Part shown: in pieces, positions 1 to 11,546 of the stretch | How the letters are laid out: the number at the start of each line of letters is the position of its first letter | Numbering within the stretch: position 1 is the stretch's first letter | Virus record (IMG/VR): IMGVR_UViG_2713896901_000004 | Location: 1-11,546 of that record | Strand: one strand, 5' to 3' | From: a virus | Lineage: Duplodnaviria; Heunggongvirae; Uroviricota; Caudoviricetes | Length of the DNA: 11,546 nt | Made by a program: the position numbers and the translations under genes | Notes under the pieces: model-generated | Databases searched by the model: none | What the model saw: the letters and a program-made list of their open reading frames with translations, nothing else | What the model was told of the DNA's origin: nothing

Positions 1-411
1 AAGCCCGCTTGCATTGATGACCATATCCACGGTGATGTTTTCATGTGTACCGAACCTGACAAGGACAGCAGCCCGCTTGTCGTCAGATAACTGATTAAAG
101 TTAACAATTTCTGCGTCAGGTTCAGGGGCGACCGGAACAAAGGAAGCCGACACCTCATTCCAGCGGTTTTCCTGCATATATTCGGAATCCCAGGAATCGA
201 GAGCAGGGCGGGCCATGCCGGGTTTATCCTCGCAGACAAGAAATTTATAAGCACAGTCCTGAGCTTCCGGGTATTGTTCCAGAAATAACCAGCTAAATTT
301 GGCTCTTGCCCGGCGTTCGTCGCCTGCTTCAATGGCAGTGGCCACAGGTTTAGCGCCTTCTGCTGTTGCCTGTTCGTCCGGAATGGCGGCGCAAATAAAG
401 ACTTTACTCAT
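1..411 (-). CDS. Hypothetical prophage protein, 3' end truncated by the window edge (137 codons visible)
   Basis: Open frame on the minus strand from ATG (plus 409-411) to the window start with no stop; GAGGT about 10 nt upstream of the ATG. It has no stop in the window, so it is absent from the ORF track. Translation starts MSKVFICAAIPDEQATAEGAKPVATAIEAGDERRARAKFSWLF. Sits where ydfE lies in the K-12 Qin dicB operon, but I do not recognise the sequence. Confidence 0.55.
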   Translation of the reverse strand, partial: MSKVFICAAIPDEQATAEGAKPVATAIEAGDERRARAKFSWLFLEQYPEAQDCAYKFLVCEDKPGMARPALDSWDSEYMQENRWNEVSASFVPVAPEPDAEIVNFNQLSDDKRAAVLVRFGTHENITVDMVINASGL

Positions 412-491
412 TTTGTTTTAACCTCATTACAGATTTAAGGGTGAACAAATCCCTGCCATTGCTGGCATATAAAAATGAAATCGGATATTAA

Positions 492-695
492 TTACGGTGC
501 TGTTTTAAGTCCTGCCGGGATTTCGTTATTGTCCATATGAATAACTTTATCGACCGGATAACAGTTACCGGGAATTTTTTGCTCTGCCGCGGCAGTCATG
601 CATTCTTCCATTGAGTCATGTATGTCAATAACAAGATCAATCGGTTCACCAGAAACAAAAAAAACAGTCAGAACGAGTACAAATGCCGTATTCAT
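492..695 (-). CDS. Small membrane protein with N-terminal hydrophobic segment, YdfD-like by position and size (67 aa)
   Basis: Preferred start MNTAFVLVLTVFFVSG: its ATG (plus 693-695) overlaps the stop of the upstream dicB-like gene (692-694) as ATGA on the minus strand, implying translational coupling. The track ORF 492..749 starts 18 codons earlier but without this coupling. Position after dicB matches ydfD in K-12 Qin (from memory). Confidence 0.5.
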   Translation of the reverse strand: MNTAFVLVLTVFFVSGEPIDLVIDIHDSMEECMTAAAEQKIPGNCYPVDKVIHMDNNEIPAGLKTAP

Positions 696-880
696 TGCCT
701 GCATCCTGTTTGCATCAGACGTAAACGGGCCAGCATCGAAACAATGCATATTTTATTTAGCAGTTCCTGTTCGTGTTTTCTTTTATTAATGGCATCTTCA
801 GTAAATATCTGATTGCTGATAGTGACACCAATTTCAAAACAACCTTCAGACGTATTAACGTTTGGTAATAACGTTTCCAT
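692..880 (-). CDS. dicB: DicB-like cell division inhibitor (62 aa)
   Basis: Internal start of track ORF 692..985, with GAGGA 7 nt upstream of the ATG (plus 878-880). Translation METLLPNVNTSEGCFEIGVTISNQIFTEDAINKRKHEQELLNKICIVSMLARLRLMQTGCRQ matches my recollection of E. coli DicB in length and most residues. Lies downstream of the dicF-like sRNA, as in Qin. Confidence 0.8.
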   Translation of the reverse strand: METLLPNVNTSEGCFEIGVTISNQIFTEDAINKRKHEQELLNKICIVSMLARLRLMQTGCRQ

Positions 881-1049
881 TATCGCGTCCTCAACAATGA
901 ATTTTGTGATGCGGTGCCTGGTGCCTCCAGGTGACGTTAACCAGTTAACAATTAACGCCGGATACAGAGAATCCACCCATAACACTGTTTTTAGCTTTAA
1001 CTGTTCCGCGTGCGCTTAGCCGCATTCACCGCATCACAAAATTCACTTT

Positions 1050-1105
1050 AAAAAGGGCGGACATCAGTTCATGGGCAAACAGATGCCGCCAAACGTCACC
1101 AGAAA
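1050..1105 (-). ncRNA. dicF: DicF-like Hfq-dependent sRNA
   Basis: Minus-strand sequence TTTCTGGTGACGTTTGGCGG... ends in a GC hairpin (GGCGG...CCGCC) followed by TTTTT. The 5' 20 nt match my memory of the K-12 DicF seed that targets ftsZ mRNA; the 3' hairpin differs. Located between ydfC and dicB as in Qin. Ends approximate. Confidence 0.7.
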
Positions 1106-1445
1106 ATTGATAACAGAGGGCGTTGCAGCGGGGTTGTCACTTAAGCGTATGGTCAACCTGACAACCCGGTGTCCTCAACGGGGAAGGAATAACCCCGCCA
1201 TACTTACCGCCGCGCCATTTCGCGGAGTGCCACAACCGGAAGCGCACGGTCGACGAAAATTTAACGACAGGCTATCTATGAACCAGCTACCTCGCCGTGC
1301 GCTTTCGCGTTATGGTCTGACTTTTCAGGGAAATATCCTTTCAGTAAACTGTCTGTGCCGGATGCTCACCCGTGTCCGGCGCACGCACTCCACCTCACCC
1401 GTGGAGAACTCCTTAATTACCAACCTTAGCTTCGTTGGTTAGCTA

Positions 1446-1664
1446 TTAACGCGGGTATGTAATCATTCTGGCAATGCTTAATGCCGCTGCTTTTTCCAGC
1501 CTGGTGATATCCTGCTCCAGAGCGGACAGATTTTCAGCCTGCTTATCCCTGGCTTCATTGGCCCATTTCAGATCCTGCGCTGCATTAATTTTCTGGCGCA
1601 TCCACTCATAAAGTTCATCATCGGTATAGTCTGGCGCGATGATGACGGGTTCTCGTTTCTGCAT
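1446..1664 (-). CDS. ydfC: YdfC-like small prophage protein (72 aa)
   Basis: Track ORF; GAGGA 6 nt upstream of the ATG (plus 1662-1664). Translation MQKREPVIIAPDYTDDELYEWMRQKINAAQDLKWANEARDKQAENLSALEQ; size and position match YdfC of the Qin dicB operon (recall). Confidence 0.65.
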   Translation of the reverse strand: MQKREPVIIAPDYTDDELYEWMRQKINAAQDLKWANEARDKQAENLSALEQDITRLEKAAALSIARMITYPR

Positions 1665-1693
1665 ACTGATTCCTCGCGGTGCTGCTTCGCTTA

Positions 1694-1822
1694 TCAGCCG
1701 TTAGATTTTGCCGAGCTGGAAAGCGCCTGTTTAAACTCACTGAAGCTGAGAGCTTCTTCGCCTTCGGCAAGGCCTTCGAAGTATTCTTCGTAAGCCTTTT
1801 CCATGATTGTGTCGAAATCCAT
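1694..1822 (-). CDS. ydfB: YdfB-like small protein (42 aa), below the ORF-track size cutoff
   Basis: Minus-strand ORF MDFDTIMEKAYEEYFEGLAEGEEALSFSEFKQALSSSAKSNG with AGGTGAG just upstream of the ATG (plus 1820-1822) and tandem stops (TGA TAA). Fills the gap between the ydfA-like and ydfC-like genes; size matches YdfB (recall). Confidence 0.65.
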   Translation of the reverse strand: MDFDTIMEKAYEEYFEGLAEGEEALSFSEFKQALSSSAKSNG

Positions 1823-1823
1823 A

Positions 1824-1979
1824 TCACTCACCTGAGTTTCTTTCCAGCCAGCGACGCGCGCCAGATTCGGTTTTAAACGTTTTGCTTTTGGTATACGTCA
1901 TCGCGGTGAACGTGCCGTCCTGGTTTGGGAACACGCCGCATACCAGAGATTCGTTGTTACCAAGATCGATAGTATCCAT
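1824..1979 (-). CDS. ydfA: YdfA-like small protein (51 aa, DUF1391-like)
   Basis: Internal start of track ORF 1824..2084: ATG (plus 1977-1979) preceded by GAGGT at 5-nt spacing. Translation MDTIDLGNNESLVCGVFPNQDGTFTAMTYTKSKTFKTESGARRWLERNSGE; a 51-aa product matches YdfA (recall). Confidence 0.7.
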   Translation of the reverse strand: MDTIDLGNNESLVCGVFPNQDGTFTAMTYTKSKTFKTESGARRWLERNSGE

Positions 1980-2055
1980 ATTGACCTCATTTCCCCTTAA
2001 CGCCGGGTAGCGGAACTGTTTGCTGAGAACACCGTGCGGTGTCTTGATGGGTGGT

Positions 2056-2084
2056 AATTTAGTTTTCTCATGAATGTTGGTCAA
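2056..2084 (-). promoter_or_regulatory. Candidate sigma70 promoter for the ydfA-ydfB-ydfC-dicF-dicB operon
   Basis: On the minus strand: TTGACC (plus 2079-2084), 17-nt spacer, TAAATT (plus 2056-2061). An inverted-repeat motif TGAGAAAACTCA (2095-2106) lies just upstream of the -35. Confidence 0.4.
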
Positions 2085-2168
2085 GTATTTTTAATGAGAA
2101 AACTCAATATTTAATGCAAAATAAAGCCAATACATTGAAATGTAAGGCTTTAAAATTTGTGAAGGGGG

Positions 2169-2576
2169 TTACTGATGTTTGTTACGTTTGCGAGCTTCTA
2201 GTAGCTCGGTGAATAGGCGATTAAAATTCTCAACGCGGGCACGGAGTTCGCTGATTTGTGCTTGCTGCTCTGATTTTGGAAGTGCGCGATACAATCGCAA
2301 CATCTCCAACTCATCTTCCGATAAGTCTAAGGCGCTGTTGAGTGCAACTGGTGGATCTGGTGTTTTATCCTCGTCACCAAACAGTATCCAAGTTGGTGAA
2401 CATTGCAATACCTCAGCCAGGCGATGCAAATTTTGCCCGCGCGGGGCTGTATGGTCGCTTTCCCATAGTGAAATTGATGAGCCAGATACGCCAGCGGCTT
2501 TGCTTAAATCGTTTTGACTTAAACCAACCTGTTTGCGTCTTTCTCTAATTCGTTGACCTAAAGTTTTCTCGTTCAT
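2169..2576 (-). CDS. dicA: DicA-like HTH (XRE-family) prophage repressor, 135 aa, no peptidase domain
   Basis: Track ORF. N-terminal HTH (QRIRERRKQVGLSQNDLSKAAGVSGSSISLWE) and the stretch VLQCSPTWILFGDEDK match my memory of E. coli K-12 DicA; same length (135 aa). Divergent from a Cro-like gene. Confidence 0.85.
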   Translation of the reverse strand: MNEKTLGQRIRERRKQVGLSQNDLSKAAGVSGSSISLWESDHTAPRGQNLHRLAEVLQCSPTWILFGDEDKTPDPPVALNSALDLSEDELEMLRLYRALPKSEQQAQISELRARVENFNRLFTELLEARKRNKHQ

Positions 2577-2653
2577 ATTTAGATATCTTAATAACCCTTG
2601 ACTTGAGATTCCTTGAGTGATTACTATTGAGAAAACTCAACTTTGGAGGGGTG
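2577..2653. promoter_or_regulatory. Divergent dicA/dicC intergenic control region with candidate rightward promoter and operator half-sites
   Basis: Rightward TTGACT (2598-2603), 18-nt spacer, TACTAT (2622-2627). Three TTGAG direct repeats and the inverted repeat TGAGAAAACTCA (2628-2639) overlap the -10 and start region. The same 12-mer recurs at 2095-2106. Confidence 0.5.
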
Positions 2654-2881
2654 ATGTTTAAATCAGACGTAATTAATTTTTATGGGACGAAAGCCAAAGT
2701 AGCGAAAGCTGCTGGTGTTGATCCATCTGCTGTTTCTCAATGGGGGGAACTGGTTCCTGAAGGTCGCGCGATGCGCCTGCAAGAGGCGTCCGGCGGGGAA
2801 CTTCAGTACGACCCCAAAGTTTATGACGAATATCGTAAGGCAAAGCGGGCGGGGCGGTTGAACAATGAAAATCACCCCTGA
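2654..2881 (+). CDS. dicC: Cro/DicC-like small DNA-binding protein (75 aa)
   Basis: ATG at 2654 with GGAGG 4 nt upstream; the track ORF begins at an upstream TTG (2627). Translation MFKSDVINFYGTKAKVAKAAGVDPSAVSQWGELVPEGRAMRLQEASGGELQYDPKVY resembles DicC/YdaS-type Cro-like proteins (recall). Divergent from dicA. Confidence 0.75.
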   Translation: MFKSDVINFYGTKAKVAKAAGVDPSAVSQWGELVPEGRAMRLQEASGGELQYDPKVYDEYRKAKRAGRLNNENHP

Positions 2882-3416
2882 ACAGGTTTGTGAGGCTCTG
2901 GATGCCTGGGTATGTCGACCAGGAATGACACAGGAGCAGGCGACGATATTAATCACGGAAGCATTCTGGGCTCTGAAAGAACGCCCGAACATCGATGTTC
3001 AACGCGTCACGTTTAATGATGGCGAGGTTGATCAACGGGCGCTGGGCGTTAACCGGGTGAAGATATTCGAACGCTGGAAAGCTATCGACACCAGGGATAA
3101 GCGGGAAAAATTCACGGCGCTGATTCCGGCAATTATGGAGGCTATCCGGATCAGCGATTTCAGGTTGTATTGTGAAATTACTGACGGAAAAAGCATTACG
3201 TACATGATCGCCGGGTTAAACAAAGAATATGGCGATGTGGTGGAGTCCGGGCTGCTTTTTGCGGATCCATCTGTTGTGGAACGTGAGACTGACGAGCTTA
3301 TAGAAAAAGCTATTGCTTTCAAGCATGCGTATCGTCAGCAATATCAATATTACTTTGCAGATAAACAAATGTCTGCCAGGGGTTCGTATGAGTATCGATG
3401 CACTACGATGGGCTAA
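2865..3416 (+). CDS. YdaT-like prophage protein occupying the CII position (183 aa)
   Basis: Track ORF; its start overlaps the end of the Cro-like gene by 17 nt. The motif REKFTALIPAIMEAI resembles YdaT-family proteins that follow Cro-like genes in Rac-type prophages (recall, unverified). Confidence 0.55.
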   Translation: MKITPEQVCEALDAWVCRPGMTQEQATILITEAFWALKERPNIDVQRVTFNDGEVDQRALGVNRVKIFERWKAIDTRDKREKFTALIPAIMEAIRISDFRLYCEITDGKSITYMIAGLNKEYGDVVESGLLFADPSVVERETDELIEKAIAFKHAYRQQYQYYFADKQMSARGSYEYRCTTMG

Positions 3417-4428
3417 AAAGGTGAAAACCGGCAGTTCATCCAGTAAGTCTGTATTGACCTGGCTTGCTGATATGTGCGGTGCCGATTTGTGTGCATACCC
3501 GTCTGTATCTGCACTGGCAGAAGTAACGGAACTGAACAAAAAGACTGTGCAGGACAGCTTACGACACCTGATGGAGATTGGGTTAATTGTTGATACCGGT
3601 GAGAGAAAAGGCAGAACAAAGCAAATTGTGGTGTACCGACTTATCGGTGTAGAAGAAAGTGTTGCCGAGCCTGAATACACCCAAAAACGGGAGTCTTTAA
3701 AGGTGGGTAAAATTGGTGCTGTTAATAAAAACAGTACCGAAAATGGTTATGTTTCAGCACAAAACAGACCCAAAAACGGAACTCTTAGCTGCATGGAAAA
3801 TAACCAAAGACACCCAAATTTTCCATCAAAGACACCCAAAAACGGATCACGGAACCCAAAGGAACCCAAAGATCTAAACCCCACACATAACGCACGCGAG
3901 AGTGCTCCGACCAGTGAGCAGGAAGTTTTATCGTTACAGGCAGCACCCCTTGTATTCCTGGATGGCCTGAGCGAACCCATCGGAAAATTTCCGATGACCG
4001 ATAGCTGGTATCCGTCACGGGATTTTCGACGACGGGCTGCGTTGTGGGGGATGGCTTTGCCGGAGACAGAATTTACACCTGCTGAACTTGCCGCCTTCCG
4101 GGACTACTGGGCAGCGGAGGGGAAAGTGTTTACGCAGATTCAGTGGGAGCAGAAATTCGCCCGTCACGTAAATCACGTCAGGGCGCAGGTTAAACCAGTC
4201 AGCAAGGGGGTAAGCCATGCAGCAGCACCAGGTAGTACCGCATCACGGGCAGTTCAGGAAATTCGGGCCGCACGTGAGCAGTGGGAACGTGAAAACGGAT
4301 TTATCAGCGACGGAAACGGCGTGGAAGTTGTGGGAGCTCATGGGGGAGGTTTATTCAAACCGCTGGACTCAGAAGAACGGGGCCGCACCTTCGACGCTCT
4401 GGATTGCACAGATTGGCGCGATGACTGA
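3388..4428 (+). CDS. Replication initiator candidate: N-terminal winged-helix domain, low-complexity linker, C-terminal DnaT-like domain (346 aa from the chosen start)
   Basis: Track ORF 3313..4428 starts at a TTG; I prefer ATG 3388 (MSIDALRWAKKVKTG...), which overlaps the upstream gene's 3' end. The linker coding region holds ACCCAAA iterons (3768-3870). Domain assignment is from pattern recall. Confidence 0.6.
   Translation: MSIDALRWAKKVKTGSSSSKSVLTWLADMCGADLCAYPSVSALAEVTELNKKTVQDSLRHLMEIGLIVDTGERKGRTKQIVVYRLIGVEESVAEPEYTQKRESLKVGKIGAVNKNSTENGYVSAQNRPKNGTLSCMENNQRHPNFPSKTPKNGSRNPKEPKDLNPTHNARESAPTSEQEVLSLQAAPLVFLDGLSEPIGKFPMTDSWYPSRDFRRRAALWGMALPETEFTPAELAAFRDYWAAEGKVFTQIQWEQKFARHVNHVRAQVKPVSKGVSHAAAPGSTASRAVQEIRAAREQWERENGFISDGNGVEVVGAHGGGLFKPLDSEERGRTFDALDCTDWRDD
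3760..3875. repeat. Iteron-like direct repeats (ACCCAAA core, 5 copies) inside the initiator gene; candidate replication origin
   Basis: ACCCAAA at 3768, 3812, 3834, 3854 and 3864. CAAAGACACCCAAA is exact at 3805-3818 and 3827-3840; ACCCAAAAACGGA is exact at 3768-3780 and 3834-3846; GGAACCCAAA is tandem at 3851-3870. Moderately AT-rich flank at 3715-3765. Resembles ori-lambda inside gene O. Confidence 0.45.
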
Positions 4429-4882
4429 GCAGCAAATCCGGCAGGTCTGCCGCCAGTGCATGGACCGCTGCCGGGCGGGTGAAACATGGCCCCCGGACCT
4501 GGCTGAGTTTGTGGCGCTGATTTCGGAAAGCGGGGCCAACCCATTTGGTCTGACTGTGGATGCCGTGATGGAAGAATACCGCCGCTGGCGCAATGAGTCA
4601 TGGCGATACGACGGAAGCGATAAATATCCGTGGTCACAGCCCGTGCTGTATCACATTTGCCTCGAGATGCGTTCAAAGGGGATTGAACGCCAGATGACCG
4701 AAGGGGAATTAAAACGGTTTGCAGAACGGCAGCTGACGAAATGGGCAAAGCATGTTAGTAACGGCCTGAGCGTTCCGCCAGTACGGCGACAACTGGCGGC
4801 ACCAAAACGCCCGTTGGGACCAACGCCAATTGAGTTGCTGAAACAGGAGTATGAACGCCGGAAAGCGGCTGGTTTTGTCTGA
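4421..4882 (+). CDS. Replication P-family (helicase-loader-like) protein candidate (153 aa)
   Basis: ATG 4421 overlaps the initiator stop (4426-4428) as ATGACTGA, implying coupling; the track ORF 4217..4882 starts earlier inside the initiator gene. Family call rests on position after the initiator and on recall; no Walker A motif, so not DnaC-like. Confidence 0.45.
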
Positions 4883-4916
4883 TTTGAGAAGTAATTTTTA
4901 CCGGGAGGAAATTTTA

Positions 4917-5678
4917 ATGGAAACCGTTTTTGATGCACTGAAAGCAATGGGAAAAGCCACGTCGGTAGAACTGGCTACGCGACTTGATATCAGTCGTGAA
5001 GAAGTGCTGAACGAGCTGTGGGAACTGAAAAAGGCTGGCTTCGTTGATAAAAGCGTATACACCTGGCGTGTGGCTTATAACAACGTTCAGCAGGAACAGC
5101 CAGCGCCGGCAGAACTGCCGGAAGAAACCACCACGGCAACAGTCGCTAAAATTTCGGAGAACGATTTAACTGCGACGATTGAACAACGTGGACCACAAAC
5201 GGCGGATGAACTGGCTACGCTGTTCGGTACCACATCCCGCAAAGTGGCTTCAACGCTGGCAATGGCAATCAGCAAAGGTCGTCTGATTCGTGTAAACCAG
5301 AACGGTAAATTTCGTTACTGCATACCGGGTGATAATTTACCAGCAGAGCCGAAAGTTGAATCGGTAGCGGAAACCGATGGTAAAGCCTTTCCTCAGCCAG
5401 CAGGTGTTGCGTTACCAGTACAGGAAGCTGCAACACAGGAAGATATTAAAACAGGAACTGTGGCTGATATTGTGCAATCGTTGCCATCGTTTACTGAAAC
5501 GCGAGCGGATGACCTGGTTTTACCATCGCTGCATATGGCAAACCGCGAATTGCGTCGGGCGAAAAGTCATGTCCAGAAGTGGGAGCGAGTCTGCGCCGCG
5601 CTGCGGGAGCTGAACAAGCACCGGGATATTGTTCGACAGATTACTGATTCTTCTCGCTGTGTTGCATCGGAAAAGTGA
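4917..5678 (+). CDS. Hypothetical protein with two tandem winged-helix-like segments (253 aa)
   Basis: ATG 4917 has GGAGG 8 nt upstream; the track ORF starts at 4851. Two similar segments (about residues 1-60 and 95-150) each look like a wHTH: ...[28 protein letters not shown]... and ...[30 protein letters not shown].... Confidence 0.6.
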
Positions 5679-5693
5679 TTGCCGGAGGCGCTT

Positions 5694-6185
5694 ATGGCAA
5701 AAGTATTTACACAAGAAGAGCGGGAAAAAATCAAGGGGCAGGTTGTTGAACTCGTGCGCCAGAGTGGGCGCGAGACGTTACGACAACTGGAAGCCAAGAC
5801 AGGTGCGACAAGATATCTGATGAGCATTCTCGCCAGAGAGCTGGTTGCCAGTGGTGATGTATACAACTCTGGCTACGGGTTATTCCCGTCTGAACAGGCC
5901 CGTAAGGACTGGCAAAACGCCCGCAAAAAACTATCCAGGGCTAAGGTGAAAAAAACGGTTGTGGTTGATCCTGACCTTATCTGGTCATTACCAGACGGAG
6001 AAATACGCCGCTACGACAGGCGTCAAAACATAATCTGTAGCGAGTGCCGGAAGAGCGAAGTTATGCAGCGCGTGCTGGCGTTTTATCAAGGAGGTGGCGC
6101 TGTGAGTGAAATTAGCTATCAGGCTTCAATTGCCGCTGGCATTCGCATCAAAGGAGAGGAGCATGGAAATAAAACCAGAAGATGA
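5694..6185 (+). CDS. Hypothetical prophage protein (163 aa)
   Basis: ATG 5694 with GGAGG upstream; the track ORF begins at 5679. No family recognised. Its 3' end overlaps the next gene by 23 nt. Confidence 0.55.
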   Translation: MAKVFTQEEREKIKGQVVELVRQSGRETLRQLEAKTGATRYLMSILARELVASGDVYNSGYGLFPSEQARKDWQNARKKLSRAKVKKTVVVDPDLIWSLPDGEIRRYDRRQNIICSECRKSEVMQRVLAFYQGGGAVSEISYQASIAAGIRIKGEEHGNKTRR

Positions 6186-6519
6186 GTTAAGTAATATTGT
6201 TTTATTTCCGGTAAAAGAGGATGACCCACGTAATCAGGTTAATTTTCTTTATGAGCCATCGAAAAGACCATATTGTCATCACGCCTCTGTCCGTGTTGAC
6301 GAAAAAGAGCGTCAGGTCCGCTGTAAAATCTGCGGTGCAGTTGTGGAGCCATTTGACTGGATGCTCTCTGTGGCGAAAAGAGAAACCAGACTGGCAGATG
6401 ATGTAAGGCTCTTGCGCCAGGAGGAACGGGAAAGGCGGAGAAATATAGAAAAGCTAATTCAGATTGAGCGTAACGCGAAAGCGCGGATACGCAGGGCGGC
6501 AAAATCAAGAACTGAATAA
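6163..6519 (+). CDS. Hypothetical protein with a Cys/His cluster and a basic coiled-coil-like tail (118 aa)
   Basis: ATG 6163 (MEIKPEDEL...) with GGAGAGGAG upstream; the track ORF starts at 6106. Motif C-H-H...C-x2-C (YCHHASVRVDEKERQVRCKICG), then an R/E-rich C-terminus. Confidence 0.5.
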   Translation: MEIKPEDELSNIVLFPVKEDDPRNQVNFLYEPSKRPYCHHASVRVDEKERQVRCKICGAVVEPFDWMLSVAKRETRLADDVRLLRQEERERRRNIEKLIQIERNAKARIRRAAKSRTE

Positions 6520-6612
6520 TTAAATTTAGCACTGTTAAAAATTTAATCCTTAACCGGAGGGATTTCTGCACCCTCAGAACATCAGGAGGCCGTTCGAAAT
6601 GGCGGTAGTGAA

Positions 6613-6795
6613 ATGCGAAAATTCAAAATAATTATTGAAACGGGAATAGCTGGTGGAGATTTTGAGGATGTATTCGAAGTAGATGATGACGCAACACCTG
6701 ATGAAATTCATGACGAAGCAAAAGAAATTTTCTTTAACTACTGCAATTACTCATATCACGAAATAAAAGGCGAGGAGGAAGAACAAAATGGCTGA
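6613..6795 (+). CDS. Small, strongly acidic hypothetical protein (60 aa)
   Basis: Track ORF; 18 of 60 residues are D/E, with a terminal EEEEQ run. No good SD directly upstream; instead AGGAGG (6584-6589) serves a 10-codon ORF (6599-6631) that overlaps this start out of frame. Confidence 0.4.
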   Translation: MRKFKIIIETGIAGGDFEDVFEVDDDATPDEIHDEAKEIFFNYCNYSYHEIKGEEEEQNG

Positions 6796-6964
6796 TTTTG
6801 GTTCAACTAAATACAACGTCAGTTTTGAAGAATGGCATGAACTGTTAATGGATTATGCAGAGTTACGTGGTGGAAGTGCTGCTGATGCTGAAGCCTGGCG
6901 TGATGACTACGAAGCAGGAAAAACACCTGTCGAAGCATATTGTGATGAGTGGGGCGATGAATGA
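6788..6964 (+). CDS. Small, strongly acidic hypothetical protein (58 aa), below the ORF-track cutoff
   Basis: ATG 6788 preceded by GAGGAGGAA. Translation MADFGSTKYNVSFEEWHELLMDYAELRGGSAADAEAWRDDYEAGKTPVEAYCDEWGDE. Its stop overlaps the next gene's start as ATGA (6961-6964), and its start overlaps the end of the previous acidic ORF. Confidence 0.5.
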   Translation: MADFGSTKYNVSFEEWHELLMDYAELRGGSAADAEAWRDDYEAGKTPVEAYCDEWGDE

Positions 6965-7476
6965 GCGAGATTAATTATCAGGAAGGGCATGAAACGGCAG
7001 GGCAGGCAAAACCAGTTGCATGGCGATATCGCTACGTGAAAAAAGGCGTTACGGACTTTCAGGAGAATCTGTGGGTTGGTGACTGGAAATATGTACCGAC
7101 AAAAGAGGATTGCAACGACAGGCCGAACTATGAAATTCAGGCCTTATTCGCTGCCCCGCCAGTTCCGGTGACATCAGAAGGACTGGTTAAAGCCGTGCGC
7201 TTTTATGAACAGGTAAAGCGTGAGAATCCACCAGTCGAAACAGGAGTATGGAAAGATGCTGTTGATTGGGTTCTCAAAGAGGCCTGCTGTGCTGTCATTC
7301 TGGGTAAAGCCGACAATCCATTAGCATCCAGTAACCAAGTTGGCGAATTAACAATGTGGGTTAAACGACTGGTCAGTCAACTGAAAAAAGCTAATCCAGA
7401 CTGCAAATTACCGGAGAAGGCGATGGACTACCTGAAGCGGAACGAACTGATAAGCGCGGAGGATGTTTTGCGATGA
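6961..7476 (+). CDS. Hypothetical prophage protein (171 aa)
   Basis: Track ORF, translationally coupled to the upstream small ORF. No family recognised. Confidence 0.55.
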   Translation: MSEINYQEGHETAGQAKPVAWRYRYVKKGVTDFQENLWVGDWKYVPTKEDCNDRPNYEIQALFAAPPVPVTSEGLVKAVRFYEQVKRENPPVETGVWKDAVDWVLKEACCAVILGKADNPLASSNQVGELTMWVKRLVSQLKKANPDCKLPEKAMDYLKRNELISAEDVLR

Positions 7477-7556
7477 CCTGGCCTGAAGCATTCACAACGG
7501 TAGGAATTGCAATAGCGGTGGCGCTGGTGGTGTATTCGATTTGCCACTGGATGTGA
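7473..7556 (+). CDS. Possible 27-aa single-pass membrane peptide
   Basis: ATG 7473 overlaps the stop of the 171-aa gene (ATGA). Translation MTWPEAFTTVGIAIAVALVVYSICHWM is mostly one hydrophobic helix. Not in the ORF track; very short, so low confidence. Confidence 0.3.
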   Translation: MTWPEAFTTVGIAIAVALVVYSICHWM

Positions 7557-7717
7557 GGTATTAAAAAACGCCCCGCACACAGACGTTGAGCGCCTGAGAT
7601 GTGGGGATAGGGAGTTAGTTAAATAGTTATACAACAATACCTGATTTTATATTGAAGCAAGAAATAGGTTGCTACATATTGAACCATGCGCGTGTACGTC
7701 AAATATGGGAGGTCATC

Positions 7718-7807
7718 GTGCTGGTTCTGAAATGTGCGCTGGCTATTGCGGCAGTAATGGCAATTTATTGTCTTGTTATCGTTCTTATGAATCACCTCTC
7801 TGATTGA
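7718..7807 (+). CDS. Possible 29-aa hydrophobic peptide with GTG start and strong SD
   Basis: GGGAGG (7707-7712), 5-nt spacer, GTG 7718. Translation (M)LVLKCALAIAAVMAIYCLVIVLMNHLSD. A candidate promoter TTGAAG-17-CATATT lies at about 7652-7680. Sits just upstream of the hok locus. Not in the ORF track. Confidence 0.3.
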   Translation: MLVLKCALAIAAVMAIYCLVIVLMNHLSD

Positions 7808-7814
7808 TTTTATA

Positions 7815-7843
7815 TTGGCGAGGTGACGTGAGTTAAGTAGAAT
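7815..7843 (+). promoter_or_regulatory. Candidate promoter of the hok/mok mRNA
   Basis: TTGGCG (7815-7820), 17-nt spacer, TAGAAT (7838-7843). The predicted start near 7850 precedes GGGTGCTTGAGGCTATCTGCCTC, which resembles the 5' end of plasmid R1 hok mRNA (recall). Confidence 0.45.
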
Positions 7844-7961
7844 TGCTGCGGGTGCTTGAGGCTATCTGCCTCGGGCATGAACACCAACGGCAGATAGAGA
7901 AAAGCCCCAGTTAACATTACGCGTCCTGCAAGACGTTTAACATTAATCTGAGGCCCAATCT

Positions 7962-8174
7962 ATGCTTCACAAACGTAGGTTAGCCTCTTACGTGCCGAAA
8001 GGCAAGGAGAAGCAGGCTATGAAGCAGCAAAAGGCGATGTTAATCGCCCTGATCGTCATCTGTTTAACCGTCATAGTGACGGCACTGGTAACGAGGAAAG
8101 ACCTCTGCGAGGTACGAATCCGAACCGGCCAGACGGAGGTCGCTGTCTTCACAGCTTACGAACCTGAGGAGTAA
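7962..8174 (+). CDS. mok: Mok-like reading frame: in-frame N-terminal extension of hok (70 aa)
   Basis: Track ORF; ATG 7962 with GAGG 8 nt upstream. It shares frame and stop with hok, as mokC does with hokC in E. coli K-12 (recall). Confidence 0.55.
   Translation: MLHKRRLASYVPKGKEKQAMKQQKAMLIALIVICLTVIVTALVTRKDLCEVRIRTGQTEVAVFTAYEPEE
8019..8174 (+). CDS. hok: Hok/Gef-family type I toxin (51 aa)
   Basis: ATG 8019 with AAGGAGA 8 nt upstream. Translation MKQQKAMLIALIVICLTVIVTALVTRKDLCEVRIRTGQTEVAVFTAYEPEE is a canonical Hok sequence, closest in my memory to HokD/RelF. Confidence 0.85.
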   Translation: MKQQKAMLIALIVICLTVIVTALVTRKDLCEVRIRTGQTEVAVFTAYEPEE

Positions 8175-8242
8175 GAGACCAGGCGGGGGAGAAATCCCTC
8201 GCCACCTCTGATGTGTCAGGCATCCTCAACGCACCCGCACTT

Positions 8243-8270
8243 AACCCGCTTCGGCGGGTTTTTGTTTTTA
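8243..8270 (+). terminator. Rho-independent terminator at the end of the hok mRNA
   Basis: CCCGC-TTCG-GCGGG hairpin (8245-8258) followed by TTTTTGTTTTT. Confidence 0.65.
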
Positions 8271-8282
8271 TTTTCAACGCGT

Positions 8283-8312
8283 TTGAAGTTTTAGATTGTG
8301 CCGGAATAGAAT
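8283..8312 (+). promoter_or_regulatory. Candidate sigma70 promoter for the downstream 86-aa gene
   Basis: TTGAAG (8283-8288), 18-nt spacer, TAGAAT (8307-8312). Confidence 0.35.
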
Positions 8313-8394
8313 CAAAAATACTTAAGTAGCGCGCAGGGAGAAGAGGGATGGACCCCGAACAGGGGAGTGCTATTTATCTGGAAGGATTCTGTTG

Positions 8395-8655
8395 ATGAAA
8401 ATCGAAGAATTACGTGAAATTTTTAGTGAAGATGGCCTCTATACTGTGCGCGTTGAGAATGGCGCTATTGTCAGCCACTGCCGTATTAAATGTTTACAGT
8501 CTCAACAAAGGAAGAGTGGAGCTGCGTTAATTCATTTTGTGGATGGGCTTGTGACGGATGGTTTTATTTTGCGTGCAAATGAATTTGTCACATCGTTGCC
8601 GTCTCTGAAAGAAGCTGGGATTAAGGCTGGTTTTTCTGCTTTTGAAGATGAGTGA
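8395..8655 (+). CDS. Hypothetical small prophage protein (86 aa); may correspond to rem of Qin by position
   Basis: ATG 8395; the track ORF starts at TTG 8392. AGGA about 9 nt upstream. Lies between hok and the DUF968 gene, where rem lies in K-12 Qin (recall); sequence identity not verified. Confidence 0.45.
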   Translation: MKIEELREIFSEDGLYTVRVENGAIVSHCRIKCLQSQQRKSGAALIHFVDGLVTDGFILRANEFVTSLPSLKEAGIKAGFSAFEDE

Positions 8656-8721
8656 ATTCATCTACAATTCAGCGCAGGGCTGAACCCCTGTTGAGTAACA
8701 CTGTGCCACCGGAGAAAGCCG

Positions 8722-9000
8722 ATGGCGCAAAATTCCAGACTACACAATTCTGATAATTCAGCCGTCTTTGCCAGCAGGCACGGGCGGCGTTCTCATGCAT
8801 TCAAATCTGACTGGTTCCAGCACGCCCCATGCACTGAAGAACAGGCCGAATGGCTGATTCAGAACTACCGCAGACGTGGGTATGAGTTTAGGAAAGCCCT
8901 CAGCCTCGATTATCGTCACTGGATAATCTCCGTCAGGCTTCCTTACTCTGAACGCCCACCGCGTCCGTCCCGCACATTCCAGCAACGCATCTGGAGGTAA
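8722..9000 (+). CDS. Hypothetical protein (92 aa), uncertain
   Basis: Track ORF with GGAG 8-11 nt upstream. Arg/Trp-rich composition and no recognisable family; could be a real small gene or a remnant. Confidence 0.3.
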   Translation: MAQNSRLHNSDNSAVFASRHGRRSHAFKSDWFQHAPCTEEQAEWLIQNYRRRGYEFRKALSLDYRHWIISVRLPYSERPPRPSRTFQQRIWR

Positions 9001-9010
9001 CCGGGTACTG

Positions 9011-9997
9011 GTGGAGCCGGAACCGAAAAGCATGCGTAATCTGCCGTCCGGGGTCGTTCCTGCCGTTCGCCAGCCGCTGGCGGAGGATAAATCATTACTG
9101 CCATTTTTCAGCGACGAACGAGTGATTCGTGCTGCTGGTGGCGCTGGCGCATTGTCTGACTGGTTACTGCGCCATGTTAAATCCTGCCAGTGGCCACACG
9201 GCGATTATCACCACAGTGAAACCGTCATTCACCGTTATGGTACCGGCGCAATGGTGTTGTGCTGGCACTGCGACAACCAGCTGCGTGACCAGGCATCCGA
9301 ATCACTCGAGCAACTTGCTCATCAAAACCTGTCAGCATGGATGATTAACGTCATCGGTCACGCAATAAGCGGTACGCAGGAGCGTGAATTATCTCTGGCT
9401 GAATTATCCTGGTGGGCGGTCCGCAATCAGGTGGCGGACGCGCTACCGGAAGCGGTATTACGTCGTTCGCTGGGGTTGCGTGCGGAAAAAATCCGCTCAA
9501 TGTACCGTGAAAGCGACATCGTACCGGGAGAGCAGACCGCCACCAGCATACTGAAGCAGCGCACAAAAAATCTTGCGCCGCTGCCTCACGCCCACCAGCA
9601 AAACCCGCCACAGGAAGAGGCGGTGGTCAGCAAAACCCCGCCACAGGAAGAGGCGGTGGTCAGCATTGCCGTTGATCCGGAGTCACCGGCTCAGTATCTC
9701 CAGCGCCAGAAACCACAACGGGAAGAGATGCCTGTATACACGCGCTGGGTAAAAACGCAGAAATGCATGACGTGCGGTAATCAGGCAGATGATCCGCATC
9801 ACATCATTGGTCATGGACTGGGAGGGATGGGAACAAAGGCTGATGATTTGTTTGTTATTCCGCTGTGCCGTAAATGCCATAGCGAACTACACGCCGGGGT
9901 AAAAGATTTTGAAGAAAAACACGGCAGCCAGCTGTTGTTGCTGATTCGTTTTTTAATGCACGCGAGAAATTCGGGTGTCCTGAAGTGGAAAGCATGA
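9011..9997 (+). CDS. ydfU: DUF968/YdfU-like protein with C-terminal Cys/His (HNH-like) motif (328 aa)
   Basis: Track ORF with GTG start at 9011; an alternative ATG is at 9032. C-terminal CMTCGNQADDPHHIIGHG...PLCRKCHSELH is a Cys-x2-Cys...His-His...Cys-x2-Cys-His arrangement typical of DUF968 proteins (recall). Contains a tandem 30-bp duplication (PPQEEAVVS twice). Confidence 0.65.
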   Translation: MEPEPKSMRNLPSGVVPAVRQPLAEDKSLLPFFSDERVIRAAGGAGALSDWLLRHVKSCQWPHGDYHHSETVIHRYGTGAMVLCWHCDNQLRDQASESLEQLAHQNLSAWMINVIGHAISGTQERELSLAELSWWAVRNQVADALPEAVLRRSLGLRAEKIRSMYRESDIVPGEQTATSILKQRTKNLAPLPHAHQQNPPQEEAVVSKTPPQEEAVVSIAVDPESPAQYLQRQKPQREEMPVYTRWVKTQKCMTCGNQADDPHHIIGHGLGGMGTKADDLFVIPLCRKCHSELHAGVKDFEEKHGSQLLLLIRFLMHARNSGVLKWKA

Positions 9998-10363
9998 ATG
10001 ACTGAACGCATAGAATTTGTTTTGCCTTACCCGCCGACGGTGAATACCTACTGGCGACGTCATGGCAATACGTATTTCATCTCGGAGGCCGGAAAGCGTT
10101 ATCGCCATGATGTGGCGCTAATTGTTCGCCAGCAGCGGTTGAAATTAAACCTGTCCGGAAGGCTGGCGATAAAGATTATTGCAGAGCCATCGGATAAGCG
10201 CCGTCGTGACCTGGACAATATCCTGAAAGCACCACTGGATGCGCCGACGCATGCCGGACTACTCATAGACGACGAGCAGTTTGATGAAATCAATATTGTG
10301 CGCGGTCAGCTCGTTCCTGGTGGGCGGCTGGGGATAAAAATCACAGAATTGGAGTGCGCATGA
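9998..10363 (+). CDS. rusA: RusA Holliday-junction resolvase (121 aa)
   Basis: Track ORF; its ATG abuts the upstream stop. Translation MTERIEFVLPYPPTVNTYWRRHGN...RRRDLDNILKAPLDA...GGRLGIKITE matches the RusA family pattern, including the catalytic RRRDLDN region (recall of E. coli RusA). Confidence 0.85.
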   Translation: MTERIEFVLPYPPTVNTYWRRHGNTYFISEAGKRYRHDVALIVRQQRLKLNLSGRLAIKIIAEPSDKRRRDLDNILKAPLDAPTHAGLLIDDEQFDEINIVRGQLVPGGRLGIKITELECA

Positions 10364-11049
10364 ATAACCAGTATTTACAGTTTGTGCGTGAGCAGCTCAT
10401 TATCGCCACCGCTGATTTGAGTGGGGCAACAAAAGGTCAGCTTGAAGCCTGTCAGGAGAATGCCATGTTCGATACAGGGCGTTACAGGCGAAAAAAAATC
10501 CGGTACCGCGATGAAGTGACTGGAAAAATGATAACGCGGGATAATCCACCAATCCCGGGAAAACAATCACTGGCGAATGGCTCATCAATTGCCCTGGTCA
10601 GCCCGGTTGAGTTTTCGACATCATCATGGCGGCGGGCTTTGCTGTCTCTTGAAGAGCATCATAAAGCCTGGTTGTTGTGGTGTTACGGCGAGAGTATTTG
10701 TTGGGAATATCAGATCGCGATAACACAGTGGGCGTGGAATGAATTTAATACTCAATCCGGTACCAGAAAAATTGCAGGGAAAACGCAGGAACGCCTGAAA
10801 AAATTAATCTGGCTGGCGGCGCAGGCAGTAAAAGCAGAACTTTTTGGTGGGGAAGGTTATGAATACCAGGAGCTGGCATTACTGGCGGGAGTGACAACTA
10901 AAAACTGGTCCAAAACATTTACTCGTCACTGGGTTGCAATGAAACACATTTTTCACCGACTTGATAGTGAGGCTTTATTGTTTGTAATGAGAACACGTTC
11001 AAAACAAAAGGCGGCATTTTCAAAGCAAAGTGTTGCAAAAGTAGATTGA
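10360..11049 (+). CDS. Late-gene antiterminator Q candidate (229 aa)
   Basis: ATG 10360 overlaps the rusA stop (ATGA) with GGAG 5 nt upstream; the track ORF begins at GTG 10354. Call rests on position (after rusA, before a PR'-like promoter, a short-transcript terminator and a tRNA cluster) plus partial recall of Q-family proteins. Confidence 0.55.
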   Translation: MNNQYLQFVREQLIIATADLSGATKGQLEACQENAMFDTGRYRRKKIRYRDEVTGKMITRDNPPIPGKQSLANGSSIALVSPVEFSTSSWRRALLSLEEHHKAWLLWCYGESICWEYQIAITQWAWNEFNTQSGTRKIAGKTQERLKKLIWLAAQAVKAELFGGEGYEYQELALLAGVTTKNWSKTFTRHWVAMKHIFHRLDSEALLFVMRTRSKQKAAFSKQSVAKVD

Positions 11050-11061
11050 AAGGCATATATT
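11033..11061 (+). promoter_or_regulatory. PR'-like late promoter candidate
   Basis: TTGCAA (11033-11038), 17-nt spacer, TATATT (11056-11061), overlapping the 3' end of the Q-like gene. Predicted start near 11068; a terminator follows about 45-70 nt downstream, as with lambda PR'/tR'. Confidence 0.45.
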
Positions 11062-11112
11062 TCATGCAAATCTGATATTTTGCCGATTTTGTACGTGATG
11101 GCAAAAGCAAAC

Positions 11113-11141
11113 AAAACCCGCCCACAAGCGGGTTTTGTTTG
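11113..11141 (+). terminator. tR'-like rho-independent terminator
   Basis: AACCCGC-CCACAA-GCGGGTT hairpin (11115-11134) followed by TTGTTTG. Confidence 0.6.
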
Positions 11142-11258
11142 CCACTTATCTCGGATAGACATGGTGAATGCGCTGGTGGAGGAGGTAAGGGTAATTTTTA
11201 ATCAGGTGATTCTTGAATGCTTGCAACATTTATTTCGTAACGTTATTATCCTGCGCCC

Positions 11259-11334
11259 GGCCCTTTAGCTCAGTGGTGAGAGCGAGCGACTCATAATCGC
11301 CAGGTCGCTGGTTCAAATCCAGCAAGGGCCACCA
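11259..11334 (+). tRNA. tRNA-Ile2-like, anticodon CAU (lysidine type), 76 nt
   Basis: Cloverleaf folded by hand: acceptor GGCCCTT/AAGGGCC, D-arm GCTC...GAGC, anticodon loop CTCATAA, T-loop TTCAAAT, 3' CCA. Closely resembles my memory of E. coli ileX. Met versus Ile2 cannot be decided from sequence alone. Confidence 0.8.
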
Positions 11335-11335
11335 A

Positions 11336-11412
11336 CCGTCAGCAGTTCATCAGGAAAGAGCGTCAACCCTTTAAGTTGAGTGTGCGAGGTTCGAGTCCCC
11401 GGTGGCGGTCCA
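11336..11412 (+). tRNA. tRNA-like gene with noncanonical features; anticodon loop reads CCUUUAA (UUU, Lys-type by position), identity uncertain
   Basis: Hand fold: acceptor 6 of 7 pairs (one G.U, one G/G mismatch), D-stem GTTC/GAGC with one G.U, perfect anticodon stem TCAAC/GTTGA, T-arm CGAGG-TTCGAGT-CCCCG with one A/C mismatch, 3' UCCA. Position 8 is C and position 33 is C, both atypical. Confidence 0.45.
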
Positions 11413-11414
11413 GT

Positions 11415-11490
<76 letters not shown>

Positions 11491-11493
11491 TAT

Positions 11494-11546
<53 letters not shown>

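Follow-up and report, generated by a model that had tools for sequence, protein, structure and literature searches.

In the window analysed here, a stretch of 11,546 nucleotides from a tailed-phage (Caudoviricetes) record, a preliminary description had pointed to one short inverted repeat that recurs at two control points on either side of a dicA-like repressor gene. The locus raises the question of what this repeat is, which protein it would serve, and how it relates to the immunity regions already described in P22 and in the K-12 prophage Qin. Judged from sequence comparison, the repeat most probably acts as operator in an immunity switch of the P22 type that has a specificity of its own, and its copies are very probably operators shared by the DicA-like repressor and its Cro-like partner.

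The repeated motif and its genetic setting

The 12-mer TGAGAAAACTCA occurs identically at 2095-2106 and 2628-2639, as the preliminary description had it, and the match extends one base further to the 13-mer TGAGAAAACTCAA (2095-2107 and 2628-2640), which is embedded in a 21-nt stretch with 86% identity between both copies. The core of the motif is a 5-4-5 inverted repeat, consisting of two 5-bp arms (TTGAG and CTCAA) and a 4-bp A-tract centre (AAAA). Besides these two copies, we found a third one, absent from the preliminary description, that lies inverted at 2058-2071 and differs by one mismatch (minus strand, ATGAGAAAACTAAA). An exact word of at least 13 nt common to the intergenic regions 1980-2168 and 2577-2653 appeared in 3 of 3000 dinucleotide-preserving shuffles, giving a p of about 0.001 for a chance 13-mer common to the two regions. 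Single half-sites are also concentrated in the right-hand region (TTGAG at 2603, 2613, and 2627, and CTCAA at 2636), amounting to four in the 38 bp of 2603-2640, whereas at their density over the window as a whole ~0.1 would be expected in 50 bp. The degenerate pattern WTKAGNNNNCTHAW has four matches in the whole 11.5 kb, every one inside the two control regions; the pattern was built from these very sites, and the informative part of this search is that it has zero matches elsewhere. A putative fourth copy of the motif, GAGAAAACT in codons 2-5 of dicA (2562-2570), does not fit the 24-25-bp register and disappears in Buttiauxella with a Lys to Met change, and was rejected as a coding coincidence. 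An RNA element over the motif was likewise rejected, as Rfam gave nothing there.

The genes that the preliminary description had guessed around the motif (DicA-like, Cro/DicC-like, the ydfA operon, and dicF/dicB) were all recovered from Pfam and Rfam matches and from identity to K-12 DicA. The DicA-like repressor (2169-2576, minus strand; 135 aa; WP_001003379.1; Pfam HTH_3, 1.2e-16) matches the DNA-binding domain of P22 C2 over its first 72 residues (structures 1ADR and 2R1J; E 2e-15), and is 55.6% identical to K-12 DicA overall, the identity rising from 43% in the part preceding the LQCSP motif to 62% in the part that follows. Pfam detected HTH families only in this 135-aa protein and no S24 self-cleavage domain, and this domain content assigns the repressor to the DicA subclass, which is under antirepressor control in Qin (PMC10448788). 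Divergent from the repressor gene, across a 77-bp intergenic region with TTGACT-18-TACTAT, is the Cro/DicC-like gene (2654-2881, plus strand; 75 aa; WP_000476986.1; P22_Cro 1.1e-17; P22 Cro structure 1RZS, 1.9e-12), which is preceded by GGAGGGG at 2645-2651 and followed by a gene of the YdaT family (CII-equivalent; 2865-3416; Pfam). Downstream of the repressor gene and on the same strand, a leftward operon (692-1979, minus strand) under a PL-equivalent promoter carries ydfA (DUF1391; 1824-1979; 1.5e-29), ydfB (1694-1822), ydfC (1446-1664), a DicF-like RNA (1055-1104), and dicB (692-880; DicB 4.3e-39), all on the minus strand. The DicF-like RNA scores 43.5 bits (E 8.5e-8), below the Rfam gathering score of 48, and is therefore missed by a default scan. 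Between it and dicB there is also a sub-threshold match to STnc100 (848-1057, minus strand; 39 bits vs. 47).

A promoter consensus scan of 1400-3000 returned exactly two promoter-like sites, and these agree with where the preliminary description had placed both 12-mer copies relative to promoters. The rightward promoter (2598-2627, plus strand; the PR or dicCp equivalent) consists of TTGACT at 2598-2603, an 18-nt spacer, and TACTAT at 2622-2627, and the leftward promoter (2056-2084, minus strand; the PL or dicBp equivalent) of TTGACC at 2084-2079, a 17-nt spacer, and TAAATT at 2061-2056. Directly after the stop codon of the dicA-like gene is a hairpin with a U-run (UUUAUUUUG, 2123-2150, minus strand; -12.3 kcal/mol, z = -4.07), the stem of which is kept in relatives; it is probably the terminator of the dicA-like gene, and would keep read-through transcription from dicA away from the leftward promoter.

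Several other elements were observed along the way. The leader of the leftward operon (1995-2050, minus strand) is conserved even across immunity types and contains a hairpin (ACACCGCACGGTGT) and CATCAAG-type boxes, with GAAAGA-loop hairpins present there in more distant relatives; it may be a nutL/boxB-like element, and the predicted fold of 1985-2056 is no better than that of shuffles (z = 0.01). At the end of the cro-like gene, spanning the ydaT start codon, TTGAACAATGAAAATCAC at 2858-2875 resembles the YdaT operator TTGATTN6AATCAA of the prophage CP-933P, which has the same relative position (PMC9986795), and may be a PRE-type control site. A duplication of ~24 nt at about 9590-9650, within a DUF968-like ORF (9011-9997), gives rise to the repeated peptide PPQEEAVVS. 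Further along are a sok antitoxin RNA with a hok-type ORF at 7850-8024 and, after the Q antiterminator gene, three tRNA genes (11259-11331, 11415-11487, and 11494-11546, the last cut by the end of the window), sok/hok and tRNA genes being usual cargo of lambdoid prophages.

Probable operator positions compared with phage P22

The immC region of phage P22 is organized like the window, with divergent repressor (C2) and cro genes. The N-terminus of the window repressor is 47% identical to P22 C2 over 72 aa, the Cro proteins are homologous, and OR and OL align base by base, with identical -35 hexamers and the same PL -10 (TAAATT). In an alignment of OR and OL from the window, phage mEp460, K-12 Qin, and P22, a common backbone that includes the CAT of the repressor start is evident; the rightward -35 is invariant in all four, P22 shares the leftward promoter hexamers at the corresponding place, where Qin reads TTGACC-17-TAATCT. 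Every site is matched by a palindrome with 5-4-5 geometry. Along this backbone the window has three strong sites (2627-2640, 2094-2107, and 2058-2071), which we take to occupy the P22 OR1, OL2, and OL1 positions respectively, and two weaker candidates (2603-2616 and 2578-2591), presumably at the OR2 and OR3 positions (operator names after Poteete et al., 1980). All five are mapped without strand.

The strong site at 2627-2640 (TTGAGAAAACTCAA) overlaps the final base of the rightward -10 as well as the position where the cro-like transcript is expected to begin, and aligns with the palindrome at the OR1 position of P22 (ATTTAAGTGTTCTTTAAT) and with that of Qin (TTGTTAGTTATGACTAACAA, referred to as Oc). 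The candidate weak operator at 2603-2616 (TTGAGATTCCTTGA) sits in the -35/spacer of the rightward promoter, and has a perfect left half and a poor right half (TCAAG). It matches P22 CTAAAGATTCCTTTAG column for column in the alignment, including an ATTC centre common to both. This is where the extra TTGAG half-sites of the preliminary description are found; they are indeed present, as part of a site at the OR2 position, and its right half, unlike that of P22, has degenerated such that the two TTGAG words form a direct repeat. The third site of this region, the candidate operator at 2578-2591 (TTTAGATATCTTAA, also the Qin Oa position), adjoins the start codon of the dicA-like gene, overlaps a possible -10 (TAAGAT, 2590-2585), fits the pattern WTKAGNNNNCTHAW, and aligns with P22 AGTTAAGTCATCTTAAAT. 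The centre-to-centre distances are 25 bp from 2578-2591 to 2603-2616 and 24 bp from there to 2627-2640, compared with 25 and 23 bp in P22 by hand count. Among the sites in the OR region, the strong one at 2627-2640 is the only site beyond doubt, the two others being weaker.

On the left side, the strong site at 2094-2107 (ATGAGAAAACTCAA) is one of the two copies in the preliminary description, and 10 bp separate its end from the leftward -35, which lies downstream. In the leftward (ydfA-dicF-dicB) promoter, the strong site at 2058-2071 overlaps both the spacer and the -10. As in P22, the two OL sites flank the -35; unlike P22, which has OL1-3, the window has no clear OL3. The copy upstream of the ydfA promoter to which attention was drawn before is thus real, but the main repression site of this promoter is probably not this one but the previously missed copy over the -10.

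The operators of P22 likewise have 5-4-5 geometry. The P22 repressor leaves the central 4 bp uncontacted and binds an A-tract centre best (4.3 nM vs. 14.4 and 57.6 nM for two other centres assayed; PMC4267663). In the window the centre is AAAA in all three strong sites, and ATTC and ATAT in the weaker candidates at 2603-2616 and 2578-2591 respectively. A-tract centres favouring tight binding can explain why identity among the strong copies extends over 12-13 bases and not over their arms alone.

The half-site differs between the two systems, being TTGAG in the window and TTAAG in P22. The helix-3 segment reads SGSSISLWES in the window repressor and SNVAISQWER in P22 C2, with changes in the recognition helix at positions 32, 33, 34, 37, and 40. 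Near the minor groove, the window repressor has Ala44 and Arg46 in place of Glu44 and Asn46, and Asn46 of the P22 repressor, the counterpart of Arg46, is located at the mouth of the minor groove. Further differences are that the window repressor, at 135 aa, has a different C-terminal part with no S24 self-cleavage domain detected, unlike P22 C2, and that the leftward operon consists of ydfABC-dicF-dicB instead of gene 24 and its followers.

Conservation, co-variation and the proteins that may bind the sites

Conservation was examined in 85 loci whose repressors are >90% identical, representing 52 distinct sequences. The three strong sites have on average 0.43 minor alleles per column compared with 5.6 in their 12-bp flanks (Mann-Whitney p = 1.4e-7), and a permutation with three random 14-bp windows within the promoter zones gave p = 0.001. 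The same permutation over the whole intergenic DNA was marginal (p = 0.053), since the transcribed leader and the terminator are conserved as well. Among the 52 distinct relatives, two of the 14 columns vary in 2627-2640, three in 2058-2071 (where the flanks 2051-2056 and 2072-2078 are highly variable), and four in 2094-2107, where constraint is weakest among the strong sites; the weaker candidate at 2603-2616 also varies in 4/14 columns, and that at 2578-2591 is invariant in 52/52. The preliminary description had held that absence of the motif from close relatives with the same repressor would speak against an operator; the motif is present in them. It also extends to two Buttiauxella prophages with repressors 75-76% identical and a recognition helix resembling that of the window (helix-3 segment SDSSISLWES), one (L006) with the motif at all three positions and no 14-mer changed at more than one or two bases, and the other (L007) with the motif at two positions, those visible on its short contig.

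This type of control region is widespread. The 751-bp region is 100% identical in a prophage beside rspB in E. coli EC21Z-048, and 797 of 5426 complete E. coli genomes (~15%) have a match covering at least 80% of it. Phages mEp460 and HannyBb, which are deposited as complete genomes, have an immunity region ~91% identical, and mEp460 carries the motif at all three positions.

In a set of 13 diverse loci, the palindrome found at the fixed promoter positions tracks the helix-3 segment of the repressor. Half-sites of TTGAG are found with SGSS or SDSS (the window, mEp460, and Buttiauxella), TTAAG with SNVA (P22), and TTAG-type half-sites with SHVS or SHVT (Qin, Citrobacter, Yersinia, Rosenbergiella, and Symbiopectobacterium). 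The recognition helix of the Cro-like protein co-varies with the operators as well. One locus, L008 of Citrobacter braakii, has an intermediate repressor helix (SHATISLWES) and half-sites of TTGAG, TTAAA, and GTTAG/TTAAG over the three positions, and may represent an intermediate stage in the evolution of operator specificity. DNA homology between the window and K-12 Qin ends at about 2050-2062, the edge of the OL1-position site, and the Cro-like protein is nearly identical to K-12 DicC in its C-terminal half, while its helix-turn-helix part is not shared. These two mosaic junctions show that the immunity cassette reaches from the middle of cro to OL, with its operators travelling along.

The DicA module of Qin has the same gene order as the window, a repressor of equal length (135 aa), the same leftward operon including dicF and dicB, and operators at matching promoter positions, with its OL pair spaced 35 bp apart compared with 36 bp in the window (the positions of Om, Oa, and the dicBp operators in Qin were inferred from the K-12 sequence). 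In Qin, DicA represses dicBp 22-fold (PMC10448788), and dicC repression together with dicA activation proceeds from Oc, binding to which was inferred by Yun et al. from in vivo assays (PMC3441716). The sites themselves are different. At the Oc position the window has TTGAGAAAACTCAA and Qin TTGTTAGTTATGACTAACAA, and Qin has a TTAGC-type palindrome at the OL2 position and a TTAGT-type palindrome at the OL1 position. The Oc sequence of Qin, TTGTTAGTCATAACTAACAA, is not present at the homologous position of the window, where a different palindrome is found, which argues for a homologous module of different specificity and not for the K-12 immunity type. The DNA-binding part of the repressor is only 43% identical between the two and, given this difference and that of the operators, the window and Qin are predicted to be heteroimmune. 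Further, mEp460 and HannyBb, phages with complete genomes on deposit, share the immunity type of the window, whereas Qin is a defective remnant.

A more distant comparison is offered by PaaR2/YdaS/YdaT of CP-933P in E. coli O157:H7, a lambdoid switch with a non-cleavable CI-like repressor, in which the Cro-like protein protects overlapping PRM/PR operators, PL has matching operators, and YdaT replaces CII (PMC8630535, PMC9986795). Its operator consensus differs from that of the window (GTTTAGTAA-type 18-bp palindromes, four at OR), and PaaR2 is only remotely related and is encoded in an operon with a toxin-antitoxin pair.

The preliminary description left it between DicA and the Cro-like protein, or both, as to which would bind the shared operator. 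An operator is supported by position homology, conservation, and co-variation; since both recognition helices co-vary with the motif, the comparison does not assign the sites to the DicA-like protein, the Cro-like protein, or both. The sites could accordingly be operators used by one of the two regulators alone, with the other reading different bases or the weaker sites at the OR2 and OR3 positions. The joint co-variation is compatible with this, and so is the in vivo assay in which DicA of Qin bound Oc and not the OR2- and OR3-position sites Om and Oa (PMC3441716), which further implies that 2603-2616 and 2578-2591 in the window may not be repressor sites. We nonetheless consider use by one regulator alone improbable. 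DicA of Qin represses both dicC and dicBp, which calls for repressor sites at both promoters (PMC10448788, PMC3441716), and in CP-933P the repressor and Cro protect overlapping operators (PMC8630535). Overlapping protection by repressor and Cro is a feature of lambda and P22 as well.

It is highly improbable that the repeat has no present binding function and is simply left over from an ancestor shared by both promoter regions, or has arisen by chance in AT-rich DNA. OL and OR clearly derive from a P22-like ancestor and the regions are AT-rich, but the chance probability is ~0.001, the sites vary far less than the sequence directly beside them, and they change with the repressor helix yet hold their position; moreover, the immunity region is carried (~91%) by the viable phages mEp460 and HannyBb, in the former with the motif at all three positions. 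Binding by another factor, either YdaT (2865-3416) or a host nucleoid protein drawn by the A-tract, is hardly credible: a YdaT-family protein is encoded in the window and the YdaT repeat of CP-933P, TTGATTN6AATCAA, also starts with TTGA and ends with TCAA (PMC9986795), but YdaT was rejected as the binder on both spacing (TTGA-N6-TCAA in the window vs. TTGA-N10-TCAA for YdaT) and location (the YdaT site is found where the cro-like gene ends, not at PR/PL, PMC9986795, for which 2858-2875 is the better candidate), and co-variation with the repressor and Cro helices would be unexpected for a host factor.

A possible mode of action and its significance

For an operator shared by the DicA-like and Cro-like proteins, the following mode of action can be proposed. 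A dimer of the DicA-like repressor would bind sites of 14-18 bp with the form (T/A)T(G/T)AG-N4-CT(C/A/T)A(A/T), its recognition helix reading the TTGAG half-sites, and the uncontacted AAAA would favour binding via a narrow minor groove. By homology to P22, in an 18-bp site the dimer would make its contacts at positions 2-7 and 12-17, with none to the central 4 bp. On the left, 2058-2071 would cover the spacer and -10 of the ydfA-ydfB-ydfC-dicF-dicB promoter, probably helped by 2094-2107, which is 36 bp away beyond the -35. On the right, a repressor at 2627-2640 would cover the -10/+1 of the cro-like promoter and, by analogy with Oc of Qin, may activate the repressor gene. With 2058-2071 and 2627-2640 both occupied, RNA polymerase would be excluded from both early promoters, which would silence cro, the replication genes, DicF, and DicB, and would fit the published behaviour of Qin.

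The Cro-like protein would presumably act at 2578-2591, over the likely dicA promoter, and thereby turn off repressor synthesis. The possible -10 of this promoter (TAAGAT) lies 8 bases before the dicA ATG, and there is no Shine-Dalgarno sequence nearby, which suggests a near-leaderless repressor message; a dicA-like promoter with this -10 is a possible reading. Leaderless messages are documented for lambda cI and for paaR2 of CP-933P (PMC8630535).

A more specific version of the switch can also be put forward, although we regard it as doubtful. In this version the switch would run on a single strong right operator, which would block the cro-like promoter and, from ~57 bp upstream of its start codon, activate the repressor gene; the site at the OR2 position would have decayed to a direct repeat, with cooperativity left to the two OL sites, and specificity would reside in the change from TTAAG to TTGAG together with an obligatory A-tract centre read by Arg46. 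If true, it would represent a naturally rewired, minimal P22 switch.

The link between immunity control and dicB expression that the preliminary description proposed is supported here, but it is not new as such, since the PL/PR logic has already been described for Qin (PMC10448788, PMC3441716). What is new is the operator sequence of a widespread immunity type, the design itself being documented for Qin and P22. The 12-mer appears in the searchable literature in unrelated human, fish, and vaccinia papers only, with no operator description for this immunity type, and mentions of mEp460 there are limited to prophage annotation. PMC6915034 gives no operator data. While the current understanding of lambdoid switches is unchanged, the result is a predicted five-site, two-promoter operator map for the type that phages mEp460 and HannyBb share with ~15% of complete E. 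coli genomes. The locus also represents a naturally occurring variant, with half-sites of TTGAG instead of TTAAG, of the repressor-operator specificity studied in detail in P22.

Follow-up and report, generated by a model that had tools for sequence, protein, structure and literature searches.

The locus studied here raises the question of where a lambdoid prophage of E. coli begins its replication, and whether a cluster of short direct repeats inside the gene for a putative initiator marks that site. That the initiator gene can contain the origin is textbook knowledge from lambda, and a sequence-only reading of the window (the whole stretch of viral DNA that was analysed, 11,546 nucleotides) had likened the cluster to ori-lambda in gene O.

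The prophage module and its initiator

The genes of the module follow the conserved order repressor-cro-ydaT-initiator-P (Table 1), with the initiator gene placed between cro/ydaT and the Q/lysis-side genes of the prophage. The 3′ end of the initiator gene is overlapped by the lambda-P-like gene, the start of which was set according to the RefSeq annotation (strain UTME-2). A YdaT gene upstream of the initiator was also found in loci from Salmonella, Klebsiella, Enterobacter and Yokenella. The consensus scan that gave the pR-like site returned promoter-like sites in the region in numbers not exceeding chance. Several genes for HTH proteins are located near the initiator, including one for a DUF1627 HTH protein.

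The module is common: among 5,426 complete E. coli genomes, 908 contain it, with examples in prophages of O157:H7, O111 and O121 STEC and up to four copies in some genomes. Related initiators are encoded by phages of Klebsiella, Enterobacter, Salmonella, Acinetobacter, Vibrio and Burkholderia; their current annotation is limited to "DnaT-like ssDNA-binding domain-containing protein" or "primosomal protein". One circular record of 8,461 bp, NZ_CP148379.1 of assembly GCF_045344615.1, consists of the replication module and cargo and may be an assembly artefact; no typed plasmid replicon was found in it. The record counts as indirect evidence for origin function and, if the circle is genuine, would represent a lambda-dv-like mini-replicon occurring in nature. 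An endpoint near window position 2016 that appeared to be shared by two small circular records was dropped, the 15.6-kb record being numbered from an arbitrary coordinate origin.

Table 1 Features of the replication module and its repeat array, in window coordinates.
Feature	Position	Strand	Basis or remark
CI/DicA-like repressor gene, immunity region	2169..2576	-	Pfam HTH_3 E = 1.2e-16; named dicA in PPompW prophages
pR-like promoter-like site	2598..2627	+	Consensus scan, 9/12 matches; pattern match only
Cro-like gene	2654..2881	+	Pfam P22_Cro E = 1.4e-17; coordinates per PPompW annotation
YdaT-family gene	2865..3416	+	Pfam YdaT_toxin; upstream of initiator, synteny conserved
Replication initiator gene, 346 aa	3388..4428	+	Pfam DnaT 6.5e-17; HTH_36 3e-4; PHROG 1032
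Iteron R1 ACACCCAAAAACGGGAGT	3677..3694	+	Best full site, CCC/GGG dyad arms; missed in the sequence-only reading
Degenerate iteron remnant GGTGGGTAAAATTGGTGC	3702..3719	+	Aligns with perfect copy GACACCCAAAAACGGTGC in EPP-1
Degenerate iteron AGTACCGAAAATGG	3733..3746	+	79% match to R2; aligns with perfect EPP-1 copy
Iteron R2 AGACCCAAAAACGGAACT	3766..3783	+	ACCCAAA core at 3768
Iteron variant R3 ACACCCAAATTTTCCATC	3810..3827	+	T-rich centre
Iteron R4 ACACCCAAAAACGGATCA	3832..3849	+	Contains GATC at 3845
Class II element, tandem GGAACCCAAA x2	3851..3870	+	TRF; aligned with ortholog GGAATCTACCAAGGAACCATAAAGATC
Mosaic junction AAAGATCTAAACCCC	3868..3882	+	GATC at 3871; downstream part common to initiators with other N-terminal domains
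Lambda-P-like helicase-loader gene	4421..4882	+	Phage_lambda_P 2.5e-16; PHROG 109 "P-like helicase loader" 3e-62

The initiator matches PHROG 1032, "replication initiation protein" (3.5e-55). In its AlphaFold2 model, a winged helix (aa 3–85) is followed by a disordered linker (aa 89–195; pLDDT <50, without secondary structure), and the C-terminal part contains a DnaT-type ssDNA-binding domain (about aa 200–267). The recognition helix of the winged helix corresponds to aa 51–63. The array corresponds to aa 97–165, in agreement with the earlier placement of the repeats in the linker-coding region between a wHTH and a DnaT-like domain. Foldseek aligned the C-terminal domain with DnaT structures (4ou6/6aeq; TM 0.9, 50–58% identity), and its hits to the winged helix included a Rep-DNA complex (5kbj, 4pql). 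Against the NCBIfam DnaT equivalog NF002770, the protein scored 93.7 bits at a cut-off of 201, the match being restricted to aa 194–272. Pfam Phage_rep_O (PF04492) was not matched at E ≤ 0.01, Rep_3 and RepA Pfam matches were absent, and no significant hit came from a profile search against PDB sequences. BLASTP found no match between the initiator and lambda O, and hhalign aligned the N-terminal domain with the right region of lambda O at a probability of 3%; besides this weak match, the sole link between the N-domains is that both proteins match phrog_678 and phrog_345.

Composition of the repeat array and signs of selection on its DNA

All five ACCCAAA cores listed in the sequence-only reading are present (3768, 3812, 3834, 3854 and 3864), as are the 14-mer CAAAGACACCCAAA at 3805–3818 and 3827–3840, the 13-mer ACCCAAAAACGGA at 3768 and 3834, and the tandem repeat of GGAACCCAAA, but the true count is six, a core at 3679 having been missed. 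The array itself is real and more marked than first described, and instead of 3760–3875 it covers about 3677–3882, its left edge lying about 90 bp further left. The five cores had been grouped into one iteron array, but the last two, which belong to the GGAACCCAAA pair, align with a separate GAAYC-type element.

The iterons amount to four good copies (R1–R4) and two decayed ones between 3677 and 3849, all on the plus strand; the decayed copies, like R1, had escaped the sequence-only reading. A stretch of 26 nt that includes R1 is shared without mismatch with Edwardsiella phage EPP-1, and for the degenerate iteron at 3733..3746, CCGAAAACGG is the core in Vibrio phage H20. The ortholog counterpart of R3 is CCCGTTTTTTCC, and R3-like variants occur in Bcep176 and in locus L026. 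Five of the six extended-arm positions are symmetric in R1 (CCC-AAAAAC-GGG), while R2 and R4 carry GGA instead of GGG and R3 is without a right arm; good dyad symmetry is limited to R1, the right arms of R2 and R4 being imperfect. In the window, distances of 22, 44 and 66 bp correspond to multiples of 11 bp, but helical phasing was rejected as a general rule, as the 17- and 24-bp periods of relatives do not amount to whole helical turns.

In relatives, the last iteron is followed by short tandem repeats of GAAYC, and by alignment the GGAACCCAAA pair is the counterpart of these and not a pair of iterons. Across loci, 35 GAAYC were observed after the last iteron against 3.4 expected, a conservative figure drawn from loci that are not independent and obtained with an iteron regular expression that was too strict in several loci, including the window, where it misplaced the last iteron. 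Unwinding and a second kind of binding are the candidate functions of the class II element.

ACCCAAA occurs six times in the whole window, always on the plus strand and within 192 bp (3679–3870), and no second comparable repeat cluster was found in the 11.5 kb. In 2000 first-order Markov simulations, the maximum was two copies per 200 bp, and the best cluster of any 7-mer held at most four copies compared to the six observed. When aa 92–166 were recoded synonymously (5000 trials), ACCCAAA appeared 0.54 times on average and never more than three times, and recoding the same residues left at most 16 repeated 9-mers where 35 are observed. The six copies are found in codon phases 1, 3, 2, 3, 2 and 3 and encode TQK, RPK, HPN, TPK, NPK and EPK; because they occupy all three codon phases, the repeat is a feature of the DNA and not of the peptide.

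Fully invariant codons accounted for 8 of 13 inside the elements and 2 of 59 in the N-terminal domain (Fisher 4e-6), in a comparison of five orthologs with about 55% protein identity and a well-conserved N-terminal domain. The synonymous sites of T98, Q99 and R101 in R1 were invariant in the five orthologs, and so were the codons for P150, K151 and N152 in R4. The synonymous sites of the repeats are conserved beyond coding need, which shows selection at the DNA level. The array also varies in copy number: in a natural variant, a 66-bp deletion joins R2 to R4, and in strain UTME-2 the loss of one GGAACCCAAA unit, a 10-bp slippage variant, puts the initiator gene out of frame. These variants arose via iteron-iteron recombination and slippage.

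A pronounced AT-rich unwinding tract like that of lambda was not found adjoining the array, the right side of which is instead occupied by the GAAYC tandem element. The least stable 40-mers of the gene (3696–3735 and 3793–3832) are located inside the array, with z values of only 1.5–1.9 relative to the whole window. DnaA-box-like sites were not found within one mismatch between 2500 and 5000, and a search for IHF sites also found none.

Conservation and exchange of the array among related initiators

A whole-locus repeat scan covered 25 loci of Gamma-, Beta- and Alphaproteobacteria and of phages infecting them, each encoding a homolog of the N-terminal domain; the loci are not phylogenetically independent. 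The strongest repeat family of the locus was found at the same gene position (nt about 255–535) in 23 of these, and a clear array was not seen in the other two (L025 and L031), a point against the origin reading. Relatives show repeat periods of 17, 22 and 24 bp and a rotation of codon phases; Acinetobacter, Bcep176, L010 and L026 have periods of 17 and 22 bp with such rotation. The family-wide core is CCC(A/G)AAAACGG (consensus CCCAAAAACGGG), and the flank 5′ of it varies between clades of the N-terminal domain. In Rac-type DUF1376 initiators, which have the same C-terminal domain, the array was not found, which also counts against the origin reading. No prior description of iterons in DnaT-like, phiV10 or epsilon15 initiators, or of the core sequence, was found in a literature search that covered few of the subscription journals, and an earlier report is possible; the pABTJ2 paper was set aside as a prior description, as it concerns an unrelated Rep_3 plasmid origin.

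The right end of the array coincides with the mosaic junction. BLASTP against the YdaU protein of Rac-SA53 gave an alignment beginning at aa 161, and when 14 proteins with other N-termini were compared, similarity was found to begin at aa 158–163 in 12 and at aa 125 and 145 in the remaining two. Locus L038 has a different repeat array followed by the same junction, and an N-terminus of the replisome-organizer type comes with its own array (GTCACG, about nine times) before it. A swap of the N-terminal domain is accompanied by a swap of the array, while the ydaT-P-DUF1627 context is unchanged, and the array also co-segregates with this domain where the neighbours differ, as in AP22 (with an adjoining DnaB-like helicase), H20 and EPP-1. 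The array and the N-terminal domain are inherited as one exchangeable module.

Proposed origin function, other explanations and known systems

The comparison with ori-lambda in gene O, drawn in the sequence-only reading, was borne out in silico for codon phases, location, position in the family, selection, modularity and the P-like gene. In ori-lambda and the six-iteron origins of the Stx phages P27 and 933W, as here, the direct repeats combine a C-rich arm, an A-tract and a CG-G-rich arm, and the lambda iteron ATCCCTCAAAACGAGGGA resembles R1 as well as the family core. The lambda iterons (gene nt 349–433) have a similar gene position in an interdomain region and also show rotating codon phases; a P-type helicase-loader gene on the 3′ side and a cro/pR region upstream are again shared. 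In lambda and the Stx phages, the N-domain and the iterons form one module and iteron number varies among relatives, which is also the case here. In contrast to lambda, the C-terminal domain is DnaT-type and not O-type, the iterons are partly decayed and spaced by 22 to 89 bp (20–24 in lambda), and a GAAYC short tandem repeat stands in place of the A/T-rich tract. We consider it likely that the array at about 3677–3882 is the replication origin of this lambdoid prophage, located where the prophage's own initiator gene encodes the linker. A prophage origin of lambda-like layout is very probably what the locus contains, which is a solid but expected result.

For the mode of action, we infer iteron binding by the initiator, unwinding and helicase loading. 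Upon derepression, transcription would start at the pR-like promoter and run on across cro, ydaT and the initiator gene with its array. The N-terminal winged helix, probably as a dimer, would bind the iterons R1, R2 and R4 (core CCCAAAAACGG(G/A)), the variant R3 and the two decayed copies, giving rise to an O-some-like complex that could destabilise nearby DNA at the low-stability stretches within the array and/or at the adjoining GGAACCCAAA tandem element. The C-terminal DnaT-type domain may then engage single-stranded DNA and/or the P-like protein, and the latter would deliver the host DnaB. A more tentative and rather improbable proposal is a two-part origin mechanically unlike that of lambda, where the winged helix binds the iteron core CCCAAAAACGG, common to enterobacteria through Burkholderia and Beijerinckiaceae, the 10–13-bp GAAYC repeats open the strands and, in DnaT-type members, the initiator's own C-terminal DnaT domain captures the opened strand.

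The repeats could alternatively be initiator-binding sites for regulation, with strand opening and helicase loading taking place elsewhere; possible roles are autoregulation via a transcriptional roadblock within the gene, copy-number control and incompatibility of co-resident prophages. The sites do lie inside a transcribed gene downstream of the pR-like promoter, up to four module copies in some E. coli genomes make cross-talk possible, and neither a strong AT-rich tract nor DnaA or IHF boxes were found beside the array. We nevertheless regard a purely regulatory role as unlikely, as in-gene iterons are the origin in all relatives with this layout that have been characterised (lambda, Stx phages; PMC7466680), short tandem repeats forming a second, conserved element are found directly beside the iterons as an origin predicts, and the 11.5-kb window is without any other comparable repeat cluster.

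Codon phases and synonymous sites already largely refute the view that the repeats simply result from a repetitive linker peptide prone to slippage (PKNG/TPKNG), under protein-level selection or neutral. The six different tripeptides encoded in three phases, the rotating 17- and 22-bp periods of relatives, the synonymous sites that are fixed in the repeats but free to vary in the conserved domain, and the failure of synonymous recoding of the same peptide ever to reach the observed repeat content make this explanation very improbable, despite a recurring P-K/E-N-G motif, in-frame 24-bp units in phiV10, Vibrio H20 and Proteus, a linker of predicted disorder in which indels are tolerated, and one known 10-bp slippage variant. 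Several HTH proteins are encoded close by and initiator binding is predicted only, so the array might also be envisaged as a platform for another protein (a host factor, YdaT or the DUF1627 HTH protein) and not for the initiator's N-terminal domain. The array, however, follows that domain across hosts with different neighbour genes and is replaced where the domain is replaced in a constant ydaT-P-DUF1627 context, and we give a different binder hardly any weight.

The proposed origin can also be compared to systems other than lambda. In the DopC/DopE pair of Cellvibrionales and Oceanospirillales, domesticated derivatives of lambda O/P (Brezellec et al. 2017, PMC5509034), a protein with an HTH_36 N-terminus and a C-terminal DnaT motif is encoded directly upstream of a lambda-P homolog, a domain architecture and placement identical to those of the initiator in the window. 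DopC is a domesticated chromosomal gene for which the authors found no iterons and argue that the origin-marking role is gone (PMC5509034), whereas the window gene is part of a prophage immunity/replication module and contains iterons; on these grounds, it looks like an undomesticated phage form of DopC. The origins of iteron plasmids (RK2, pPS10, F, P1, R6K; staphylococcal RepA_N) share a winged-helix initiator and arrays of 17–22-bp direct repeats, with 22-bp periods recurring in several relatives of the window array, and short tandem repeats adjoining the plasmid iterons act as unwinding element. In contrast, the iterons of plasmids do not lie within the rep gene, DnaA boxes are a usual component of plasmid origins but were not found here, and the initiator has no Rep_3/RepA Pfam match. 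The E. coli primosomal protein DnaT shares the C-terminal ssDNA-binding three-helix domain (PF17948), but the N-terminal half of the protein studied here is a winged-helix DNA-binding domain and its gene is prophage-borne.

Knowing the position of the origin and the form of the iterons would allow rational replication studies of these prophages, as well as studies of cross-talk or incompatibility between co-resident ones. CCC(A/G)AAAACGG arrays followed by GAAYC repeats would provide an origin-marking signature for the initiator family. If the two-part origin were true, a single initiator would recognise and hold open its origin, like DnaA and plasmid Rep proteins, and the conserved core would imply that co-resident prophages could fire or titrate each other's origins. 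As a probable iteron-bearing phage counterpart of DopC/DopE, the initiator backs the published view that iteron loss accompanied domestication.

Gene order and the initiator protein

The window comprises the early region of a lambdoid E. coli prophage, and its order of repressor, cro, ydaT, initiator and P genes is also kept in loci from Salmonella, Klebsiella, Enterobacter and Yokenella. The initiator gene shares 98% identity with that of PPompW prophages of STEC, and its first 513 bases are present in 908 of 5,426 complete E. coli genomes. Its start overlaps the ydaT-family gene by 29 nt, and the two genes were syntenic in every enteric ortholog examined. The window further contains a hok/sok type I toxin-antitoxin locus (Rfam match to sok, 113 bits), a DUF968/HNH-like gene in which 2.2 tandem copies of a 33-bp repeat (97% match) encode the duplicated peptide PPQEEAVVS, and three tRNA genes, the last truncated by the window end, which follow the antiterminator Q gene, an arrangement also seen in Stx-type lambdoid phages.

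Features of the window and second elements of related loci (window positions unless gene nt is stated)
Feature	Position	Strand	Description
Repressor gene	2169-2576	−	
cro-like gene	2654-2881	+	
ydaT-like gene	2865-3416	+	
Initiator gene	3388-4428	+	
Iterons R1, R2, R3, R4	3677-3694, 3766-3783, 3810-3827, 3832-3849		
ACCCAAA copies	3679, 3768, 3812, 3834, 3854, 3864	+	
Decayed iteron copies	3702-3719, 3733-3746		
GATC sites	3845-3848, 3871-3874		26 bp apart
Second element, window	3851-3882		GGAACCCAAA x2 at 3851-3870
Lambda-P-like gene	4421-4882	+	
hok/sok locus	7850-8174		sok 7850-8024; Hok/Gef ORF 7962-8174
DUF968/HNH-like gene	9011-9997		33-bp repeat at 9596-9665
Antiterminator Q gene	10354-11049		
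tRNA genes	11259-11546		
Second element, phiV10 (L004)	gene nt ~400-450		AACCAGTCATAT x3
Second element, Vibrio H20 (L007)	gene nt ~465-510		AGAACCAGTCAT(T) x3, 13/12 bp, rotating phases
Second element, Acinetobacter			GAATCTWYCAAA x3, then A-rich run
Second element, Bcep176			GGAACAGTAG x4
Second element, enteric orthologs			GGAATCTACCAAGGAACCATAAAGATC
Second element, L015	gene nt ~475-520		GAAYC-type

The sequence-only reading had described the initiator as a winged helix, a linker and a DnaT-like domain, in agreement with Pfam, Foldseek and the predicted structure. The C-terminal domain was of the DnaT type (Pfam, E = 6.5e-17; Foldseek matches to 4ou6 and 6aeq with TM 0.9 and 50-58% identity). 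The N-terminus was predicted to fold as a winged helix, with helices spanning aa 3-63 and a beta hairpin at aa 67-85, and Foldseek matched it to the winged helices of ArsR, MarR, CodY and Rep; aa 89-195 had pLDDT <50 and no secondary structure. The protein was not detectable as a member of the lambda O Pfam family; the N-terminal domains of the two are linked indirectly, through PHROG profiles matched by both proteins.

A repeat at the DNA level

ACCCAAA occurs six times in the initiator gene and nowhere else in the window. The sequence-only reading had placed five copies at 3760-3875; these, and all the longer repeats it named, are present, and the copy overlooked, at 3679, is the best full site of the array (ACACCCAAAAACGGGAGT). 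Alignment with Edwardsiella phage EPP-1 revealed two decayed copies as well, and the array therefore spans about 3677-3882, in the region first proposed and extending further left. Chance does not account for the cluster: no more than two copies per 200 bp were found in 2000 Markov simulations, the best cluster of any 7-mer reached at most four versus the six observed, and synonymous recoding of the same peptide yielded 0.54 copies on average and never more than three (5000 trials), a result with which codon-order shuffles agreed.

The first base of the six copies falls at codon position 1, 3, 2, 3, 2 and 3, and they encode TQK, RPK, HPN, TPK, NPK and EPK, respectively, and the repeated entity is therefore the DNA. 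Five orthologs with about 55% protein identity (the window, Salmonella, Klebsiella, Enterobacter and Yokenella) were compared at codons for invariant, degenerate amino acids; 8 of 13 such codons were fully invariant inside the elements versus 2 of 59 in the well-conserved N-terminal domain (Fisher p = 4e-6), which indicates that purifying selection acts on the nucleotides of the elements themselves. Natural variants likewise treat the copies as repeat units: an allele of 324 aa lacks precisely the 66 bp that separate R2 from R4, two iterons in the same codon phase, and in E. coli strain UTME-2 the loss of one GGAACCCAAA unit has frameshifted and split the gene. In the latter (L009, 1501-2531), the 10-bp slippage deletion reduced the gene to an HTH ORF plus a pseudogene for the DnaT domain. 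The GGAACCCAAA repeat is a mutational hot spot able to inactivate the prophage replicon.

Iterons, second element and module junction across homologs

A tblastn search with the N-terminal 161 aa of the initiator retrieved homologs from Edwardsiella EPP-1 (60% identity), Burkholderia Bcep176 (43%), Escherichia phiV10 and EC.W1-9 (39-40%), and Acinetobacter AP22 and Vibrio H20 (about 35% each), and a one-genome-per-species scan added 22 loci, including Acinetobacter, Proteus, Providencia, Pseudoalteromonas, Oxalobacter and a Beijerinckiaceae MAG. Each whole locus (4-11.5 kb) was then scanned without bias for its largest family of 10-mers, allowing up to one mismatch. The top family lay at gene nt about 255-535, directly past the winged-helix coding part, in 23 of 25 loci (exceptions: L025 and L031), with 3-11 copies per locus, mostly 17, 22 or 24 bp apart and in rotating codon phases. 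The Rac-SA53 control, with a different N-terminal domain, gave no such array. The copies share the core CCC(A/G)AAAACGG(G), which is built like the lambda iteron ATCCCTCAAAACGAGGGA; in lambda, the iterons are found at gene nt 349-433, spaced 20, 24 and 23 bp apart. The 5' flank is clade-specific: the window's clade has ACA, the clade of phiV10 and Proteus has a TGAAT-type flank, and Acinetobacter, Bcep176 and the Beijerinckiaceae MAG, in which the recognition-helix region reads DRKTVL, have CAGT. The covariation is suggestive but unproven.

Downstream of the last iteron, relatives carry two to four short GAAYC-containing tandem repeats of 10-13 bp, whose codon phase rotates and which often precede an A-rich run. 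Over all loci, GAAYC was found 35 times in the 60 nt past the last iteron versus 3.4 expected, a count that is conservative in one respect and comes from loci that are not independent. As the window's GGAACCCAAA pair aligns with this element, the last two ACCCAAA copies, initially taken as iteron cores, probably do not represent iterons. The GAAYC-type element may be an unwinding element or a second binding site, by analogy to the 13-mers found in oriC and in iteron plasmids.

The Rac-SA53 YdaU initiator has only aa 161-346 in common with the window initiator (84% identity). In a comparison with fourteen more proteins, which represent at least three other types of N-terminus, the common C-terminal part began at aa 158-163 in 12 and at aa 125 and 145 in two; aa 158-163 correspond to nt 3868-3882, exactly the right end of the array. 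The 'phage replisome organizer' N-terminal type carries its own array of about nine (ACAT)GTCACG repeats with 10-11-bp spacing, directly preceding the same junction sequence, GATCTAAAAGAATTAAACCCCACACAT. This matches the classic lambdoid pattern, in which the DNA-binding domain moves with its own sites and the C-terminal domain with the helicase loader. Initiators of this N-terminal type, which have the same DnaT-type C-terminus, also contain a second cluster of the motif within the N-terminal coding part (locus L038, 1292-1356 and 1575-1670).

Proposed origin function

Family-wide array position, synonymous-site conservation and modularity support the proposal of an ori-lambda-like origin within the initiator gene, the array being a putative lambda-style origin that belongs to a sister family of O-like initiators. 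No strong AT-rich tract was seen beside the array, and searches for DnaA and IHF sites gave no hit; the 40-mers of lowest stability in the gene fall within the array (3696-3735 and 3793-3832) but do not stand out against the whole window. Between 3300 and 4500, the only GATC (Dam) sites are the two at the right end of the array, which several orthologs conserve. Across the whole window there are only 16 GATC, versus about 45 expected from length alone.

The circular 8,461-bp E. coli record NZ_CP148379.1 (PLSDB, RefSeq) encodes repressor, cro, ydaT, the same initiator, P and a few cargo genes, with no plasmid replicon typed, and corresponds to window 2016-5134 and 7782-8685 with different cargo between, circularised. 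Should the circle be genuine, it represents a natural lambda-dv-like mini-replicon and would place the origin within its window-equivalent segment; it may instead be an assembly artefact. The circle joins window-equivalent 2016 and 8688 at a CTGTT microhomology. The same module is found on a 53-kb Klebsiella circle and on a 15.6-kb circle, the E. coli 'plasmid' record NZ_CP148543.1 (15,643 bp; repressor-cro-ydaT-initiator-P plus cargo, no typed replicon), which could likewise be a lambda-dv-like mini-replicon or an assembly artefact.

DopC, which combines HTH_36 with a DnaT C-terminal motif and adjoins the P homolog DopE, was presented together with DopE as domesticated derivatives of lambda O/P, and no iterons were found in dopC (Brezellec et al. 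2017, PMC5509034). The window initiator looks like the phage form of DopC, because it has the same architecture, is prophage-borne and carries iterons. No description of iterons for this initiator family was found in the literature searched, whose coverage is incomplete, and an earlier one may exist. The lambda-style origin is a known principle, and comparative evidence argues well for its extension to this sister family of O-like initiators.

Follow-up and report, generated by a model that had tools for sequence, protein, structure and literature searches.

Gene layout and genomic context

The window analysed here is a stretch of 11,546 nt from a virus of the Caudoviricetes (IMG/VR record IMGVR_UViG_2713896901_000004). 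Seven co-directional ORFs, g1 to g7, lie on its + strand at 4917-7556 (Table 1), and their place between the replication genes and hokD/sok is as given in a preliminary description of this DNA. Upstream of the interval are dicA/dicC-type immunity genes, YdaT, a DnaT-like O and P, and downstream of it hokD/sok, DUF968, RusA and Q.

Table 1. Features of the interval 4917-7556 of the window
Feature	Position	Strand	Description
g1	4917-5678	+	253 aa; DUF1627 / YdaW-family protein
g2	5694-6185	+	163 aa; DUF977 / LygF, winged-helix, lambda Ren family
g3	6163-6519	+	118 aa; phrog_1621; zinc ribbon followed by a single long basic helix
g3-g4 intergenic linker	6520-6612	+	93 nt
g4	6613-6795	+	60 aa; DUF7167 acidic mini-protein, pI 4.1
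g5	6788-6964	+	58 aa; acidic mini-protein, pI 4.05
g6	6961-7476	+	171 aa; three shuffled modules
g7	7473-7556	+	27-aa hydrophobic ORF; probably small membrane peptide

The junctions read from the sequence bear out the overlapping stops and starts previously described: g2 and g3 overlap by 23 nt and g4 and g5 by 8 nt (ATGGCTGA), ATGA overlaps join g5 to g6 and g6 to g7, and gaps of 15 and 93 nt separate g1 from g2 and g3 from g4, respectively. Shine-Dalgarno sites are mostly strong, as had been noted (strong at g1, g2, g3, g5 and g7, weak at g4 and g6), and the sequence properties of the proteins agree with their initial characterisation as a tandem winged-helix protein, a Cys/His protein with a basic tail, acidic mini-proteins and a membrane peptide. 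The GC content is ~0.40 over g4-g5 as compared with ~0.50 over g1-g2. Scans at the gathering threshold and by E-value place no Rfam family within 4917-7556, sok and the tRNAs lying outside it and other matches being at chance level. By its layout the interval is, most probably, the accessory part of the rightward early operon in a lambdoid E. coli prophage of the Rac/Qin type, directly 3' of O and P, with six protein genes and one probable gene for a small peptide. As no promoter-like or + strand terminator-like site is found within 4917-7556, the early rightward promoter most likely drives the seven genes once the phage is induced or infects, and translation is probably coupled at the overlapping stop/start junctions.

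Family assignment and defence searches

The preliminary description recognised no known family among the seven proteins, a view that the Pfam and PHROG searches overturn: g1 belongs to DUF1627, g2 to DUF977 and a Ren PHROG, and g4 to DUF7167, and the PHROG families into which g3, g5 and g6 fall have no known function. E-values of the family HMM matches lie between 1e-14 and 1e-129, and PGAP calls six of the seven genes in a RefSeq locus that is 99.7% identical to the interval. The genes are already catalogued E. coli prophage families of unknown function (Pfam or PHROGs) and are annotated in RefSeq. Nor are all seven well-characterised nin families, as g2 alone matches a named lambda family and Ren itself is, to our knowledge, poorly understood.

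Defence content, which had been suspected at this position, is not indicated by a PADLOC-DB 2.0 scan of the seven proteins, as g1 gives only weak HTH-region matches (best 3.9e-5, Csa3/CARF-HTH type) and g2-g7 give none. An NCBIfam scan finds nothing beyond weak HTH matches for g1, and a PDB sequence search with g1, g2, g3 and g6 returns no usable match. In agreement with the initial view that the genes have no demonstrated function, a literature search on DUF1627, DUF977, DUF7167 and LygF found no functional study beyond the mention of a family in a retron screen and the assignment of a winged-helix fold to DUF977.

Distribution and mosaicism

To what extent the genes travel together may be read from 5426 complete E. 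coli genomes. Some part of the cluster occurs in 4674 of these and the colinear seven-gene arrangement in 98, and prevalence differs gene by gene: g3 is present in 1679 genomes, and g1+g2, g4-g5 and g6-g7, each at a coverage of at least 80%, in 963, 1749 and 305, respectively. Across 160 IMG/VR loci, taken as the 80 best matches per search and skewed to close relatives, gene order is constant and gene content variable, with g6 in 11 of 52 g3-anchored and g3 in 34 of 50 g6-anchored loci. The g2/g3 overlap of the window recurs in three IMG/VR loci only, inserts of 750-990 nt being common at that point, and one locus (L002) carries four additional genes between g2 and g3; the earlier proposal that this is a position for variable cargo is well founded in this respect. 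The same genes are found in sequenced phage records, including Stx-converting phages. In the Stx phage ArgO145 the homologues of g3, g4 and g5 (gp17, gp15 and gp14, 95-97% aa identity) belong to the leftward early (exo-xis/ea22) region, where a further gene separates g3 from g4, and homology to ArgO145 breaks at 6135, 6563/6582, 7009 and 7378. Outside E. coli, Enterobacter loci carry g5 alone of the seven and Serratia loci g3 alone, between RusA or NinG and Q.

These are very common, catalogued and independently shuffled genes and, thus, an ordinary accessory string rather than one new multi-gene system. We conclude that the interval is, in all probability, no single system but a mosaic of early accessory genes, transcribed after the replication genes and exchangeable independently of one another. 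The tight junctions, which coincide with recombination joints, are the joints where cassettes swap: the last ~28 nt of g2 move with g3 and the first ~49 nt of g6 with g5, and the terminal ATGA of g6 stays whether or not g7 follows. Each product most likely acts alone, as a small early protein that modulates the host, competing phages or the choice between lysis and lysogeny.

g1 and g2, winged-helix proteins behind P

g1 matches PF07789 (DUF1627) over the whole profile (positions 1-155/155; 326.6 bits, cutoff 28.1, 2.6e-98) and phrog_630 at 5.7e-129, and is named 'DUF1627 domain-containing protein' by PGAP. It has two winged-helix-like stretches, with sub-threshold Pfam HTH matches at residues 4-47 and 83-137, and a helical C-terminus. 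g2 matches PF06163 (DUF977) at profile positions 1-132/134 (106.4 bits, cutoff 22.1, 1.6e-30), and both g2 (9.9e-46) and lambda Ren (1.6e-41) match phrog_142, the 'Ren-like exclusion protein'. Residues 112-131 of g2 align with Ren 73-92 at 55% identity over 20 residues (BLASTP, E=1e-4). Judged by these matches, g2 is a member of the lambda Ren family, of 163 aa as compared with 96 aa for Ren. Its C-terminal tail, AGIRIKGEEHGNKTR, also terminates ArgO145 gp18, the final residues of lambda Ea22 are AGIRIKGE, and the ArgO145 homology starts within g2, at the first breakpoint given above; on this homology the last ~15 residues of g2 are a junction tail that travels with g3.

An alternative for this end of the interval is that g1 and g2 are auxiliaries of the replication module and not cargo, a role suggested before for lambda ren, their winged helices binding DNA or replication proteins. 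In its favour, g1 follows P at 35-36 nt (tblastn coordinates) in 35/35 IMG/VR loci that hold both, the g1-g2 spacing is fixed in 53/55 such loci, and in other prophages the two genes come after another loader, the DnaC-like YdaV. In lambda, ren immediately follows P, as does the Ren-like ORF of an Enterobacter locus (L166); g2 is the second gene after P, with g1, a further winged-helix gene, in between. According to a preprint, ren is 'likely involved in DNA replication' and the Rex proteins contact O and Ren in two-hybrid assays (10.1101/2021.04.19.439022). However, among g6-anchored IMG/VR loci with enough upstream sequence, g1 is present in 32/50 and g2 in 41/50 only, and g2 (DUF977) is a pseudogene in L002, where the region is otherwise intact. 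In lambda, ren is dispensable for growth, and taken together we regard a role of g1 and g2 as replication auxiliaries as unlikely. Within a mosaic string, the action of g2, and perhaps that of g1, would be Ren-like; lambda Ren is associated with replication and with escape of the phage from Rex-type exclusion, the latter being the classical ren phenotype.

g3, g4 and g5

g3 matches phrog_1621 at 1.1e-55, and its family is present across the Enterobacterales, with C38, H40, C54 and C57 invariant and the long basic C-terminal helix nearly so. The AF2 model (pLDDT 76.5) places a hairpin at residues 43-54 and a helix at 63-117, and in this modelled form g3 would share a small zinc-binding hairpin and a long helix with TFIIB zinc ribbons and with DksA/TraR-like proteins (e.g. 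lambda Orf73). The fold has no significant Foldseek match, the best being a TFIIB zinc ribbon (E=0.14), the match to the TFIIB zinc ribbon of Pfam (1.6e-4) is below cutoff, and no DksA/TraR-type family is returned by the Pfam scan (limit E=0.1). TraR has a domain order and a ligand set unlike the zinc-then-helix, C-H-C-C arrangement of g3, and the likeness to either group of zinc proteins is one of analogy only. Through its invariant helix, g3 may bind a nucleic acid or a protein partner.

The linker that follows g3 holds a 10-codon upstream ORF (6599-6631) with an AGGAGG site, and the g3-g4 distance is 96 nt by tblastn coordinates in 97/111 IMG/VR loci. Partial second copies of the linker occur at other gene junctions in ArgO145 and L002; the notion of a repeated recombination element was set aside, with two copies in 2/155 loci only (short-query BLAST).

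g4 matches PF23768 (DUF7167; 52.8 bits, cutoff 24.4, 4.4e-14) and phrog_1997 (3.6e-30), and g5 the C-terminal part of phrog_519 (4.5e-23). g4 and g5, both very acidic, could serve as decoys or inhibitors. Their overlap is kept in 135/136 E. coli-type IMG/VR loci, and purifying selection is the strongest in the cluster on these two genes (dN/dS 0.08 and 0.04). Such traits also bear on a second alternative, a functional cassette made up of g3-g5, or at minimum of the g4-g5 pair, that would move from one early operon to the other (leftward and rightward), for example a zinc-ribbon protein with two acidic inhibitor or decoy proteins directed at a host or prophage-encoded target. The trio is contiguous in 1226 of the 5426 genomes (~23%), i.e. 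in ~70% of the E. coli genomes that carry g3 or g4-g5, and is found in a different operon in ArgO145. This contiguity, and the near-inseparability of g4 and g5 in E. coli, makes some functional linkage among them possible. Against a cassette, g3 and g4 have another gene between them in ArgO145 and fall in separate blocks of homology, one partner (g3 or g4-g5) is present but the contiguous trio is not in ~450-520 genomes, g5 of Enterobacter prophages comes right behind an Ead_Ea22 gene with neither g3 nor g4, Serratia g3 occurs without g4 and g5, and a g4 relative at 50% identity has no g5 adjoining; linkage within E. coli may moreover reflect recent common descent only. A functional cassette of g3-g5, or of g4-g5 only, is quite unlikely in our estimation, and we would hold at similarly low odds the more specific proposal of an uncharacterised host-takeover or anti-defence cassette used in either early operon of lambdoid phages. 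If the latter were true, g4 and g5, perhaps as a pair, would neutralise a nucleic-acid-binding defence protein of the host or a prophage, and g3 would target a conserved host factor via its nearly invariant basic helix.

g6 and g7

g6 matches phrog_660 (2.6e-73) and, in part, further PHROGs. Its three shuffled modules (about residues 15-70, 58-115 and 108-171) are matched separately, at the C-termini of proteins of many lengths, in a library of 1.84 billion representatives. The low-confidence AF2 model (pLDDT 65.8, pTM 0.34) suggests three units with low-confidence linkers between them and has no Foldseek match in the PDB. A resemblance of g6 to AI-designed TIM barrels in the PDB was dropped, as it covers residues 111-154 only and no aligned stretch is significant on its own. 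ArgO145 gp10 shares 62% identity with residues 119-171, and the N-terminus of g6, MSEINYQ, resembles Ea22-type starts. The link to Ead/Ea22 proteins consists of this 7-residue junction and shared C-terminal modules only, and g5 and g6 have no Pfam match, Ead_Ea22 (PF13935) included, even at E=0.1.

g7 (GRAVY 1.32, with a GGAGGA site upstream) has no Pfam or PHROG match, and no annotation of it was found, including in the 99.7% identical RefSeq locus. It is intact in all 42 related loci that carry it (18 alleles, pN/pS 0.28, third-position changes in excess); 82 loci retain the ATGA and the same C-terminal module of g6 but lack g7. g7 is hydrophobic and probably a small membrane peptide, and both g7 and a 29-aa ORF at 7718-7807 could encode small membrane proteins that annotation has missed.

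Selection and significance

With dN/dS pooled over related alleles, values of 0.15 for g1, 0.12 for g3 and 0.26 for g6 are obtained in addition to those of g4 and g5 (g2 is outside this set, a single full-length comparison allele having been found), and this range of 0.04-0.26 for accessory genes is comparable to the 0.07 of the replication gene P. The seven ORFs are genes and not chance ORFs, and g1, g3, g4, g5, g6 and g7 are under purifying selection and thus maintained. Rac/Qin-type prophages are often defective and L002 has its DUF977 pseudogene, yet the idea that the ORFs are functionless, decaying remnants of a defective prophage is very improbable given these dN/dS values, the intactness of the ORFs across many alleles and their presence in sequenced phages.

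That the seven genes constitute one undescribed multi-component system (defence, anti-defence or other), as had been suggested and as the tight packing, overlapping stops and starts, common orientation and cargo position would favour, is scarcely tenable, since the co-occurrence data show the genes assorting independently, with 98 colinear clusters against parts in 4674 genomes, differing content among related loci, g3-g5 in another operon in Stx phages, g5 or g3 alone in Enterobacter or Serratia, overlaps kept with changed neighbours and no meaningful PADLOC match.

As a discovery the mosaic string matters little, its families being catalogued and RefSeq-annotated and parts of the cluster being present in most E. 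coli genomes. It does illustrate that in lambdoid early regions tight packing with overlapping stops and starts is no sign of a multi-component system, the overlaps being joints of single-gene exchange. It also singles out g3, g4, g5 and the DUF1627/Ren-like pair as early prophage proteins that are very common, strongly conserved and completely uncharacterised, and that could be included at low cost when phage accessory genes are screened for function.

Comparison with known prophage regions

The closest counterpart of g1 is ydaW of the Rac prophage of E. coli K-12, which shares with g1 both its Pfam family and its place after the replication genes, and phage records label g1 'YdaW family protein'. 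The length of ydaW varies among E. coli strains (PMC9308461), and in a screen ydaW, when overexpressed, counted among several prophage-gene 'blockers' of RcaT, the toxin of retron-Sen2 (10.1101/2020.06.22.160242). This result, the sole functional hint, concerns ydaW itself. DUF1627 is also listed in a preprint among the conserved genes within 10 kb of PasA/PasC loci; a link of the interval to the prophage Pas sRNAs was set aside, as the preprint puts pasA, pasC and pasD1 beside the holin/lysozyme operon, outside the interval.

The ren and nin region of lambda occupies the same map place as the interval, after the replication genes and before Q in the rightward early transcript, and its genes are also small, tightly packed and often overlapping. 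In contrast, none of NinB-NinI lies within the interval, RusA and the DUF968 gene being farther downstream, and BLASTP of the seven proteins against lambda NinB, D, E, F and H gives no significant match.

The exo-xis/ea22 region differs in position, as it lies leftward between exo and xis and the seven genes here are in a rightward operon. The Ead_Ea22 Pfam domain is found in 0/7 proteins, BLASTP reveals no similarity to lambda Orf60a, Orf61, Orf63, Ea8.5 or the body of Ea22, and with Ea10, Ral, Kil and Gam included only the g2-Ren and junction matches appear. Effects on lysogeny are reported for exo-xis genes. In ArgO145 this region holds gp17, gp15 and gp14 beside Ead/Ea22-like genes, and Ea22-type junction sequences are present in the interval at the g2 tail and the g6 start. 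C-terminal modules of g6 recur in proteins with an Ead_Ea22 or DUF551 domain, and a mosaic make-up, in which the C-terminal domains are portable, has likewise been published for Ea22 (PMC10834534).

Organization of the early region and family assignments

ORF calls, together with the annotation carried by a RefSeq locus of 99.7% identity (E. coli AF20, NZ_OZ547052.1; L001), identify the window as early-region DNA of a lambdoid prophage of the Rac/Qin type. In the preliminary description, seven genes (g1–g7) were placed after the replication module and before the hok locus. The ORF map and RefSeq annotation confirm this location: the genes lie between P and hokD, and downstream of hokD/sok come the DUF968 gene, RusA, the Q antiterminator and tRNAs. 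The translation of the DUF968 gene carries a mid-protein direct tandem duplication (…PPQEEAVVSKTPPQEEAVVS…). At the Q antiterminator the window and L001 part ways, with an ORF of 231 aa in the window versus a 122-aa Q-family gene in L001 (11576–11944) that is followed by minus-strand genes unlike those of the window; this divergence marks a further mosaic breakpoint downstream of RusA.

Features of the window, with family matches and pooled dN/dS values
Feature	Position	Strand	Length (aa)	Match or evidence	dN/dS
dicA-like repressor	2169-2576	-		ORF map, RefSeq annotation	
dicC/cro-like gene	2627-2881			ORF map, RefSeq annotation	
YdaT-family gene	2865-3416			ORF map, RefSeq annotation	
O-type replication gene, DnaT-like	end 4428			ORF map, RefSeq annotation	
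Replication protein P (comparison)	4421-4882			ORF map, RefSeq annotation	0.07
g1	4917-5678	+	253	Pfam DUF1627, 2.6e-98; phrog_630; YdaW in phage records	0.15
g2	5694-6185	+	163	Pfam DUF977, 1.6e-30, called LygF; phrog_142 'Ren-like exclusion protein', 9.9e-46	
g3	6163-6519	+	118	phrog_1621, 1.1e-55	0.12
Upstream ORF, 10 codons	ATG 6599, stop 6629-6631		10	perfect AGGAGG site	
g4	6613-6795	+	60	Pfam DUF7167, 4.4e-14	0.08
g5	6788-6964	+	58	phrog_519, C-terminal part, 4.5e-23	0.04
g6	6961-7476	+	171	phrog_660, 2.6e-73	0.26
g7	7473-7556	+	27		
Hairpin then U6	7587-7567	-			
Hydrophobic ORF	GTG 7718 to stop 7807		29	GGGAGG site 5 nt upstream	
Promoter-like site	7836-7807	-			
hok promoter-like site	7815-7843				
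sok RNA, with hokD	7850-8024			Rfam RF01794, 113 bits	
DUF968 gene	9011-9997				
ORF at Q position	10354-11049		231		

The seven proteins had been described as belonging to no known family, which proved wrong: g1 is DUF1627, g2 is DUF977/Ren-like, g4 is DUF7167, and g3, g5 and g6 match PHROGs. For g7, no family match was found in the Pfam and PHROG scans. The PADLOC check for defence content, made on all seven proteins, returned weak HTH-type matches to g1 and none for the other six, and an NCBIfam scan gave nothing further. The family matched by g2, phrog_142, is also matched by lambda Ren itself (1.6e-41), and residues 112–131 of g2 form a stretch 55% identical to lambda Ren. g2 is a basic winged-helix protein of the Ren family (pI 9.9), a fold earlier assigned to DUF977 (PMC2686095); in g1, two winged-helix-like stretches are accompanied by a helical tail. 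Lambda Ren is the best analogy for g2 and, by position, for g1. Lambda phages mutant in ren are subject to Rex exclusion. In one preprint, ren is called 'likely involved' in replication, and the Rex proteins are reported to make two-hybrid contacts with O and Ren (10.1101/2021.04.19.439022). That g1 and g2 are auxiliary replication factors rather than cargo is unlikely, if worth keeping in mind, and is compatible with the reading of independently exchanged cassettes given below.

In an alignment of 30 Enterobacterales sequences, C38, H40, C54 and C57 of g3 are invariant and its C-terminal segment (LR.EE..RR.NIEKLIQIERNAKARIRR) is nearly so; the structure model of g3 is of moderate confidence. 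Both g4 (pI 4.1) and g5 (pI 4.05) are acidic. A low-confidence model of g6 (pLDDT 65.8), for which no fold match was found, has one small beta module plus two helical ones, connected by disordered linkers; g7 consists of one hydrophobic stretch (GRAVY 1.32).

Integrity and selection of the seven ORFs

All seven plus-strand ORFs lie at the coordinates originally assigned, and the overlaps reported between them are borne out by the sequence: 23 nt between the g3 start (6163) and the g2 stop (6185), 8 nt between the g5 start (6788) and the g4 stop (6795), and ATGA stop/start overlaps at 6961 (g5/g6) and 7473 (g6/g7). Spacers of 15 nt and 93 nt separate g1–g2 and g3–g4, respectively. Shine–Dalgarno sites are mostly strong, as had been stated, with a clear GGAGG-type site at five of the seven starts and weak sites at g4 and g6. 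The PGAP annotation of the near-identical RefSeq locus covers six of the seven ORFs, leaving out the 27-aa g7.

The dN/dS values were pooled over related alleles with the window allele as reference and were estimated for g1, g3–g6 and P, g2 being left without an estimate with one full-length comparison allele. On these values g1 and g3–g6 are under purifying selection, g4 and g5 being the most strongly conserved of the cluster. The g7 ORF is uninterrupted in 42 of 42 loci that carry it (18 alleles, pN/pS 0.28), with changes that are mainly third-position or conservative hydrophobic; that it encodes a genuine small membrane peptide is plausible. The analysis shows the genes of the cluster to be real and conserved.

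Independent assortment of the genes

The seven genes assort independently. Megablast counts over 5426 complete E. coli genomes, which depend on ~85% identity, place g1+g2 in 963 genomes, g4–g5 in 1749 and g6–g7 in 305 (each over at least 80%), and g3 in 1679. Across 160 g6- or g3-anchored loci from IMG/VR (the best 80 matches per search, biased to close relatives), gene order is kept and content is variable: g6 is present in 11 of 52 g3-anchored loci, g6-anchored loci carry g3 in 34, g1 in 32 and g2 in 41 of 50, and the g2/g3 overlap of the window recurs in only 3 loci. The usual arrangement in these loci is a 78-nt gap between g2 and g3 or an insert of 750–990 nt; a RefSeq relative (L002) has four more genes there, its g2 being a pseudogene. 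GC content falls from ~0.50 over g1–g2 to ~0.40 over g4–g5.

The genes also occur in other operons and genera. In the Stx phage ArgO145, homologues of g3, g4 and g5 (95–97% amino-acid identity) stand among Ead/Ea22-like genes in the leftward early operon, with another gene separating g3 and g4. Enterobacter prophages carry a 79% identical g5 directly after an Ead_Ea22 gene, both beside xis/int and after P, and within 4 kb of it the other six genes are absent, apart from one locus (L166) that has a Ren-like ORF following P. Serratia prophages have a g3 of 54% identity between RusA or NinG and a 52-aa ORF preceding Q, with none of the other six genes there. A 50% identical g4 relative lacks an adjoining g5.

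A functional cassette of g3-g4-g5, or of g4-g5, would accord with the strong linkage within E. coli, where g3–g5 are contiguous in 1226 genomes, but the genes stand apart in ArgO145 and in other genera, and we regard such a cassette as distinctly improbable. Decay of the ORFs into remnants is very improbable because of the dN/dS values (0.04–0.26). The coupled seven-gene 'system' suggested in the preliminary description is scarcely credible, being contradicted by a distribution in which 98 genomes hold the whole interval colinear (at least 80%) versus 4674 with any part of the 2.75-kb interval, and by content that varies between related loci.

Some database entries stand out. Rare proteins forming single-sequence clusters on 1–4 contigs (P0121, P0124, P0132, P0151, P0159, P0161 and P0163) have most of g3 fused behind an Ead_Ea22, DUF977, DUF1627 or DUF1133 domain, fusions that probably reflect a deletion or frameshift where the genes overlap. 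A 3-kb contig labelled 'MAG: Collinsella sp.' (JAIHTM010000290.1, L175) encodes g2–g6 homologues at 88–97% amino-acid identity; it is almost certainly a piece of an enterobacterial prophage that was placed in the wrong bin. Actinobacillus phage vB_Apl-pPE4 (PP818812.1) is ~90% identical in nucleotide sequence over 58% of the E. coli prophage interval, a likeness unexpected for its stated host, Actinobacillus pleuropneumoniae.

Junctions as probable sites of cassette exchange

The overlaps had been read as pointing to functional coupling; a better explanation is that they are conserved linkers serving cassette exchange. Homology with ArgO145 begins inside g2, at 6135, 28 nt before g3 starts. 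The 15 C-terminal residues of g2 (AGIRIKGEEHGNKTR) match, without a difference, the end of the Ea22-like protein preceding g3 in ArgO145; lambda Ea22 ends in AGIRIKGE. This tail encodes the g3 ribosome-binding site and therefore travels with g3. The g4–g5 homology block runs 49 nt into g6, up to 7009, and g6 begins with an Ea22-type start (MSEINYQ). The ATGA ending the C-terminal module of g6 is kept in 82 loci that lack g7 and have a mere 3-codon ORF after it. Among 1.84 billion representative proteins, matches to g6 fall on three separable modules (~15–70, 58–115 and 108–171), which sit at the C-terminal end of proteins that vary widely in length, some with Ead_Ea22 or DUF551 domains. The module pattern shows g6 to be a chimera and agrees with published work in which Ea22 proteins are mosaics whose C-terminal domains are portable (PMC10834534).

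The g3–g4 spacer (6520–6631 region) holds an inverted repeat (TTAAATTT...AAATTTAA), a short hairpin and the 10-codon upstream ORF (MAVVKCENSK), which runs across the weakly initiated start of g4. The spacer recurs as partial second copies at other gene junctions in ArgO145 (L163 4658–4755) and L002 (2799–2869).

A candidate small ORF and antisense RNA beside hokD

The hydrophobic 29-aa ORF (VLVLKCALAIAAVMAIYCLVIVLMNHLSD), just ahead of the hok promoter-like site, is unannotated. On the minus strand of the g7–hokD gap (7560–7850), the promoter-like site and the hairpin with U6 would together give an antisense RNA of ~250 nt, whose predicted fold is more stable than that of shuffled sequence (z = −2.79). 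In many E. coli genomes the segment 7692–7850 is ~90% identical and bears no annotation, and strain EC12 keeps the ORF, its start and SD site with 4 synonymous and 5 non-synonymous changes. The ORF and its antisense partner may represent a second small toxin-like ORF beside hokD, or chance.

Proposed expression, roles and comparison with known regions

The seven genes follow directly after the replication genes and run in the same direction, and no promoter-like or plus-strand terminator-like site was found inside 4917–7556. We infer that they would be expressed in the rightward early transcript upon induction or infection, with probable translational coupling at the overlaps, and that each product may be a small modulator acting alone. 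The invariant helix of g3 suggests a conserved partner, nucleic acid or host protein; the acidity and small size of g4 and g5 suggest decoys or inhibitors. Our literature search found no functional study of DUF977, DUF7167, g3, g5 or g6, and the sole functional mention of DUF1627 found was a screen hit, overexpressed K-12 ydaW being among several prophage-gene 'blockers' of the retron-Sen2 toxin (10.1101/2020.06.22.160242).

Public family libraries and RefSeq annotation already list the components, under DUF or hypothetical-protein labels, and nearly identical copies are present in thousands of genomes; the interval is therefore rated as already known in the sequence sense. What it offers in practice is a short list of early genes, very common and uncharacterised, that could be taken into functional screens, together with the caution that gene overlaps in such regions are no proof of a system. 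By position and by its Ren homologue the interval corresponds to the ren/nin stretch of lambda, and by the g3–g5 genes and junction sequences held in common it also corresponds to the exo-xis/ea22 stretch of lambda and Stx phages.

Follow-up and report, generated by a model that had tools for sequence, protein, structure and literature searches.

What do two overlapping, very short and strongly acidic ORFs contribute to the early operon of a prophage, and how is the first of them translated? These questions are raised by a stretch of viral DNA of 11,546 nt (hereafter the window), for which an original prediction, made from the bare sequence, had singled out two mini-proteins of 60 and 58 aa (P1 and P2; table 1), likened them to DNA-mimic and anti-restriction proteins such as Ocr and ArdA, and suggested that translation of P1 is controlled through an overlapping 10-codon upstream ORF (uORF).

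The P1-P2 gene pair in a lambdoid early operon

In the window we recognise the early-right operon of a lambdoid prophage of Escherichia coli, of the Qin/Rac type, with the gene order dicA/dicC, O/P-like, DUF1627, DUF977, hokD/sok, DUF968, RusA, and Q. P1 and P2 are co-transcribed here with the early genes, and translational linkage joins P1 to P2 and P2 to the following gene, P3, the latter two sharing a start-stop overlap of ATGA. Both mini-proteins are present where they had been predicted and are indeed acidic (30.0% Asp/Glu, net charge -13, and pI 4.11 for P1; 27.6%, -12, and pI 4.05 for P2); the 8-nt overlap between their genes is confirmed, as is the strong Shine-Dalgarno (SD) sequence that P2 was said to possess, which forms an anti-SD duplex of -11.8 kcal/mol in the window and of -6.0 kcal/mol in the majority allele, AGAGGA.

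Table 1. Features of the P1-P2 locus (positions in the window).
Feature	Position	Strand	Remarks
First leader hairpin	6557..6575	+	GAGGG (6557-6561) with CCCTC (6571-6575); MFE and centroid folds of 6520-6640
AGGAGG SD box	6584..6589	+	23 nt 5' of P1 ATG; 9 nt 5' of uORF ATG
Hairpin between SD box and P1 start	6589..6606	+	Degraded here: GCCGTTC-GAAA-TGGCGGT
uORF, MAVVKCENSK	6599..6631	+	10 codons; out of frame with P1, over its first 6 codons; allele-specific
GGCGGT partial SD, hairpin 3' arm	6601..6606	+	6 nt 5' of P1 ATG; 5/6 match to GGAGGT
P1, 60-aa acidic protein	6613..6795	+	Pfam DUF7167 / phrog_1997
P2 SD, AGGAGG	6773..6778	+	Inside acidic-tail codons of P1; 9 nt 5' of P2 ATG
P1/P2 overlap, 8 nt	6788..6795	+	ATGGCTGA; conserved in all aligned loci
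P2, 58-aa acidic protein, three-helix bundle in its model	6788..6964	+	C-terminal half of phrog_519
P3, 171 aa	6961..7476	+	phrog_660

P1 and P2 are genuine genes. Their products are strongly acidic accessory proteins of one domain each, independent of each other, and both are under purifying selection. Disruption or lack of conservation in related prophages was to have counted against the original prediction; among 87 related loci in intact phages P1 is intact in 81 and P2 in 79; both are broken in the decayed remnants of Qin prophages, and their decay in these cryptic elements fits a function that serves the phage and not the host. The pN/pS ratio is 0.086 for P1, versus 1.4-4.4 in its other frames, and 0.108 for P2 (0.8-4.4 over the other frames of the two genes).

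P1 is a full-length member of Pfam family DUF7167 (PF23768; E = 4.4e-14; 52.8 bits, gathering cutoff 24.4), its residues 2-52 aligning to profile positions 1-59 of 60; it also matches its PHROG family at E = 3.6e-30, and its RefSeq annotation already reads DUF7167 family protein. The N-terminal MRKF is invariant throughout the family, which fixes the start codon, and the P1 variants of 87-93 aa that we encountered are gene-caller extensions upstream through the leader in alleles lacking an in-frame stop. Our literature search returned no papers that mention DUF7167; to this family we add conserved charge, a confident predicted fold, genomic habits, and the structure of the leader. P2 has no Pfam family: beyond its match to PHROG (E = 4.5e-23), it belongs to an unnamed family of ~55 aa with relatives in 65 representative clusters (E <= 1e-3) among 1.84 billion proteins and with near-invariant positions at F13, W16, L20, W37, Y41, G44, and P47. 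Matches of P2 to large proteins were dismissed as repeat-domain noise, and an apparent fusion of P2 to DUF551 in phiSTEC1575-Stx2k turned out to be a mere 3' remnant in an intergenic region. AF2 models predict a β-hairpin plus helix for P1 (pLDDT 88.2) and a three-helix bundle for P2 (pLDDT 87.8).

The acidity of both proteins is beyond chance. Among 1,250 distinct ORFs of 50-70 aa from ~225 related loci, the mean net charge was +3.4 (standard deviation 5.7) and 63 reached -10 or below, 60 of them being relatives of P1 or P2; among the 16 genes of the window's own operon, only these two fall below -4. The charge persists across both families, with values of -10 to -16 in 26/26 P1 relatives (down to 48% identity) and a median of -11 in P2 relatives. 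It does so while the acidic positions themselves vary: the invariant residues of either family are hydrophobic, aromatic, or helix-capping and occupy core or capping positions in the models, and neither family contains a catalytic or metal-binding motif.

Distribution across phages and plasmids

The P1-P2 module occurs in 2,154 of 5,426 complete E. coli genomes (~40%), and the 5' part of P3 moves with it, the 300 nt downstream forming a single dominant cluster in 116 of 134 contexts. A separate scan of a genome collection yielded four loci only. Within phages, P1 and P2 lie in early accessory regions. An obligate two-component system is ruled out, each gene being found alone in distant elements, typically right after an Ead/Ea22-like gene. 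All 11 divergent P1 loci are without P2 (a 59-aa gene behind P1 in Citrobacter is not a P2 relative by HMM), and an Enterobacter relative of P2, without P1, sits directly behind an Ead/Ea22-like gene. P1-like folds were found in phAPEC8, Lactococcus phage 949, and one Streptomyces phage; the genomic context of a Pseudomonas relative of P1 was uninformative.

P2 has the wider range, matching 198 phage records (lytic Ackermannviridae included) and 554 plasmid records (516 from conjugative plasmids), with carriage by IncI2, IncT, and IncU plasmids. Homology between an IncI2 plasmid and the window is confined to exactly the P2 ORF, and the 8-nt overlap recurs with unrelated upstream genes, namely a DUF1187 gene in an IncI2 plasmid (ending YG*) and a membrane protein gene in an IncU plasmid (ending HG*), the TGA that ends the upstream gene sitting within P2 codons 2-3. 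No papers mentioning DUF1187 were found in the literature. In the one plasmid type mapped, IncI2, P2 lies outside the leading region, ~19 kb from oriT (in pPC11, the P2 homologue is at ~58 kb, and mobC and the relaxase gene are at ~17-21 kb). The neighbours of P2 in IncU, IncT, and Enterobacter plasmids were uninformative.

The leader of P1

P1 is preceded by a 93-nt intergenic leader. The AGGAGG box in this leader (anti-SD duplex of -10.3 kcal/mol) had been assigned to the uORF, and the uORF is present in the window behind a 9-nt spacer as described. The accompanying claim that P1 lacks an SD of its own was overstated: the GGCGGT upstream of the P1 start forms a duplex of -6.1 kcal/mol in the window, which equals the SD of P2 in most relatives, and of -7.8 kcal/mol in the majority allele.

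Between the AGGAGG box and the P1 start lies a second hairpin, whose majority allele (GCCGCCC-GAAA-GGGCGGT) has a 7-bp stem and a GAAA loop. In its 41-nt context this allele folds at -16.9 kcal/mol (z = -3.7; 0/200 shuffles equally stable) and the window allele at -7.8 kcal/mol (z = -0.5); for the 18-nt hairpin alone, the values are -14.4 and -6.2 kcal/mol. A hairpin of -9 kcal/mol or stronger is found in 61 of 81 loci and AGGAGG or AGGAGA in 83 of 87, and box and hairpin accompany P1 into different upstream contexts. Covariation among 21 haplotypes, all very closely related, stood at the shuffle mean by every measure: 92.5% of alignment cells are paired, there is one double-sided change, and about half of the stem mutations break a pair, as neutrality predicts. 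A G-C to A-T stem variant, considered as compensatory support, was dropped because this formal test was null. An Rfam scan of the whole window gave no match at the P1 leader, and no terminator- or promoter-like site was found at 6500-6650; a role as intrinsic terminator was rejected for want of a T-run on either strand, and a boxB- or nut-like role, considered only for the GAAA loop, found nothing in its favour.

Judging from its alleles, the uORF is an incidental minority variant within this conserved RNA hairpin. Of 87 related loci, 13 have its ATG, as do 11 of 76 distinct contexts; the others read AGG or AAG, and the ATG is no commoner than chance, since one G-to-T change suffices to make it. 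Were the uORF instead a translational control element, ribosomes loading at AGGAGG would read MAVVKCENSK, stop 16 nt past the P1 AUG, and re-initiate at or unmask P1. The strong SD, the spacer, and the coverage of the P1 start make this geometry plausible in the window, and the allele is not unique, its loci encoding two peptide variants; however, the coupling does not survive the conservation check originally proposed for it. The start is missing from ~85% of related alleles, an intermediate leader allele (GCCGTCC) exists, the same G-to-T change that creates the ATG also breaks the closing pair of the hairpin, distant relatives of P1 have no leader and abut the upstream gene, and the peptide is without conserved homologues. 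We therefore regard control by the uORF as highly improbable.

The conserved AGGAGG is, in our analysis, better explained by a split ribosome-binding site bridged by the hairpin than by coupling to the uORF. Such a site would drive translation of P1 in most alleles: folding of the 7-bp, GAAA-loop hairpin would take out 18 nt and shorten the spacing from AGGAG to AUG from 23 to 6 nt. The window would owe its weakened hairpin and its ATG, and with them an incidental uORF, to three changes, two of C to T and one of G to T. We know of documented hairpin-bridged split ribosome-binding sites only from T4 genes 38 and 25, where a hairpin reduces spacings of 22 and 27 nt to 5 and 11 nt (PMC3014915). 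The P1 leader resembles them in having its SD 20 nt or more from the start and in the short spacing that its majority hairpin would leave; it differs in that its hairpin is degraded in the window's allele and in that the 3' arm is itself SD-like.

Because of this SD-like GGCGGT arm, the hairpin could repress translation of P1 rather than enhance it. It would then be a negative element that sequesters the proximal SD, so that P1 is translated only once the stem opens and AGGAG is at most a standby site, for which mechanisms are documented (PMC3936740 and PMC7708055). The position of GGCGGT in the stem at an ideal 6-nt spacing and its retention where the upstream sequence, AGGAGG included, has been replaced both speak for sequestration. 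Yet AGGAG is conserved directly before the stem, arranged exactly as in the split site of T4 gene 38, and alleles with a weakened hairpin, the window's own among them, persist without obvious loss of P1; from the leader itself we consider repression as possible as enhancement, and give it perhaps a third of our expectation or slightly less. The bridged split site is thus our preferred reading by a small margin, and the natural strong-hairpin, intermediate, and uORF alleles of the leader could serve for the study of split-site initiation outside T4.

Possible functions of P1 and P2

Our best guess is that P1 and P2 are acidic decoys that block a host nucleic-acid-binding protein. Each, being small, would bind its target stoichiometrically and cover with its acidic surface the basic face through which the target contacts nucleic acid. 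Defence nucleases and proteins of the nucleoid, of repair, or of transcription are candidate targets, and the mobile element would thereby be helped to establish itself or to grow lytically. Taken together with the split site for P1, this is a tentative reading, to which we assign somewhat under half of our belief. The two proteins share with Ocr, ArdA, T7 gp5.9, phi29 p56, Ugi, T7 Gp2, and SPO1 Gp44 small size, a pI of ~4, an acidic content of 28-30%, the retention of surface charge and not of sequence, early expression, and carriage by mobile elements (on small acidic nucleic-acid mimics, see PMC9836394 and PMC8208478); in sequence and fold they are similar to none of the solved examples, the resemblance being compositional only. 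Acidic composition by itself is a weak predictor of function, and a monomer of 58-60 aa would be large enough to imitate no more than a short piece of DNA. PADLOC profiles gave no match for P1, P2, or P3 at E <= 0.1 and NCBIfam profiles none for P1 or P2, and nothing matching P1 or P2 appears in the passages searched of the accessory-gene screen of Silas et al. or of the exo-xis modelling paper. The placement of P2 in IncI2 plasmids also counts against a decoy, plasmid anti-defence genes being concentrated in the leading region.

Of the original proposal of a DNA-mimic or anti-restriction type, the general part finds support, in that the conserved acidity, the early accessory position, and the carriage of P2 by lytic phages and conjugative plasmids would suit an inhibitor of acidic character or a mimic of nucleic acid; the kinship with Ocr and ArdA finds none. 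Both Ocr (~116 aa) and ArdA (~166 aa) form elongated dimers and mimic DNA over more than 20 bp. Ocr (T7 gp0.3) is all-helical and imitates ~24 bp of bent DNA with its two subunits, and ArdA has a three-domain fold; P1 and P2, by contrast, are single small domains unlike either in fold and size; they matched neither Ocr nor ArdA in Pfam (E <= 0.1), and their family profiles matched no PDB chain (E <= 10). That P1 or P2, or both, should be DNA mimics specifically blocking type I restriction-modification (and BREX) is accordingly very unlikely in our estimation, even though both proteins have the pI of ~4 that Silas et al. cite for Ocr and ArdA, together with a comparable acidic content conserved in their families, both genes lie in an early operon, and P2 is common to phages and conjugative plasmids. 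The map of IncI2 is a further point against it, ardA-type genes sitting in the leading region beside oriT and P2 elsewhere in the one plasmid type mapped.

Another explanation would look to the biology of the element itself, with P1 and P2 modulating neighbouring, mostly basic, phage or plasmid proteins (Ead/Ea22- or DUF551-type proteins, or in IncI2 the CaiF/GrlA-type regulator) and so tuning the lysis-lysogeny decision or the expression of transfer genes. P1 and P2 each recur right behind Ead/Ea22-like genes and ahead of DUF551 genes, P2 is always translationally coupled to the preceding gene and in IncI2 heads the transfer operon right behind the CaiF/GrlA-type regulator, the upstream neighbours in the window are basic (pI 9.7-9.8), and small proteins of the exo-xis region influence the lysogenic-lytic decision (PMC8614690). 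The upstream partner is inconstant, however: the E. coli cassette is found behind 12 different sequence contexts, and P2 behind three unrelated genes. P2 is also carried by strictly lytic Ackermannviridae, which have no lysogeny decision to make, and we saw none of the neighbours co-vary with the mini-proteins. We judge such a role unlikely, though less so by far than specific inhibition of restriction, and retain the decoy as the preferred reading.

If P1 and P2 do act as decoys, each would represent a new family of anti-defence or host-takeover proteins. One of these families occurs in ~40% of complete E. coli genomes, in Stx-converting phages, in lytic Ackermannviridae of the type used in therapy, and in the IncI2 plasmids responsible for spreading mcr-1; the target shared by these elements would then be an obstacle to phage infection and conjugation alike. 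In a bolder version, which as a whole we think improbable, about on a par with a role in the element's own biology, P2 would be a new family of small acidic inhibitors spanning mobile elements (temperate phages of the lambdoid and Stx kinds, lytic Ackermannviridae, and conjugative plasmids of the IncI2, IncT, and IncU groups). It would disarm a nucleic-acid-binding barrier common among hosts, for instance a nuclease of restriction or defence or a xenogeneic silencer of the H-NS kind, with P1 (DUF7167) a second, independent family of this kind and the P1 cassette equipped with a portable, hairpin-bridged split ribosome-binding site. Whatever their function, P1 and P2 are testable candidates, and the uORF and the supposed kinship with Ocr and ArdA are removed as false leads.

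The proteins of the lambda exo-xis or Ead-Ea22 region (Orf60a, Orf61, Orf63, Orf73, and Ea22) offer a further comparison, being likewise small, early, and non-essential proteins of lambdoid and Stx phages. They show no homology to P1 or P2, whose genes lie in the early-right arm in the window, and a PDB profile search that covered the solved exo-xis proteins (such as Ea8.5 and the Ea22 C-terminal domain) gave no match for either. In phage ArgO145, the P1-P2 pair is found in the early-left arm, between Ead/Ea22-like genes.

Acidic genes in the early operon of a lambdoid prophage

The window is the early-right operon of a Qin/Rac-type lambdoid prophage of Escherichia coli, running from dicA (minus strand), dicC, a YdaT-like gene and O/P-like replication genes through DUF1627, DUF977 (Ren-like) and a zinc-ribbon protein to P1 and P2 (the two small acidic proteins) and P3 (the next gene downstream), and ending with sok/hokD, DUF968-HNH, RusA, Q and tRNAs. 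Since no promoter- or terminator-like site was found adjoining the P1–P2 cassette, the cassette is read within the early transcript. Of 5,426 complete E. coli genomes, 2,154 matched the 411-nt module, 1,746 of them over 80% or more of its length. RefSeq labels P1 "DUF7167 family protein" and P2 "hypothetical protein".

P1 and P2 are genuine genes. Across 87 aligned loci, pN/pS is 0.086 (P1) and 0.108 (P2) in frame and 0.8–4.4 in the two alternative frames, and a family-wide invariant MRKF N-terminus fixes the P1 start. The ORF positions of the original prediction match ours exactly; it had named disruption or lack of conservation in related prophages as grounds for abandoning its proposal, and we find P1 intact in 81 and P2 in 79 of the 87 loci. 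Both carry internal stops in decayed Qin remnants with flanking IS elements, as expected for genes serving the phage and not the host.

The strong acidity originally noted is kept across relatives: net charge is −10 to −16 in 26 of 26 P1 relatives and −4 to −14 (median −11) in 30 P2 relatives. It is not a chance outcome of nucleotide composition. Among 1,250 distinct 50–70-aa ORFs taken from about 225 related loci in all six frames (mean net charge +3.4, SD 5.7), 63 lie at −10 or below and 60 of these are P1/P2 relatives; no other gene among the operon's 16 falls below −4. In both families, the positions that never vary belong to the hydrophobic or aromatic core or cap the N-terminus of a helix (DDAT-x-x-E in P1), acidic positions keep charge but not residue identity, and neither P1 nor P2 contains catalytic, metal-binding, membrane or signal motifs. 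P1 and P2 are both conserved single-domain proteins expressed early, and the surface property they conserve is strong negative charge.

Other features of the operon were also recorded. RefSeq homologues of the zinc-ribbon gene encode 118 aa (357 nt), which fits an internal ATG start (MEIKPEDEL...); the protein is very basic (pI 9.7) and carries a C-x2-C ... C-x2-C ribbon weakly resembling the TFIIB zinc ribbon (E = 2e-4). The hok/sok-type type I toxin-antitoxin is complete, with the sok RNA overlapping the start of the Hok-family ORF, and in a near-identical locus RefSeq places hokD at the corresponding position. Adjacent sub-threshold DicF-like and STnc100-like matches in the dicB-side arm fit a Qin-type immunity region. 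The tandem duplication within the DUF968/HNH gene encodes the peptide repeat PPQEEAVVS(K/I). The tRNA cluster follows the Q antiterminator gene; the near-identical RefSeq locus has Ile, Lys, Thr and Gly tRNAs at a comparable position, beyond an inserted three-gene minus-strand block.

Coordinates of features in the window and in related loci
Feature	Position	Details
DicF-like antisense sRNA match	1055-1104 (−)	43.5 bits, just below gathering score 48
STnc100-like match	848-1057 (−)	39 bits, cutoff 47
Zinc-ribbon gene	6106-6519	listed start GTG 6106, 137 aa
Second P1-leader hairpin	6557-6575	GAGGG (6557-6561) pairs CCCTC (6571-6575), 9-nt loop; MFE and centroid folds
AGGAGG box	6584-6589	9 nt 5' of ATG 6599
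uORF (10 codons)	6599-6631	MAVVKCENSK; out of frame, spans first six P1 codons
P1	6613-6795	60 aa, 7 Asp + 11 Glu (30%), net −13, pI 4.11
Shine-Dalgarno (SD) of P2	6773-6778	AGGAGG, 9 nt 5' of P2 ATG
P1/P2 overlap	6788-6795	8 nt, ATGGCTGA
P2	6788-6964	58 aa, 27.6% acidic, net −12, pI 4.05
P3	6961-7476	171 aa; start overlaps P2 stop (ATGA)
hok/sok	7850-8174	
sok antisense RNA	7850-8024	Rfam RF01794, 113 bits, E = 1e-25
Hok-family ORF	7962-8174	
Tandem duplication in DUF968/HNH	9596-9665	33 nt, 2.2 copies, 97% match
tRNA cluster	11259-11546	
tRNA-Met (CAT)	11259-11334	ARAGORN
Weak tRNA	11336-11409	Rfam
tRNA-Thr (TGT)	11415-11490	ARAGORN
Truncated tRNA	11494-11546	Rfam
8-nt Gly-stop overlap at P2 start	window 6788-6795; L226 1756-1763; L227 9001-9008	three unrelated upstream genes
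IncI2 block at head of transfer operon	L226 (pPC11) 1049-3729	CaiF/GrlA-family regulator to NfeD, conserved

The P1 leader

The short uORF overlapping the P1 start had been proposed to control P1 by coupling or re-initiation. Its ATG is present in only 13 of 87 loci, and in 11 of 76 distinct contexts by pattern scan (elsewhere AGG or AAG), which makes a regulatory device very unlikely; the most likely reading is that the uORF is incidental, a by-product seen in a minority lineage.

The majority leader reads AGGAG-GCCGCCC-GAAA-GGGCGGU-AGUGAA-AUG, a 7-bp GC stem with a GAAA loop (−14.4 kcal/mol for the 18-nt hairpin; −16.9 kcal/mol in 41-nt context, z = −3.7, with 0 of 200 shuffles as stable). 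Folding out the hairpin shortens the AGGAG-to-AUG distance from 23 to 6 nt. T4 genes 38 (22 to 5 nt) and 25 (27 to 11 nt) show this geometry in their split ribosome-binding sites, in which structure enhances initiation (PMC3014915). AGGAGG and hairpin move with P1 into differing upstream contexts. The window allele, GCCGUUC-GAAA-UGGCGGU, differs from the majority by two C-to-U changes, at which G·U pairing persists, and one G-to-U change, which both opens the closing pair and gives rise to the AUG; this allele is correspondingly weaker (−6.2 kcal/mol for 18 nt; −7.8 kcal/mol in 41-nt context, z = −0.5). An intermediate allele with one change (GCCGUCC) is common, and hairpins weaker than −9 kcal/mol occur in 20 of 81 loci. 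A formal covariation test on 21 haplotypes was null, no Rfam family matched the leader, and distant P1 genes lack it and abut the preceding gene. The majority leader is a candidate split ribosome-binding site with a natural allelic series. Close to evenly matched with this is sequestration of a proximal SD: GGCGGU, which makes up the 3' arm, has moderate SD strength of its own (−6.1 to −7.8 kcal/mol) and stands at the ideal distance from the P1 start, so the hairpin could repress P1 instead of enhancing it.

Independent modules and the P2 junction

Within the E. coli cassette, P1 and P2 invariably lie side by side (89 loci); this cassette has 12 upstream contexts and one dominant downstream context, the 5' part of P3. 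P1 and P2 are nevertheless independent modules, since P2 is missing from 11 of 11 divergent P1 loci. The P1 gene of Klebsiella and Citrobacter phages comes immediately after an Ead/Ea22-like or other gene, with a DUF551 gene next in line; the Enterobacter P2 relative lacks P1 and directly follows an Ead/Ea22-like gene, at times in the early-left arm beside xis/int. Stx phage ArgO145 has the P1–P2 pair flanked by Ead/Ea22-like genes in its early-left arm.

The strong SD and the 8-nt overlap with P1 originally described for P2 are both present, and the overlap is intrinsic to the P2 5' end: the codons ATG-GCT-GAT hold the TGA that ends the upstream gene, so that three unrelated upstream genes all end in Gly-stop (P1 NG*, DUF1187 YG* and an unrelated IncU-plasmid membrane protein HG*). 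With this junction built in behind differing genes, P2 is habitually translation-coupled to its upstream neighbour, its 5' end serving as a portable coupling junction. On IncI2 plasmids of the mcr-1 type, P2 (88% identical, WP_000753050.1) stands in the order CaiF/GrlA-type regulator, DUF1187, P2, SPFH, NfeD, T4SS, and at the DNA level homology to the window coincides exactly with the P2 ORF (85% over 173 nt from the ATG). There P2 heads the transfer operon; mobC and the relaxase lie about 19 kb away, which puts P2 outside the classic leading region. The homologue is fixed in this block in about 410 plasmids. On IncU, IncT (Rts1-like) and Enterobacter plasmids, the P2 neighbours are uncharacterised.

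Families and candidate functions

Both proteins are already catalogued as sequence features (DUF7167, PHROGs 1997 and 519) and uncharacterised; we found no paper mentioning DUF7167 or DUF1187. P1 is a full-length Pfam DUF7167 member (E = 4.4e-14; phrog_1997, E = 3.6e-30) whose family reaches Klebsiella, Citrobacter and Pseudomonas at about 50% identity by profile search. No Pfam family covers P2, which aligns with the C-terminal half of phrog_519; when 1.84 billion representative proteins were searched exhaustively, 65 clusters emerged, nearly all stand-alone and 50–65 aa (the few matches in giant proteins were discarded as repeat noise), with the motif F-x-x-W ... GGSAADADAWRxDYxAGKTPxEAWxDEWG and near-invariant F13, W16, L20, W37, Y41, G44 and P47. 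P2 is much more widespread, with 198 phage records (including the strictly lytic ~157-kb Ackermannviridae Det7, PhiSH19, Ag3 and 0507-KN2-1) and 554 plasmid records (516 conjugative), against 17 cultured-phage and 15 plasmid records for P1. AlphaFold2 confidently models P1 (pLDDT 88.2) with strands 2-8 and 17-23, helix 29-43 and a floppy acidic tail, and P2 (pLDDT 87.8) as three helices (13-27, 34-42, 47-55). Similar folds to P1 are predicted for ~57-aa uncharacterised proteins of phage phAPEC8, Lactococcus phage 949 and a Streptomyces phage.

We hypothesize, tentatively, that each protein would occupy the basic surface with which a host protein binds nucleic acid, and so block it; candidate targets are a defence nuclease or a protein of the nucleoid, of repair or of transcription. 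Both occur on mobile elements of several kinds and degenerate in cryptic prophages, and the spread of P2 over temperate phages, lytic phages and conjugative plasmids resembles, circumstantially, the distribution of anti-defence genes (for example PMC7648647). The original comparison with Ocr and ArdA does not hold as family membership, because profile searches of all PDB sequences with P1 and P2 returned nothing meaningful and none of Ocr, ArdA, Gam, gp5.9, Ugi or p56; on a shared mode of action these results speak neither for nor against. Specific anti-restriction of that type, which the acidity had suggested, is a very improbable role. That the proteins instead partner or modulate the element's own proteins is rather unlikely. 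If P1 and P2 are acidic decoys, they join an already known kind; new and most useful are the distribution of P2 over phages and plasmids, the coupling signal intrinsic to its 5' end and the natural allele series of the probable split ribosome-binding site.

Two database records call for comment. PP818812.1 ('Actinobacillus phage vB_Apl-pPE4') carries this E. coli-type cassette (about 95% nucleotide identity) with hok and Ead/Ea22 genes, and its recorded host, Actinobacillus pleuropneumoniae, looks doubtful. JAIHTM010000290.1, a 3-kb contig of a 'Collinsella sp.' MAG with P1 (93% identical) and a P2-family match, is binned to Collinsella (Actinomycetota) and is most likely a mis-binned Enterobacteriaceae prophage fragment.

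What the first reader, a model, noticed from the sequence alone, without database searches (positions are those of the whole stretch)
7718..7807. Unannotated 29-aa hydrophobic ORF with strong SD immediately upstream of the hok locus
A GTG-initiated ORF, (M)LVLKCALAIAAVMAIYCLVIVLMNHLSD, has a near-consensus SD (GGGAGG, 5-nt spacer) and a candidate promoter (TTGAAG-17-CATATT, about 7652-7680). It is below the ORF-track cutoff. Its size and hydrophobicity resemble type I toxins and small membrane-active phage peptides, and it sits in the non-coding gap beside a bona fide hok toxin. It does not look like Hok, Ldr, Ibs, TisB or ShoB to me, so it may be an undescribed small membrane peptide, or simply noise.
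Basis: partly seen in the sequence, partly recalled or inferred. Interest (0 to 1): 0.55.

Follow-up and report, generated by a model that had tools for sequence, protein, structure and literature searches.

The report
Conserved prophage membrane micropeptide beside hok
The 29-codon ORF is a real, selection-maintained gene for a tiny single-helix membrane peptide that lambdoid prophages of E. coli carry immediately upstream of a hok/sok toxin cassette; automatic annotation usually skips it, and its function is unknown.

Summary
GTG 7718 to TGA 7807 is preceded by GGGAGG with a 5-nt spacer and by TTGAAG-17-CATATT, and it ends 8 nt before the hok -35.

It is not noise:
- All 126 class-A copies in viral contigs keep the GTG and the frame.
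- A 34-aa relative has about 48% identical residues but only 62% identical DNA. A 30-aa relative differs by an in-frame codon.
- dN/dS is 0.2-0.4 in frame and about 1, with stops, out of frame.
- Across six diverged upstream haplotypes, the invariant stretches are the -35 TTG, CATATT, GGAG and GTG.
- The 34-aa relative is ECs_5710/XECs145 of O157 Sakai, which had strong ribosome footprints in a published RIBOseq study.

About 35% of complete E. coli genomes carry the 29-aa form, and no sampled RefSeq record annotates it. The family is restricted to Escherichia/Shigella prophages. It matches no Pfam, NCBIfam, PHROG or PADLOC model.

About 93% of copies lie directly upstream of hokD-type hok/sok, often as a roughly 770-bp cassette. 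Each gene also occurs without the other, and Hok does not co-vary with the peptide.

I found no conserved antisense RNA. The type I toxin reading is therefore unsupported. A non-toxic accessory membrane peptide is the more likely explanation.

The parts
7718..7807 (+). P2: 29-aa micropeptide gene (GTG start, TGA stop), MLVLKCALAIAAVMAIYCLVIVLMNHLSD. It is predicted to form a single transmembrane helix.
   Evidence: ORF. 126/126 copies are intact, with 17 peptide alleles. dN/dS is 0.17-0.39 for most pairs. Homologues were found. AlphaFold2 predicts one helix over residues 3-33 with pLDDT 92, run on the 34-aa family member with the family alignment.
7707..7712 (+). Shine-Dalgarno GGGAGG, 5 nt upstream of the GTG
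   Evidence: GGAG is invariant in six diverged upstream haplotypes. The 34-aa class has AAGGAGG at the same distance, and L309 has GGAG.
7652..7680 (+). Candidate sigma-70 promoter of P2: -35 TTGAAG (7652-7657), 17-nt spacer, -10 CATATT (7675-7680). The predicted start of transcription is about 7687.
   Evidence: CATATT is invariant, TTG is invariant and the spacing is fixed in six haplotypes, while only 3 of 17 spacer positions are invariant. The -35 is lost in 13/126 copies. The whole promoter is absent in BL21, in L309 and in the 34-aa class.
7642..7654 (+). Left copy of the 13-nt direct repeat TGATTTTATATTG, overlapping the P2 -35
   Evidence: The right copy lies at 7805-7817.
7805..7817 (+). 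Right copy of the 13-nt direct repeat. It starts with the P2 stop codon and runs into the hok -35.
   Evidence: The 34-aa class has an analogous repeat (GGTAAAAACG..) on both sides of its P2 unit.
7473..7556 (+). P1: a second micropeptide gene, 27 aa, MTWPEAFTTVGIAIAVALVVYSICHWM. Its ATG overlaps the stop of the 171-aa ORF 6961-7476 (ATGA).
   Evidence: P1 is conserved upstream of P2 or directly upstream of hok in many loci. It is unrelated to P2 by profile comparison.
7557..7600 (-). Hairpin plus T-run that reads as an intrinsic terminator on the minus strand, between P1 and the P2 promoter
   Evidence: Other loci have different hairpin sequences at the same spot, each preceded by an A-rich run. 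The common A2 form has none.
7815..7843 (+). hok promoter (TTGGCG-17-TAGAAT). The P2 stop lies 8 nt upstream of its -35.
   Evidence: The Rfam match begins at 7850.
7850..8024 (+). hok mRNA leader and sok region (Rfam RF01794)
   Evidence: 113 bits, E=1e-26.
7962..8174 (+). mok (70 aa) overlapping hok (8019-8174, 51 aa)
   Evidence: Pfam HOK_GEF E=1e-23. PHROG 251.
8243..8270 (+). hok terminator. In the common A2 form, the corresponding terminator marks the right end of the roughly 770-bp P2+hok/sok cassette.
   Evidence: The right boundary of homology clusters at +540 to +560 from the GTG in 42/71 loci.

Best explanation
Window 7718-7807 is a real protein-coding gene. Its product is a 29-residue peptide that forms one hydrophobic helix and most likely inserts into the inner membrane.

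It belongs to a narrow, uncharacterised family with 29-, 30- and 34-residue forms. The family is confined to lambdoid prophages and phages of Escherichia and Shigella. The gene sits at the end of the replication/nin gene block, directly before a hokD-type hok/sok cassette.

In this window it is translated from a GTG behind a near-consensus SD. It is probably transcribed from its own weak sigma-70 promoter (TTGAAG-17-CATATT) and also by read-through from the early rightward operon. No terminator separates it from hok, so these transcripts should run on into the hok locus.

I infer that the peptide acts as a non-lethal accessory membrane peptide of the moron type. It travels with hok/sok but works independently of it. 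It is not a Sok-type antisense-controlled toxin.

Shown: coding selection, conserved translation and promoter signals, cassette structure, distribution, and translation of the Sakai homologue.

Inferred: membrane insertion, activity of the promoter, read-through into hok, absence of toxicity, and any cellular target.
For: Frame, start codon and alleles:
- GTG and frame are intact in 126/126 class-A copies, with 17 alleles. All 33 class-B copies in hok-anchored loci are intact.
- Variable sites are enriched at third codon positions, 18 of 31.
- dN/dS is 0.17-0.39 in frame for most pairs, against about 1 with stops in other frames.
- Class A and class B share 41-52% of residues at 62% DNA identity.
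- The 30-aa relative differs by an in-frame codon.

Expression signals:
- Every context provides an SD.
- The promoter hexamers are invariant while the spacers diverge.

Structure and translation:
- AlphaFold2 predicts a single helix with pLDDT 92.
- The Sakai homologue ECs_5710 = XECs145 lies at the same position upstream of mok/hok in prophage Sp6. In PMC5597208 Table S2 it has, in LB, translatome RPKM 346, ribosome coverage value 4.35 and coverage 0.99. That paper predicts an inner-membrane protein with one TM helix.

Distribution and linkage:
- 1903 of 5426 complete E. coli genomes carry the class-A ORF.
- 210 of 225 copies have hok directly downstream.
- The cassette spans -220 to +550 and sits in more than 15 unrelated left contexts.

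Independence from hok:
- 11 loci have an intact ORF but no hok.
- About half of the hok-anchored loci lack P2.
- The same Hok allele follows the A, B, C and other upstream classes.
Against: - There is no direct expression data for this 29-aa allele. The RIBOseq evidence is for a 48%-identical homologue, and O157 carries several similar prophages, so reads may be shared among copies.
- The promoter is weak (8/12). It is missing in 13/126 copies and in whole sub-lineages, so it cannot be essential.
- The function is not established. 'Non-toxic accessory peptide' rests on negative evidence (no antisense partner found) and on one ribosome-profiling data set.
- The near-obligate adjacency to hok, and their co-mobilisation as one cassette, would also fit a functional link that I cannot exclude.
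- A minus-strand terminator upstream in this window has no identified transcript.
Confidence: 0.6

Rival explanations
1. It is a type I toxin. Under this reading it is a membrane-damaging peptide whose mRNA is held in check by a small antisense or divergently transcribed RNA, forming a second toxin-antitoxin pair next to hok/sok.
For: - The size and hydrophobic single helix fit.
- It has its own promoter.
- It sits next to a bona fide type I locus.
- A minus-strand intrinsic terminator lies at 7557-7600, just upstream. Related loci have hairpins preceded by A-rich runs at the same place.
- Weak minus-strand promoter-like sites exist at 7836-7807, and in the A2 form at L002 3969-3942.
Against: - No minus-strand promoter or terminator is conserved across the family. 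The commonest form (A2) has no minus-strand terminator. The 34-aa class, L309 and BL21 place the ORF in an operon, with no room for a dedicated antisense unit.
- The longest direct repeat between the upstream block and the mRNA is 13 nt here, and nothing of 10 nt or more exists in A2. By my recollection, IstR-1, OhsC and OrzO pair over 18-21 nt.
- The mRNA fold is not exceptional (z -0.81).
- Rfam finds nothing besides sok.
- The Sakai homologue is among the better-translated small ORFs in growing cultures.
- A consensus SD without visible repression is kept in 35% of E. coli genomes.
Confidence: 0.15
2. It is a functional third component of the hokD-type cassette. Under this reading the membrane peptide modulates Hok, as a protein-level brake or helper for insertion, or tunes hok expression because its transcripts read into the hok promoter and leader.
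For: - 93% of copies have hok immediately downstream at a fixed distance.
- In the A2 form, P2 and hok/sok move as one roughly 770-bp unit bounded by a left hairpin and the hok terminator.
- The P2 stop lies 8 nt from the hok -35, with no terminator between them.
- The P2 unit is bracketed by repeats that include the hok -35 region.
Against: - P2 classes A and B differ at about half of their residues, yet the same Hok allele follows both. There is no co-variation.
- About half of the hok-anchored loci have no P2.
- 11 loci keep an intact P2 although hok has been replaced by unrelated DNA.
- The peptide sequence itself is under selection. That argues against a purely transcriptional role.
Confidence: 0.13
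3. Only the act of translation matters. Under this reading the ORF is a leader or upstream ORF that couples ribosome traffic to downstream transcription or to mRNA stability, and the peptide itself is irrelevant.
For: - The ORF is short and has a strong SD.
- It sits directly before another promoter and leader.
Against: - The amino-acid sequence is conserved across 38% DNA divergence with dN/dS 0.2-0.4.
- Conserved motifs are ALA, YCL and L(M)(D/E)RL.
- There is no terminator or attenuator structure between the ORF and hok.
Confidence: 0.05
4. It is not a gene. Under this reading the ORF is a chance frame inside conserved regulatory DNA upstream of the hok promoter.
For: - It is very short and is skipped by PGAP in every sampled RefSeq genome.
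- Its DNA is carried along with a highly conserved hok cassette.
Against: - Protein-level conservation coexists with diverged DNA, and one relative has an in-frame indel.
- There are no frame-breaking alleles in 126+33 copies.
- The other frames carry stops, and the 58-aa minus-strand ORF is not conserved.
- The homologue gives ribosome footprints.
Confidence: 0.04

Closest known systems
ECs_5710 / XECs145 of E. coli O157:H7 Sakai prophage Sp6 (34 aa, MSDDISLAMEGALAVIAVVGVYCLVVFLMDRLGN). It is one of 465 translated intergenic ORFs in Huecker et al. 2017 (PMC5597208).
   Same: - It belongs to the same family. Class A and class B share 41-52% of residues over the 29 aligned positions, including the ALA, YCL and LMDRL motifs.
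- It occupies the same position directly upstream of the mok/hok promoter.
- It has a strong SD.
- It is predicted to have one TM helix.
   Different: - It has a 5-residue acidic N-terminal extension and Glu where this peptide has Lys5.
- It starts with ATG.
- It has no promoter of its own and follows the 27-aa P1 gene after about 35 nt.
- A 22-bp palindrome lies between its stop and the hok promoter.
- No function has been assigned to it either.
Hok/Gef family type I toxins (hok/sok of plasmid R1, hokD, hokW)
   Same: Both are small single-helix membrane peptides on mobile elements. The nearest neighbour here is a hokD-type locus.
   Different: - There is no sequence similarity.
- It has no overlapping mok-like frame.
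- It gives no Sok-like antisense or leader match in Rfam.
- It has no long folded leader.
- Its homologue is translated in growing cells.
Type I toxins with divergently encoded sRNAs (TisB/IstR-1, ShoB/OhsC, ZorO/OrzO, DinQ/AgrB). Their features are taken from my own knowledge.
   Same: - It encodes a hydrophobic peptide of about 29 residues.
- It has its own promoter.
- In this window a terminator reads away from the gene just upstream.
   Different: - There is no stretch of complementarity to the mRNA.
- The upstream block is not conserved across the family.
- There is no covariation-supported RNA structure.
- It matched no model in the Pfam-A or NCBIfam libraries at E<=10; I did not check which of these toxin families those libraries hold.
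Small regulatory or accessory inner-membrane proteins of E. coli (MgrB, AcrZ, MgtS, KdpF, CydX). This comparison is from my own knowledge.
   Same: - It is similar in size, at 20-50 residues.
- It has one transmembrane helix.
- It is efficiently translated and is overlooked by annotation.
   Different: - It is prophage-borne and restricted to Escherichia/Shigella.
- No partner protein is known.
- It has only weak, sub-threshold similarity to any of those families. The best NCBIfam hit is an ATP-synthase c subunit model at E=0.05.
Phage morons: independently transcribed accessory genes inserted between conserved phage genes
   Same: - It lies in a discrete cassette with sharp ends in more than 15 contexts.
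- It has its own promoter, and the cassette ends in a terminator.
   Different: - The cassette carries two units (P2 and hok/sok).
- In other lineages P2 is an ordinary operon member without a promoter.

Membership tests
Protein-coding small ORF (real gene versus chance frame) | Reading frame and start codon preserved in homologous loci | tested here: met
   126/126 class-A copies keep the GTG and the frame. 33/33 class-B copies are intact. The 30-aa relative has an in-frame indel.
Protein-coding small ORF (real gene versus chance frame) | Purifying selection on the encoded amino acids | tested here: met
   dN/dS is 0.17-0.39 in frame for most pairs (one close pair with 7 differences gives 0.85) and about 1 in shifted frames. 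Variable sites are enriched at third codon positions, 18/31.
Protein-coding small ORF (real gene versus chance frame) | Evidence of translation | tested here: inconclusive
   Ribosome footprints exist for the 34-aa homologue XECs145/ECs_5710 (RCV 4.35, coverage 0.99). There are no data for this 29-aa allele.
Type I toxin-antitoxin system | Small hydrophobic membrane peptide | tested here: met
   The peptide has 29 aa and is predicted to form one helix.
Type I toxin-antitoxin system | Antisense or divergent sRNA gene with its own promoter and terminator, complementary to the toxin mRNA | tested here: not met
   - A minus-strand terminator occurs only in the A1 sub-type and not in A2.
- Minus-strand promoter-like sites are weak and not conserved.
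- The longest shared stretch is 13 nt.
- Rfam finds nothing.
- No covariation was found.
Type I toxin-antitoxin system | Toxin mRNA folded so that translation is blocked until processing | tested here: not met
   The fold of 7687-7850 has z = -0.81, and 39 of 200 shuffles fold as well. The homologue is translated in growing cells.
Type I toxin-antitoxin system | Growth arrest or membrane damage on expression | not testable with these tools
   This needs inducible expression together with viability and membrane-potential assays.
Hok/Gef (PF01848) and the other described E. coli type I toxin families | Match to the family profile | tested here: not met
   There are no Pfam hits and no relevant NCBIfam hit at E<=10. 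The neighbouring Hok scores 1e-23 in the same search.
Single-pass small membrane protein | One uninterrupted hydrophobic helix long enough to span the bilayer | tested here: met
   AlphaFold2 predicts a helix over residues 3-33 with pLDDT 92 on the family alignment. Residues 6-24 are uncharged. PMC5597208 Table S8 predicts inner membrane with one TM helix for the homologue.
Single-pass small membrane protein | Demonstrated membrane localisation | not testable with these tools
   This needs fractionation of a tagged allele.
Phage moron / mobile accessory cassette | Discrete unit with own promoter and terminator, found in unrelated flanking contexts | tested here: met
   The left boundary falls at -200 to -220 in 48/71 loci and the right boundary at +540 to +560 in 42/71 loci. 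There are more than 15 distinct left flanks. The promoter islands are and the hok terminator. This window belongs to the A1 sub-type, whose left flank is P1 plus a hairpin rather than the A2 block.
Holin or lysis-cassette peptide | Location in the lysis module next to an endolysin | tested here: not met
   The gene lies between the replication genes and Q. In the near-identical strain THO-006, the holin and endolysin lie several kb downstream.

The most novel reading that the evidence does not exclude
hokD-type cassettes of lambdoid prophages may really be three-part units: micropeptide, Hok and Sok. In this reading the upstream membrane micropeptide modulates Hok-dependent killing or phage release, either by contacting Hok in the membrane or because its transcription and translation feed into the hok promoter and leader. 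The fixed adjacency and the co-mobilising 770-bp unit allow this. The lack of co-variation with Hok, and the existence of each gene without the other, argue against it.
Probability: 0.13. Interest if true: 0.7.

Novelty: new member of a known kind. Interest (0 to 1): 0.42.

Why it matters
About a third of complete E. coli genomes carry this gene, including BL21, the type strain DSM 30083 and SMS-3-5, yet the standard annotation pipeline omits it. It adds a selection-maintained, probably well-translated membrane micropeptide to the prophage gene set. It also shows that the widely studied hokD-type locus usually comes with a conserved neighbour that past work on hok/sok did not consider. If the peptide affects membrane physiology, Hok action, or phage release or exclusion, it would matter for interpreting prophage TA phenotypes. 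If it does not, it is still a clean, easily tested case for small-protein annotation.

Tried and rejected
Family searches
- Pfam, NCBIfam, PHROGs and PADLOC scans of the peptide gave nothing.
I repeated it with a 51-aa first row.
- The exhaustive profile search found only 27 cluster representatives. All the newly found ones that I read were P2 variants or fusions, apart from one weak repetitive hit.
- The species-representative genome scan found only E. ruysiae, S. flexneri and three tiny MAG contigs.

Antisense and sRNA search
- The Rfam E-value scan found only sok.
- The promoter/terminator scans of the window and of the A2 form gave weak, non-conserved minus-strand sites.
- The repeat search for trans complementarity found at most 13 nt.
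- The 18-nt anti-SD inverted repeat in L002 lies in non-conserved flank and was rejected.

Other tests
- RNAalifold on the conserved block of about 150 nt upstream of the A2 promoter gave a covariation term of +0.95, so there is no support for a structured RNA.
- I tested whether P1 and P2 are paralogues. hhalign gave 2.4% probability, so I rejected that idea.
- I tested whether Hok co-varies with the P2 class. It does not.
- The longer 51-aa frame starting at TTG 7652 was rejected. In the A2 form the GTG is the first start after an in-frame stop.
- The 58-aa minus-strand ORF 7619-7795 is not conserved.

Literature
- The peptide strings are not in any main text.
- The hokW-sokW paper and the Pas sRNA paper do not concern this locus.
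- The Pro-SMP paper is irrelevant.
- The Ribo-RET BL21 tables were not obtainable.
- 'The Cryptic Bacterial Microproteome' has no text mention of hok or prophages.

Full report
**What is in the sequence.** The window is the early-right region of a Qin/Rac-like lambdoid prophage. Going rightwards it holds YdaT, a DnaT-like replication protein, P, DUF1627 and DUF977. A hokD-type mok/hok/sok locus follows, and then DUF968, RusA and Q.

The ORF is exactly as described. It runs from GTG 7718 to TGA 7805-7807. GGGAGG lies at 7707-7712 with a 5-nt spacer. TTGAAG 7652-7657 and CATATT 7675-7680 are 17 nt apart.

The hok promoter (TTGGCG 7815-17-TAGAAT 7843) starts 8 nt after the stop codon. The Rfam sok/hok-leader model matches 7850-8024 at 113 bits.

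**Is it a gene?** I anchored a scan of viral contigs on the hok promoter, outside the ORF. That gave 123 hok loci, which fall into four upstream classes:
- Class A has this 29-aa ORF.
- Class B has a 34-aa ORF, MSDDISLAMEGALAVIAVVGVYCLVVFLMDRLGN.
- Class C has only a different 27-aa ORF, MxWPEAF..., here called P1.
- The remaining class has other sequence.

Class A and class B peptides align over all 29 positions at 41-52% identity, with invariant ALA, V13, YCL and L23. Their DNA is only 62% identical. Intermediates and more diverged members exist. One of them is a 30-aa form that differs by an in-frame codon and also sits upstream of hok.

Scans anchored inside the ORFs gave 126 usable class-A copies. 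All start with GTG; 125 encode 29 aa and one encodes 31 aa, with 17 peptide alleles in total. Variable sites are concentrated at third codon positions, 18 of 31. Nei-Gojobori dN/dS is 0.17-0.39 in frame for most pairs. It is about 1, with stop codons, in the other two frames.

In the commonest form the GTG is the first start after an in-frame stop, so the 29-aa product is the conserved one. The 58-aa minus-strand ORF is not conserved.

**Expression signals.** Six diverged upstream haplotypes share four invariant stretches: T.TTG at the -35, CATATT at the -10, GGAG and GTG. Only 3 of the 17 spacer positions are invariant, and the spacing is fixed. That is the signature of a working promoter and ribosome-binding site.

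The promoter is not universal, however. Thirteen of 126 copies have lost the -35, and BL21 lost the whole promoter through a junction in the 5' UTR. Class B and the 30-aa form sit in an operon without a promoter of their own.

**Experimental support from the literature.** The class-B gene is ECs_5710 in prophage Sp6 of O157:H7 Sakai, directly upstream of the mok/hok gene ECs_1520. An N-terminally extended call of the same ORF is XECs145 in Huecker et al. 2017 (PMC5597208). Its values there are:

| Condition | Transcriptome RPKM | Translatome RPKM | Ribosome coverage value | Coverage |
|---|---|---|---|---|
| LB | 79 | 346 | 4.35 | 0.99 |
| BHI control | 121 | 150 | 1.14 | 0.84 |
| BHI cold/osmotic stress | 73 | 1.1 | 0.01 | 0.37 |

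The paper's thresholds were RPKM >=1, coverage >=0.5 and ribosome coverage value >=0.25. The same paper predicts an inner-membrane protein with one TM helix. No such data exist for the 29-aa allele, and reads could be shared among similar O157 prophages.

**Distribution and annotation.** The class-A ORF occurs in 1903 of 5426 complete E. coli genomes. These include BL21 and the type strain DSM 30083, and SMS-3-5. No sampled RefSeq row annotates it.

In the large protein collections the family appears only as 'hypothetical protein' or 'membrane protein' of E. coli, E. albertii and Shigella. An exhaustive profile search of 1.8 billion representatives found 27 clusters. Among 185,579 species-representative genomes, only E. 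ruysiae, S. flexneri and three tiny MAG contigs matched. Three cultured phages carry it: Tritos, Evi and mEp460_ev081. It matches no Pfam, NCBIfam, PHROG or PADLOC model. AlphaFold2 predicts one continuous helix with pLDDT 92.

**Relation to hok.** Among copies found through the peptide itself, 210 of 225 with enough sequence have hok at a fixed distance downstream. Four of the exceptions have a disrupted hok. The other eleven form one lineage in which hok is replaced by unrelated DNA while the ORF stays intact.

In the commonest form (A2), homology between loci begins at -200 to -220 from the GTG. It starts at a hairpin, GTCCGCT-N10-AGCGGAC, and ends at +540 to +560, at the hok terminator. 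More than 15 unrelated left flanks were seen. This makes a mobile cassette of roughly 770 bp that carries the ORF plus hok/sok.

Two observations argue against a specific partnership. About half of the hok-anchored loci lack the ORF. The same Hok allele follows classes A, B and C and the remaining class, although the peptide classes differ at half their residues.

The ORF unit is bracketed by short direct repeats that include the hok -35 region, both here (13 nt) and in class B. That would explain its easy gain or loss.

**Is it a type I toxin?** I looked for the defining RNA partner and did not find one.
- This window has a good minus-strand intrinsic terminator at 7557-7600. Related loci have other hairpins at the same place. 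The A2 form has no minus-strand terminator at all.
- Minus-strand promoter-like sites are weak and not conserved.
- The longest stretch through which a divergent upstream RNA could pair with the mRNA is 13 nt here, and there is none in A2.
- The conserved A2 upstream block has no covariation-supported fold.
- The predicted mRNA is not unusually structured.

These results, together with the strong translation of the Sakai homologue in growing cultures, make the toxin reading unlikely but not excluded.

**Verdict.** The ORF is a real gene for a single-helix membrane micropeptide. It is a new 29-aa member of a small, uncharacterised prophage family, one of whose members has already been catalogued as translated. 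It usually travels with hok/sok. Its function is unknown. I judge an independent, non-lethal accessory membrane role most likely (0.6), ahead of a type I toxin (0.15) and a hok-linked modulator (0.13).

Noticed in passing
window 7473-7556 (+): A second unannotated micropeptide gene, P1 (27 aa, MTWPEAFTTVGIAIAVALVVYSICHWM). Its ATG overlaps the stop of the 171-aa ORF 6961-7476 (ATGA). It is conserved in many prophages, and in class C loci it lies directly against the hok promoter. In some Shigella records the same residues form part of a 121-aa 'DUF551' protein. It is unrelated to P2.
   Followed up: partly
window 7557-7600 (- strand): A long hairpin followed by a T-run reads as an intrinsic terminator on the minus strand. 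I could not identify a minus-strand transcript that would end there. Other loci have unrelated hairpins at the same spot, each preceded by an A-rich run.
   Followed up: partly
window 7642-7654 and 7805-7817: A perfect 13-nt direct repeat, TGATTTTATATTG, brackets the P2 unit. Each copy runs into a -35 (TTGAAG for P2, TTGGCG for hok), so the P2 promoter looks like a duplicate of the hok promoter's upstream half. Class B has an analogous repeat, and class C looks like the deletion product.
   Followed up: partly
L316 2578-2599 (O157 Sakai Sp6) and all class B loci: A perfect 22-bp palindrome, CGATATGGGAATTCCCATATCG, lies between the P2 stop and the hok promoter. It has no T-run on either side, so it is not an obvious terminator. 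It could be a protein-binding site or an RNA-processing site.
   Followed up: no
L002 3822-3845 and equivalent positions in about 40 loci: The left end of the 770-bp P2+hok cassette is a hairpin, GTCCGCT-N10-AGCGGAC, joined to more than 15 unrelated upstream sequences. The roughly 150 nt between this hairpin and the P2 promoter are conserved. They have no convincing ORF or RNA structure, and their role is unexplained.
   Followed up: partly
L056, L091, L238 (class B loci): The same foreign sequence is inserted exactly at the hok Shine-Dalgarno (GGCAAGGAGA|TGTATGGGTCC...). L262 carries an internal hok deletion. hok is inactivated in these loci while P2 stays intact.
   Followed up: no
L310 2181-2590 (BL21): In BL21 the 29-aa ORF starts inside the 3' end of the annotated DUF977 gene, in another frame, with a 40-nt overlap. 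A recombination junction in the 5' UTR removed the P2 promoter there.
   Followed up: partly
13 of 126 class-A loci (e.g. L133, L146): In these copies the -35 TTGAAT is replaced by CTCATC. This creates a perfect small palindrome, TCTCATCAATGATGAGA, across the former -35 and spacer.
   Followed up: no
window 8183-8264 (+): A weak sub-threshold Rfam match to isrK (24.9 bits; gathering threshold 50) covers the 3' end of the hok transcript and its terminator. It is most likely just the terminator hairpin.
   Followed up: no

Follow-up and report, generated by a model that had tools for sequence, protein, structure and literature searches.

Does the stretch between positions 7815 and 8270 of the window (the whole 11,546-nucleotide piece of Caudoviricetes DNA analysed here, IMG/VR record IMGVR_UViG_2713896901_000004) hold a complete toxin-antitoxin system, with an antisense RNA of its own and the regulation known from plasmid R1, and on which letters would each part of such a system lie? 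The original prediction, made from the sequence alone, had recognised a hok/mok type I toxin locus with its own promoter and complementary transcript ends, and had expected a Sok-like antisense RNA whose promoter and terminator it could not place.

We consider it very probable that this stretch is a complete hok/mok/sok type I toxin-antitoxin cassette, regulated in the manner of R1. It belongs to the hokD/hokW subgroup and is the complete form of the E. coli hokD; all known regulatory RNA elements of hok/mok/sok are present in it as sequence features, and it lies in the early-right (nin-like) region of a Qin-like lambdoid prophage. Several things are shown here: the reading frames, the motifs for promoters and terminators, the alternative pairings that folding predicts, the conservation and covariation of the elements and the near-identity to an experimentally tested locus.

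The locus itself brings nothing new, for the family, the hokD/hokW subgroup and the regulatory elements have already been published, including the presence of this subgroup in prophages and its enrichment there (bioRxiv 10.1101/2025.08.07.668861). The system is also already annotated in phage 933W and experimentally tested in Sp5. RefSeq annotates only the hokD CDS at this locus and leaves mok, Sok and a small upstream ORF without annotation; what the present analysis adds is the exact position of these unannotated parts, the Sok promoter and the Sok RNA among them. It also illustrates that a textbook regulatory RNA architecture is recognisable by tool-free sequence reading.

The hok and mok reading frames

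The hok toxin ORF (8019-8174, plus strand) encodes 51 amino acids and matches the Pfam family PF01848 (HOK_GEF) with E=1.2e-23 and 82.9 bits, for a cut-off of 22. RefSeq names the product HokD, in line with the canonical Hok frame that had been proposed; the accession, WP_000813254.1, is that of K-12 HokD/RelF and is also the one found under the match in E. coli SMS-3-5. The in-frame Mok extension described alongside it is present as well: the mok ORF (7962-8174, plus strand; 70 codons) shares the frame of hok and extends it by 19 codons at the N-terminus.

To judge how far these features are kept elsewhere, we aligned 39 leaders from Escherichia, Kluyvera, Photorhabdus, Pantoea, Citrobacter, two phages and an R1-type plasmid. 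The mok ATG is aligned in 37 of the 39, and the sequence of the mok extension is poorly conserved. The mok Shine-Dalgarno sequence, read from the letters as GAGG at 7950-7953, 8 nt upstream of the mok AUG, is present in all 39. The hok Shine-Dalgarno sequence AAGGAG (8004-8009), likewise read from the letters, has the putative Sok -35 on its opposite strand, and the heptamer CAAGGAG, in which the two overlap, is conserved throughout the alignment.

A separate observation concerns the Tyr47 codon, which stands in a UACG context (8157-8160) that corresponds to the TadA editing motif. TadA-type editing has been reported for hokD (bioRxiv 10.1101/2025.08.07.668861). Around this motif the RNA folds locally with no unusual stability (z = +0.35).

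Genomic setting and retention of the cassette

The prophage is a mosaic of the Qin-like lambdoid type, with dicB-side genes, cI/cro, O/P-like replication genes, hok, a rem-like gene, DUF968, rusA, Q and tRNAs; the tRNA cluster follows Q, and the DUF968 gene contains a 33-nt tandem repeat. No complete genome of the collection carries a sequence identical to the whole window, the best match reaching 96.4% identity over 95% of its length. E. coli SMS-3-5 matches the window at 100% identity only in the hok segment, positions 7800-8290, which correspond to its hokD locus.

Directly upstream of the cassette lies a hydrophobic ORF of 29 codons with a strong Shine-Dalgarno sequence (7718-7807). A MAG contig and phage HannyBb have conserved copies of it that differ mainly by synonymous changes. 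The ORF also occurs in phages Tritos, Evi and mEp460_ev081, is unannotated as a gene throughout and matches no family in NCBIfam. A terminator-like hairpin followed by a U run lies on the minus strand at 7606->7571.

An intact sequence is no guarantee of activity, because the chromosomal loci hokA, hokB and hokC have been reported as unable to mediate post-segregational killing, nor do they respond to rifampicin, according to the summary given in one preprint (bioRxiv 10.1101/2025.08.07.668861). The cassette could be a decaying chromosomal copy, as has been suggested for several hok loci on chromosomes, intact in sequence but functionally silent, which neither kills upon loss of Sok nor serves the prophage; K-12 indeed has disrupted versions, namely a hokD without the leader and a hokC-type locus (L017) without fbi. 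In the window, however, we find undamaged ORFs, both ribosome-binding sites, the four elements tac, ucb, dcb and fbi, both promoters and both terminators. Moreover, among 5,426 complete E. coli genomes, 3,883 keep the form defined by at least 80% coverage of the locus, those with any copy having a median of two, and hokW-sokW, with 94.7% identity, has been shown to be active (PMC8621323). Because no element is damaged and most E. coli genomes have retained the cassette, we regard a silent relic, the main rival reading, as unlikely.

Promoter and ends of the hok mRNA

A consensus scan locates a predicted promoter for the hok/mok mRNA on the plus strand at 7815-7843, where the locus had been said to carry one of its own. 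Its -35 hexamer TTGGCG (7815-7820) and its -10 hexamer TAGAAT (7838-7843) are separated by a 17-nt spacer and match the consensus at 9 of 12 positions, and it ends exactly 7 nt before a conserved 5' G. Homologous loci have a TAnnnT hexamer at equal spacing upstream of a GGG start, and these include loci in which the DNA further upstream is unrelated.

The start of the transcript is most likely G7850, since the R1-type 5' end and the Rfam model of the leader both begin at that G. The full-length hok mRNA would then cover 7850-8270 on the plus strand (about 420 nt) and end within the U run past an intrinsic terminator, for which AACCCGCUUCGGCGGGUU followed by the U run (8243-8270) is the candidate. 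A terminator scan places its stem at 8243-8260, with 7 bp of which five are G-C pairs and a T run after it, close to the 3' element of the fold-back pairing where a terminator had been noted. The start site, the 3' end, the processing of the mRNA and Sok are all positioned here by homology and prediction.

It may be asked whether this promoter matters at all, or whether hok is a passenger expressed mainly by read-through from the cro/O/P early-right operon. The cassette has the same orientation as the flanking early genes, a scan of 7600-7850 for plus-strand terminators finds a single weak site and no strong one, and K-12 transcribes relF/hokD together with relBE (PMC3598666). But the promoter stands exactly 7 nt before the conserved 5' G, the conserved leader and the Rfam model both have that same G as their first base, and the -10-like hexamer is held in place where the upstream DNA is unrelated. 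Read-through could also supplement transcription from the cassette's own promoter and need not replace it. We thus find it quite improbable that hok depends chiefly on its neighbours, and retain the reading of a cassette with its own promoter. A promoter-like site on the opposite strand (7836->7807) was discarded, as the A of its -10 is lost in related phages (TGAAAT).

The leader and its alternative folds

The Rfam family RF01794 matches 7850-8024 on the sense strand with 113.1 bits, over all 157 model positions and against a gathering threshold of 59. The corresponding scores are 113.5 bits in 933W and 87.2 bits in the R1-type plasmid locus, both on the sense strand, and the K-12 relBE-hokD locus has no match to the model. 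The resemblance to the R1 hok leader that had been noticed by eye is therefore genuine: one model matches both leaders on the same strand, and their pairwise alignment has common blocks. The family bears the name 'sok', yet what it models lies on the sense strand, between the start of the mRNA and the hok AUG; because the model is one of the sense-strand hok leader, the strand of a match must not be taken as the strand of Sok. Two further matches were treated as chance: a second RF01794 match on the minus strand (7763-7907; 17 bits, E=0.3, below threshold) and an isrK-like match in the hok 3' UTR (8183-8264; 24.9 bits for a threshold of 50).

The blocks conserved in the 39 leaders are tac, ucb (AAAGCCCC), the mok Shine-Dalgarno GAGG, the mok ATG, AGCCUCUUAC and CAAGGAG. 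The block AGCCUCUUAC is the dcb, which adjoins the -10 of the Sok promoter. These elements, together with fbi, are used here as defined by Le Rhun et al. 2022 (PMC9841398). In the R1 scheme set out there, tac/fbi pairing closes the full-length RNA while ucb lies over the mok Shine-Dalgarno; trimming of the 3' end leads to tac/ucb and mok Shine-Dalgarno/dcb pairing, and the nascent RNA keeps tac in a metastable hairpin.

Predicted folds of RNAs of 51, 76, 373 and 419 nt reproduce each state of this published scheme. In the first 51 nt, nucleotides 1-11 pair with nucleotides 19-29 (-19 kcal/mol); the putative partner of tac in the nascent metastable hairpin, a concept taken from the same work (PMC9841398), is thus GCCUCGGGCAU at 7868-7878. 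The tac/ucb pairing is formed both in the first 76 nt and in the 3'-truncated RNA (7850-8222, 373 nt). In the 419-nt fold of the full-length RNA, tac pairs with fbi, and the GCC of ucb pairs with the GGC of the mok Shine-Dalgarno region. The ucb, or anti-Shine-Dalgarno box (AAGCCCC, 7902-7908), is thereby predicted to have the mok Shine-Dalgarno as its partner in the full-length fold and tac in the truncated one.

The RNAalifold consensus of the 39 leaders contains the tac/ucb stem and an adjacent hairpin, and tac/ucb is the first stem of the Rfam consensus. As tac and ucb are both nearly invariant, this stem has conservation on its side without support from covariation. The dcb (downstream complementary box; GCCUC, 7983-7987) is the complement of the mok Shine-Dalgarno GAGGC, with which it pairs in the Rfam consensus structure. 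GCCTCTTAC is invariant in the 39 leaders, the preceding A being absent only from the hokC-type loci. Finally, a stem-loop in the 3' UTR, GGCGGGGGAGAAAUCCCUCGCC (8182-8203), appears in the full-length and truncated folds alike, and its GGCGGGG...CCCCGCC arms are conserved between loci; by analogy with R1 (PMC9841398), it likely protects the 3' end of the processed mRNA.

The long-range tac/fbi pairing

The most specific claim of the original prediction was that CTGCGGGTGCTTGAG (7846-7860) is complementary to CTCAACGCACCCGCAC (8225-8240) with a single bulge. The complementarity is there, the bulged base being C8230. Of the 5' element, the pairing part stood; its first four bases, CTGC (7846-7849), did not, and are probably promoter DNA rather than RNA because the transcript is taken to start at G7850. 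Three of these four bases are complementary to bases after fbi, an extension that is lost in hokC-type loci. A gapless inverted-repeat finder likewise registers complementarity of the locus ends that extends upstream of the start site, and it also reports the arms of the tac hairpin and ucb.

The pairing elements can thus be delimited as tac (translational activator element; GGGUGCUUGAGG, 7850-7861, plus strand), which in the folds alternates between its hairpin partner (anti-tac), fbi and ucb, and fbi (fold-back inhibitory element; CCUCAAcGCACCC, 8224-8236, plus strand), supported by fold and covariation. Folding of the full transcript had been suggested as a check. In the minimum free energy structure of 7850-8268 (419 nt), nucleotides 1-12 are paired with fbi so that the helix closes the whole RNA. 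The energy of this structure is -172.3 kcal/mol (z = -6.9), and none of 100 shuffled sequences is equally stable. RNAduplex runs with windows of 90 nt and 125 nt gave over-extended, uninformative duplexes, and a 14-nt tac was used against the 3' region instead: a pairing as good was obtained in 0 of 200 shuffles of the 3' 125 nt.

Comparison of homologous loci, drawn from contigs with one genome per species, bears directly on this helix, since a lack of conservation of the two elements had been named as the outcome that would speak against it. The tac is nearly invariant across 39 loci, and in every intact locus its partner lies about 46-66 nt past the hok stop codon. We found 17 distinct tac/fbi combinations, all of which pair, with compensatory changes at tac position 4 (U-A in 8, C-G in 7) and at position 12 (G-C in 9, A-U in 7); positions 10 and 11 vary too. 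The elements are thus conserved, and conserved as a pair. The pair is absent in two cases, as could be foreseen: the K-12-type hokD locus is without tac, and in L017, a hokC-type locus, the search of the 3' region found no fbi at the place where it should lie.

Covariation was scored on 38 full-length loci (Escherichia, Kluyvera, Photorhabdus, Pantoea, Citrobacter and an R1-type plasmid) in a MAFFT alignment made blind to structure. The proximal part of the helix is paired in 99.6% of cases, one pair being U-A in 24 loci and C-G in 12, and the overall covariation score was matched by 0 of 500 shuffles. When the 3' partner was slid by 1-3 columns, pairing fell to 32-56% from 90.7%. The distal part of the helix is under-counted in these figures because the Photorhabdus and R1-type loci, which lack the bulge, are one column out of register.

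That the 5'/3' complementarity arose by chance and plays no structural part has a probability very close to nil: the gapless inverted-repeat search leaves tac/fbi unreported, because of the bulge, and chance alone would give the window about one 12-mer match with at most two mismatches, but no shuffle pairs as well, the position of the tac partner is constant across loci, the compensatory changes refute it, and the pairing corresponds to the tac/fbi stem by which the family is defined (PMC9841398).

The predicted Sok antisense RNA

The antisense RNA had been expected on the minus strand around 7930-8010. This span does hold the predicted Sok promoter and the 5' half of Sok, but not the antisense unit as a whole, since the RNA itself would run from about 7970 to 7900. 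Mapped from the sokW misc_RNA of 933W, Sok is predicted on the minus strand as an RNA of about 71 nt (7970->7900) with a single-stranded 5' tail of 14 nt over the mok start codon (7970->7957), a long terminator hairpin (7956->7902) and a U-rich tail; its fold has an energy of -25.7 kcal/mol (z = -3.7).

The putative promoter of Sok occupies 7977-8005 on the minus strand, with the -35 hexamer TTGCCT at 8005->8000, a 17-nt spacer and the -10 hexamer TAACCT at 7982->7977. It is from the position of TTGCCT-17-TAACCT upstream on the minus strand that a start near 7970 is deduced. A consensus scan misses this promoter because TAACCT matches the -10 consensus at only three of six positions. Positions 7977-8021, which cover the promoter region, are identical in 933W, and the R1-type locus has TTGCGC-17-TATCCT at the equivalent place.

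There is a link to experiment at this point. Takada et al. 2021 (PMC8621323) used a construct without the sokW promoter made with primers YO-421/422. Judging from these primers, TAACCT appears to be the very hexamer that was changed to GAGCCG to silence sokW. The same study describes northern blots on which sokW RNA is seen and disappears after mitomycin C, and on which the hokW-sokW locus gives sokW, a full-length hokW mRNA and two shorter species (PMC8621323). Lack of an antisense transcript had been the other outcome named as speaking against the prediction, and for this 94.7% identical locus the transcript is seen. The 5' tail of Sok differs from that of sokW at 4 of 14 positions; as Sok is encoded in cis, its target changes along with it.

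A proposed mechanism and role

By its likeness to R1, the cassette would work in the same mode as the plasmid system. We infer that it is transcribed, that its mRNA is processed at the 3' end, that hok is translationally coupled to mok and that the product is toxic in this host. A constitutive promoter would give rise to a stable mRNA of about 420 nt, in which tac is first kept in the local hairpin during transcription. In the finished RNA, tac would pair with fbi near the 3' end and ucb would cover the mok ribosome-binding site, and because of these two pairings the full-length RNA should be neither translated nor bound by Sok. Slow exonucleolytic trimming from the 3' end would take off fbi, whereupon tac would move to ucb and expose the mok ribosome-binding site and the Sok target.

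Meanwhile the short, unstable Sok would be continuously synthesised from the opposite strand and pair across the mok start. This would block translation of mok and the coupled translation of hok, and the duplex would then be cut. Once Sok synthesis stops, the stored, processed mRNA could be translated, and the 51-residue Hok peptide would enter the inner membrane, leading to the killing or lysis of the cell.

For the biological role, we favour, by analogy, a hokW-like release of the toxin once Sok synthesis ceases upon prophage induction, which would aid lysis, or else a stabilisation of the prophage. A variant of the first possibility, to which we give little credence, starts from the sense orientation of the cassette within the early-right operon, with no strong plus-strand terminator seen just before it. 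Read-through upon induction could then occlude the convergent Sok promoter and add a 5'-extended hok mRNA; the cassette would be a lysis helper triggered by induction through transcriptional interference instead of loss of the element, and the hydrophobic ORF at 7718-7807 might be its functional partner.

Comparison with known systems

The closest tested relative of the cassette is hokW-mokW-sokW of the Stx2 phages 933W and Sp5 (VT2-Sakai), with 94.7% nucleotide identity over positions 7830-8246 of the window. In 933W the depositors annotated this stretch as mokW, hokW and 'SokW antisense RNA', in the same layout as here. The Sok promoter, dcb, hok Shine-Dalgarno, tac and fbi are identical between the two systems, the Rfam score is 113 bits in both, and HokW is 92% identical to the Hok of the window. 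They differ in the Hok C-terminus (...FTAYEPEE in the window, ...FVDYESEK in HokW), and the four differences in the 5' tail of Sok also fall in the mok start region. Past fbi, the window has a clear intrinsic terminator, whereas 933W diverges. The locations differ too: in the phage genome hokW is found close to the right end with unrelated genes next to it, and the hok of the window is flanked by the replication genes on one side and by the rem-like, DUF968, rusA and Q genes on the other. According to the study on Sp5 (PMC8621323), HokW is toxic, sokW counteracts its toxicity and deletion of hokW-sokW halves the release of phage.

The second relative is the hokD (relF) of the Qin prophage of K-12, which encodes a hok-like membrane toxin, HokD/RelF (PMC3598666). 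The comparison with K-12, proposed with the original prediction, gives a match of 99.3% DNA identity that is limited to positions 8005-8290 of the window, from the hok Shine-Dalgarno through fbi and the terminator. The downstream neighbours are those of the window (a rem-like gene, DUF968/ydfU and Q). The promoter, tac, ucb, the Sok target, the mok start and the Sok promoter are missing in K-12, with relB-relE in their stead, and in K-12-type genomes hokD stands directly behind relBE, as the original prediction had stated. The window has no relBE and an intact leader, which agrees with its description as self-contained. The K-12 hokD is thus derived by truncation from a cassette that most E. 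coli genomes carry in complete form.

The third is hok/sok (parB) of plasmid R1, which shares with the window its architecture and its regulatory logic. The blocks common to both are the tac GG(G)YGCUUGAGGCU, the GAGG of the mok Shine-Dalgarno, a 57-nt in-frame offset between mok and hok, AGGWUAGCCUCUUAC (dcb and Sok -10) and GCAAGGAGAAG (Sok -35 and hok Shine-Dalgarno), and in both fbi is followed by the terminator. The two Hok proteins, in contrast, are only 42% identical. The hairpin that serves as Sok target and terminator has an insertion of about 20 nt in the window relative to R1, and the tac/fbi helix of the window contains a bulged C that is absent from the Photorhabdus and R1-type loci. 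The element that carries the system also differs, being a prophage in the window and a conjugative plasmid in R1.

A mosaic Qin-like prophage

The whole window is a mosaic Qin-like prophage. No complete E. coli RefSeq genome is identical to it throughout, the closest showing 96.4% identity over 95% coverage, and 100% identity to SMS-3-5, an E. coli genome that carries a hokD locus, is confined to the hok segment. From hok to rusA, the position of the window relative to SMS-3-5 coordinates moves by 60 nt, and a length difference must therefore lie somewhere between these two genes. Within a DUF968/ydfU-like gene, a tandem repeat on the plus strand (9596-9665; 33-nt unit, 2.2 copies, 97% matches) yields the duplicated peptide PPQEEAVVS. 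A tRNA cluster (11259-11546, plus strand) lies 3' of the Q antiterminator gene and comprises a tRNA with anticodon CAT (Ile by the SMS-3-5 annotation), tRNA-Thr(TGT) and a third tRNA cut off by the window end. The 80-nt gap inside this cluster (11335-11414) gave no tRNA call, whereas SMS-3-5 carries a tRNA-Lys at the matching place.

A small ORF upstream of hok

Upstream of hok, the plus strand contains a small ORF of 29 codons (7718-7807) with a GTG start and a GGGAGG Shine-Dalgarno motif 5 nt upstream, which encodes the hydrophobic peptide VLVLKCALAIAAVMAIYCLVIVLMNHLSD and stops 8 nt short of the hok -35. RefSeq has no annotation for this ORF and an NCBIfam search returned no match to it. 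Other E. coli genomes also have the surrounding stretch (7692-7830) ahead of their hok gene, at ~89-90% identity; the ORF is kept at 86-89% amino acid identity in phages HannyBb, Tritos, Evi and mEp460_ev081, and 5 of the 8 nucleotide changes that separate it from a MAG contig used for comparison (L057) are synonymous.

The minus strand of this region carries a terminator-like hairpin with a U run (7563-7606), the hairpin proper (7606->7571; -18.1 kcal/mol, z = -3.1) being followed by CGUUUUUU. It looks like the intrinsic terminator of a putative minus-strand transcript, which would be antisense to the small ORF region. The stretch that contains it is common to only 26 genomes, and a candidate minus-strand promoter (7836->7807) shows no conservation in related phages.

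The hok RNA and its ends

Complementarity between the ends of the locus extends past the hok RNA, between 7825-7838 and 8239-8252: AGTTAAGT, upstream of the hok -10, matches ACTTAAC directly after fbi, the 3' element. This match is limited to hokD/hokW-type loci and, if transcription starts at 7850, cannot reflect RNA pairing, barring read-through transcripts.

In the window (7850-8024, plus strand), in phage 933W and in an R1-type plasmid, the Rfam family RF01794, called 'sok antitoxin', hits the sense strand of the hok leader over its full span, from the 5' end as far as the start codon of hok; its matches are therefore on the other strand from the real Sok RNA. A sub-threshold match to isrK, an Hfq-binding sRNA of a Salmonella prophage, covers the 3' UTR and terminator of hok (8183-8264, plus strand) at 24.9 bits against a gathering score of 50 (E=0.005, referring to a 1-kb search) and is probably chance or terminator similarity.

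Editing of the hokD mRNA is reported in a recent preprint to turn a Tyr (Tyr47 of Hok here) into the second conserved Cys (bioRxiv 10.1101/2025.08.07.668861). The local fold around this codon shows no unusual stability (z = +0.35). On the plus strand at 8157-8160, the Tyr47 codon UAC is followed by G within GCUUACGAACC, and this UACG context resembles the anticodon loop of the TadA-edited tRNA-Arg(ACG).
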